From contig OX597828.1 of the NCBI GenBank assembly GCA_951406725.2, forward strand, positions 21,018,001 through 21,082,000: 64,000 bases of DNA. The letters run 5' to 3'. The first letter of the stretch is position 1; each line of letters begins with the position of its first letter. The stretch comes from Octopus vulgaris. Lineage: Eukaryota. Of the stretch, positions 1-64,000 are shown in pieces. The translations under genes were made by a program, and so were the position numbers. Under the pieces are notes generated by a model. That model was not told where the DNA came from, searched no databases, and saw nothing but the letters and a program-made list of their open reading frames with translations.

Positions 1-611
1 ATGGACCTCTAATTCGTAAAGTTAGCAGTGTACTTACTGATAGTTTAACACTTTACATATTCTTATACAATAGTCAAGCCAATTACATTTGGAAACTGAG
101 AGAGTTCAGCGCAGATTACAGTACCAAGTGAAGATATAAGATTCAGACCTTATATAATCAGGTCATAAAATGCCAACTTTGTACAGCAGGAAAAGGCAGA
201 TATTGTTTAAGTTAAATAAGAAATAAAATTGATAATTGCTTGGTTTTCAGTACTGAATTATTGAATATGTGTTCACTGATTGATAAATTTATATGAGGCC
301 ATTGGAAAATTACACTTTCACTAGACTAATACTGACTCTGTTGTGCATTTGACATCCTCCAATACAGAAGATATTGCATATTAGACACTTCATGAAACTT
401 TACACACTTCCCGTTTCATTAAACACATAATTTCCGTACGCATAACATGATATAGGAAATCCCAAGTTAACATGACTTTCATAGTAGATAGCACATTATA
501 TCTGACAGAAAGTTACGTTTGTCTAACGAAAGAAACACTTATTAACAAATGTGGTTGTTTTTCACAGCTGTACAACATGGCCGTTTTGTATATAAATATA
601 TGCACGCATAC

Positions 612-674
<63 letters not shown>

Positions 675-862
675 TACACACACACACACACGTAGTGGTT
701 TGCTGGTCCACGTTCGCACTAGTTCGCGCAAACCACTTTTTTTTAAAAATAAGAACATGTTAATTTTTTGCGAAAGAAAGGCAGAAAATTGAAATGGATG
801 ATGTCAATCATTTTTTGCTTTCCTTCTCTCTCTCATCTTTCTTTCTCTCTCTTTATCTCCCA

Positions 863-935
<73 letters not shown>

Positions 936-2616
936 TGTATAGACTAATAGAGTTAGTTGCAGGAGAGACACTCATGAAAAGTGAGGCTGAGCATCATTAC
1001 CATTTCGGCACTTTTTCACATTATCATTCTTCCTGGAAGTACCGAGCCTCCTTAATATTACCACAGAACGATCAGGTTCTCTTAACCTACATTGACTCTA
1101 TTATTCCACCTTCTCATCCACGCTGCCTCCACACCAACTGGATGCAAATCGGTATTGATTCCTCTAACATTGACGATACTGCATTGCATCGAATAGATAA
1201 TACTGCATCAGCAAGGATATTCAAGATTGGCTTGATTACTCAAGATTTTATAATGGCTTGAACTTATGACATGGCCAGACATAACATATTTGATGACATA
1301 AACGACGCACTCCACTTTCAGCAGCGCGTTTTCAGAAGAAGAAAATCATAGACGAACAAAATTAGCTTATGAGAGGCCCAACGTCGCATGTAGGGTCTGG
1401 GTTGACTTTTGGAGATTTTTTTGCATAACAATACGTTTTATATGTCATCAAATATGGTAATCTTCGAGGGATGACTTGCATGCTGCCAAAGCATTCTCCC
1501 AGCAATGCACAGCCTCCATATTGATGACAGCCAGCAGTGTCGGACGGCAGTGTTCAAGTGTTTATATGTAGATGTATATAGGACCGTCAATGTGGTCGCC
1601 CGATCTGTTAGAAATAGCAGCCAAAATCTCTTTTGTTTTAAAGATGAAAGGACACGTTGTCTGAAGTAAAAAAAAAAAAAGAAAATGGAATCTTCATGAC
1701 CGGAATGTCTTTGATTGTAAATCTGATCAGTTAGAACTGACCTACAGCTTGACAACAATAATTATGACATATGTGTGTGAGAGAGGGGGTGGGGGGGAAG
1801 AAAGGGGGAGTGTGTGTGCGCGCGCGCGTCTGCCTGCTAATTTATGTGAGATAAATGAAGATTACACACCCAAACTGCAGTTTTATTTCGTCGGTCAACG
1901 GTACACGTTACCAGGGACTTGAAAGTAATAACGCGACTGTAATCAGTGTAGCAAGTGTAGATTAAAGGCTGTCGTCTGCAATGAATCAGGGGGCTGCGCC
2001 ATCTTTGAAATTCTTAAGGATGAACTTGTGCACGTGTTGGCAGACTGAAGTCAGCTCCTTCTTAAAATTTTAAATAGAAACGAATATAAAAGCTGATTTC
2101 GACGTTGATAAAAGTTTTCATCGAGAATTTCAATCAAGACAGATTTCACTCGTGTATGACAAATGGCAACAGATGTTTTATATCGCTTACATTGCCTTGA
2201 GTACTGTTAATTAACTACTGTTTTGATCTCAGTTAATTCAATTGATATGCATGATTAAGCAAGCGAACAAAACCTCACTTCAGGCGTCTACAGATCGAAA
2301 GCGAGGGCAAGTTGCTTCACTTAACAACACAATTTTTTTTTTAAATGGGTAACGTGTGTGCAGACTTCTTTTTCTTTCGCCGGCTGGTCTCTAAAGTCAT
2401 ACGCGTAAACATGCAGCAAATGTCGAAGAACAGTAACGCTTGTTCATATTAAAAAGAGACTGATAATGTCTGATACGCAATAAAGAGTGTCGCTCATTAA
2501 TGGACTGAGCAACACGTTATATTACATAATAATACAACTCTTTCATCAACACTTTATTAGAAGAATTAATGCTGGAATGTTATTATATAATATACGAAAT
2601 AATACATTAGATCAGT

Positions 2617-3082
2617 ATTAGCTGACCCCATGCCGTCAAAAATCACGGCTAATTGTAGTATTATATATATATATATATGGATGGTGAATCAGATAAATAC
2701 ACTTGTTAATGTTATCCAGGGGTTGTCTGCTGAGATGTGACATCGATCATCGTTTGTTACTGAACGCTGTTTCACACATAAATTCACATACTTCCCTTGT
2801 ACACGCACACACATACACACAGAGTTGAAACGCTGCTTGATTTCTCTTTTTAGCGTTGAATGTTCACCATCCCATTTCCATTGCACACACACACAACACA
2901 CACACATACAAACATTCACATACCTCCCTTTTACATACGCACACATATACTCACACAAGGTTGAAACACTCCAAATACCAATTTGCCGTCACCTCTTCCT
3001 TCCTTATTCATTTATCACCCCTTCCTTTCTCATTATATATATGTTGTGACGGAGAAAAATACAAGAGTATTATTATAGTAGA
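2617..3082 (+). mobile_element. Non-autonomous Helitron/Helentron-like repeat (second copy at 51741-52178)
   Basis: Both copies share a 5' hairpin GCCGTCAAAAATCACGGC, an internal segment, and the 3' end GTGACGGAGAAAAA..GAGTATTATTATAGTA. Family assignment is inferred from these ends. Confidence 0.5.
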
Positions 3083-3115
3083 TTATTTCAGCAACACTGG
3101 AAAACTCCTCAGGTG

Positions 3116-3373
3116 TACGTAGGTGGGCTGAAAAATTCATACGCTGAGTATGAGTGATGCTGAAGCTGTGAAATTTTACATGCGCAGGTGTGGCTGTGTG
3201 GTAAGTAGCTTGCTTCCCAACTACATGGTTCCGGGTTCAGTCCCACTGCGTGGCACCTTGGTAAAGTGTCTTCTACGATAGCCTTGGGCCGACCAAAGTC
3301 TTGTGAGTGGATTTGGTAGACGGAAACTGAAATAAGCCCGTCGTATATATGCATATATATGTGCGTATATATG

Positions 3374-3408
<35 letters not shown>

Positions 3409-4555
3409 TTGTGTGAGTGTGTTTGTCCTCTACCCCACCCCAACATCGCTTGATAACCGATGCTGGTGTGTTTACGTCCCTATAACTTAACGGTTCGGCA
3501 AAAGACGCCGATAGAATAAGTACTAGGCTTACAAAGAATAAGTCCTGGGGTCGATTTGCTCGACTAAAGGCCGTGCTCCAGCATGGCCGCAGTCAAATGA
3601 CTGAAACAAGTAAAAGAGAGTAAAAAGAGTATGCATTAGTTTCCACGTTTATTAATAATCGTATTAATTTTTTTTCCAGGTATGTTGACATCTCAATGTG
3701 CAAAGAATTCAAAGGTAACTAGCAGCGACTTGTCTTGAAAAGGGACAAAACTTGGCATCGTGGTGCCATCAAGTGGCTGCTGAAGAAGGATTTAGCCTCG
3801 AACAACAATCATGTTGATATCGTTGCTGCATTAGGAAATGATGCGCCAGGTTTATCACCTGTGCAAAAGTAGGCAGCTGAATTTGGTGGAGAAGAGAGAG
3901 AGAGTCATGAAGATGAAGATGACCCAATATTTGGACGTCCTGCATCTGCCACCACCGAGAATAAAACATTGATCATGTTCACAACATGTCGATGGATGTC
4001 AGACGATTGACTATAAATCAAATAGCCAGTGATATTAGCATATCCTGAGAGACGTTTGAGAATATTCTGCGCAATGAACTTGGCATGACGAACGTTTCAG
4101 CAGAGTGGACGCCATGTCTTCTGACACCAAAACAAAAGCGTACCAGACTGGTCATATCACGGGAAAATCTGACTTTGTTTGAGGCAGTTGCAGCTGGTTT
4201 CCTTGAACGTTTCCTAACACGGGATAAGTATTGGCTACATCGCTTTGAGCCAGAGACAAAGAGGTGACTCGTGCTTTGGAAACACCCCTCTTCATCTTTT
4301 CCAAAGAAGTTTTATGTCCTTTTGTCTGTAGGGGAGGTGATGGCCTTTTTTTGTGGGTGAGGGGGGATGCAAATGGCATTGTGTTTATTGACTATCTTCA
4401 AAAGAGCCACAACATCAATGGAAAATACTATGCCAGCTTATTGAGGCAGTTACGAGTCCTTGCTTTCACTGGCTGCAGTGCAAGACTGTGGCTTTGAACT
4501 GGTTGATCACACCCACCTTCTACTCCCGATACCTGCCCCCATCTGACTATCATAC
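3116..4555 (+). pseudogene. Decayed mariner transposon with a frameshifted transposase, interrupted by a SINE
   Basis: Fragments WTPCLLTPKQKRTR (WVPxxL motif), FLTRDKYWLHRFEPETK (first catalytic D region), GIVFIDYLQKSHNINGKYYASLLRQLR and APSDYH. TIR-like start TACGTAGGTGGGCTGAAAAATTC. Confidence 0.8.
3182..3630 (+). mobile_element. tRNA-derived SINE family A with an internal microsatellite (other full copies: 12990-13404, 21849-22266, 51149-51550, 52781-53178; many partials)
   Basis: A box TGGCTGTGTGG, B box GGTTCAGTCC, shared body, central (TA)n(TG)n, and tail GGCGGTGCTCCAGCATGGCCGCAGTCAAATGACTGAAACAAGTAAAAGAG repeated in many copies. Confidence 0.9.
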
Positions 4556-4557
4556 GT

Positions 4558-4607
<50 letters not shown>

Positions 4608-4608
4608 G

Positions 4609-4928
4609 AAGGCGCGTAGCTTAGTGGTTAGGGTATTAAGCTTACGATCGTAAGGTCGTGAGTTCAATTCCCGGCGGCGTGTCGTGTCCTTGAGCAAGAC
4701 ACTTTACTTCACGTTGCTCCAGTCCACTCAGCTGGCAAAAATGAGAAGTACCTGTATTTCTAAGGACCAGCTTTGCCACATTCTGCATCACGCTGAATCT
4801 CCCTGAGAACTACGTTGTATACACGTGTCTGTGGAGTGCTCAGTCACTTCCACATTAATTTCAGGAACAGGCTGTTCCGTGGATCGGATCAACCGGAACC
4901 CTTGTCGTCGTAAATGACAGAGCGCCAG
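4609..4928 (+). mobile_element. tRNA-derived SINE family C
   Basis: Head GGCGCGTAGCTTAGTGGTTAGG...GAGTTCAATTCC. Body is homologous to the minus-strand copy at 17051-17383. Confidence 0.85.
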
Positions 4929-7489
4929 TTATACATATATTCATATGAGCTCCTTGCAGTTTCTGGTCCCTCGTAAGCTCATCTTCAGAATGCTAACTTA
5001 CCATCAATGACAATTCAAAACCACCAAGAGCTTGGACAGCCCGTGGTCTAGAATAATGGAGAAAAGTCATCAATGGTCTATACTCCATCGGGTGGATGCA
5101 TGTGGCCTAGCGGTTAGTGTGTCGGACTCATGATAGTAAGATTGTTATTTCGATTCTTGGACCGGGCAACGAGTTGTGTTCTTGAGCAAAACACTTCATT
5201 TCATGTTGCTCCAGTTCACTCAGAAATGGCAGAAATGAGTCATGCTGCAATGGACCAGCATCCTGTCCAGGTAGGGAATACATATGCCATGGAAACCTGG
5301 AAGCTGGCCCTTATGAGTCGATATGACTTCAGAAGGAAACTACCTTTCCTTACCTTTACTCCTTAGGGAGCCAAAAGTCTAGGTAAAGTATGTTATGAAC
5401 ATTACTTTCATCAGTAAACATTTATCTTTCTGAGGGAATTCTGTAGATTGATAGATGTGTTGTTCTCTCTTAATATTTTACTGTCTAGTTTTGTTTAACT
5501 TTTGTGTAATATAATGCATAGTAATTGCTCCCATGTAATTACAATGTAATTGTTCACCATTGTATATGATGAGCTGGCAAGAATATGTTTCTGTATTGTT
5601 AGCAAAACTGTTGGATGGTATGTTGTCAACTTAATGTGACAGTCCCATGAAAGGGAAGAATACTACAGTTATTTAACCCTGTTTGACTTGAAACACTTCC
5701 TGTGTCCTTACATTTTCAAAGTGAAGATAAGCACCTCCACCCAGCAAAGCCAGCACCCAGAGACTAGTTTCAGAGTCATTGCTCGCCATCAGCCTGGAGT
5801 AGCATGGCTTGATAGCTGTTGATGTCTATCTGCCTTTGAAAACATATATATTTCAAGCGAAATACATAATCAATAATGAATCTCTGAGGGAAGTATAAAC
5901 AATAGCTGCACAACAACGTGAAGCATATTTGCCACTTAAATGTAGCTAACCCTTAAGGGTGGATGCAATTGTTGCTTGTAGCCCCAGGAGGACACCTCCT
6001 CCAACTGGCTATTGACACACTTTCTGTGCCCTATCAGTATTTGCAAAGGGAAGCCATCCTTCCCATCTTCAATCCGACATGATACACACGGACTTGAGTT
6101 TCTGGGTATTGACCCATCATCAGCGTGTGACAATCACAGATTGCCGATGAAAAGTGGGTCCCCTTTGCAAATATATATCCTTTTTCCAGTGACGAAAAGT
6201 CACTGATATCAAAAAAGTGTAATCTCTGAGAGATTTATGCAGTAGTAGCATGATAAAGTGATAGTATGTAATCAACTTAATGTGACAGTCCCATGAAAGG
6301 GAAGAATGCTACTGCATAAATCTCTCTGAGAGATTTAGAAATGTATTGTTTCTATTTTCAAAACTGTTGGAGTCTTGAAGTTTGCAACTTTTACATTTGC
6401 AAACAAATATATAAATCACTTTAATATTTAGTAGTTTGTTTGTAAGATTTCATGCTGTGGTTTGATATTAATAAAAAGTCTTTTTAAAATTTAACATTGG
6501 TGTTTTTGAGGAATATATTTGTATTTTCTATGGTTTATTTTATGAGAATTTTGATTATTTATTCATTATTCTAGAGTTAATATACTTAGGAAATCTAAGC
6601 CAATGAAATGGAAGAATTGTTACAGGGATGGAAAAAATGTTTAGCAGCATTTCTTTTGACTCTACATTCTGATACCACTGCTGGGGTCAATTTTCCTGTT
6701 CATCCATTTGGGCTCAATAAAATAAGTACCAGTTGAGCACTAGGGTCAATATAATTGGATTGCACTCCCACCCCACCCACCCCAATTGCTGGCCTTGTGC
6801 CATAATTTGAAGCCACTGTTTATTAATTTATTTGTAGGATTTCATGTTTGTAGTTTGATATAAATAAGGAATTTGTTTATTTTAATATTGATGTTTTTTA
6901 TGTATATTTGTATTTTTTTATGGCCTGTTTCATGAGAATTTTGGTAAATTATTCCTTATTCTAGAGTTAATATGCTAAGGAAACTTTGGTGTTCTAAGCA
7001 CTGTCTTTTTTTTATAGGGGAGGCATGGCTGTCTGGTTAAGAAGTTTGCTTCACAACCGTGTAGGCTTGGGTTCAGTTCCACTGTGTGGCACCTTGGGCA
7101 GGTGTCTTTTACTTTAGCCCTAGGCTGACCAAAGACTTGTGAGTGGATGCAGTTGATGGAATCTGAAAGAAGCCTATTGTATGTATGTGTGTGTGTGTGT
7201 GTGTGTGTGTTGTGTGTGTGTGTGTGTATGCTTGTGTGAGCATGTATGTTTGTGTGTACTTGTATGTTTGTGTGTTTGTGTGATTGTGTGTGTGCTTGTG
7301 TGTATGTGAGTGTGTGTGTTTGTGTGTACTTGTGTGTTTGTGTGATTGTGTGCATGTGTGTGCTTCTGTGTGTGTGTATGTGTGTGTGTGTACCCTTGTC
7401 GAGCATTCACACGATGGTTGTAAATAAACATCATTTGTCAATGAAGCGAGGTTCTTCATTACCAGCCTTCCATGAAAAACATGTCCGGT

Positions 7490-8697
7490 CAAGGGGAAAT
7501 ATTACCTCATTTGGAAAACTGGTGAGGGTCGGTGACAGGAAGGACATCCAGCTGTTGGAAATCTGCCTGCCTCAACAAATTCCATCTGATCCATGCAGAC
7601 ATAGAAAAGTGGAAGTTAAACCATGATGAATGAAAATGCTGTACAAGGGGAAATATTACCTCATTTGGAAAACTGGTGAGGGTCGGTGACAGGAATGACA
7701 TCCAGCTGTTGAAAAATCTGCCTCAACAAATTCCATCTGATCCATGCAGACATAGAAAAGTGGAAGTTAAACCATGATGAATGAAAATGCTGTACAAGGG
7801 GAAATATTACCTCATTTGGAAAACTGGTGAGGGTCGGTGACAGGAATGACATCCAGCTGTTGAAAAATCTGCCTCAACAAATTCCATCTGATCCATGCAG
7901 ACATAGAAAAGTGGAAGTTAAACCATGATGAATGAAAATGCTGTACAAGGGGAAATATTACCTCATTTGGAAAACTGGTGAGGGTCGGTGACAGGAAAGA
8001 CATCCAGCTTTTGGAAATCTGCCTCAACAAATTCCATCTGATCCATGCAGACATAGAAAAGTGGAAGTTAAACCATGATGAATGAAAATGCTGTACAAGG
8101 GGAAATATTACCTCATTTGGAAAACTGGTGAGGGTCGGTGACAGGAATGACATCAAGCTGTTGGAAATCTGCCTCAACAAATTCCATCTGATCCATGCAA
8201 ACATAGAAAAGTGGAAGTTAAACCATGATGAATGAAAATGCTGTACAAGGGGAAATATTACCTCATTTGGAAAACTGGTGAGGGTCGGTGACAGGAAGGA
8301 CATCCAGCTGTTGGAAATCTGCCTCAACAAATTCCATCTGATCCATGCAGACATAGAAAAGTGGAAGTTAAACCATGATGAATGAAAATGCTGTACAAGG
8401 GGAAATATTACCTCATTTGGAAAACTGGTGAGGGTCGGTGACAGGAATGACATCCAGCTGTTGGAAATCTGCCTCAACAAATTCCATCGGATCCATGCAG
8501 ACATAGAAAAGTGGAAGTTAAACCATGATGAATGAAAATACTGTACAAGGGGAAATATTACCTCATTTGGAAAACTGGCGAGGGTCGGTGACAGGAATGA
8601 CATCCAGCTGTTGAAAAATCTGCCTCAACAAATTCCATCTGATCCATGCAGACATAAAAAAAGTGGAAGTTAAACCATGATGAATGAAAATGCTGTA
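7490..8697 (+). repeat. Tandem array of 8 units of 150-154 bp derived from a retroposon tail
   Basis: Units start CAAGGGGAAATATTACC at 7490, 7644, 7795, 7946, 8096, 8246, 8396 and 8546 and are near-identical. Confidence 0.95.
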
Positions 8698-8699
8698 CA

Positions 8700-9250
8700 T
8701 GTGAATAATACAGTTTGAACAGGTGTGGAGTCTGATGCATCCTTTTTGCGTTGCATTTTTGCATATATCATTCCTTTGCTCAGTCTAGTAGTTTATTAGA
8801 ATAGCCATTGTTATTAGCCGTTTGTTTTATTCTATTTTATTCATTCAATTGATTGTGTTATCTGGTGCTTCAGTTAAGGAGCAATATCAAAACGCTCTTG
8901 TAAAGAAGGCTTTTATCATTGACATTTTGTGTATGAGTGGACGTTCATTGTCTCTGTATAAATATCTGCATTTATTTGTGTCGTTGATGTAAATAGACAC
9001 GATGTATCTGATCTGCTATTTTCTACCTGGATGTTCATGTTGTGAAAGGAAGCCGTTGTATTGTTAGGAGTTTTATTCGGATCGTTCTAGATTGTTCTGC
9101 GTAGTCATAATGGAAGATAAAGCGCTACCAGAAGCAGAGGAATAAAATTCTTCTGTATAGAAGTGAATGAATTTATTATTGTGCTCTCATCCACTGCGTT
9201 TGTAGTCTCTAAATTTGTTGTGTTGTTGGAACCTTTTAGAATTTTTCCAA
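8700..9250 (-). pseudogene. Penelope-like retroelement reverse-transcriptase remnant
   Basis: Minus-strand reading, with stops and a frameshift, gives HKMSMIKAFFTRAF*YCS...NNGYSNKLL, resembling the PLE RT thumb (K.SVI...RA...CS...NNGY). Confidence 0.55.
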
Positions 9251-10146
9251 AACTATGGGAATCCATGCCTATATTTTATGCACAATTCCTGCCACCCTAA
9301 TTTTAAGAGATCACTGAATAACACATCACCACCACCATCACCATCACCAAAAACATAAGAGAATGAATTCATATCTTTGTCTGTCAGTCTCTGTGTATGT
9401 ATGTATGTATGCATGCATGTACGTATGTATGTATGTGTCTGCATGTACGTAAATACATACATTTACGTACATGCATTTACGTATATGCATTGTCATGGGG
9501 GTTGTGGCCCTTATGCATAGAATATAATTTCCAAATTTCGTAAAGATCCATTCAGTACTTTTGACCTAGTTTTGGATCATAAAAGAAATTACTAAAATTT
9601 GGGAGTTAAGGCCCCCATTGGGTGTCTTAGAATCCTCATGTGAAGTGGAAACTTTGAGAATACTTCTTGATGTGTGTCAATAACCCATGGTTGAAATTTC
9701 ATCAACATCGAAAATTTATGAATTTCCTTGGGGTTCTTCCCCCTTTAAGCCATCTGAAATTCAAACCAAACATATTGCATTATACCCGCCCTTATGCATT
9801 GAATCTAAGTTTCAAATATCATAAGGATCCATTCAGTAATTTTGGTCCATGAAATTGTATGAAAGACACAGCATTACCCTTCTCCCTAGGCTTGGATTTT
9901 GTGTTCCAAATTTCATTATGATTGGTGCAGCAATTTTCGAATGTATAAGTAATACACGAACACATAAAAACATTGTCTTTGATATAATAAATATGAATGT
10001 ACACATATACATACATGTATATATATATGCGTACGTGTTTTGGAACGAAGTTTGTTACCACACAGCTACACCTGCACCTGTGTGTGTGTATGTGTGTATG
10101 GGTGTATATATGTATGCATGTATATATGTGAATATATATGTGTACA

Positions 10147-10178
<32 letters not shown>

Positions 10179-11329
10179 CACATCTACTCATATACATGTA
10201 TACATATACATCTTTATGTATAGAAATAAATGTATACATATACAGCTATACACACATACACAGCTATACACACATACACACACACAAACATACATAGGTG
10301 CAGGTTCCAAAACACATGGTTCTGGGTTTAAATTTAAATTTAAAATAATAAGGGTGAGAAATTGAATATTAATTTGATTGATATGAATTGAAAACCAGTG
10401 GTGTAGCATACAAGACCATAGCGGATCTTCTTTTAGCAATATGGATGTCCACTGTTAATGGTTCATCCCTCTTATATAATAGTTTGACTTTAATAGTTTC
10501 AGTATTAAAGTGAAAGTATCTGACATTACAATAGAAAGATGTTTTTGTTTCACTTTTAACACGTAATACTGAAATAGTGGAGAAGATATGATATTGTTGT
10601 AGGCTCGTCCTAGGCAAGAAGTTAGAAGTTTTTTGCCCGTGGCACTACATGGACCCTAAGTAAGGCATGTGTAAAATTTGAATGAAATTGGTTGTGTAGT
10701 TCTCAAGTTTTAGGGAAACAGACAGACAGACAGACACACACACACACATTCTCAGTTTTATATACATAGAGATAACAACCATGGTTTCTGACAAGTATAT
10801 GGCTACACATTTGGGGAGAAATCTCTTATGAACTATTACATTGGCTCTCCATATTTGACTGGTTTTATTTATTAACCCAAGGATGAAAGGCAAATTTGTC
10901 TTTGATGGGATTAGAACTAAATATACTTTTCTATTCTAGGCACAAAGCCCGAAATTTTTGAGGAGGGGGCCAGTCAATTAGATCGACCCCAGTACACAAC
11001 TGGTACTTAATTTATTGACTCTGAAAGGATGAAAGGCAAAGTCAACCTCACCAGAGTTTGAACTCAGACCGTAACGGCAGACGAAATACAGCTAAGTATT
11101 TCGCCTGGTGAGCTAATGTTTCTGCCAGCTCATTGCCTTATTAGAACTGAATATGGCTATGCTTATGTGTCTGCCATTTTACTGATTCTTCCAAAACTCT
11201 GCCCTTAACTGTAACAACTAAAAGAAACTAGAAAGATGTGACTGGTGAACTTTCTAATTTCGGTACAAGACTAGCAAGTTTGAAACGAAGGGACAAGTTG
11301 ATTATGTTGACCTCAGAAGGCAAGATGGA

Positions 11330-11712
11330 TGGAAGCACTCCGTCGGTTACGACGATGAGGGTTCCGGTTGATCCGAATCAACGGAACAGCCTGCTTATGA
11401 AATTAACATGTAAGTGGCTGAGCACTCCACAGACACGTGCACCCTTAACGTAGTTCTCGGGGATATTCAGCGTGACACAGAGAGTGACAAGGCTGGCCCC
11501 TTGAAATACAGGTACAACAGAAACAGGAAGTAAGAGTGAGAGAAAGTTGTGGTGAAAGAGTACAGCAGGGATCACCACCCCCTGCCGGAGCGTCGTGGAG
11601 CTTTTAGGTGTTTTCGCTCAATAAACACTCACAACGCCCAGTCTGGGAATCGAAACCGCGATCCTATGACCGCGAGTCCGCTGCCCTAACCACTGAGCCA
11701 TTGTGCCTCCAC
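11330..11712 (-). mobile_element. tRNA-derived SINE with the head of the 45288 copy and the tail of family C
   Basis: Head GGAGGCACAATGGCTCAGTGGTTAGGGCAGCGGACTCGCGG...TTCGATTCCC. 3' part matches the 17062-17240 region. Confidence 0.85.
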
Positions 11713-12197
11713 ATCAATGCTAGTAATTGACTGGTAACTATTTTATTGACTCTGAAAAAGAAAGGCAATGCCAACCTCGGTGGAATTTGAACTCAGAACA
11801 TAAAAAGCCAGAAGAAATGCTGCATAGCAGTTTGCCCAATGAGCTAACGATTTTGCCAGCTCATTACCTTTATAAAGACGTAAATAATAGCAATATTAAT
11901 TAGTGCTTGTCTTAAATATTGAATGTAGTTTGCTTGTTGTAAATACTTTTTATCTTTTACTTGTTTCAGTTATTGGACTGTGGCCATGCTGGAGCACCAC
12001 GTTGAAAGGTATTAATCAAATCAATTGGCTCCAGTACTTATTTTCTGAAAGTCTGATGGTCCTTATTCTATCAGTATCTTTTGCTGAGCTGTTGTTACGG
12101 GGAAGTAAACAAAACAACACTGAATGTCAAGTGGTAGTGGAGGGAAGGGGACAGACACAGACAGATACACACACACACACATTTACACAGACACACG

Positions 12198-12548
<351 letters not shown>

Positions 12549-12618
12549 ATGCATATACTCCACTGCTCTATAACTTAGTGTTCTTCTTTTACAGATCTAT
12601 GATTTACTGACAAGTATG

Positions 12619-12991
<373 letters not shown>

Positions 12992-13152
12992 TGCAGGCGT
13001 GGGTGTGTGGTAAGAAGCTTGCTTCCCAGCCACATGGTTCCTAGTTCAGTCCCGCTGCGTGGTAGCTTGGGTAAGTGATTTCTACTATAGCCTCAGGCCA
13101 ACCAAAGCCTTGTGAGTGGAATTGGTAGACAGAAACTGAAAGAAGCTTATTG

Positions 13153-13201
<49 letters not shown>

Positions 13202-14019
13202 CTATGTCTGTGTTTGTCCCCACCACCATCGCTTGACAACTAATGTTGATGTGTTCACATCTCCGTAATTTAGCGGTTTGGTAGAAGAGACCGATAAAAT
13301 AAGCACCAGGCTTACAAAGAATAAGTCCTGGGGTTGATTTCTTCAACTTAAAGCATGGCCACAGTCAGTTGACTGAAACAAGTGAAAGAGTAAAAGAAAA
13401 AAAAAGTATGTATATGACAGGCTTCTTTCAGTTTCCTTCAACCAAATCCACTCACAAGGCTTTGATCGGCCCGAGGCTATAGTAAAAGATACTTGCCGAA
13501 GGTGCCATGCAGTGTGACTGAACCTGAAACCGTGTAGTTGGGGAAACAAGTTTCTTATCCCTTCAGCCAGCAATAGATTGTCAAGTGTAGCCCCCATCCC
13601 ACCCTGTCTAGAGACACAGCAAGACAAAAGGGAGAGGGGTAACAAGGGAGCAGTTTTGCTCAGGTGCATAAGGTAAAGAGACACGAAATTCCCGAAATTC
13701 CCTCCTTAGTTCTAGGTTTACGGATGTGATCATTGTGAGATATTTCAAAGCGAATTTATTTTTGGCCCCGGCAGAGTTAAGGTGGTAATTAATTATTTGT
13801 GTTAATGTCATTAAGTGAGTAGCAACGAGTCCTGAAACAAATAATCGAAACATTTTTCAGAAAGTAGATTCAATGCAGTGTGGTGGCAGCGGTGGTGGTG
13901 GTGGTGGTGATGGTGGTGGTGGTGGTAGTTGTAGTGGTGGGTTAGGGACAGGTGTGTGTGTGTGTTGTGGAGTGCAAAACAGACTTCTAACACATGCACA
14001 CACACACACACACACACTG

Positions 14020-14050
<31 letters not shown>

Positions 14051-15109
14051 CCAACCACCCAACCCCAGCACTGAGGACCCTTGTTAGGTCACTGGCTCCC
14101 TACCACCCGAATAGAAAGGTAGATATATATTTACAGATATAAGGGTGACTGTGGCTAAACAACATCAACAACAATTATTACTATTACTACTAACACCTCT
14201 GCTACTACCACAATTACTACTACTGCTCCTCCTCTTCCCCCTCCTCCTCTTACTACTACTACTACTACTACTGCTATTACTACTACTACTGCTATTACTA
14301 CTACTACTACGACTACTACTACTACTCTGCTACTGCCATCAACACCACCACCACCACTACTACTACTGCCACTACCACCACCACTACAACAACAACAACA
14401 ACTACTACTACTACTACTACTACTTCTGCTGCTGCTGCTACATTAACAAGGCTAGGAATTTATAAGAGGGTCATGACTAGAAACATGACAAATATCCCTG
14501 TGCACTCTATGAACCCCCATAAAATTTGTCAGGTTAACCTTTTTCTCACAATGACATCACTCTGAATAAGTTGAAGAGCAATGGCTATGGGCTTGCCCCA
14601 TCTTTTATGGACAAACCAGTAACATGTAGGCACAGCTGTGTGGTAAGAAGCTTGCTTCCCGACCAAATGGTTCCGGGTTCATTCTCGCTGTGTGGCAACT
14701 TGGGAAAGTATCTTCTGCTATAGCCTCAGGCCAACCAAAGCCTTGTGAGTGGAACTGGTAGATGGAAACTGAGAGAACCCCGTCGTATAACATCATCATC
14801 ATCATTTAATGTCCATCTTCCATTCTGGCATGGATTGGACGGTTTGATAGGAGCTGGCCAGGCAGGAGCCTGCACTAGGCTTCTGTGTCTGTTTTGGCAG
14901 GGTTTTTATGGCTGGATGCCCTTCCCAAGACCAACAACCTTGCAGAGTGGACTGGGTGCTTTTTTACTTCACACCAGCACAGGTAAGATCAGATCTGGCA
15001 GGGGTTTTATAGCTGGTTGCCTTTCCAAATGCCAACCACTTCAGAGTGTAGACTGGATGCTTTTTACACCAAGTAACTTGGAAGACAAAGAATTTTGAGA
15101 TACGTAAAA

Positions 15110-15612
15110 TCAAAACAAATCAAAATAGATGAACATCAATGGAACTTGTATCTTTGTGATACCAGTGCCGGTGGCACACAAGAAAACCATCCGAACGTGG
15201 CCGTAGCCAGTACCGCATCGACTGGCCTCCGTGCTGTGGGCACGTAACAAACACCATCCGATCGTGGCCGTTCGCCAGCCTCATCTGGCACCTGTGTCGG
15301 TGGCACATAAAAACACCATCCGAGCGTGGCCGTCTGCCAGCCTCGTCTGGCACCTGTGTCGGTGGCACATAAAAAACACCATCCGAGCGTGGCCGTTCGC
15401 CAGCCTTGTCTGGCACCTGTGTCGGTGGCACATAAAATCACCCACTACATTCTCGGAGTGGTTGGCGTTAGGAAAGACATCCAGCTGTAAAAACACTGCC
15501 AGATTTGACTGGCCTGGTGCAGCCTTCGGGCTCCCCAGACCCCAGTTGAACCGTCCAACCCATGCTAGCATGGAAAGCGGACGTTAAATGATGATGATGA
15601 TGATGATGATGT
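15110..15612 (+). mobile_element. RTE-type SINE/LINE-tail repeat with internal ~57-bp tandem units and a (GAT)n tail
   Basis: Tail GGCGTTAGGAA.G.CATCCAGCTGTA...CCCATGCTAGCATGGAAAGCGGACGTTAAATGATGATG. Related copies lie at 43270-43539, 49730-50100 and 62000-62358 (+), and 49000-49390 and 57770-58222 (-). Confidence 0.8.
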
Positions 15613-16072
15613 ATGTATTTATGTGTATGTGTCTTTGTGTCTGTGTTTGTCTCCCACCACCACTTGACAACCGGTGTTGGTGTGTTTACATCCCCGTCAC
15701 TTAGCGGTTTGGCAAAAGAAACTGATAGAATAAGTACTAGGCTCTGAAAAATATTAAGTCCTTGGGTCGATTTGTTCGACTAAAAAATCCTTCAAGGTGG
15801 TGCCCCAGCATGGCCACAGTCAAATGACTAAAACAAGTTAAAAGAAAATTAGTTTCCAATTTTGGCACGAGGCCAACCATTGTGTGGAAGGAGTTAGGTC
15901 AATTGCACCCCCACCCCCCCAGTACTCCACTGGTACTTATTTCATCACCCCCGAAAGGATGAAAGAAAATCAACCTCAGCAGAATTTGAACACGAAACCT
16001 TAAAACAAATGAAATGCTGCTAAGCATTTTGCCAGTATGCTAACGATTCTGCCAGCTCATTACCTTAAATAA

Positions 16073-16449
16073 TTACCTCCACCTTAGCAAAGGCGGAAGT
16101 ATTGTTTTCAGTTGTGTTTGTTTGTTTGTTTGTTTGTCCGTGGACAAGATATCTTAAGAACCACTGGATGGATTCAGATGAAACTTTCAGGAATGTTTGG
16201 CCTCATCACTCGCACGAACTGATTAGATATTGAGATTGATGCACTACTGGACAAGGATTCTTGATAATTTTTCCTGCTTTGTTCCTTCTTAATTTTTGAG
16301 AGCATTCGGGTTGACTTTCAGTATTCCTGTTTGTGAGAGCAGTCAAGTTTATTTCAGACATTCTCATTTTAAAAATCATCTCTGGCTAATCGTTGAGAGG
16401 ACATTGGTGTTGCCTTGGTGGAGGTTTGCGCTCTCTGAGTGCTCTTGTT
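16073..16449 (+). mobile_element. Helentron-associated (DINE-1/HINE-like) non-autonomous element
   Basis: Subterminal inverted repeats ACCTCCACC (16075) / GGTGGAGGT (16417), internal (GTTT)n, and a 3' hairpin GCGCTCTCTGAGTGC. Confidence 0.65.
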
Positions 16450-17050
16450 ATTATTTGTAATATTCACACATATAACTGGCACTTATGTTATTGATACTTG
16501 AGGAATGAAAGGTTGGGTAGGAAATCAAACTCCAGCAGGATTTGAACTCACAAACATAAATAGACTAACCATAGAGTAGGCTACATGTTTTGGAGGAAGA
16601 GAATGTAATTGATTCATTTAACCTCAGTATTTTACTGGTATTGTCTGCATTATCTTCTGTCTTTATGATTTGAATTATAATTCCACCGAAGTAGACTTTG
16701 TTTTTCATTTTTTGGGGCTCAATAAATATGTACCATTTGAGCACCAGGGTTGATAGTGGAGGCACATGGCTTAGTGGTTAGGGGTGTTGGACTCATGATT
16801 GTAAGATTGTGCTTTCAATTCCTGGACCAGCAGACAACGCGTTGTTTTCTTGAGCAAAACACTTCATTTCATGTTGCTCCAGTCCACTCAACTGACAAAA
16901 ACGAGTAACCCCACGATGGACCAGCATCTTATCCAGGTGGAGAATGTATACGCCATGAAACCAGGTAACCAGGTAACCAGCCCTTATGTGTCAGCAAGAT
17001 TCAAGAAGCTAAATTTACCTTACCCTAACTTGTGTCAATGTACCGTATTT

Positions 17051-17383
17051 AAAAAAAAAAAGGACTCCGCCGGTTACGACGACGAGGGTCCCAGCTGATA
17101 CGATCAACGGAACAGCTTGCTCGTGAAATTAACGTGCAAATGGCTGAGCATTCCACAGACACGTGTACCCTTAACGTAGTTCTCGGGGATAATCAGCGTG
17201 ACACAGAGAGTGACAAGGCTGACCCTTTGAAATACAAGTACAACTCATTTTTGCCAGCTGAGTGGACTGGAGCAACGTGAAATAAAGTGTCTTGCTCAAG
17301 GACACAACGCGTCGCCGGGAATCGAACTCACAACCTTACGATCATGAGCCGAATGCCCTAACCACTAAGCCACGCGCCCTCAC
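17051..17383 (-). mobile_element. Young tRNA-SINE (family C) with an 11-bp target-site duplication
   Basis: TSD GTACCGTATTT at 17040-17050 and 17384-17394. Intact A and B boxes and retained CpGs. Confidence 0.9.
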
Positions 17384-17384
17384 G

Positions 17385-17568
17385 TACCGTATTTTAACGT
17401 GTATAAGGAACCCTTGTGTATAAGTAACCCCTTAATTTTGGGGGCTTAAAATTTGGAAAAAAAGTTTTGTAAGGGATTATAATACTATCTATGTTTAAAA
17501 AACTTCCATATTTTTTTAACCCAAGTTTTGACGAAAAAAGGGTTCTTTATACACATTAAAGTACAGTA
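17385..17568. mobile_element. Tc1/mariner-superfamily MITE with TA-CCGTATTTT termini (second copy at 50990-51574, interrupted by a SINE)
   Basis: TIRs TACCGTATTTTAACGTGTATAAG / TTATACACATTAAAGTACAGTA. The same body occurs in both copies. Confidence 0.7.
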
Positions 17569-17639
17569 ATCAATTAGCACATTTCCTCAAGAATTTCAGG
17601 CCTCATGCCTACAACAGAAAGCATTATTATTGTTATTCA

Positions 17640-18710
17640 AGGCAGCAATCTGGCAGAATTATTAGCACACTGGGAAAAATGACTGGCAGCATTTCATCCA
17701 CCTTTTCTGAGTTCAAATTCCACCAAGGTCGACTTTGCCTTTCATCCTTTCATCCTTTTGGGGCCAATAAATTAAATACCAGTTGCATACTGGGGTTGAT
17801 CTAATCAACTGCCCCCCTCCCCCAAAATTTCAGGCCTTGTGCCTAGAGTAGAAAAAGATCATTAGCATGGTGAGAAAAATGCTTAGCAGCATTCCATCCA
17901 TCCTTACGTTCTGAGTTCAAATTCCGCTGGGGTCGACTTTGCTTTTCATCCTTTTGAGGTCAATAAATTAAGTACCATTTGCATACTGGGGTTGATCTAA
18001 TCAACTGGCCCGCTCCCCCAAAATGTTGGGCCTTTTGCCTAGAGTAGAAAAAAAAAATCATTGCATGGTGAGCAAAATGCTTAGCAGCATTCCATCCATC
18101 CTTACGTTCTAAGTTCAAATTCTGCTGCAGTCGACTTTGCTTTTCATCCTTTTGGGGGTCAATAAATTAAGTACCAGTTGCATACTGGAGTTGATCTAAC
18201 TGACTGTCCCCCTGCCCCAAAATTTCGGGCCTTGTGCCTAGAGTAGAAAAAAAATCATTAGCATGGTGAGCAAAATGCTTAGCGGCACTTCATCCATCTT
18301 TACGTTCTGGGTTCAAATTCTATCAAGGTCAGCTTTACCTTTCTTCCTTTAGGGGTCAATAAAATAGGTATTAGTTGAGCATCGGGGATCAATTTAATCT
18401 ACTTACCTCACCTCTGAAATTGCTGGCTCAGTACCAACATTTGAAAGTATTATTATTATTATTATTATTTAAGGCAGTGAGCTGGCAGAATCGTTAGCAT
18501 GCTTGGCAAAATGCTTTGTGTTATTTGATTCCATCTTCACGTTCTGAGTTCAAATTCCGTCGGAGTCAACTTTGCCATTCATTCTTTTGTGGTCGATAAA
18601 TTAAGTACCAGTGAAACACTGGGGTCGATGTAATTGACTAACCCCCTTCCTCCAAACTTTAGGCCTTGTAGAAGGATTATTATTATTTAGGCCTTGTAGA
18701 AAGGATTATT
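17640..18710 (+). repeat. Head-to-tail array of ~200-bp SINE family B units
   Basis: TTAGCATGGTGAG.AAAATGCTTAGC...GAGTTCAAATTC...GTCGACTTTGC.TTTCATCC...GTAGAAAA recurs at about 17660, 17861, 18060, 18258 and 18490. Confidence 0.8.
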
Positions 18711-18731
18711 ATTATTAGTATTATTATTATT

Positions 18732-18943
18732 GCTTTTGCACAGCTTCTAACGCTGGAGATGTACTACAGTGTCAGCTGTTCACTACCAGTGAACGAAGGT
18801 AACACCTCTTATTTTTTGAGGACCATCCAGAGTATTTGAGCAGTTCCAAGCAGTACTGTTTTCTGCAAGTGCTCCACCTTTATCGCAGCCCCTCTTTGTT
18901 CCACATACCTCTCGAGATTTTTGCTCACTGTTCCCAGGGCTCT
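18732..18943 (-). mobile_element. 5'-truncated R4/Dong-clade LINE 3' end embedded in (TAA)n
   Basis: Minus-strand ALGTVSKNLERYVEQ...LQKTVLLGTAQILWMVL matches the R4/Dong RLE C-terminus LQK..LLGTA.IL. Both ends abut TAA repeats, the known Dong target. Confidence 0.75.
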
Positions 18944-18962
18944 ATTATTATTATTATTATTA

Positions 18963-19024
<62 letters not shown>

Positions 19025-19077
19025 ACCATCATCATCATCATTATTATTAATATTATTAATATTATTATTATTATTAA

Positions 19078-19116
<39 letters not shown>

Positions 19117-19309
19117 TTTTTTTTTCTTCTTTCAAATTTGCTTCCATTTCTTGCCGAGTGTCTTCCCGACTCCTAGGGCAAAGAAACTCATAGTATACAT
19201 TGGTAGGCCATTAAACCAAACTCAGTAGTTCGTTCATTTTTTTTTTTTTTTTTTTAAAGTTAAATTAAAATACATGAGCAGCAACAGTTCTCACATCGAC
19301 AATGCTCTT

Positions 19310-19387
<78 letters not shown>

Positions 19388-20339
19388 TGCTTTTACTGGT
19401 TAAGCAAGAGAAACTCATCCAGAATGTTAAGTATATTAAAATTAGTTCTTCCTCGTTTTGGCAAAAGAATTCCTGTCTCTGGTTTTATGCTTAGTAAAAG
19501 TAGGACTGCAGCTAAAAGCTGGAGTTATCAAAAGAACTTGCCAGTCAAAGAACAGTAGGAAGAACAATCCGATATATCTGATGCTATTACTCATTGCTGT
19601 TGATATTATTTAGATGTAGGTCAGCTCCGGTTGAGCAGGATCAATGGTCAATGAATATTCACTCATTTATGAATACTGCAGTAAAGACAGAAGAACATGG
19701 AACAGTAGCCAAAATTAAAAGACATGATTTATCAGAAGCTAAATTGTGTAGAGCTGTGGTTACTCTCAAAAAATAAAAGGAACAAAGGTTCTTCTTGAAC
19801 CATTGGATCATATGACCAGTTTCCCTGGATTCTGTGGCAGAAATATTCCTCAAGTTGATGAAAGGCAAAGCTGACTTCAGTGGAATTTGAACTCAGAACA
19901 TAAAGATGGGCAAAATGCTGGTGAGTATACCATACAACCAGCTCGCAGTCTTGTTAATGATAACAAAAATAATGATTTCAAATTTTGGCACAAGGCCTGC
20001 AATTTCGGAGGAGACAGTCACATTTCCTTTAAGTCTATGGCAAAGTGAATAACATGATCTTGGCTTTCCTGAATAAAGGAATAAGACAGGATGGTCACAA
20101 TTGGAATGTGTGTTTGATTGGCGTTGAATGGGGGGGGGGGGCTAACAATAATAATTATTATTTCAAATTCTGCCATAAGGAGGGGGCTAGTCAGTTACAT
20201 CAACCCTTAGTGCTAAACTTGATGAAAGGACGAAAGGCAAAATTGGCCTTGATGAAATTTGAACTCAAAACGTAAAGAGAGGCAAAATGTCACAAAGCAT
20301 TTTGCCCATTGAGCTAACAATTCTGCCAGCTCACCACCT

Positions 20340-20370
<31 letters not shown>

Positions 20371-21147
20371 GGTGGTGGTGGTGGTGACGACGGTAGTGAT
20401 GACGACGGTGGTGATGACGATGGTGGTGATGACGACGGTGGTGATGACGACGGTGGTGATGACAACGGTGGTGATGACGACGGTGATGATGACGACGGTG
20501 ATGATGACGATGGTGATGATGATGATGGTGATGATCTTTTCTACTCTAGGCACAAGGCCCGAAATTTTTGGGAAAGGGACCAGTTGATTAGATTGACCCC
20601 CAAGAATGCCACTGGTACTCAATTTATTGACCCTAAAAGGATGAAAGGCAAAGTCGACCTTGGCAGAATTTGAACTCAGAATGTAAAGACAGATGAAATA
20701 CTGTTAAGCATTTCACCCAGCGTGCTTACGTTTCTTATTTCTTTATTGCCCACAAGGGGCTAAACATAGAGGGGACAAACAAGAACAGACAAAGGGATTA
20801 ATTTTATTACATCAAACCAGTGCATAACTGGTACTTAATTTATCGACTCCAATAGGATGAAAGGCAAAGTCGACCTTGGCAGAATTTGAACTCAGAATGT
20901 AAAGACAGATGAAATACTGCTAGGCATTTCGCCTGGTGTGCTAACCTTTCTGCCAGCTTGCCTCCTTTCTACCAAAAGCACAAGGCCTGAAATTTGGGCG
21001 GAGGAAACTTGTTGATTACATCGACCCCAGTGCATAACTGGTACATATTTCATTACGCCCAAAAGGTTGCTACTCAGAACGTAGCGGCAGACGAAATACC
21101 ATTAAGCATTTTGCTCTGCATGCTAACGATTCTGCCAGCTCGCTACC

Positions 21148-21203
<56 letters not shown>

Positions 21204-21760
21204 TATAAAAATAATAGTTATGATAATGGGTTCAAATTTTGGCACAAAGCTTGATATTTTGAGGGGAGGGGACAAATCAACTACTTCAGTCCCAATTACT
21301 TGTGTTGTACTCTATTTACTAACCCTAAAAGGATAAAAAGCAAAGATGACTGTGACAAGAGTTGGAAGAAATGATGTTAAACATTTTGTCAGATGTTCTA
21401 ACGATTGTATGAGCTTGTTGGCTTCTTAATGGTTCCTGATTTGGGCAAAGGCCAATAATTTAAAAGGGAATAGGGTTAGTCAATGCCACCGACCCAGTAC
21501 ATGACTTATGCATTATCTTATCGACCCTGCAATGAAGAAAGGCTAAGTACATACATACACGCTTGCACACACACGCACACAAGCATGCACATATGTACTA
21601 ATGCGCATACACACAGATACAGACACTCATGCATGTATGTAGGTGCATAAGTATGTATGTGCATACATAGACACTCGTGTGTATGTGTATGATTTGTATG
21701 TGTCTGTGTATATGTATGAATAAACATACACATGATTATACATATATATTCATGTGTGTG

Positions 21761-21808
<48 letters not shown>

Positions 21809-23341
21809 TATATGCTGATGTATATGTACACACACATGTATATATATAGGCACAGGAGTGGCTGTGTGGTAAGTAGCTTGCTTACCAACCACATGGTTGC
21901 AGGTTCAATCCCACTGCATGGCACCTTGGGCAAGTGTCTTCTATTATAGCATCGGGCCAGCCAAAGCCTTGTGAGTGGATGTGGTAGACGGAAACTGAAA
22001 GAAGCCAGTCGTATATATGTATATATATATGTGTGTGTATGTGTGTGTGTGTGCATATATATTTGTGTGTGTGTCTGGTTTGTCCCCCTACCATTGTTTG
22101 ACAACTGATGTTGATGTGTTTGCGTCCCCATAACTAATTGGTTTGGCAAAAGAGACCGATAGAACAAGTACTAGGCTTACAAAGAATAAGTCTTGAGGTC
22201 GATTTGCTTGACTAAAAGGTGGTGCTCCAGCATGGCCGCAGTCAAATGACTGAAAGAAATAAAAGAATATGCATATATATATACATATATATTTATATAT
22301 ATATAGTTAATTCAAACAAGAAAACACAAAAAAACAACAACGCGAGGACGTGGAACAAATATAGTATTATTGGACGCTCAGGAAAGAAGGAAAGAAGGAG
22401 GGTTTAACGTTTCGAGCGGAGCTCTTCGTCGGAATGTTCACTTTCCATGCTGGCATGAGTTGGACGATTTGTCTGAGGACTGGCGAACCAGATAGCTGCA
22501 CTAGGATCCAATCTGATCTGGCAAAGTTTCTACAGCTGGATGCCCTTCCTAACGCCAACCACTCCAAGAGTGTAGTGGATGCTTTTACGTGCCACCAGCA
22601 TGAGGGCCAGTCAGGCGGTACTGGCAATGGCCACGCTCAAATGATTTTTTTTACATGCCACCTACACAGGAGCCAGTCCAGCAGCAGTGGCAACGACCTC
22701 GCTTGAATATTTTTCACGTGCCACTGACACAAGTGGCAGTAAGGCGACGGTGGTAATGATCATGCACTTAGCGCTCCACTAGCATGGATACCAGTTATCG
22801 AATTTGATTTCGATTTCGATTTCACTTGCTTCAACAGGTCTTCGCTAGCAGAGTTTAGTGAATCGTGCTTGTTTTACCCCTCTGCAAGGTTATTTTATTT
22901 TAATTCTCTCGCAGGAAGGCCTAGTATTGATGAGTCGTGTCCTGTCTTGCCTTCGAAACATGCTTAAGTCTACTAGTGACAGCTGATGAAGGGGATTTTT
23001 CCTTGTGTAGCATGTCCTGTACCTTGTTTTTCTGTTGTAAATAATGTTTTTCCCGTTTTCGTTCTCGTCCTGTTCCATGTCTCTGTCCTTCTGTTGTAAC
23101 AAAATGGCTTTTCCGTTTTCGTTTCTGTTGAGTTTTACGTCTTTTTGTGGTGTCCTGTACGTATATATATTTATATATACATGTATATATACATGTAGAT
23201 GTCGGTACGTACATATATGTTTGTATGTATGCATATATTTTATTTATTACACTATATACACATATATATACATATAGAGAGAGAGTTGTGGCTCTCCAGT
23301 GGAAACTAGTAGAAAAGAAATATAAAAGTAAAGTGTATATA

Positions 23342-24214
23342 CAGGGGGCAGTAAATAAACTATACAAAAATTGCGCAAAAATGAAAATAACACTGACATC
23401 TTGTTTTAACAGATATATTTACCAAAACTACATAAGGTTATCTTGAAATGCTAAAGAGTAAATTTATTCAATAAAATTGCTATTGGCTTCAACTGCAGCC
23501 TCCAGACGACTTCAGATCTCCTGCAAATCTTCTGGACAGTCTCCTTGTTTAAGTTGGTGACTGTTGCCATAGTTCTTACCTTCAGTTCATCTTTGCTGTT
23601 ACAAGGAGTTTTGTTGCTCTCTCGCTCAACTGCACCTCACACATAATAATCAAGTGGGTTGCAGTCTGGGGAGTTGGGTGACCAGATGTTAGGGGTGATG
23701 TGGTCACAGAAATTGTCTGACAGCCATGACTGAGTTCTTCTGTTTGTGTGGCATGGTGCAGAGTCCTGTTGCCAGACATAGGGTCTCCCAGCAGCCACCC
23801 TCTTGGCCCAGGGCTGCACTACCTCCTCCAGGCACTTGATGCAGGCCTCCGTGTTGAGTGTGAGGCCATGTAGGAAGATAAATGGAGGCATAACATCGTC
23901 ATCACTAGTGATCACTCCAAACAGCATTAAGTTGACTGGATGTTTGATTTTTATCACTCTTGGTACATGTCCTCAGACTGACACCCAAACACTCTGAAAT
24001 GTTCTTATTGGAGCTTCCGGCACGAAAGCCAGGCAGTACAATACGCCGTTTCCAAATTTCTGGTGGAGTGTATTGCGTCAACGTGCTGTTTTTTTCTCAC
24101 AGAGAGTGCCCAACTGCCCCTACAATACTGTGTAGTCAACAAAATCAAAAACAATCTATGTGCATGGGCAAAGTAATATGTATATAATGGCAGCAATTTA
24201 TCCATCACACCCTG
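23342..24214 (-). mobile_element. Internally deleted DD37D (maT-like) Tc1/mariner element
   Basis: TA-flanked degenerate TIRs CAGGGGGCAGTAAATAAA / TTTATCCATCACACCCTG. Transposase fragment WQQDSAPCHT...WSPNSPDCNPLDYYV has 37 residues between the 2nd and 3rd D. Confidence 0.85.
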
Positions 24215-24518
24215 TATAAAGAGATACATACATACATGTATATCTGTTTGTTCATCTATCTATCTATCTATTGATCAATCGATCTGTATGCCTGTCTGTC
24301 TGTCTACTTGCTTATATGGATTTTCATGCATGAATACAAGACACACCTAAGATGTATAAGACAAATACATAAATGAATGCAAATATATTATACACACTGG
24401 GGAATATCTATAAATATACATATATATATAACAATATATTTCTATGTATATAAATATGTACATATATATATATATTTATGTGTGTGTGTGAGTTTATATG
24501 TGTATCATCATCGTTGTA

Positions 24519-24678
<160 letters not shown>

Positions 24679-24681
24679 CAT

Positions 24682-24722
<41 letters not shown>

Positions 24723-25210
24723 GACTCATGCACACATGCACTTTGCATGGAAACAACAATTAACACCAGCTGCCAACATAACAAGAGCGATATATATTCT
24801 GGTTTAGCGTGCTGACAGTGGTCTGAAGATGCCAAGAAAATCCTAGGATCTGTTACTGCATACAAATGTATGATAATATTCGACGCCTACGGACTGGGGA
24901 AAGTCCTCTGTCTTTGCCATGGAAAAAGAGCAGATCTTCTTCAAAGAGAACCCCCTCCTCCTTCTCTTCTTCTTCTTCTTCTTCTCTCCTTCTCCTCCTT
25001 GTCCACCCACGCGTTGCTGGGTCTGCTACATAAATTCATCGGAAATAACCCTGTACTTCTCCAGCTCCTCCTCCTCCTCCTCTTCTCCTTCTTCTTCCTC
25101 CTTCTCAGCCTCCTCCCCTTCCTCGTGCTCATCAGCCCCCTCCCCCATTTCCTACTCCAACCGTTCTCTGTTGAGTCTACTACTTTACCACATGTGACAT
25201 GTAAACATAT

Positions 25211-25248
<38 letters not shown>

Positions 25249-25327
25249 TTGTGTTTGTGTGTGTGTGTGTTTGTGTAATATATAGTTATATAGTGGAAGC
25301 ACAGGTATCAGAAGACAACAAACAGTG

Positions 25328-25358
<31 letters not shown>

Positions 25359-25434
25359 GTTTATTTTTCTTTTATTGCACATATCTACACACACTTATAC
25401 ACACATATACATACACACGTATAACAATACATAC

Positions 25435-25471
<37 letters not shown>

Positions 25472-25477
25472 ATATAC

Positions 25478-25508
<31 letters not shown>

Positions 25509-25513
25509 TATAT

Positions 25514-25544
<31 letters not shown>

Positions 25545-26116
25545 CACACACAAATGCATATATATGTGAGAGTGTGTGTGTGTGTATATACTTACATACA
25601 CATACAATATATAATATATATATATATACATATTAATACATACATATAAATATATATACATACATATATACATATATATATATACATATACATATATATA
25701 TGTGTGTGTGTATGTGTATGATATATATATGTGTGTGTCATGTTCATGTGTACATCTCTCTCTCTCTCTCTCTCTCTCTGTGCATACACACACACACACA
25801 CACACACACGTACACACAATGCTAAAAGTGCCTGTTGCTGCATGTGTTCCAGCTACATCTCACCCAGCATCACTTCTCATTCCACCCCCAACCCCCAACC
25901 CCCACACTCTCACCGCCACCACATATCCCAGACACTTTCAGATATTCTGCTGCCACTGTTCTTCAATAATGGTTACGTAGAACCACCGCTCTCCTGGTGG
26001 TTGATGTACTAGCATGATTCTTTACGTGTCTGTATGTGCGTGTCTATGTGTGTGTGTGTGAGGCTGCGTGTATGTCTTAGTGTGTGTTTGTGTATATGTG
26101 TGTTTGAGGGTGTAAG

Positions 26117-26528
26117 ATGATGAGGTTGCTGCTGCTGCTGCTGTTGTTGATCATGATGCTGATGCTGATGCTGATGATGATGAGAATGCTGGATATGATG
26201 GCTATGGTGGTGGTGGTGGTGGTAGTGGCAGTGGTGATGATAATAATGATGATGAGGATGATGATGATGATGATGGTTGTGATGGTGGTTGTGATGGTAG
26301 TTGTGGTGGTGTTAGTGGTGGTGGTGGTGATGATGATGATGATGGTGGTGGTGGTTGTTGTGATGGTGGTGGTGGTGGTGGTGGTTGTGATGGTGGTGGT
26401 GGTAGTGGTGGTGGTGATGATTATGATGGTGGTGGTGGTGGTGGTTGTTGTGGTAGTGGTGGTGGTGGTGATGATGATGATGGTGGTGGTGGTGGTTGTG
26501 ATGTTGTTGTTGTTGTTGGTGATGATGA

Positions 26529-26562
<34 letters not shown>

Positions 26563-26684
26563 GGTGGTGGTTGTTGTGATGGTGGTGGTTGTGATGGTGG
26601 TGGTTGTGATGGTGGTGGTGGTGGTGGTGATGATGGTGGTGGTGGTGGTTGTGATGTTGTTGTTGTTGGTGGTGGTGGTGATGA

Positions 26685-26715
<31 letters not shown>

Positions 26716-27460
26716 TGTAATGGTGGTGGTGGTGGATGGAATGATAATTGCAGCAACAACTGAATACCAATATCAACAGCAGCTACTACAGTTGCAACTG
26801 TATCAGCAACAGCAACAACAACAGCAGCAGCAGCAGCAGCAACAACAATAGCAATTACTATTGCAAAAACAAGGGCACCAACAAAGTGATTCCTGATCAG
26901 GAAAATTCGGAAGGTGGCAGTGTCGGCGGCAGCAGCAGCAGCAGCAGTGGTGCTAGTGGTGGTGGTGGTGGTGGTGATGGTGGTGATGGTGGTGGAACAA
27001 TAAATATATAACAGGAGATAGCAACGAAATTACACCGCAATAGATAATTCTAATAATGATAATGATGACAATTATGATAATGATGGTAATGATAGTAATG
27101 ATGATGAAGATGATGATGAAGATGATGATGATGATGATGATGATGAAGATGATGGTGATGATTATGATGATGATGGTAGTAGTGGTAGTGGTGGTCGTAG
27201 TGATGATGGTGACGATGATGCTGATGCCGGTGATGATGGTGATGATGATGATGATGATGACGACGACAACAACGATGACGATGATGATAACGATGATAAC
27301 AGCGGTAGTGATGATGTTGGCGATGGTGTTGGTGAGAATGATGGTGATGATCGCGACAATGATTATGATGATGGTGGCGATGGTGGTGGAGGATGGTGGT
27401 GGCCGAGATGATGATGATCATCATCATGATGGGGGACGACGATAATCATGATGATGGTTG

Positions 27461-27492
<32 letters not shown>

Positions 27493-27495
27493 GTG
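26117..27495. repeat. ~1.4-kb compound trinucleotide microsatellite (GAT/GGT/GTT, with a CAA/CAG block)
   Basis: Directly visible. It produces poly-M/V/H/Q artefact ORFs. Confidence 0.9.
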
Positions 27496-29924
27496 TTGCT
27501 TAGCCCCAAGTGAACCCTTGACCTAACAAACTTACTCTGACAAACATTTACACAGCTTCTATCCAATTTTTCTTCAATTCCACCCCACCCCCACCCTCAC
27601 TCTTCAGGAATAGTGTATCAAGGACTACATTTTTCTAGACATGCAACTGTGATTTGAAGAACTGGTTGCTATTTCTAGCAGCTTGGAGGAGGAGGCACCT
27701 TCCATAGACTGATGGTGATGATGATGATGATGATGATGATGGTGGTGGTGATATTGGCATAGTATTGGTGCTGTTGCTGGTGGTGGTAGTGTAAATCCTA
27801 ATCAATGAGACCAGGGATCATAAAGCATTCCAGCCATGACCAACACAATTTTATTTTCCTGTGCTCTTTCAGGAAGTACATAAAAAAAATATGTCCTTCT
27901 TTATTGAAAACGGGTTTTTCATCTAAATTGGGTGGGGGGTGCTATTTCTAGCTGGTCGAATGCTCACATCTAAAGACAGTTGGTCAAAAACTGAAGCAAC
28001 CACAGTAACAACCAAACGTAGTGGGAGGATCAGTGAATGAGGAGTGGCAAGAGGAGATGTTTACTATCGGAGTTGCTGGTTAATGGTCACGGCTGGGAGT
28101 CCAGAGCTAAAGAGGGGGAGGAAGAGTAATCGTAAAAAGGGAGTGAGTCAGTCCTCACCTTTTTTTTCTTTCACACTCTCTGTCTCTCTTATACTCTCTC
28201 TCCTTTTCTTGTGTGACGTTTCATAGGAGAACTGAAACGAAGGTAAAGGAAGGTGAAAGAGTAGAACGAGGAGGAAGTGGTGGACGGAAAGGAAGGTAAA
28301 AGTGAAGGAGGAGGGGGAGGAGAAGGAGGGGACGAGGTAAAGGAGAGGAAGTTAAAGTGATTACGATGATGATGATGATGATGATGATGATAATGATGAT
28401 GACTACTATTATGGCTGGAATGACGTGCAGCTACAGATAGTTTTATTAAGTAGGAATGGTTAGTGGATATGTCTGGAAAGAAAGAAAAATAAGGAGTTAC
28501 AGAAGTACAGAAAGAGCGAGAGAGTGAGAGAATGTGAAGAGAGAGAGAGAGTGAGAAATACGGAGACAGAGACAGAGAGAGGTATGAGAGCTATTGGAGA
28601 ATGGGAGAGTAATATCTCTTGCTTATGATGATGTAGAAATGTGACGTAGAGTTGTGACGTAGTCGTTTAGTTGTGACGTAGTCATTGTTATAGAAGTGGG
28701 AGGAAGATAAATAGAAGAAGGAACAGGAGTAGGAGGAGAAGGAAGATCAGCAGCAGCAGCAACAGAAGAAGTAGAAGAAGAGGAAGAAGAAGAATAAAAG
28801 AAGAAGAAGAAGGAAAAGAAGAAGAAGAAGAAGAAGAAGAAGAAGAAGAAGAAGAAGAAGAAGAATGAGAGAAAATGGTGGTAGTGGAAAAGCTGAAGAG
28901 ATAGAGTAAAGATGGAGTAAGGTGACAATAACATGCAAAGAGAAAAACAAAGACAAAAATTGGTGGATTAGTTTATTGAAACAGTAGTCACTGATACTAT
29001 ATTTTAACACAAATCTAAGGTGGTAAGCTGGCAGAAATGTTAGCATGCCGGGCGAAATGCTTAGTGGTATTTCGTCTGTCTTTATGTTCTGAGTTCAAAT
29101 TCTGATGAGGTCGACTTTGCCTTTCATCATTTCAGCATCAATAAATTAAGTACCAGTTACGCACTGGGGTCGATGTAATCAACTTAATCCGTTTGTCTGT
29201 CCTTGTTTGTCCCTTCTGTGTTTAGCCCCTTGTGGGTAGTAAAGAAATAAGTATTTCGTCTGTCTTTACATTCTGAGTTCAAATTCCAATGAGGTCGACT
29301 TTGCCTTTCATCATTTCGGCATCAATAAATTAAGTACCAGTTACGCACTGGGTTCGATTTAATCGACTTAACCCCTTTGTCTGTCCTTGTTTGTCCCCTC
29401 TATGTCTAGCCCCTTGTGGGCAGTAAAGAAATAAGAAACCTTAACACAAAGTTACAAATTCATAAAGGAGTTTGAACTATCTCCATATTTGTACTTATTT
29501 GGTAAGAAACAAAAAAATACAGTAGAATTATGTCGCAGAATTATGCATGCCGAGACCCTTTATGGCACTTCCTAATAGACAGCGCTCATCATGATCACTT
29601 ATCATCTGCTTTTCCATGCTTGTACGAGTCTGGAAGAATTTGTTCAGGGAGATATTCTACAGTTGGACACATTTCTTGATGCTAACCCTCACCTGTTTCG
29701 AAAACAAGGAAATATATTTTCCCATGGCCAGACAATGCTTTTCATGGAAGACTGGAAACAAGCAACATCGGTTGTTTAATGGTGATGCTTGTTTCCTACC
29801 CTCATGTGATGTCAAGACAGGGTACGCAAAATCACCCATGCACGCACGCACACACACACACACACATACACATGCATTCATACATACTGGTTTCAAATTT
29901 TTTTCATAAAAAGAAAAAAATCTG

Positions 29925-30321
29925 GTTCTTACAGCCGGTCTTTGTCATCGCCTGAATCTCTGGCCCCTCCTTTCGGTGCTTCTACAACAGCGCTTAGGGT
30001 GGTTCGGTCATGTGGCCCGGTGTCCAGAGGGTGAGCTGATTCATGGTGTCCTCCTCCCACCTCCACTTCCCAGCTGGCACAACACACGGGTGGGCAGCTG
30101 AAAACCTGGGCAATGACAATAAAGGCGGACCTCTCTGAACTATCAGGTCCGCAGGTGGTCGGTCTGCGCAGATGGAACCGCAAATGGCTCGCTATCTCCA
30201 GTGACCTCGCACAGGACCATTGAGCATGGGCCGCCATGGTTCGTTATGCCGTCAGGACCAGAGAAGAAGCCGGCTCAACCCACCCTGGGTGAACACTGTC
30301 ACAAGTACAAGTACAAGTAAG
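29925..30321 (+). mobile_element. RTE-clade LINE 3' fragment with a (CAAGTA)n tail
   Basis: Reads RLRV/WFGHVAR...GGQLKTWAMTIKADL...LAQDH*AWAAMVR...AGSTHPG*, followed by CAAGTACAAGTACAAGTAAGT. Confidence 0.8.
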
Positions 30322-32394
30322 TGTCAAATTTTAGCGCAAAGCCAGCAGTTTAAGGGCAGGCAGCATAAGTTGGTTGCATTGACCTCAGTGCTCAACTAGT
30401 AGTTATTTTATCAACCCTGAAGGATGGAAGGCCAAGTCAACTCACTGTGGGATTTGAACACGGATTGTAAAGACAGCCAAGATGCTGCTAAGCATTTTCC
30501 CAGTATGCTACACTTCTGCCAGCATCACACTATGATATTCTTTTATTTGTGTCAGTCGTTTGACTGTGGCCATGCTGGAGCACTGCTTTTAGTCAACCAA
30601 ATCAACCCCGGGACTTCTTTGTAAGCCTAGTACTTATTCTATCAGTCCCTTTTGCCGAACCACTAAGTTACGAGCGATGGTTGGGGGACAAACACAGACA
30701 CACACACACAAACATATACACATATATATATACCTATATATATATATATATATATAACAGGCTTTTTTCAGTTTCCGTCAACCAAATCCACTCACAAGGC
30801 CTTGGTCAGCCCAAGGCTATAGTAGAAGACACTTGCCCCAGGAGCCACGCAGTAGGACTGAACCTGGGACTATGTGGCTGGTAAGCAAGCTACTTACCAC
30901 ACAGCCACTCCTTCACCTATGCATAAATATCAATGTTCATTTTATGTTAAAATCCTTTCTACTAAAGGCACAAGGCCTGAAATTTTGGAGGACAGGTAAG
31001 TCAATGATATCGACCCCAAAAAGATGAAAGGCAAAGTTGACCTTGGTGGAGTTTGAACTCAGAACATTGAGGCAGACAAGACGCCACTAAGCAATTTTCC
31101 CAGTGTATGTTTCTGCCAGCTTGACCCCTTAACATATACATGCATATCAATGTATGTTTTTATGTAATAACTAGCAATGCACCCCGGCGTTGCCTAAGTG
31201 TTATGACCTACAGCCATATTGTATTATTTGCTCCTTTCTTATGAGCAGAATCAGCACACGAGGAGTATGAAGCAAACAACTCTTCTTTATAAACATTGTT
31301 TTCGATCATTTTCTGATGAACAACGCTGCAGTTTCCATCTACTAAATTCAGTTACAAGGCTGTGGTTGGCCTAGGGCTATAATAGAAAAAACTTGCCCAA
31401 GGTACCATGCAGAGGGATTGAACATGGAACCATATGGCTGGGAAGCACACTTCTCAACCACACAGTCATTCTTGCACCTAATATGTGTGAGTGTGTGTGT
31501 TTACGTTTGTTGCTAAATCGAGTATTGTGTCCCACTATGTCTCAAAGTTAGCAGTTCATCAAGCAGAGATCTATAAAATAAATGCCAAATTGAAATACGA
31601 ATTGAGGTCAGTATGATCAACTAAATACATGAAGGGGACACCCTATAATGGCAGTAGTCGAAAGTCTAAACCCAATAAAATAATGTTTAAAGACTTAATG
31701 GCTTCAAATTTAAGGCAATGGATTACTGACCACAGGATAATGAGTTCAAGACTTCGTATTGAACTTCCACTCTAAACGATAACACTATATGTGCATCTCA
31801 GTCTACTTGACTTCCAGCAATTAACAATTGTAATTTGAAGTTGATTGGTTGGCAGTAAGAAACATGTCCAGATTTCTTTAAAAATTTTTGTGAAAAATAT
31901 AGAGAAAAAGCATTTTTTTTACCACAACAAAACGCACACACACAGAGGTGTCTCTGTGGTAACTTGAGCTACTACAACTAGCAGCTAAATCTCTCTTAAA
32001 GCACACCCTTTCATCGAAAGAAAGACACAGATTTACAATATTTCAGGAAGCAAAAACAAGTATGCAATGGGTCTACTACATCAGAAGCATCTCTGGGCTA
32101 AACAAAACACAGACAAACATACTTCACATTAAAAGATTATCTATTGAATAATACTAAAGTTGACAGAATATCTTCGAAGTTTCATTCCCTGCTCAAACTC
32201 CATGTATTTTAAACATTTTCTTATTAATCTCTAATACATAGTTTGTTGAGGCAGAGTTGCCTCCCTTAGCTAAAGGCCTCAAAATTGTTTTCGAGGTGAT
32301 TTTTGTAGTAAAAAAGTTGTTGTGCGAAAAACATGCTTTATTTGGTAGCCGAATGACTACTGAATGTTCTGTTACTTCATACGTCAAAATTGGC

Positions 32395-32600
32395 AATTCA
32401 GTTTTCAAATTTGAAGGCTACCTCCATGCAATTCAAAAACAAAAGATCTCCACCGCCAACATTCTACAGGATAAGAGGCAGAAAGCTTTCACAGACAGCA
32501 ATGTAGGTTGTGCAAGACCAAGCTTGAAGACATCAACCACATTATTACCAGCTGCAAGAGAATGTCTTCCAGATAGCATCTTCCTACAAGGCATGGTGCA
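32395..32600 (+). pseudogene. R4/Dong-like LINE fragment with a CCHC zinc knuckle
   Basis: FEGYLHAIQKQKIST, then after a frameshift CRLCKTKLEDINHIITSC.RMSSR*HLPTRH (CX2C...HX4C followed by RH). Confidence 0.7.
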
Positions 32601-34115
32601 GTGGCCAGAACAGTCTGAATAGGATAACAAAAAGGAAAACACCCACAGATAAAATTGACTATATTGCTTTCCTTCACAAGAGTGGACGATAGAATAAGTA
32701 CTAAGCTTACAAAGAGTGAGTCCCGGGATCAATTTGCTCAACTGAGGGCGGTGTTCCAGCATGGCTGCAGTCAAATGACTGAAACAAGTAAAAGAGTAAA
32801 AGAGAGTAAAAGTGTATGTAGTCCCACTGCGTGGCATCTTGGGCAAGTGTCTTCTACTATAGCCCCGGGCCGACCAATGCCTTGTAAGTGGATTTGGTAG
32901 ACGGAAACTGAAAGAAGCCTGTCGTATATATGTATATATATGTGTGTGTGTGTGTGTGATTGTGTGTCTGTGTTTGTCCCCTAGCATTGCTTGACGACCG
33001 ATGCTGGTGTGTTTACGTCCCCGTCACTTAGCGGTTTGGCAAAAGAGACCAATAGAATAAGTACTGGGCTTACAAATAAGTACTGGCCGCAGTCAAATGA
33101 CTGAAACAAGTAAAAGAGTATGTATGTATGTATGTATGCATGTATACATGTATGTATGTATGCATGTATGTATGTGAAGGTGCATGGCTCAGTGGTTAGA
33201 GTGTTTTTTATTCTTTTACTTGTTTCAGTCATTTGATTACGGCCGTGCTGGAGCACCAACTTAAGTTTCACAGTAGGTACGAAACTGAAAGTGTATCTTC
33301 AATTCTAGATTTGCAAACTCCTTATCAGTGGTCCATAGAAGTTCTCTGTCTCTTGTATGTTTTTAACAACCACAATGGTGTCCAGAGGGCAGCTGATTTC
33401 TACATCATCATCATCATCATCATCGTCTAATGTCTGCTTTCCATGCTGGCATGGGTTGGATGATTTGACTGAGGACTGGGGAGCCAGAGGCTGCACCAGG
33501 CTCAATCTGATCTGGCTAAGTTTCTACAGCTGGATGCCCTTCCCAACGCCAACCACTCCAAGAGTGTAGTGGGTGCTTTTACGTGAGACCGGCATGAGGG
33601 CCAGTCAGGCGGTTCTGGCAATGACCACGCTCAAAAGGTATTTTTTATGTCCTACCTGCATGGGAGCCAGTCCAGCAGCACTGGCAATGACCACGCTTGA
33701 ATGCTGTTTTTCACATGCCTCTGGCACATGTGCCAGTAGGGTGACTCTGGCAACGATCACGCTCAAATGGTGGTTTTCACATGCTACCGGCATGGAAGCC
33801 AATCCGTGGCCCTGGCAACAATCACAATGGAACATAATTTATATTAGTGGTTCCGCACGACAATATCTGCCTGGTTATGTTATAACATGGTGGCTGGTTT
33901 AATTCTTCAGTTCCACTAATATTCTTTTGACCCCCTCAATCTCAACAGGTGTTGTGTCTGGTCTTTAATAAAAAATTGAATTTTTCCCTGTAAGTTTGGA
34001 GTTATACTCCCTAACATATATATATATATATATATTATATACAGGGTGGTCCAAAAGTAGGTTTACAGTTATTCAATTGTCTCTTTTGCATTCATATATT
34101 AATAGTTTGGATCTT

Positions 34116-34268
34116 AATTTATTTACATTTCATGGATATTTGTCCTCATCTTGTTTGTTGATAACACGTTTCGGCTGATGTACTCTCCAGAGGTATATCA
34201 GCCGAAACGTTGTTTAACAACAAACAACATACAAGATGAGGACAAATATCCATCAAATGTAAATAATT
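34116..34268. repeat. Palindromic Penelope-like junction nested in a Tc1-like MITE (about 34042-34450)
   Basis: Arms ...CGTTTCGGCTGAT / ATCAGCCGAAACG... with a ~10-bp centre. The host shows GGTTTACAGTTAT / ATAACTGTAAACC inverted ends. Confidence 0.6.
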
Positions 34269-35323
34269 CCTCATCTCTTAAATATAGAACTGTATTAGAT
34301 CTTGATTATAAAAAAAACTATGAAACCATTATTCTATGCTAATTTAGTTAATTTTGTCAAGTTCCCTTTTCAGTTTGTAAGATAGAAATTTAAATGTAAT
34401 AAGATGTTTTAAAAGAAATTTGAAGTGCCTATGTGATAACTGTAAACCTCCTTATATAGTGATATGTAAATGTAAGATCCAAGGATCAAGGTGTAGGAAG
34501 TTAATAAGTTTCAAACAGTGCATAGAAGGTATAAAAAAACAACTTTCAGGTAATAATAATAGTTCATTGATGTAGAAGGTTGTAAATTTTTCCCATATCA
34601 AAGTTTGATGAGTTGAAAAAAGTTATTTTATAATTCACAGCAATTGGGGTTGCTGTTCAAGTGAATAAAAATCCAAATTTAGGGAATGGAGCAGGTAAAA
34701 ACTGGGCTACATATGTCTCCTCGCTAGCAGAACCTCAGAAGCAGTAATTACCGAAAAGAGGAGTAATCCACTAGCTACTCCCCTGGCCAAAGATACCTTA
34801 GTGAAATGAAGGTCACATTGGATGTCGTTAGGAAGGGCATCCAGCTGTAGAAACTCTGCCAGATCAGACTGGAGCCTGGTGCAGCCCCTGGCTTCCCAGA
34901 CCCCGGTCGAACCGTCCAACCCGTGCTAGCGCGGAAAACGGACGTTAAACGATGATGATGATGATGATGATTGCTGCCAAGAAATCCTGTGTTGATTACA
35001 GGAGGTTTGATGGAAAATGTGTGGAAAGCACAGAGTGAGGGAACGAAAGGGAAAACATATTTGTGAAGAATATATGGGAGTGGGTAGATGTCCAAATTTG
35101 TTAAGGAAAAGAATAAGAATATAAATAAAGAAAGAAAAGGTGAGGAGGAAAAGTGAGGGAGAAATTTGGTATTATTGAAGGTGGTGAGGGAAATGTCTTT
35201 GTGAATTTAGGCTGGGGTCATTTACTGGGTCAACTGTAGAATAAATAAATAAATATACTGTGGAACCCTGAAAATACACGGCCAAGGGATAGGAAGGAAG
35301 AAAGGAACTTCAGAATTTGACAG

Positions 35324-35356
<33 letters not shown>

Positions 35357-36174
35357 TTTTTTTTTTTTTTATTTTAGGCACAAGGCCCGAAATTTTGGCG
35401 GGGGAGGAAGCCAGTCGATTAGATCGACCCCGGTACACAACTGGTATTTAATTTATCGACCCTGAAAGGAAGAAAGGCAAAGTCGACCTCGGCGGAATTT
35501 GAACTCAGAACGTAAAGACAGACGAAATACTGCTATGCATTTCGTCCCGGCGTGCTAACGTTTCTGCCAGCTCACCAGCTTTCAGACAGATGCCAGCACT
35601 TGGTTAGTTCTCATTTTCAACTGAGTAGACTGAAGCAACATGAAATGAAGTGCCTTGCTCAAGGGCAGAACACGTCACCTGATCTAGGAATCGTATCTGT
35701 GACTCAGGATCATGAACCTAACATCCCTAACGTCTAAACCACAAGTCTTCACACTCATGGATATACGTATATTTGTTTGGCCATTACTTTTTTTGTACTT
35801 TAGTACACTAAACATGCACTAAATAAACAGCTCACTATTAGTTATTGGTAAATTGTTGATGAGTAACCGTGTGTATTGTTGTATTTTGGTTGGGTCATTC
35901 TGCCGATAACGACATGAAAGAGTGAGAATGAGAGAAAGAGAAAGAAAGGAAGAATGAGACAGCAGACGAGAGGGAAAGCAAAACAGAGGGAGAAAAAGAA
36001 ATAAATGCGAGACAGAGAGAATAAGATAGGAATGATTAGCAAAACGGAAAGAATGAATAAAAAAAAAAAGAAGAAAAACGTAATGAAAATGAGAGGGAGA
36101 GGATGTGATAGAGAAGAAGTGAAAGAGAATAAATGACAAAACAAAATAAAGATAAAGAATTAGACAGAGAGATG

Positions 36175-37244
36175 ATAACAAATGGAAGAAAGATGGTTAA
36201 TAAATGGATAACAAATGGAAGAAAGATGGTTAATAAATGGAAGAAAGATGGTTAATAAATGGATAACAAATGGAAGAAAGATGGTTAATAAATGGATAAA
36301 AAATGGAAGAAAGATGGTTAATAAATGGAAGAAAAATGGTTAATAAATGGATAACAAATGGAAGAAAGATGGTTAATAAATGGATAACAAATGGAAGAAA
36401 GATGGTTAATAAATGGATAACAAATGGAAGAAAGATGGTTAATAAATGGAAGAAAGATGGTTAATAAATGGATAACAAATGGAAGAAAGATGGTTAATAA
36501 ATGGATAACAAATGGAAGAAAGATGGTTAATAAATGGAAGAAAAATGGTTAATAAATGGATAACAAATAGAAGAAAGGGATAAATGAGATGGTTAATAAA
36601 TGAGAAATGGAAAAATGGAATAAATGAAGAAAATGGTTAATAAATGGAAGAAAAATGGTTAATAAATGGATAACAAATAGAAGAAAGATGGTTAATAAAT
36701 GGATAACAAATGGAAGAAAGATGGTTAATAAATGGAAGAAAAATGGTTAATAAATGGATAACAAATGGAAGAAAGATGGTTAATAAATGGATAACAAATA
36801 GAAGAAAGATGGTTAATAAATGGATAACAAATGGAAGAAAAATGGTTAATAAATGGATAACAAATGGAAGAAAGATGGTTAATAAATGGAAGAAAAATGG
36901 TTAATAAATGGATAACAAATGGAAGAAAGATGGTTAATAAATGGATAACAAATGGAAGAAAGATGGTTAATAAATGGATAACAAATGGAAGAAAGATGGT
37001 TAATAAATGGATAACAAATGGAAGAAAGATGGTTAATAAATGGAAGAAAAATGGTTAATAAATGGATAACAAATGGAAGAAAGATGGTTAATAAATGGAA
37101 GAAAAATGGTTAATAAATGGATAACAAATGGAAGAAAGATGGTTAATAAATGGATAACAAATGGAAGAAAGATGGTTAATAAATGGATAATAAATGGAAG
37201 AAAGATGGTTAATAAATGGATAATAAATGTTAGAAAGATGGTTA
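36175..37244 (+). repeat. ~1.07-kb minisatellite of 33-bp and 22-bp units built from three 11-mers
   Basis: The 11-mers are ATAACAAATGG, AAGAAAGATGG and TTAATAAATGG. Confidence 0.95.
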
Positions 37245-37819
37245 AGAGAGAGATAGAGAGGAAAAAGTAAGAGAAAAATAAGGAAATATTAGTGATATGA
37301 ATGAGAAAGAACTGTCGGCTGCAAAAAGTAACGTGGTTGATTTAGTTCAAGTGTTACTTGTGAGCGAGAAGAAACTGTATCGTCTGATTTTTTTAAAGTT
37401 CATTATTGATATTGATATTATCATTAATATAATAACTATTTTTATTTTTAATATTAATATTATTACTATTATAAAAAAAATATTATTATTTACTTTTGAC
37501 AATATTAATTTTTTTTTTTGCCGACTTCTTTAATTTCTACATCCGGTTGTACTCTTACTATAAAATCCGCATTTAATGTAATATCCTTTTTTGATTAGCC
37601 AAACAGTTTTGTAAGGTAGCAAGGAGGGTGGGGATTTACATAACACTGACACTTACATGGATATATATATACATAAGCATATACAAATATTAAATATATG
37701 CAAGGAGAAAAAGAACAGAATATGATTTATTTTATTACTTCATAAATTAAAAAAATATTAATTTAAATAATATTTCCAATTTTGTTTTCAACCTCTACGT
37801 GCCGTTATAGTTGTGATTA

Positions 37820-37880
37820 TTATTCACCAATGAGAATGCACGAAAATCTCAGGGAAATTCCCCTACATTCCCGCCAACTT
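37820..37880 (+). promoter_or_regulatory. Putative CHAF1A promoter elements: CCAAT box and E2F site
   Basis: CCAAT at 37827-37831 and TTCCCGCCAA starting at 37868 (canonical E2F TTSSCGC), ~270-320 bp upstream of the ATG. This pairing is typical of S-phase genes. Confidence 0.55.
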
Positions 37881-38145
37881 ATGAAAAGTAGCTTTGTAAG
37901 TCCTTCATAGAAGTTTCGGAAGTCTACGTATTTTCTTGATGTCGTCCTCAAAATACAAACACATGAATTATTTTTAAGTGTGGAAAACCGAATTGAAGAA
38001 TAACGAAGGGGGAAATCAAGATCTATAGGAATTTTCCGAAATTTTGTTTTTATTTAAATACAGATTGCAGTATCGCCAGTTTGTCTTGTAACTTTCGACT
38101 TGCATAAATATATTTAAGGTGTTTGGCAGAGAAAGGAAAGACAAA

Positions 38146-38251
38146 ATGGGTGATAATTGTTTGGAAGTTTTTGTGGCGCCGACTGATATTACCACCAACA
38201 ATAACAGTAGCACTGATGCCGACATCACAATCATCGCCGACAACATGACAG
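38146..38251 (+). CDS. CHAF1A: CHAF1A coding exon 1 (MGDNCLEVFVAPTDITTNNNSSTDADITIIADNMT+G)
   Basis: ATG in AAAATGG context at 38146, 106 nt open, donor CAG|GTGAGC at 38251/2 (phase 1). Joins in frame (G+AT=Asp) to the exon at 48740. CCAAT and E2F motifs lie ~300 bp upstream. Confidence 0.7.
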
Positions 38252-41200
38252 GTGAGCGACCGTCTTTTAGAGAGAGAGAGAAAGAGTAAAAGTCAGTGAG
38301 TGAGGGGTGAAGGTTCCTTCGAAGGGGAGGCAGTGAGCAATATTGTGATTGAGAGAGAGTGAGGGGCAGAGTTGCATTGCCGAATCATGAGGGTGGGAGT
38401 TAATGTGAGGAAGATAGCCAGAGAGAATGTATGAGAGGGTGATTTTTATTTTTATGTAAAAGTGAAAGAGTGATTAAAACGGGTGAAATTAGATAGATAC
38501 ATAAATGTGAGAGAAAGTTAATTGACAAAATTTAAGCTTTAACCTCAACATGGCAGCATCTGAAGTTTAAAAAATCCCCAAATTTTGTTTCTTTCCATGA
38601 AATCTCAGCTTTTTTCTTTTTAGATTTTATTAGAATAGGAAGAGGTAAGATTTCTCATAAGTTTTGTCAAAACCAAACTTCTGGTAGAAAATTATTATTC
38701 CTCTTTAATATTATAAAATTACTTTTATTAAGAAATGGCCATAATCTTGGTTTTGAGGGAGACTTCACAAATTTTATTTCTTTTTATAATAGAAAACGTG
38801 GACATGAACGTGTCCAAGAACTCCCGTTTTCATTGAAGCAACAGTGCTACTCCTGTTTAAATTAAGCTGCTAATATTTTCTTAGAGAAAAGCATGAACAT
38901 CACAACATCATTTCTACCATTTCAATCTGAAATTTTGTATTTCAACAGGAATAGTTTTTTGTTTTTTTTTACAGATATTTATATTGGAAAATGTTAGAGA
39001 TAATTATTATTATTATTATTTATATTGGAAAATGCTTATGTTTAACTTCTTTTTCGTTTTCTTTCGCGGTTTATTTTTGCCGCGAACAAATCTCAGCATG
39101 AACATCACTACTTCCTGATTTCATTCATTCATTCATCTCTCCCATCGTTATATTTTTTAATAACTTTGATAAATTTAATTTCTTGCAGTTGTCTATTTTT
39201 GTTATAGCTTCCTTGTTCAAATAAAGTAACGAGAGGGGGGATGTATTTCAAATAATAATAATGATAATTAATATAGGTTCAAAGCCTGAAATTGTATGGG
39301 AGGGGGCTAGTCGATCATATCGATCTTAGTTCTCAGTTGATGACTTAGCTTATCGAACTGCGAAAAGATGAGATGTAAAGTCGACCTCAAGAGGATCTGA
39401 ACTCGGAACGTAAAGTAATAATAATGTCATTATTTGCCTCAAGTTAAGTAATTAACGAAGGAGGGAAAAAAATCGTTTAAGAGTGTTTCATGGTTAGTTC
39501 CTAATTATAACTGTTTTGGTAACAATAATACTGATAATAATGACTTTTTGGAAAGTTGAAAAGTTCACCGTGTCACATCGAAACGACATTAATCAGCATC
39601 ATTATTATTATTAATAATAATAACCATTTCCTCTTACATAGGCTCAGAGGCGGTCGAAAATATATATCGGACCTTAGCATCTGACTGGTATATTTATTTA
39701 TTTTAAAGATCCTGGATGGGAACGGAATTATCACGACGAACTTTAATATTCTTGGACAAAGAATCCCACTGCCCTCAATAATAATAATAATAATAATAGA
39801 GGTTCCATTATTTGCCATAAGGGTATGGGATGAGGTAACATTACAAGGATTAATGACGGAAGTTTTAAAAGAAATTATCTAAGTCTGGCGTCCATGCTGC
39901 TTTTAATTATGATAATAGAACCACTAATGGACATTATTGATGTGTTAAGTAGAAGCCGCTTATTGTGATCACTCGGAGACTAGTTTTTTCCCCGATAATA
40001 ATCAGTTTCATAACGTCTGTGATTACATATGTTTGTTTTTATATATGTATGTATATGTGTGTGTATCTATATTTATATATATGTATATAATGCTGTGTGT
40101 GAGGAAACTGGTGGGGCACACTTCTGTCCAATTAAAAAATAAAGGACTGATTGGATGATGTCCCCTATATATATACCCTCCCCATACAAATTATAAAGAC
40201 GGAATGGTCACGGATGGAATGTTTTTTGTTATAAGTTGTATTTCCGTATTTTTTTCACTCCAGACTGACCGTGGAACTAAGTTCGTCAAAAACTTATAAA
40301 ATAAAAAGAAAACGTCTTAAAAAGTTGAATGTCAGAATAATTTACTAAAAGTTTTTTAAAAGTTTAAGAGTCCAAAATTGCGCCATCGCCAAGACGAACG
40401 AGCGAAGGATCCGTTCTCTATATGATCTTTCGGTTTGCTAGAAATAGCTGTCAAATCTGCTAGTGATTCTCAATTATGAAGGTGACATCCAGTTACTTGG
40501 AAATAAATAAAATAAAAGATGAAAAAAAAAAACTAGCGCATTTTCGATAATGTAGTCCACTGCTTAATTAAAAAAAAAACAAAACAAATATGTTAGATTG
40601 TCTTGGTTGAATTAACTTCAGATTTTGAAAAAATAAATTATGCGATGTGTTTGCGCCCACCAATTTTTTATTTTTATGTTTTCAGATTAAATTCCAACGT
40701 AATCGTAATCTATGCCATCTAAAAGGTTCTTGTACAAAATTTCATTGAAACATATCCATTTTTCTGAAAGTTATGAGGGAACAAAGTCGGCGTGTGATGA
40801 TGGTTAGGGCGCACTTGTGTATATATACACTCCAAGCCATTATGATCATAGATCCATTTCCATCTAGTTTAACCTGGTGTTAAACGACATCAACATCAAT
40901 TTTCGTCCATAAAAGCAATGAGAATTGAACGATCTGGGTCTCAAGCTCTAAAGGGGGCCCCCTCCTCTTGTCCTACTTAAAGATAATTTTATAACCCCTT
41001 AGTTATCCATTTTGCCTCTACTCCTACAAGCGGTGTTACTGTTATTTTAACCCTAGGCCTTAGGTCAAACTTTATTTAGCAGATGTATGATCGCAAGTTT
41101 TTTCCACCGTGACCATCACATTTTTTTTTTAGTATATTCAGCAACATTCCATTACACGATGTGTTCCCCGCTTCTTGTTTTTTAAGGTGGTACTATCTGA

Positions 41201-44200
41201 TTTTAAGGGAATTTGGCTGTTATTTCTAGAACTTCGAACGATCGTGTAGAGGCGTCCCCGTCGCCCTGCATCTGATTGTGTTAATGTCGGTGAGGGTGTA
41301 TATATTATCTATATATTTTCCCTCCTTTTTAGTAAAGCTCCCTCTCTCTCTCTCTCTCCCCCCCCTCGATGTGTGTCGTATGCGTGTGTATATATATGTA
41401 TGTGTATACATTCGTTTGTATGTGTGTATGTGAAAATATGTACATGTCATAAAAAGTATATTCGCGTGTATCAATGAAATTATATACGCATGCACAGATT
41501 AATTTTGTAGATAACCTGTGTATGAATACGTGTATATATAGACATGGTTTACGTGTGAATGTATATGTGTACGTATATATGTATGTGCATATATGCATGT
41601 ATATGTGTATATGTATACGTCGATATATAGGTGTATGTGTGTATATGTATATTTTTATAAGTGTGCATATGTATGTGTGTGTATATATATGTATATATTT
41701 TTGTATACGTATTTATGTGTGTGTGTATATATTTGTATGTATATAAGCTCTAACTAGTTTCAGCTCGAAAGCTACGGTCATGCTGGGACAACATCGTTAT
41801 GTTTATATTTGTGTATATAAGTATATATATATGTGTTGAGTTTGATTTGAGAACATAATCTTTTGTGGAGAATGGCGATTTGACGTCTATATCTAGCATG
41901 TTGACTGTCCACTTTTTCGTGTTCAGTCCTTAATTGGTATATATATATATATATATCTGTCTTCAAGTAATTATATGTACGTGTGTCTGTGTGTGCATGC
42001 AGCATTGTGCCAAATAGTTAAGCAGTTCACTTCACTGTCATGTGGTCCTGGTTTCAATCCTACTATGTGGCATCTTGATTCAGTTGTTTTTTTTTGCATT
42101 TTTTTCTTGTTTTTTATCAAAGATTTATTTTGACCCTAGCCTCCTTAGTAAAACTAGGAATATGGAAACTGTACCGAAGCCTATCAGTTTGATTATGCCT
42201 GTCACACACTGCTTCAGGACTACATTAAGTATAAACATGACTGTCGAATACACAACCACTTAATATGAGTAGGCAATGTTATAATTGGTCTGTCCATTGA
42301 TAACTCATTGTTGAAATGGATGGAGGGTCATATATGTAATTATAGATGTAGGTATAGTTGTGTGGTTAGGGTTTGCTTCCCAACCACATGGTTTTGGGTT
42401 CAGTTCTAGTATGTGGCACTTTGGATAAGTCTCTGTTACTGTAGCCATGGACTGACTAAGGCATTGTGCATGAATTTGATAGATAAATTGTATAAAGCTG
42501 TTTGTGTGTATGTGTATATAACAAACACACACACACACACACACACTCATATATAAGGCATGACTGTATGGTAAGAAGCTTGCTTCCCGACCACATAGTT
42601 CAAGGTTCAGTCCCACTGCATGGTACCTAGCGCTAGTGTCTTACTATAGCCTTGGGCCGACCAAAGCCTTGTGAGTGGATTTGGTAGATAGAAACTGAAA
42701 GGCGGCGAGCTGGCAGAAACGTTAGCACGCCGGGCAAAATGCTTAGCGATATTTCATCTGCTGTTACATTCTGAGTTCAAATTCTGCTGAGGTCGACTTT
42801 GTCTTTCATCCTTTCAGGGTTGATAAATGCACTGGGGTCGATGTAATCAACTAATCCATTTGTCTGTCTTTGTTTGTCTCCTCTATGTTTAGCCCCTTGT
42901 GGGCAATAAAGAAATAAGAAACCAAAAGAAGCTTGTCATATATATTTGTGTCTATGTTTGTCCCCCTCATCATCACATGATAACTGGTGTCGGTGTGTTT
43001 ATGTCCCTGTAACTTGGTGGTTCAGCAAAAGAGATTGATATAATAAGTACTAGTCTTAAAATAAGTCCTGGGTTTATTTGTGCAACTAAAACATCCCTCA
43101 AGGCAGTGCTCCAGCATGGCAACAGTCAAATGACTGAAACAAGTGAAAGAAGAAAGGATATATGTTTGTATGGATTAATTATAGTATTCAATGGAATCTA
43201 GGCACATCAACATGTAGGATGCAAGAAATGGCTAGGTACAATAACATACTTTCATGGTTGTTTTACCTCAGCGCCGCCCCGATTGGCCTCATGCCGGTGG
43301 CACGTAAAAAGCACCATCCGTTCGTGTCCGTTGCCAGCCTCGCCTGGCCCTCGTGCCTGTGGCACGTAAAAAGCACCCACTACACTCACGGAGTGGTTGG
43401 CATTAGGAAGGGCATCCAGCCGTAGAAACACTGCCAGATTTGACTGGGCCTGATGAAGCCTTCTGGCTTCACAGACCCCAGTAGAACCGTCCAACCCATG
43501 CTAGCATGGAAAACGGACGCTAAACGATGATGATGATGAGGTAAAACAACCGTGAAAGTATCAAGTGTTTGTAGGATACTGAATACAAGTAAGTACCAAA
43601 AATCTAATTTAATCCATAGACTGAGGGCTGGTTCTCAGTGTATTTATAAAAAGAAACACAAATGGTGTTAAATTTTAAACTCCGTTTGTGTTTATATTGT
43701 AGGGTGGATCATTTTTTTTTTTTTTCATGATTTTCGAGTTTATGATGGGGGTAGTATGGAAAAGTTGTGAATGGACATCAAAATAACTCATGTAAGCTCT
43801 TAGAACACAGTAAAATTATCTTCTGTCTCCACAAACGCATCGAAAAATGGAAAAAGTGGAAAAATAAACGCCTCTACTTAAGGGGCTGGGGAAGTCTGAG
43901 AGTATTAAGGGCTCTCGGGCATAACTGTTTACCAGGCCTCTTTGAAGGGTATAGTCAGACACATTGACCTCAGTCGAACTGTCTAACCTGTGCCAGCATG
44001 GAAAATGGACAATAAACGATGATGATGGTGATATATATGTATATATATATTTATCATTTCATATCATGTATCATATCATACAGGCAAGAAAGCAATATTT
44101 CGAACGCAATATAGCCATGAAAACAGCAGAAAGATTGAGTATTTTACTCTTATAAGATGGAAAAAGTTGTCGGTAGACAGCTGGTATCTTAGAGGTTCAG

Positions 44201-44959
44201 GTCTGAGTCCTGTGGCTGTCATATAAGGGTAAAATATCCAATCTTTTTCATGGCTATAATGCATTCAAAATATTACTTACTTGTCTGTCTGATACAATAC
44301 ACATTCGACGCTTCCAAAACAAAAAAAAGTTTGTTTATATATGTCGTTGCATGCATATGTGTATATATATCATCATCATCGTCGTTTAACGCCTGTTTTC
44401 CATGCTGGCATGGTTTGGACGGTTTGACTGGGGACTGGCAAACCAGCAGGCTGCACCAGGCTCCAATCTGATCTGGCAAGGTTTCTACAGTTGGATGCCC
44501 TTCCTAAAGCCAACCACTCTGAGAGGGTAATGGCTGCTTTTTATGTGCCACCGGCACGGGAGCCAGTCAGGTGGCAATGGCATTGGCCACGTTTAAATTG
44601 TGTTTTTTACATGCCACTGGCATGGGGAGCCAGTCAGGCGGCACTGGCATCGACCTATGCATGAATGGTGCTTATTGTGTGCCACCAGCATGGGAGCCTA
44701 TCAGGCAGCATTGGCATTGGCCACAACTACAATTTCCATTTTGATTAAGATTCTGATAGTAATTTTGATGTTACTTGACTCAATAGGTCACCTCAAGCAC
44801 AGCGTGTCACCCGACAATTCAAAGGTACTTTTTAAATGGGCAGGTTATGCAACATTGGTATTGGCTGTGATCTCACTTTACTTGCCGGGTCTTCTCATTC
44901 ACACCATACCTCCAGAGGTCTTGGTCTCTTGTCATAGCCTCTATGAGGCCCAACTTTCG

Positions 44960-45260
44960 ATGGTTGTGCTTCACCACCTCATCATCCCATGACTTCCACG
45001 GGTTCCTTCCACTGTAGGGAGTGACACATCTTCACACAAATCTCTTCATCCATACGCAGCACATGACCATGCCAGCACAGTCGTCTCTCTTGCACACCAC
45101 ATCTGATGTTTCTTACCTCCAACATTTCTCTCATGGCGCTTACACTGTCGTAAATGCACACTAACATTACACATCCGGCGGATCATACTAGCTTCATTTC
45201 TTTCAAGCCTTCATATGTCCTCAACAGTCATGGCCCATATTTCACTGCTGTATAGCATGG
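44960..45260 (-). pseudogene. RTE LINE ORF C-terminal fragment (related fragment at 53480-53790)
   Basis: MLYSSEIWAMTVED...RLERNEASM...IRCGVQERRLCWHGHVLRMDEE (RLRW.GHV.RM motif). Confidence 0.8.
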
Positions 45261-45287
45261 CAATATATATATATATATATAATTTGT

Positions 45288-45590
45288 GGAGGCGCAATGG
45301 CCCAGTGGTTAGGGCAGCAGACTCGTGGTCATAGGATCGCGGTTTTGATTCCCAGACCGGGAGTTGTGAGTGTTTATTGAGCGAAAACACCTGAAGCTCC
45401 ACGAGGCTCTGGCAGGGGGTGGTGGCGGTCCCTGCTATACTCTTTTGCCACAACTTTCTCTCACTCATTCTTCTGTTGGCCTGCTCACTTAGCCAGCGGG
45501 GTGGCGTCATTTGAAGGCTAAAACAATGTGAAGCGCATTGTGACCAGCGATGTGTAGCAACATCTGATAGCCTGGTCGGTCATGGTGATA
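45288..45590 (+). mobile_element. tRNA-derived SINE with the same head as the 11330-11712 copy and a distinct tail
   Basis: GGAGGCGCAATGGCCCAGTGGTTAGGG...GGTTTTGATTCCC, with a 3' part unrelated to family C. Confidence 0.85.
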
Positions 45591-45627
45591 TATAATTTAT
45601 GATACAAGATGGCATGAACAGGCTTAA

Positions 45628-45847
45628 CCTTTTAGCATTTAGATTTCTTTGTCAAATGTACTGCTTATTTATTCACATTGTTTTGAATTATTCATGCATT
45701 ATCTTGTAGCTTAGAAACCTCAATGGTGTGTTTGTATATTTTTAGAATGACATTGTAGGGTAGGTGCAAGAGGTTGGATGTGGTCAGTTTTATTATTAAG
45801 CAGGTTGAATATTTGAGCCAGATATGGCTGGATTAAATGCTGAAGGG
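45628..45847. mobile_element. TTAA-flanked piggyBac-like MITE
   Basis: TTAA|CCTTTTAGCATTTA...TAAATGCTGAAGGG|TTAA. Related pieces lie near 54020-54280, 54960-55452 and 60520-61744. Confidence 0.65.
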
Positions 45848-46074
45848 TTAATCCAAACCACGACGATTGCTTCTGTGCATTAGTAACAGTTGTTAATTGC
45901 CTATTTTTCTGTGGTGACACGTAAAAGGCACACCCAGGCCACTCTGTAAAGTAATTGACATTAGGAAGGGCATCCAGCTGTGGAAACCATGCCAGAACAG
46001 AAAGTGAAGCCTGGTGCTGTCTTCTGGCTTGCCAGTTCCTTTCAAACCATCCAACCCCATACCTGCATGGAAAA

Positions 46075-46362
46075 TGCAAATATATGGGAAACTACCACCT
46101 GTGTCATCTCTTGTGAAAGGTAGGAGAGTCCAGTTTGCTGGACATTGTTGTAGAGCTGAAAACGAGGTAATTTCTACTCTTCTCCTCTGGAAGCCATCTA
46201 CTCGCAATACCAGAGGGCGCACACTCTCCTACCCTGATGTAATCTCCAGGGATACAGGCATCCAGCAACTGGACCTCCGTAATGCTATGATGGACCGTGA
46301 AGTCTGGCGTAGCATGGTAAATTCCATTGTCTCGACCACGGTCGAACAATGATGATGATGAT
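46075..46362 (+). mobile_element. RTE-type LINE 3' end with an intact C-terminal ORF and a (GAT)n tail
   Basis: IYGKLPPVSSLVKGRRVQFAGHCCRAENE...AMMDREVWRSMV...*, followed by GATGATGATG. Confidence 0.8.
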
Positions 46363-46835
46363 GGTAAATGGTTGTTAAATGATGATGATGACGAAAAGGA
46401 TGGTGATCCGGAAATAGCTGTGTGTACTCCCACGTCATCAGGTGAGCAGTTTGGTTTTGAATGGCTTTGTAGAGGAGCTTTGAAATGCATACAATAAAGT
46501 TATTACCAAGATGATATTAGATGAAATATATATATCATCATTTAATGTCTGTTGTCCATGCTGGCAGGGCTGTAGAGTCAAAGCAAAAAACTTCGACTCC
46601 GTCTCTGACTCCTGCACTATTGGCACCTCTGACTCTGACTCCTCTTTATGTAATTGATTGTGGTCTACATTATAGGCATGTCTCGTCTCTCTAACTTCCC
46701 ATGTCAGGAAGAAACTAATTGCATTCCTTGAAGATAATGACTTTGCTTTCTGATACCCGGAATGTCTTAAGCTCAGGAAGATGCTGCCCTTACACAGCTT
46801 TTGCAACACTGGGTGTTGTGCTCACGTGTGGGTGT

Positions 46836-47250
46836 GATGTATCTCGACTTTGCAAAGGCCTTTGATAAGGTTGATCCATGAGATGATATGTCACAAACTA
46901 CAGAGATTCGGCATAACTGGGGAAATCAGAGAGTGGTTGCATGACTTCTTAACCCTTTCATTACCAACCCGGCTGAAACCGGCTCTGGCTCTGTAGTATA
47001 AATATCTTGTTTTCATAAGTTTTGAATTAAAATCTTCCACCAAACCTTAGTCACAATTTATGCTCCTAACACTAGTTTAATGATAACTAAGCTATTTTAC
47101 TAAATTCTTTGTTATATTTAAAATAATTGAAAGAAACACAGAGCATTTCAAAATAAATACAGTAATGAAAGGGTTAAAAGATAGAAGCCAGGCTGTAACA
47201 GCCAATGGAGCCCTCTCCAAGGAGACAGTAATAGAAAGTGGAGTGCCTCA
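46836..47250 (+). pseudogene. CR1/Jockey-like reverse-transcriptase fragment interrupted by a MITE
   Basis: YLDFAKAFDKVD...ICHKLQRFGITGEIREWLHDFL[insert]KDRSQAVTANGALSKETVIESGVPQ. Confidence 0.85.
46953..47173. mobile_element. piggyBac-like MITE with a TTAA TSD
   Basis: TTAA|CCCTTTCATTAC...GTAATGAAAGGG|TTAA. Removing it restores the RT reading frame. Confidence 0.85.
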
Positions 47251-47901
47251 ACTGCGCTCCGTTGAATATGTTATATGACAGGCAGAAAAGAGAAGATATG
47301 GAAAAGCAGTATTTTTTTAATTATATTTTCTCTCTGGTTTTATGCCGAGAGTAATAAAGACTGAAACTTTACCTTTGATACATATTCATACATACATGTC
47401 TGCTTACACACATGCATATACAATGGAATGTTTATGTACTTGACTCAATAGGTCTCCTCAAGCACACACACACACACATATATAGTCAGCAGTGTTTAGG
47501 CATAAGCGATTTGTGACGTATTTCAACTCCTAAAGGCAAATTCTACTGCAGTTAGCATTGAGGAAAAATTCTCTCTTATGGCAAAAGGTGTAAAAACACT
47601 ATATCTGTCAGGTAATTGCAGTGAATTCTCTTATGAACTCCTCTCATCACAAACATATTGGTTTATGAACAGTTTTTCAAGCATAAAATATCTCGGACAG
47701 CAAATGCTGTCTTAAGTATTGAACATGCAAACTGGCAACACTGGTAGGTGACAAGCTAAGAGTATCAGTGATAGAGTAGTATCAGTTACTGCCTGGTTTT
47801 TATTGAGTACACATTCTTGCTCAAATAAACTGTCCCTTATCTTATGGGAAAATAGTTTCAGTCTATGAAAATTTTGGGTGACAAACAGCCTTCGGGAACT
47901 A

Positions 47902-48344
47902 CCGTATTTGACGGCATATAGGACGCACTTTTTTTCCAAAATATTTGGCTCAAAAAATCGCCCTGCGTCTAATATGCGAAGTCAAGACCCTCCCGTAGGC
48001 TAATCTTCTCCCATGCGCTCACTAACCTAGCTTACGATAAGTATTTCTACCTACGCTAACGCCTTAATGATATTTTCCGTACTCATGCATCATTATTTTA
48101 TTGCTAGTATTATTATTATTATTACCAGTATTATTACTTTAAAATACGAATGGTTAAAAAGATGATTACTATTGTAATTTGTATGATTTCCTTTTGTATG
48201 CTTGCTTTTATACAGCAATGTTTTCTGCTTTTGTAATGTGCTGCTAGACTGCTTTCAACAATACATGCTTAAATACACTTAAAATTTTTTTCCTGAATTT
48301 GACCTGCTGAAATGAGGGTGCGTCTAATATGCCGTCAAATACGG
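47902..48344. mobile_element. TA-flanked pogo/Tigger-like MITE nested in an older Tigger-like element
   Basis: TIRs CCGTATTTGACGGCATATAGGACGCAC / GTGCGTCTAATATGCCGTCAAATACGG. Confidence 0.85.
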
Positions 48345-48434
48345 TAATTAATTTTGTAATCAGAGGTTCCACTCTCTAATACTCTCACTGCATACTCTGA
48401 TACTCTGCCTGTCTTATTGATACAAAATATTTTA

Positions 48435-48670
48435 TACCTATTTCTTTATTACCCACAAGGGGCTAAACATAGAGGGGACAAACAAGGACAGACATAGGTA
48501 TTAAGTCGATTACATCGACCCCAGTGTGTAATTGGTACTTAATTTATCGACCCCGAAAGGATGAAAGGCAAAGTCGACCTCGGCGGAATTTGAACTCTCA
48601 ACGTAATGGCAGACGAAATACGGCTATGCATTTCGCCCGGCGTGCTAACGATTCTGCTAGCTCGCCGCCT
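48435..48670 (-). mobile_element. tRNA-related SINE family B (other copies at about 10925-11140, 29020-29435, 35370-35578, 42700-42915, 62627-62850, 63480-63710)
   Basis: Consensus GGCGGCGAGCTGGCAGAA.CGTTAGCACGCCGGGCGAAATG...GAGTTCAAATTCCGCCGAGGTCGACTTTGCCTTTCATCCTTTCGGGGTCGATAAATTAAGTACC. Confidence 0.85.
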
Positions 48671-48739
48671 ACTTTATTTTATACCAATAATATTTATGAT
48701 TATATTTTATTCCAATATATTTCTTTTTCCTTTTTCCAG

Positions 48740-48796
48740 ATAAACTTTCACCCAAGCTGAAACCAAGCATGGCCTCAAAAAAGAAACTGACACAAG
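48740..48796 (+). CDS. CHAF1A: CHAF1A coding exon 2 (DKLSPKLKPSMASKKKLTQ+G), first half of the PIP1 motif
   Basis: Strong acceptor TTCTTTTTCCTTTTTCCAG, donor CAAG|GTAACC. Splicing to 55478 gives KKLTQARLSFKPL, matching the vertebrate p150 N-terminal PIP1 KKLIQARLPFKRL. Confidence 0.88.
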
Positions 48797-51700
48797 GTAA
48801 CCTTACCATTTATGAAGATTGTTGTTGTTGTTGTTTAATCTCAAGTCTACCTTGATCCACTTTACCTGTGATTAAAGATTTTCCAGTCATGCCCATCTCA
48901 TCCATTTTATTTTTGGTATTTAGAGACAGCCATAGTATAATTAGGTCTGCATTATCTAATGTGTCTTTCTTGGATGTAGATTAACTGATATATCATCAAC
49001 ATCATCATCATAACGTCTGTTTTCCATGCTAGCATGGGTTGGACGGTTCAACCGGGGTCTGGAAAGCCAGGAGGCTGCACCAGGCTCCAGTGTTTCTACG
49101 ATCTGGCAGTGTTTCTACGGCTGGATGCCCTTCCTAACGCTAACCACTCTGTGAGTGTAGTGGGTGCTTTTTACGTGCCACCGGCACAGGGGCCTGAGGA
49201 GGCTGGCAACGGCCACAATCGGTTGGTGCTTTTTATGTGCCACCAGCACGGATGCCAGTCAAGGTGGCACTGGCAACGGCCACGTTCGGATGCTGCTTTT
49301 TATGTGCCACTGGCACAGGTATCACAACTACAATTTCTATTTGATTTTTATTTTGATGTTGATGTACTTGACTCTATAGGTCTCCTCAAGCACACGCACA
49401 CACATATATAGTTAGCAGTGTCAATCCCAAGCAGTGTTTAGGCATAAGTGATTTGTGACGTATTTCAACTCCTAAAGGCAAATTCTACTGCAGTTAGCAT
49501 GGAGGAAAAATTCTCTCTTATGGCAAAAGGTGTAAAAATCCCATATCTGTCAGGTAATTGCAGTGAATTCTCTTAGAAGTTGAAATCTGTCACAAACATG
49601 TTAACTAACCTAAAGTTAGCACACACACACATTTATATATATACATGCATACATATGTGTGTGTGTATGTATATATATAAATATAAAAGCGATTGCATAA
49701 ATAACAAGGGTACAAGAAATTAATATTATGCTTGTGCTAGTAGGGTGCCAAGAGCACCATCCGAGCGTGATCGTTGCCAGAGCAACCGACTGGCTTCCGT
49801 ACCCGTGACATGTAAAAGGGCACCATTCGAGCATGATCGTTACCAACGTCGCTTCACTGGCACGTGTAAAAAGATTTGAGCGAGGTTGTTGCCAGTGCCG
49901 TCTGACTGGCCCCCTTGCCGGTGGCACGTAAAAAGCACCCACTACACTCTCGGAGTGGTTGGTGTTAGGAAGGGCATCCAGCTGTAGAAACTCTGCCAGA
50001 TCAAGATTGGAGCCTGGTGCAGCCATCTGGCTCGCCAGCCCTCACTCAAAATAGTCCAACCCATGCTAGCATGGAAAGCGGACGTTAAACAATGATGATT
50101 AGAATGCTCTATACTCGACTAATGCTGTTCTCTGAAGCATGCATATTCAGTTCTCATGCCAGGTTATTAGTATCACTAATCCTAAATGAAATATATATAT
50201 ATATAGTACCCTTGCTGGTGACACGTAAAGGGCGCCCTTGCTGGTGACACGTCATGGGTGCCCTTGCTGGTGACACATAAAGGGAACCCTTGCTGGTGAC
50301 ATGTAAAAGACACACAGTACACTCTGTAAAGTTGTTGCCATTAGGAAGGGCATCTAGCCATGGAAACCAAGGTGAAACGGACATCTGGAGTCTGGTGCTT
50401 ACGAACTCAAATCAGTCTAACCCATTCCAGCATGGAAAACGGATGTTAAATAATCATGATGATTGATAGGTATGTATGTTTGTGTGTATGTGTGTCCATG
50501 TGTTAATATATATGTCAAGTCACTCTTAAACTCTTAGTGTTTCTGGTAGCATAGAACCCAGTACAACCTCAACAAGAAGGAAAATTCTGATGTAACAGTT
50601 GTGACTTTGTTTGCATATAATGATGAAGACGAGTTTTTTATAAGCAAATCCTTACATTTTTCAGAGGGTGGGGTCAGCCCTGTGCAAGTCATTTCCTCAC
50701 TTGAAAACTTTTGAAGCACAGGCATTGCTGGATTATTAACGTTTCTGCTTTGTGTTGCATTCTATGGCTGGGCGTAGCTTAGAAAGACAAAACACTTAAT
50801 GAAAAATTCAATGGTAGAATGCTTTGCAATATTCATTACAGTTCCCTGCATTCTGAGTTCAAATCTTGCTTGAGTCAACCTCACCTTTCATCCTTTCGGA
50901 GGTTGAATAAATATCAACTGAGTGCTGGAGTTCAGCACTAGCGTCAGTTCTTTTATTCTCTCTTTCTCACATTCTTCCACTCTCTGGATGTACCGTATTT
51001 TAATGTGTATAAAGAACCCTCGTGTATAAGGCACCCCTTAATTTTCTGGGCCTGAAATTTGGAAAAAAAGGTTTTGTAAGGGATTATAATACTAAGAAAC
51101 TCCCATATTTTTTTAACTTAATTTTTCACAAAAAAAGGTTTCCTTATAGGCGCAGGAGTGGCTGTGTGGTAAGTAGCTTGCTTACTAACCACATAGTTTC
51201 GGGTTCAGTCCCACTGCGTGGCACCTTGGGCAAGTGTCTTCTACTATAGCCTCGGGCCGACCAATGCCTTGTGAGTGGATTTGATAGAAGGAAACTGAAA
51301 GAAGCCCATCGTATATATATATATATATATGTGTGTGTATCTTTGTGTGTCTGTGTTTGTCCCCCTAGCATTGCTTGACAACCGATGCTGGTGTGTTTAT
51401 GTCCCCGTCACTTAGCGGTTCGGCAAAAAGAGACCGATAGAATAAGTACTGGGCTTACAAAGAATAAGTCCCGGGGTCGATTTGCTCGACTAAAGGCGGT
51501 GCTCCAGCATGGTCGCAGTCAAATGACTGAAACAAGTAAAAGAGTAAAAAGCTATACACGTTAAAAGTACGGTAATTTGGTTGTGTTCAGACCTGGAGAG
51601 GGATAGGCCTATGTGAGGTTTAAATTGCCTGATGCATCTTATGTTGCGACAGTGCCTTTACTTCTCCCTTGCAGATCGGGTGCCCACCAGCACACATCAG

Positions 51701-54700
51701 CAACTCCAAAATTTCCCAGAATTTATATCTATATTTAGGAAGTAGCTGGGCCTGTACCATCAAAAATGATGGCTAATTGTAGTATTTTAGATATAAATCA
51801 TCATCATCATCATCATCGTTTAGCATCCGCTTTCCATGCTAGCATGGGTTGGACGGTTCAACTGGGGTCTGGGAAGCCAGAACGCTGCACCAGGCCCAGT
51901 CTGATCTGGCACTGTTTCTACGGCTGGATGCCCTTCCTAACGCCAACCACTCCAAATATGGATGGTAATTCAAATTAGTACACTTGTCAATGTTATTTAG
52001 TGATTGTCTTTTAAGATGTGACATTGACACACACAAACATTCACATACCACCCCTTTTACATACACACATATACTCACGCTGATTTGAAACGCTCCCACT
52101 ACCGGTTTGCCATCACCCATTCCTTTCTCATTCATATGTTGTGACGGAGAAAAACACGAGTATTATTATTATAGTAAATGGTGTCCAGCCAATACAGACG
52201 ATGCTGAAGATGACATGGGAGCTCATTGCAGCTCTGCAGCTTAATGGGTTCCTGTCAGGCCATGCTACCCGTGCCAGCATGGAAAGCAGATGTTAAATGA
52301 TGCTGATGTTTATATTTATAATTTTGTGTGTGAAAAAAAATATGCACACAGGCATGTCATGGCTGTATGGTGAGAAGGCATGGTTCCAGGTTCAGTCCCA
52401 CTGGATGGCACCTTGGGCAACTGTCTTTTACTATAACCTCAGGCAGACCAAAGCCTTGTGAGAGAATTTGAAACTGTAAGAAGCTTGTTGTATCTGTGTG
52501 TGTGTGTGTGTGGTCTTTGTCTCCCACCCCACCGCTTGACAACCAGTGTTGGTGTGGTTACATCCCCGTACTTGAGTGATTCAGCAAAAGAGACTGATTG
52601 AATGAGTATTGGGCTTTAAAAAAAAGGCACTGGGGTCGATTTGTTTGACTAAAACCCTTCAAGGCAGTGCCCCAGCATGGCCGCAGTGAAATAACTGAAA
52701 CAAGTAAAAGAAAGATATACATACGTTTGTGTATGTGTATATGTACATGCATATGTGTGTGTGTGTATATATTGTATATAGGCGTAGGAGAGTGGCTGTG
52801 TGGTAAGTAGCTTGCTTATCAACCACATGTTTCTGGGTTCAGTCCCACTGCATAGCACTTTGGCCAAGTGTCTTCTACTATAGCCTTGAGTTGCCCAAAT
52901 CCTTGTGAGTGGATTTGGTAGACGGAAACTGAAAGAAGCCCATCATATATATATGTATGTGTGTGTGTTTGTATGTCTGTGTTTGCCCCCCATCCACCCA
53001 ACATCGCTTGACAATCGATGCTGGTGTGTTTACGTCCCCGTAACCTAGCAGTTCGGCAAATGAGACCGATAGAATATGTACTAGGCTTACAAAGAATAAG
53101 TCCTGGGGTCAATTTGCTCGACTAAAGGTGGTGCTGCAGCATGGCCACAGTCAAATGACTGAAACAAGTAAAAGAGTAATGAGTATATCATCATCATCAC
53201 TATCACCATCATTTAACGTCTGTTTTCCATGCTGGCCAGCTGAAGAACTGCCCAGGTTCTTGTCTGTTTTGGCATGGTTTCTATGGCTGGATGCCCTTCC
53301 TAATGCCAACCACTTTACAGAGTGTACTGGGTGCTTTTATACAGCACCAGCACTTACAAACCCACAAGATTGGGGATGCTCATCTTGCAAGAGATGCAGC
53401 AGGGAACGAGCCTGTATACAGGGGCAACAACACTTTTACTTGGGTTGACATGTCTTTCCAAGCACAGCAAACCGTCAGGAGTCACAGTTCCCTGCCAAAG
53501 CCTCTATGATTCCCATTTGTAGATCCTTTCTCACCACTTTATACCACGTCTTCCTACATGTACCCCTTCCACTTGGTCCCTCTAAAATTAGAGAGCAACA
53601 CTTCTTGGTGCAACTGTCCTCATCGATAAGCATTACATGGCTGTACCAGCACACTGTTCTCTTACACACACTACATCTGATGCCACAGATACTCAGTTTT
53701 TCTCTCAAATCACATACACTGTCCTATATGCACCCTGACATTACCCATCCAGCAGACCATACTGTCTTCATTTCTTTCAAGGCTTCACACATGTATATAC
53801 ATATATATATATAATACACACACACACACACACATCACATATATATGTGTATAAAACTGAAAAGTGGAAAATGTTTTGGTGTTATTTATTCCATACTACT
53901 GAACTTGTTCCTTGGAGGGGAACTTTCTAGGTGCAATCCCATGGTCAGTCATGACCAAAGGGAGTCTTGACCTATTAACTGGTTTCATCTGGTTTTGATA
54001 AACATATTTTTTTTTTTACTCTGTCAAATGTAATATTTAGTAATTCACATTATTTTGAATTAATCATGTGTTATCTCATAGCTTCTAGATTTCAATACTG
54101 TCGTTGTTTATTTTAAGAATGACATTGTAGGGTAGGTGTGAGAGGCCAGCTTTAACATAAGATATGTAGAATATTGGGGCTGGATATGGCCAGTTAAAGT
54201 TAAACACATTTCTAATCTGTATTCAATTATTCATTTGTGGTATATTCAATTTAACCCTTTAGCATACAGATTCTCTTCCTTCACTCTACCGTCCCATTTA
54301 TATTCTAATCCCCATCCTTTGTGAGTATGCTCCAGCACTTAACCACCATCTCTCTCTTGCTGTCTCCCACACTCACCCCCTCTCTCTCTCTCTCTCTCAT
54401 TCTCTAGCTCTTCCATCAGGCTAGGTAGCCATGTATCTCCTTTACAGCAGCACGCCTGTTTCTGTTCTCATTCTTGATCACTCTCCCTCTCTGTCTATCT
54501 CTCTGCTCAGGTTACCATGTACCTCCTCTACTGCAAGACACCTGTTTCTATCTCTCTATCATGCTCTAACGTTTCATCTGACGTGACCACCTCCTCCAAT
54601 GCTCCCACTCCTCTCGAAGGATCTTTGTCTTGTGAGTTACTTGTTCATCCTGCCAGTGCTGGTGCCCACATAAAAAGCATCTAGTCCACACTGTGAAGTG

Positions 54701-55079
54701 GTTGGCATTTGGAAGGGCATCCAGCTGTAAAAACCATGCCAAAATTGACCTTGCCTGTGTCCTGGTGCCACATAAAAAGCACTCGGTCCACTCTGCTGGA
54801 TGGTTGGAGTCAGGAAAGGCATCCGACCATAAAAAAAACCATGTCAAAACAAACAAAGAAGTCTGGTGCAGGCTCCTGGCTGGTTCCTTTCAAATGGTCC
54901 AACACATTCCACCGTGGAAGACAGATATTATACGATGATGACGATGACAATTACGATGATTACTCTGTCAAATGTAATGCATATTTCTTCACATTGTCTT
55001 GAATTAATCCTGCATCATCTCATACCTTTTGAGATTTCAATTATGAGATTGTCTGCTTTAAGAATGACATTGCAGGGTA

Positions 55080-55368
55080 GACACTTGCTGCCGACCGCTC
55101 ATCCTGGCGCAGCGCAATCACCACAGGAGCAGGGACAGCCGAGGAGGGACGGATTCAGTCAGCAGAGCAGAAACGCCAGATGCGGAAAGCCAGAGCCGCC
55201 TGCACCAGTAGCATGGCCCCTACCCAATTCTGCCCCACCTGTGGGAGGGGCTTCCTTGCCCGGATTGGCCTCACCAGCCACCTCCGGTCTCATAGCGGCA
55301 GTTCCACCAGATGATGTCAGTGGTCATCTTCGAACCCGAATGACGAACATTATTATTATTATTATTAT
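55080..55368 (+). mobile_element. RTE/BovB-like LINE 3' end with a terminal C2H2 finger
   Basis: AEQKRQMRKARA...CPTCGRGFLARIGLTSHLRSH...*, followed by a short UTR and a (TAT)n tail. Confidence 0.8.
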
Positions 55369-55477
55369 ATGAGTCTGTATTTGACCAGTTTGATCATAAA
55401 ACAAATAGGATATTTTGGTTGGGTATGGCTGGTTTAAATGCTAAAGTGTTAACTAATTTTTTTTCCTTTCATTTCAG

Positions 55478-56451
55478 CTCGTTTGTCATTCAAACCATTG
55501 GATGCCAAGCCTGTTAATGCCTGCAGCAAGAAGCGCAAACTGTCTGACCAAGACACTAGCCTGAGCAAAACTGCCAAGATTCAAAAGGCAAATATCGAAA
55601 ATAAAGTAAAACTTCACAATAATATTACAAATAATAATGGTATTAATAACACCAACACTAACAATAATAGTAACAGTGGTAGTATTAGTAATGTTAATAA
55701 AAATAATAGTAGTAATGTTGCCGAGATGGAAGTGTGCGATGAGGTTATTTCCAGTTCTGGTTCGAGCGGTGTCGCAACGCCAATGCTACAGACTGTGAAG
55801 TCTCACACGTTGGACAAGTTCTTCTCATCGAGAAACGTCCAAGATGAGATCATTTCTAGTTCCACTAATGACGTCATTGATTTGACCAGATCTGATGGGG
55901 ATGACAACATCAGCGAGAAATGTGAAGAGAATATAGAAAAAGAAAACAAACTGAGCAGCAACTTCAACGAAGATGCTAACTTTGCATTGCTTACAGACTC
56001 TCAAGCTAAGCCCAAGTCAGGCGTCGGCGATGCAAAGGGCAAGGTTCTCAAAGAGAAATTCGATCAGGTTGTGGGACGATCAGGCTGTGAAGTGAAAGTC
56101 TTTCTGCCCGACCTGGCACTTTGCGACATGTCTGTCTGTTCGTCTCCTGCCGACAGCAAGTTGATCAACTCTGCGCTCTCGGGTTCTAGTTGCAAATCCC
56201 CTCTGTCCACTTCCAAGTCCCCGAAACAATGCTCAAAGTCACTGGTGATGCCGACATCCGGAGAACAGAAGGACGACGACGACTCCAGTTCAGAGCTTGA
56301 CCTCTCCACATGTGCCACTCCCTGCAATGAGGAGTCTTCCACTACTTGTTCCGTGGCCAGTCACTCAGATGAGGACGTCACACCAATGGAAAATAATGAG
56401 AAACCAAACCCATTGGCAAGTACTCCAAAACCTGCACAGGTGAAACAAAAG
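55478..56451 (+). CDS. CHAF1A: CHAF1A coding exon 3: large disordered N-terminal region with the PIP1 remainder and a SIM
   Basis: Acceptor TTTTCCTTTCATTTCAG, 974 nt open (the 354-aa ORF in the track), donor AAG|GTGAGT (phase 0). Contains ARLSFKPL, an NLS-like KKRK and DVIDLT (SUMO-interacting motif as in p150). S/N/D/E-rich. Confidence 0.9.
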
Positions 56452-56804
56452 GTGAGTAATAGAGTGGTATATGTGTATATATCTTTTATCTTTTACTTGT
56501 TTCAGTCATTAAACTGTGACTGTGGCCATGCTGGGGCACCACCTTGAAAGATTTGTAGACGAATGAATCAATACTCGTGCTTGGTGTTTTTGTTTATTTT
56601 AAGCCTAGTACTTATTCTGTTTGTCTCTTTTGCTGAACTGTTAAGTTATGGGGACATAAACACATCAACAGTGAGGTGGGTACGAACACAGACACAAAGA
56701 CACACTCATATTTCACCAACCCTCAGATGTTTCCAAGAAAGATGATATTTTGCTTTGGTCAGGCATGTTTTTTCTCATAGACGTTTCAAGACAAACAACA
56801 TATG

Positions 56805-56922
56805 GCTTACAGCCATATCACATTGAAAGCACCGGTTCTCGTCTGATCACCGAAGTTAAGCAACGTCGAGCCTAGTTAGTACATAGATGGGTGACCGCTT
56901 GGGAAACCCAGGTGCTGTAAGC
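56805..56922 (+). rRNA. Full-length 5S rRNA-derived sequence (dispersed copy, probably the head of a SINE or a pseudogene)
   Basis: 118 nt, GCTTACAGCCATATCAC...GAAGTTAAGCAACGTCGAGC...GATGGGTGACCGC...GGTGCTGTAAGC. Terminal helix GCTTACAGC/GCTGTAAGC is perfect and boxes A and C are recognisable. No oligo-T Pol III terminator follows. Confidence 0.9.
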
Positions 56923-57144
56923 GTCAAACATTTATAGGAGGTCCGTTGCAGTCTAGTCTGGATTTAACATTCTCTATCTTAGTCGTCCATGTTCATTCTT
57001 ATCTTTGTTGATCCTGACTTAGAGAATGAGATGTGTTCTATTGTTTGTTTCAGGCATCATAGAGACTAGTGTGCAGTTCCTTGACAACGGCGGTGCATCA
57101 GCATGGCCACAGCTATCTGCTGAAATTACAGCAAAAAGAAAGAA
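56805..57144 (+). mobile_element. Candidate 5S-headed SINE (SINE3-like): 5S head, ~165-bp body and SINE-type 3' tail
   Basis: The tail GGCGGTGCATCAGCATGGCCACAGCTATCTGCTGAAA...AAAAAGAAAGAA resembles the tail of tRNA-SINE family A. The unit splits a repeat seen uninterrupted at 29680-29850. Confidence 0.6.
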
Positions 57145-57622
57145 TTGTTTGTATGATGGTGATGCTTGTTTACGACCACCACTTAGTGTCAAGACGTGCA
57201 CACATGCACACACAAAAACAAACATACATTGGGCTTCTTTCAGTTTCCATCTACCAAATCCACTCACAAAACTGTTCATCATCATCATCATTTAGCGTCC
57301 GCTTTCCATGCTAAGGCTGCATCAGGCCCAGTCTGATCTGGCAGTGTTTCTACGGCTGGATGCCCTTCCTAACGCCAACCACTCCGTGAGTGTAGTGGGT
57401 GCTTTTTACGTGCCACCCGCACAGCTATGATATAGTAAAAGACATTTACCCAAGGTACCATGCTATGGGACTGAATCCAAAGCCACGTGTTTGGAAAGCA
57501 AACATCTTAACAACACAACCACGTCTGCACCAAATTTAGTAAAATGTCAAAAGTTAAGATAAACTTTACAGTTTCTCATCTGGGTTTCTATATTATCGGT
57601 TTCTCTCTCTCTCTCTCTCTAG

Positions 57623-57745
57623 CGACGACGAAGCGATCCGATAAGGCAGAAAATCAAGGAGGAGAGGGAAAAGGAACGATTGAAGAGGAAAGAGGAAAAA
57701 GAAAATGAACGACTGCAGAAACTACAACAACGTAAAGAAGATAAG
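57623..57745 (+). CDS. CHAF1A: CHAF1A coding exon 4 (RRRSDPIRQKIKEEREKERLKRKEEKENERLQKLQQRKEDK), start of the KER domain
   Basis: (CT)n tract followed by AG acceptor, 123 nt phase 0-0, donor AAG|GTGAGC. K/E/R-rich helix typical of the CAF-1 p150 KER domain. Confidence 0.88.
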
Positions 57746-58224
57746 GTGAGCAGATGTTGTTTTTACAAATCATCATCATCATCATCGTTTAACGTCCATT
57801 CTCCATGCTAGCATGGGTCGGACGGTTCGACCGGGGATCTGGGAAGCCAGAAGGCTGCCCCAGGCTCTGGTCTTATCTGGCAATGTTTCTACAGCTGGAT
57901 GCCCTTCCTAACGCCAACCACTCCGTGAGTGTAGTGGGTGCTTTTTACGTGCCACCTGCACTGGAGCCAGGCGAGGCTGGCATCGGCCACGGTCGGATTG
58001 GTGCATTTTACATGCCACCTGCATGGAAGCCAGTCGAGGCGGCACTGGCTTCGGCCATGATTCGGATGGTGCTTTTTACGTGCCACCGACACGGAAGCCA
58101 GTCAAGGCGGCGCTGGCATTGGCCACGATTCGGATTGTGCTTTTTACGTATCTCCAGTCCAGGGGTCCTGGCATCTGCCAAATGCCAGTCATAGGATTGG
58201 TTCAATTTCGATTCCGATTTCGAT

Positions 58225-58481
58225 ATATATATAAATTAGAAAAAAACCCACCTTTTATGAATTCAATAATGAAAAATTAAATTATACCATTTAGAAAAAT
58301 TAAATCTTATGGAAAGATTAAATATAAGATAAAACATATAACAATGATTAAGTAATGTGCAAAATAATAAATAAAACATGTATATTTAATCTTTCTATAA
58401 GATTTAATTTTTTTAAATGGTTATAATTTAATTTTTCATTAATGAATTGATAAAAGGTGGCTTTTTTCTAATTTACATATA
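58225..58481. repeat. AT-rich foldback with ~100-bp imperfect inverted arms and a ~55-bp spacer
   Basis: AAATTAGAAAAAAACCCACCTTTTAT...GAAAGATTAAATATA versus TATATTTAATCTTTC...ATAAAAGGTGGCTTTTTTCTAATTT. Confidence 0.8.
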
Positions 58482-58520
58482 TATTATATTTTGTGAAATT
58501 TGATTTAGTATTTCTAAATT

Positions 58521-59922
58521 GAATTTTTCCCTGTAAGTTTGGAATAATATTCCCGCATCTTATTATTATTATTATATATATATATGTGTGTGTGGTGCTC
58601 CGAAAGGGGTCTCAGGGAGTAGCGTCCTGAGCTAGTTTTCCACCACATTTCTCAAAAATCATGGTAGAGGCCTTGGTCTCAGGACTACTCATGTCTAGAA
58701 ATTGAGTTAGGGGGTAAGCAAGAGCATGCTCCCTGTAGAAAATCCATTTCCAAATCTCAAAAAAAGTCTCATGATAGCAAAGGTTGGGGGTGGGCTGCAC
58801 CTGTCTACCTTGGTTGCTATGGCATTGAGGTACATCCAGCCACTCCCGTTAACGGGGACAAAACCCAGATTTAAAACACTGGATGATGATGGTGATGATA
58901 TATGATGGGCTCCTTTCAGTTTCCATCTACCAAATCCATTCACAAGGCTTTGGTCGGCCCAAGGTGCTATGCATTGGGACTGAACTCAGTACCATGTGGT
59001 TGGGAAGCAAGCTTCTTACCACACAGCCATGCCTGCACCTAATAATACTTTTTCCTACAAAATTTTTGGGGAAGGGGATAAACTGATTAGGATCTTTCCG
59101 GTTTGAACGGCAGTTTTTTCTAGTGGTGTCATATGAAATTGTCACCCATAATTATGACCCTAGTATCGATCTATTGCATTTCAATCTTTTTTTTCTTCAC
59201 AAATGTAAATAAACCCAATCTGTTTTTTAAACGAGGGACATATTCATACGGCACAGAATGTTGTTTACCTCAATGGACGTCACTGATTGGTTGAAATTGC
59301 AGAAATTGAAGAAAAAAACAACAAATATCTTACAAACTATAGAATTTTCTCAATAAAGCCAAGAGAAAAAGATGTTTTATAAGCACATTCTACCAGTATA
59401 TGAAGTTTAAAATTTTTTAGCTACCTAGAAATTATGTTAAAAACTGCCGTTCAAACTGAAAAGATCCACTGATTACATCAACTCCAGTTCTCAACCGGTA
59501 CTTGTTCCATCAACCCTGCCAAAAGAGCTAAAAAGCAAAGACCACTTTGGCAGAAACCAGAAGAAATGCTGCTAAGCATTCTCTTGTGTGTGCTAATGAT
59601 TCATCCAGTGCTTGGACCCTAACCCTGTCACACTGTGATCTTGTTATTGTGTGAATAACGGGAGTGGCTGGATGTACCTCAATGCCATAACAACCAAGGT
59701 AGGCAGGTGCAGCCCACCCCCAACCTTTGCTATCATGAGACTTTTTTTGAGATTTGGAAATGGATTTTCTACAGGGAGCATGCTCTTGCTTACCCCCAGC
59801 CTCAGTTTCTAGCCATGAGTAGTCCTGAGACCAAGGCCTCTACCATGATTTTTGAGAAATGTGATGGAAAACTAGCTCAGGACGCTACTCCCTGAGACCC
59901 CTTTCGGAGCACCACACACATA

Positions 59923-59957
<35 letters not shown>

Positions 59958-59996
59958 GATGAGGGAATATTATTCCAAACTTACAGGGAAAAATTC
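58521..59996. repeat. Long inverted duplication (arms at 58521-58851 and 59656-59996)
   Basis: The arms are reverse complements with few mismatches. The same spurious 62-aa ORF appears on opposite strands (58612-58800 minus, 59707-59895 plus). Confidence 0.92.
59090..59467. mobile_element. MITE with 28-bp TIRs and an 8-bp TSD (Merlin-like)
   Basis: GGATCTTTCCGGTTTGAACGGCAGTTTT / AAAACTGCCGTTCAAACTGAAAAGATCC, with TSD ACTGATTA on both sides. GG...CC termini plus an 8-bp TSD fit Merlin; hAT is not excluded. Confidence 0.85.
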
Positions 59997-61238
59997 TCTG
60001 CTGGATTCTCGGTAAAATGGTAAGGAAGAACACATGCGTTTTGCTCGGCATGTTAATGATTCTGCCAGCTCTTGTTGCCTAGACAATAATAATGATGATA
60101 ATAATAATAACTGTTCCAAATTTTGCCACAAGACCAGCAATTTTGGGGAAAGGGATGAGTTGATTACATTGACCCCAGTATTCAACTGGTACTTATTTTA
60201 TTGACCCCGAAAGGATGAAAGGCAGAGTCGACCTTAGTGGAATTTGAACTCAGAACATAGTGATGGGTGATATACTGCTAAGCATTTTTGTCCAGTGTGC
60301 TAACGATTCTGCCAGCTCACCACCTAAATAATAATAATAATAATAATTTATTCAAAATTTGGAGAATGGGGATTAGGATATATTATTGGCCTCAGTTGTT
60401 CTTATAAACATCTCATTTTTAAATTGTGGAGAGATGAAAAGGGGTGTTGGTCACAGTTCTTTAGGTTCATTCTTTGTTATGCATAATATCTATCTATATT
60501 GTCCTGTCTTGTCTCATAGGCCTTTAGCATTCAGATTACTCTCAAATGTGATGCTTATTTATTTACATTATTTAAAATTAATCATGACAAGTGAAATTGT
60601 AGTTGTGGCCTATAGCAGTGCCATCTGACTGGCACATAAAAAGCACCATTTGAGCGTTGGGCCTCTTGGAGGCAGTGACAGATGACCAAGACCTTTGGCG
60701 ATATACTGTGCTTGTGTAGACCTGTCAAGCGAAGTGAGACCGTAGTGTTGACCGATGCCGGTGTCAGGTCAATGGCACTTGTGCGGATGGCACGTAAAAA
60801 AACATCCGCTACATTCTCAGTACGGTTGGCGTTAGGGAGGGCATCCAGCTGTAGAGACCGTGCCAAATCAGATCAGAACCTGGTGCAGCTCCCCAGCATA
60901 CCAGCTTTCAGTCAAACCATCCAACCATGCCAGCATGGAAAGCGGACGTTACATGATGATGATGTGATTGTTTATTTTGACAATGATATTGCAGGGTAGG
61001 TGTGAGGGGCCAGCTCTGGCCGGTTCGGACATAAAAACAAAATGAATATTTTGGCCTGATATGGGCAGTTTAAATCAGGACTGTGGAGTTGGAAATGATT
61101 AAGGAGTAGCTGGAGTCAGAGTTGGTATAGTTTTACTGACTCCGACTCCAACTCATAATATCTTTCTTCTTTAATATAAACCAGTTATAACCTATAGGCC
61201 TACTCAAAGTACAAGCGTATGTATATGCTTTATGAGAT

Positions 61239-61627
61239 ACTAGCAGTATCACCCGGCGTTGCTCAGGTTTGTAAGGGAAATAACTATAAAGCATTTTTAG
61301 AGAGTTATAGCCAAAAAATAGCAAAAAAATGGGGGGGAAATGATGGTAAATTTTTTTTTGAGAGTTAAAAGGTCGAGTTGCATCCCCTAGACAGTCTGTG
61401 GTTTGTGTTTCTGATTCTCGACCCCATGTCGAATTTATCGATTTTTTTCAGAACTGGGGGAACTTTTCAAAATTTTCGCTGCGTTAGTTTTAAATTATGA
61501 CATTGGGCTATGTGTGTATCAAGTTTCATCAGAATCGGTTGAAAGCCGTGGTCAGGGTGAGGGTACAACCTAACAGACACACAGAAACACGCAGAGACAA
61601 ACTGCCGTTTATATATAGAGAGAAGAT
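61239..61627 (+). mobile_element. Helitron/Helentron-like non-autonomous element
   Basis: 5' ACTAGCAGTATCACCCGGCGTTGCTC and 3' AAGTTTCATCAGAATCGG...ACAGACAC...TTTATATATAGAG. A related 3' end lies at about 10670-10772 and a related 5' end at 31170. Confidence 0.6.
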
Positions 61628-63847
61628 GCAGACCACAATCACTTAATTACATAAAGAGGAGTCAGAGTCGCCAATAGTAGAGGAGTTAGAGTCAAAGGTT
61701 ATTGTTTTGACTCCGCAGCCCTGGTTTAAATGCTAAAAAGTTAAATTAGCTCCTATTCAACGACCGAAGCCAATAAAAAAACTGCGTCATCTTCTCTGAT
61801 CGTTTTTTTTTTGTTTGTTTTTTTTTTTAGATTTGGACCTAGTTTCAACCTCTCGTGTATAAATGAGAGAAAATGAAAGGGAGAGGGGTTGATATAGAGG
61901 TGTGTTTGTCTATACACATGCATTTAGTTTGTATATACATACGTTAAGTGAGAGAGAGGTACATGCATACATATAGTCTTTGTGTGTGAATAAGATATAC
62001 AAAATCGAAATCGATCAACATCAATGGAAATTGTAGCTGTGGTGCCGGTGGCACGTACGCGAACCATCCGAACGTGGCCGTTGCCAGCGCCGCCCCGACA
62101 GGCCTCCGTGCCGGTGGCACATAAAAAGCACCATCCGACCGTGGCCGTTTGCCAGCCCCATCTGGCACCTGTGTCGGTGGCACGTAAAAAGCACCCACTA
62201 CACTCACGGAGTGGTTGGCGTTAGGAAAGGCATCCAACCGTAGAAACATTGCCAGATCAGACTGGGCCTGGTGCAGCCTTCTGGCCTCCCAGACCCCAGT
62301 TGAACTGTCCAACCCATGCTAGCATGGAAAGCGGATGCTAAATGATGATGATGATGATTATGTATGTACCTTCCTACCTATAATTTTAACAGTCCCTCTA
62401 TGATGGCCAAACAAAAGGCTACTTACACTGGCCTAGAAATTGACTAGCGAATGTCTAGTTGTTAAATGAGGTCATTGTATTAAAATCAACTTATTTTTTT
62501 TTGCTATACATTGCCTAACTACTAAACGTCTCACATCAAATTAATATACGCCCAATTATTATTATTATGGCGAAGGTGGTGAGCTGGTAGAATTGTTAGC
62601 ACACCTGGTAAAATGCTTAGTGGTATTTGAGCTGGCAGAAATGTTAGCACGCCGGGCGAAATGCTTAGCTGTATTTCGTCTGCCGTTGCATTGTGAGTTC
62701 AATTTCCGCCGAGGTCGACTTTGCCTTTCATCCTTTCAGGGTCGATAAATTAAGTACCAGTTACGAACTGGGGTCGATGTAATCGACTTAATACCTATGT
62801 CTGTCCTTGTTTGTCCCCTCTATGTTTAGCCCCTTGTGGGTAATAAAGAAATAGGTATTTTGTCTGGCTTTACATTCTGAGTTCAAATTCTGCTGAGATT
62901 GACTTTGCCTTTCATCCTTTTGGTGTTGATAAAATGAGTACCAGTTGAGTACTGGGGTTGATGTAATCAACTTAAAACCTCCCCTCCCCGAAATTTCAGA
63001 CCTTGTACCTAGAGTACAAAAGAATGAAATAAGTACGAGTTGATTACTGAGGATCGATGAAATTGGCTGGCCCACCTCCCACAAAATTTCAGGACTTATG
63101 CCTGTAGTAGAAAGAATTATTATTATTATTAATAATAATAATAAGGTGGTGCGGTGGCAGAATCGTTAGCATGTTGGCATTTCATTTGTCTTAATGTTCT
63201 AAGTTCAACTTCTGCCAAGGTCAACTTTTCCTTTCAGCCTTTCAGGACCGATAAATTAAGTACCAGTTGAGCACTGGGGTCGATGTAATTGACATGCCCC
63301 TTTCCTCAAAGTTGTTGGCCTTGTACCAAAATTTCAAGTTTTGTACCTAGAAATAGTTATAATAATATTTTTATTATTGTTATTATTATTATTTTATGTT
63401 ATATTATTTTGTTCTGTTCTGAGTTCAAATTCTGCTGAGGTCAACTTTGCCTTTCATCCTTTCAGAGTTAATTAAATAAATACCTATTTCTTTATTACCC
63501 ACAAGGGGCTAAACATAGAGGGGACAAACAAGGACAGACATAGGTATTAAGTTGATTACATCGACCCCAGTGCGTAACTGGTACTTTAATTTATCGACCC
63601 CGAAAGGATGAAAGGCAAAGTCGACCTCAGCGGAATTTGAACTCAGAACGTAACGGCAGACGAAATACTGCCAAGCATTTCGTCCGGCGTGCTAACGTTT
63701 CTGCCAGATTAAATAAATACCAGTTACACACTGGGGTCGATGTAATCGACTTAATCCCTTCCCTTGAATTTGAATCCTTGTGCTTCCAGTAGAAAGGATT
63801 ATTGTTATATATATTTTTTAAAGCTACTTTCTGTTTGTATAACTCAG

Positions 63848-63990
63848 GAGAGGAAATCTCTAGAACGGCAACACCTAAAGATACAGAAAGATAAAGAGCG
63901 TTTGGAGAAGGAGAAACAACGAGAGATGGAACGACTGGAGAAAGAAAAACTGAAAGATGAACTGCGTCGTAAGAAGCAAGATATGATAGA
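63848..63990 (+). CDS. CHAF1A: CHAF1A coding exon 5 (ERKSLERQHLKIQKDKERLEKEKQREMERLEKEKLKDELRRKKQDMI), KER domain; the gene continues beyond the window
   Basis: Acceptor ...TAACTCAG, phase-0 start, donor GA|GTGAGT at 63990/1. KER composition. Confidence 0.87.
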
Positions 63991-64000
63991 GTGAGTCTTG

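Follow-up and report, generated by a model that had tools for sequence, protein, structure and literature searches.

What brought a complete 5S rRNA sequence, a body of about 165 bp, and a SINE-like tail together at positions 56,805 to 57,144 of the Octopus vulgaris DNA analyzed here (the window: 64,000 nt, GenBank assembly GCA_951406725.2, contig OX597828.1, positions 21,018,001 to 21,082,000 of the forward strand)? An earlier note on the same DNA had proposed a 5S-derived SINE (SINE3) family, spread as a Pol III read-through retroposon. The reading that we consider likely is that the unit is a one-copy, sense-oriented combination of a pre-5S transcript, a structured small RNA, and a retroposon tail, put together by a double template jump of a LINE reverse transcriptase (RT), with a middle RNA predicted to be of the Ro60-binding Y type.

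Anatomy and single occurrence of the 5S-body-tail unit

The unit and its flanks are composed as follows.

56740..56801, + strand: left half of an older host repeat, the insertion target, which aligns with the repeat at 29690-29830 up to 56801
56802..56804, + strand: 3 nt at the 5' junction, ambiguous between host and added bases; no TSD seen
56805..56923, + strand: complete copy of 5S rRNA with the haplotype 61G/81A/102A/119G and 5 private changes, 3 of them at CpG
56924..56933, + strand: pre-5S 3' trailer of 10 nt with a T3 end, a type common to 53/86 dispersed 5S copies with any partner
56934..56935, + strand: 2-nt linker, judged from its sequence to be probably untemplated; other joins have comparable A/T linkers
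56936..57085, + strand: 150-nt copy of a ~155-nt Y-RNA-like small RNA, 5'-complete, without the last ~5 nt and the U tail
57086..57144, + strand: tail type C, ~55 nt, LINE-3'UTR-type, with an A-rich end and the layout of the 3' UTR of a young RT-encoding LINE
57145..57195, + strand: right half of the older host repeat, which resumes at about 57145

Rfam model RF00001 matched 56805-56923 over its whole length (119 nt, 102.3 bits), the internal promoter boxes are mostly retained, and the first T4 3' of the 5S copy lies at 57403, in agreement with the earlier observation of a complete 5S sequence without an oligo-T terminator directly after it. The same 4 nt precede the 5S sequence in 10 near-full-length dispersed 5S copies. 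The body that had been described as unique is a real stretch but is not unique, being composed of a 10-nt trailer, a 2-nt linker, and a 150-nt unit present in multiple copies. Likewise, the tail is genuine, but it represents a sister variant (type C) and not the tail of the window's dominant tRNA-SINE (family A); of the LINE partner proposed to be common to both, what stands is a LINE-type tail of like layout. The left host-repeat flank is collinear with 29690-29830 up to 56801 and the right one from about 57145 (two spanning copies only), and the two rejoin within 3 nt. This supports the proposal of a single insertion into an older repeat that is contiguous near 29750-29795, and realignment again revealed no TSD around the unit at this locus. 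Since the last ~5 nt and the U tail of the body are missing, its terminal stem is broken. The window copy of the chimera is presumably dead.

The insertion apparently lies in an intron of a + strand gene, with an open frame up to a GT at 56452 and an AG at 57621-57622. Exons of this gene were placed at 55453-56451, from 57623 onward, and at 63830-63994; a weak CAF1A_acidic match (E 0.0024), which is below the cut-off, points tentatively to chromatin assembly factor p150, and Pfam gave no match on the exon upstream of the unit.

The body unit (56936-57085) has 19 other matches in the genome, which collapse to 15 independent loci when a four-fold duplication and a locus split in two are each counted once. 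None of the 19 has a 5S sequence within 1.5 kb, and one (L002) carries a tail, of a different variant. Conversely, the body lies beside none of the 85 other distinct dispersed 5S copies (86 examined, including that of the window), and a genome-wide pattern of a 5S end followed by GAGGTCC gave 4 hits (control, 7), of which the window is the sole real join. Thus, no other locus was found at which 5S, body, and tail occur together, as the SINE3 reading had required, and the body's further copies stand apart from 5S. The possibility that the body is 5S rDNA spacer, a comparison that the earlier note had recommended, was ruled out: the body occurs in none of 30 5S loci and nowhere in 200 kb of 5S array with 137 5S matches. 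Matches of the body to known Rfam RNAs were at chance level, and that identity was set aside. A single contig reads across the join of 5S and body; what type of run it comes from is a guess, and the locus lies in an intron. The 5S array itself (G000 C4:35.20-35.34 Mb, L103-L122) contains its 137 matches in both orientations, with several trailer types and an AT-rich upstream element common to the units.

Joins of 5S and U6 to retroposon parts across the genome

The genome holds more than 100 independent 5S-headed chimeras. Exact patterns retrieved 55 joins of 5S to the tail and 57 joins of 5S to a tRNA SINE that we take to be CORE-type (controls, 0). Linkers were heterogeneous (71 distinct among 80), and many of them are array-type precursor trailers cut at differing points. 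By eye, the 29 next-best 5S loci comprised 16 joins to the CORE-type SINE, 9 to the tail, 2 to other SINE heads, and 1 to another repeat, with 1 array gene. OR2 is named as an octopus CORE SINE in a listing within PMC4758252. The window's 5S haplotype and trailer occur in 53 of 86 dispersed copies and across four kinds of partner, and therefore mark a source transcript ending in its own U run; a source gene with this trailer type was not found, the 137 array matches included. The 5S part is a precursor transcript with its own trailer and not the read-through product of a master element, as had been suggested. Across 43 copies of 5S joined to SINE, changes in the two halves were uncorrelated (r -0.001, permutation p 0.47), which led us to reject a composite 5S-CORE-SINE lineage for these copies, as the halves show no co-inheritance.

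Capture extends to U6. The 30 best U6 loci, classified by eye, consist of 7 genes, 10 tail joins, 9 joins to SINE parts, 3 joins to other repeats, and 1 ambiguous case, so that 22 of the 30 are joins of these three kinds. At another locus (L298), U6 is joined directly to a 185-nt Y-like RNA, the counterpart of the 5S-Y join in the window. At G000 C25:5.354 Mb (L028/L029), two pre-5S copies with trailers lie head to tail and are followed by a 5'-truncated ORF, which its motifs lead us to regard as Penelope-like; Pfam gave no match on this ORF or on a piece at L299. Because 5S and U6 are joined to many partners via heterogeneous linkers, a tripartite chimeric retrocopy that arose once is the best reading of the window unit. 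For the same reason, the idea that the 5S-Y join is a trace of a shared Ro60 particle was unneeded and was dropped. Furthermore, counts of "5S-derived SINEs" in cephalopods, such as the about 24,000 5S-derived loci of the giant squid (PMC6962438), may include chimeric copies, since more than 100 independent ones were found here. Separately, three different tails are attached to one and the same tailless tRNA-type SINE end at L161, L213, L232, L236, and L228, a set that also contains a copy, presumably tRNA-Gly-like, joined to tail C.

Tail C (~55 nt; 201 exact 31-mer hits, control 0; L213-L242) often stands alone in (TA)n and has a fixed 5' start. A young LINE (L217, L243-L272, L274), which we assume to be CR1-like, encodes endonuclease and RT domains, is likewise inserted in (TA)n, and has copies of 98-100% amino-acid identity at the 150 places scored of 38,140 candidates. 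Its short terminal 3' UTR has the layout of tail C, and tail C is for this reason considered LINE-3'UTR-like; the exact LINE parent was not found, and no captured RNA was seen at the 15 young-LINE 5' junctions in view (of 30 copies). At G000 C8:117.988 Mb (L003), a full body RNA ending in T3 sits on a 5'-truncated endonuclease-encoding LINE and is preceded by a (TATC)n run, itself after the 3' end of another LINE.

A Y-RNA-like small RNA and its promoter-bearing paralogues

The window body is a copy of a separate structured small RNA of ~155 nt and not a SINE body: its copies have a common 5' end, and none extends beyond the 3' end and T run. In two runs labelled as other organisms, the RNA is covered over its full length by free-standing contigs of 157 and 156 nt; an oligonucleotide in one of these two runs is presumably a cDNA template-switch primer. 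All four runs compared with the window differ from it at 56990, 57006, and 57016, as does the genomic majority. Eight of 24 runs were compared, all as contigs, which do not show ends, strand, or level; since no listed run is on record as RNA, the contigs are a hint of expression and not proof. The majority sequence folds better than most shuffles (z -2.7; 2/300 as good), with a stem in which nt 2-8 pair with the 3' end at P 0.73-0.99 and C9 is unpaired. Single copies gave z -1.9 and -1.95, and the truncated window copy -0.4. The body lacks a good internal A or B box, and no promoter-bearing source gene was found in the assembly by DNA search, two patterns (6 + 9 hits), or inspection of loose contig ends; L054, L057, and L100, considered as source genes, were chance matches.

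Several observations concern the body's copies. Nine of the 15 independent loci (within L004-L014) are tailless and end at positions equivalent to 57041-57047, which suggests internal priming or cleavage in a U-rich stretch; the notion that this cluster lies in an unpaired loop was discarded, as it falls in a predicted weak hairpin. A body fragment also lies within a segment present four times at G000 C4:59.74-59.90 Mb (L016-L019). In addition, two different Y-like RNAs have head-to-tail copies that are circularly permuted (L005 1501-1668 and L301/L312) and in which the 3' end joins the 5' end with an 8-13 nt terminal overlap and no long U tail, and the L005 junction was found as DNA in other runs.

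The RNA of which the body is a copy carries, in its paired ends, GGUCCG at nt 5-10 with a predicted bulged C9, UUGAC near the 3' end, and a U tail, an arrangement known from the Ro60 site of Y RNAs; GGUCCG and UUGAC came to lie near the ends by chance in 3 of 200,000 shuffles. Both match fragments of hY4 printed in PMC5493846 (GGUCCG at nt 5-10 and a 3' UUGAC). Vertebrate Ro60 sites are described in part of PMC4726728 as a 7-bp helix with a bulged C and a 3-nt bulge opposite; passages of other papers place the bulged C at C9 (PMC4030889), have Ro60 contact GGUCCGA (PMC4201824), and give the motif GUG-CAC (PMC4450293). Three further intact genes with such ends, each with a U6-type promoter and a T-run terminator, were found.

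G000 C11:3,393,110-353 (L292 1579-1822): Y-like gene L292, 244 nt
G000 C21:34,753,138-322 (L293 1578-1762): Y-like gene L293, 185 nt
G000 C13:19,461,950-2,090 (L365 1579-1719): Y-like gene L365, 141 nt

The promoter-anchored searches took their octamer and TATA spacing from this genome's U6 genes. The strict pattern gave 2 hits (control, 5) and the relaxed pattern 9 (control, 11); the counts are no higher than in controls, and the evidence thus lies only in the 3' ends, which the patterns did not specify. A complementary UUGAC stem followed by T4-5 was present downstream of 2/2 strict and 3/9 relaxed hits and at 0/24 TATA-only and 0/49 background control sites. TATA plus GAGGTCCG alone was no commoner than expected by chance (226 vs 1,059) and was used as a control. 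Of the 16 hits to a strict promoter core, 8 were U6, 8 had no assignment, and none was Y-like. The three paralogues have a U6-type octamer at -77/-78 (degenerate in L365) and TATA at -29/-30. No further Y-like gene was found within 40 kb of L292 or L293, and the genes are on different contigs. Their folds gave z -2.6, -1.4, and -3.9, that of L293 being weak (14/150 shuffles as good). L293 has 29 further genomic matches, L292 has 1, and L365 has 2; the L293 copies include ones joined to tail C, joined to SINE, behind U6, and permuted. As a side observation, a U6-type promoter core with a correctly spaced TATA and a T4 ~60 nt on (L288, G000 C15:35.40 Mb; no Rfam match) is possibly a short Pol III gene.

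Across the four RNAs, the invariant parts are GAGGUCCG and UUGAC only, around the bulged C9; the upper stems diverge in sequence and still pair. Paired ends with a single bulged C9 are predicted in 4/4 (C9 pair probability 0.00-0.02). GGUCCG is present in all four, and position 11 is U or C, so that the full GGUCCGA does not occur. The opposite-strand bulge measures 3 nt in L292 and L293, 4 nt in L365, and about 5 nt in the body, and an oligo-U 3' end is encoded as T4-5 in the three genes and, among body copies, as T3 in L003 and T5 in L002. Rfam model RF00019 (Y_RNA) had no match on the body, on two paralogues, or among genome-wide candidates (51 of 527,416 scored), and GUG-CAC was not seen in the upper stems. 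We filed the four as Y-RNA-like and not as members because of the absent A11, the 3-5 nt bulge, the missing GUG-CAC and RF00019 matches, the missing body source gene, and the putative nature of binding. The genome contains Ro60: one exon matches Xenopus Ro60 (E 5e-46) with the R184 and H187 positions retained and is 99% identical to an Octopus RO60 entry. A second TROVE-domain locus (G000 C3:24.66 Mb; L051, L052) had no match to Ro60 structures, and its exons gave no useful match against the PDB.

Collectively, these features suggest that the four octopus RNAs very probably work like Y RNAs. The wider model is that Octopus has a family of four or more long Y RNAs, 141-244 nt in length, which would bind Ro60, are invisible to Rfam, can be found via their U6-type promoters, would be molluscan firsts, and have head-to-tail copies recording circular or self-jumped forms; we favor it with somewhat less confidence. 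Our search of openly available papers, with Rfam as the RNA database, found no mollusc Y RNA. Ro60 is widespread among animals. The portion of PMC4726728 that lists Y and Y-like RNAs gives only vertebrates, nematodes, two insects, a lancelet, and bacteria, and Y RNAs were not found in schistosomes (PMC2770079); a passage of PMC4030889 predicts them wherever Ro60 exists. If the assignment is true, the octopus Y RNAs would be the first on record for molluscs. Four candidates and a promoter-anchored search make the Y RNA question testable across molluscs, and the octopus sequences help show which stem positions are truly fixed.

Origin of the unit and comparison with known systems

As in chimeric retrocopies, the unit joins distinct cellular RNAs, all in sense, to the 5' side of a retroposon 3' end. 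Under the proposed mechanism, the ~55-nt tail RNA would be the first template, primed by a LINE RT at the target. From there the enzyme would move to the Y-like RNA at its trimmed 3' end and copy it to nt 1, add two bases, and jump to the U end of the pre-5S transcript, which it would also copy to nt 1 before the cDNA end was joined without a visible TSD. We infer template jumping from the polarity, the complete 5' ends, the variable trailers, and the short linkers.

Descent of head, body, and tail from a SINE3 master would account for the intact 5S head, with its promoter boxes largely retained and no T4 before 57403, and for the haplotype and trailer that 53 of 86 dispersed 5S copies share and that are absent among the 137 array matches. 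The head also fits the definition of 5S-derived (at least 60 nt, 60% identity), and the tail has the layout of the young LINE's 3' UTR, though an exact parent for it was not found. However, one copy of the unit was found, and the SINEBase description, in its section on definitions, asks for at least 100 copies and keeps RNA pseudogenes apart from SINEs (PMC3531059). Moreover, the shared haplotype occurs with four kinds of partner, and linker diversity and uncorrelated halves speak against a master. This reading is therefore largely refuted, and we give it hardly any credence. Alternatively, tail, Y-like copy, and 5S copy may have arrived one by one at the same spot, a route named for triple chimeras in part of PMC4476161 and compatible with the lack of a TSD binding the three parts together. 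The host repeat rejoins within 3 nt, however, all parts are sense and 5'-complete, and more than 100 two-part joins of equal polarity exist; we consider stepwise arrival very improbable. A further possibility is that the RNAs were ligated end to end by an RtcB-type activity before one reverse transcription, with the head-to-tail copies representing copied circles. The permuted copies at L005 and L301/L312, with 3' joined to 5' end and no long U tail, would fit, as would the L005 junction, real DNA in other runs, and the fixed 5' start of tails; ligation is also one of the two accepted routes to U6/L1 chimeras in the relevant passage of PMC11838501. Nonetheless, the A/T linkers vary, trailers are cut at many lengths, and a jump within one RNA, from its 5' end to the 3' end paired with it, would also yield permuted copies. 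On general grounds, moreover, the ends of 5S and Y RNAs, 3'-OH and 5'-triphosphate, would be poor RtcB substrates. We consider ligation unlikely, although the joins observed here fit either route.

The identity of the middle RNA has its own alternative, that it belongs, with its three paralogues, to another or a not yet described class of type-3 Pol III RNAs without Ro60 binding. This would explain why Rfam gives no match, A11 is absent, GUG-CAC is not seen in the upper stems, and the lengths of 141-244 nt exceed those of human Y RNAs (83-112 nt in the portion of PMC4030889 concerned). It would leave unexplained why four otherwise unrelated sequences keep only the two end motifs around a bulged C9 while their upper stems vary in sequence yet pair, and the body's lack of a good internal A or B box also counts against it. 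We regard another class as slightly less probable still than ligation. Template jumping onto a candidate Ro60-binding RNA thus remains the reading that we prefer.

The window unit resembles SINE3 elements in its 5S head and LINE-type tail, as these are described in parts of PMC3531059, PMC10886601, and PMC4758252; unlike them, it is single-copy, has no master lineage, and has a body copied from a cellular RNA. The four octopus RNAs resemble vertebrate Y RNAs, nematode sbRNAs, and CeY in their predicted paired ends, 6-7-bp lower helix, and bulged C9, in GGUCCG, UUGAC, asymmetric loop, variable central loop, and U tail, as well as in having individual Pol III genes (candidates for three of the four), a genomic Ro60, and many retrocopies. 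They differ in their length of 141-244 nt, a U or C at position 11, a bulge of 3-5 nt, the absence of GUG-CAC and of an Rfam match, genes on separate contigs, and Ro60 binding that is predicted only.

As a chimera, the unit is nothing unusual and falls within a known kind. U6/L1, U6/L2, U6/RTE, U6/CR1, U6/SINE, and triple forms are described within PMC4476161, human 5S/L1 and Y/L1 chimeras within PMC11838501, and a Magnaporthe triple chimera within PMC2104539. As in these, the small RNA is full length, reads in sense, and precedes a retroposon 3' end; the partners include several LINE clades as well as SINEs, and triple forms are occasional. In contrast to human 5S/L1 chimeras, which are often antisense and truncated, a main captive in octopus is a full-length sense pre-5S with its trailer. 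Such chimeras have been proposed as raw material of new SINEs (PMC4824008). The octopus forms stand out among known chimeric retrocopies in that the partner is often a bare ~55-nt tail, the host is a mollusc, and small RNAs are joined to one another (5S-5S, U6-Y-like, and 5S-Y-like).
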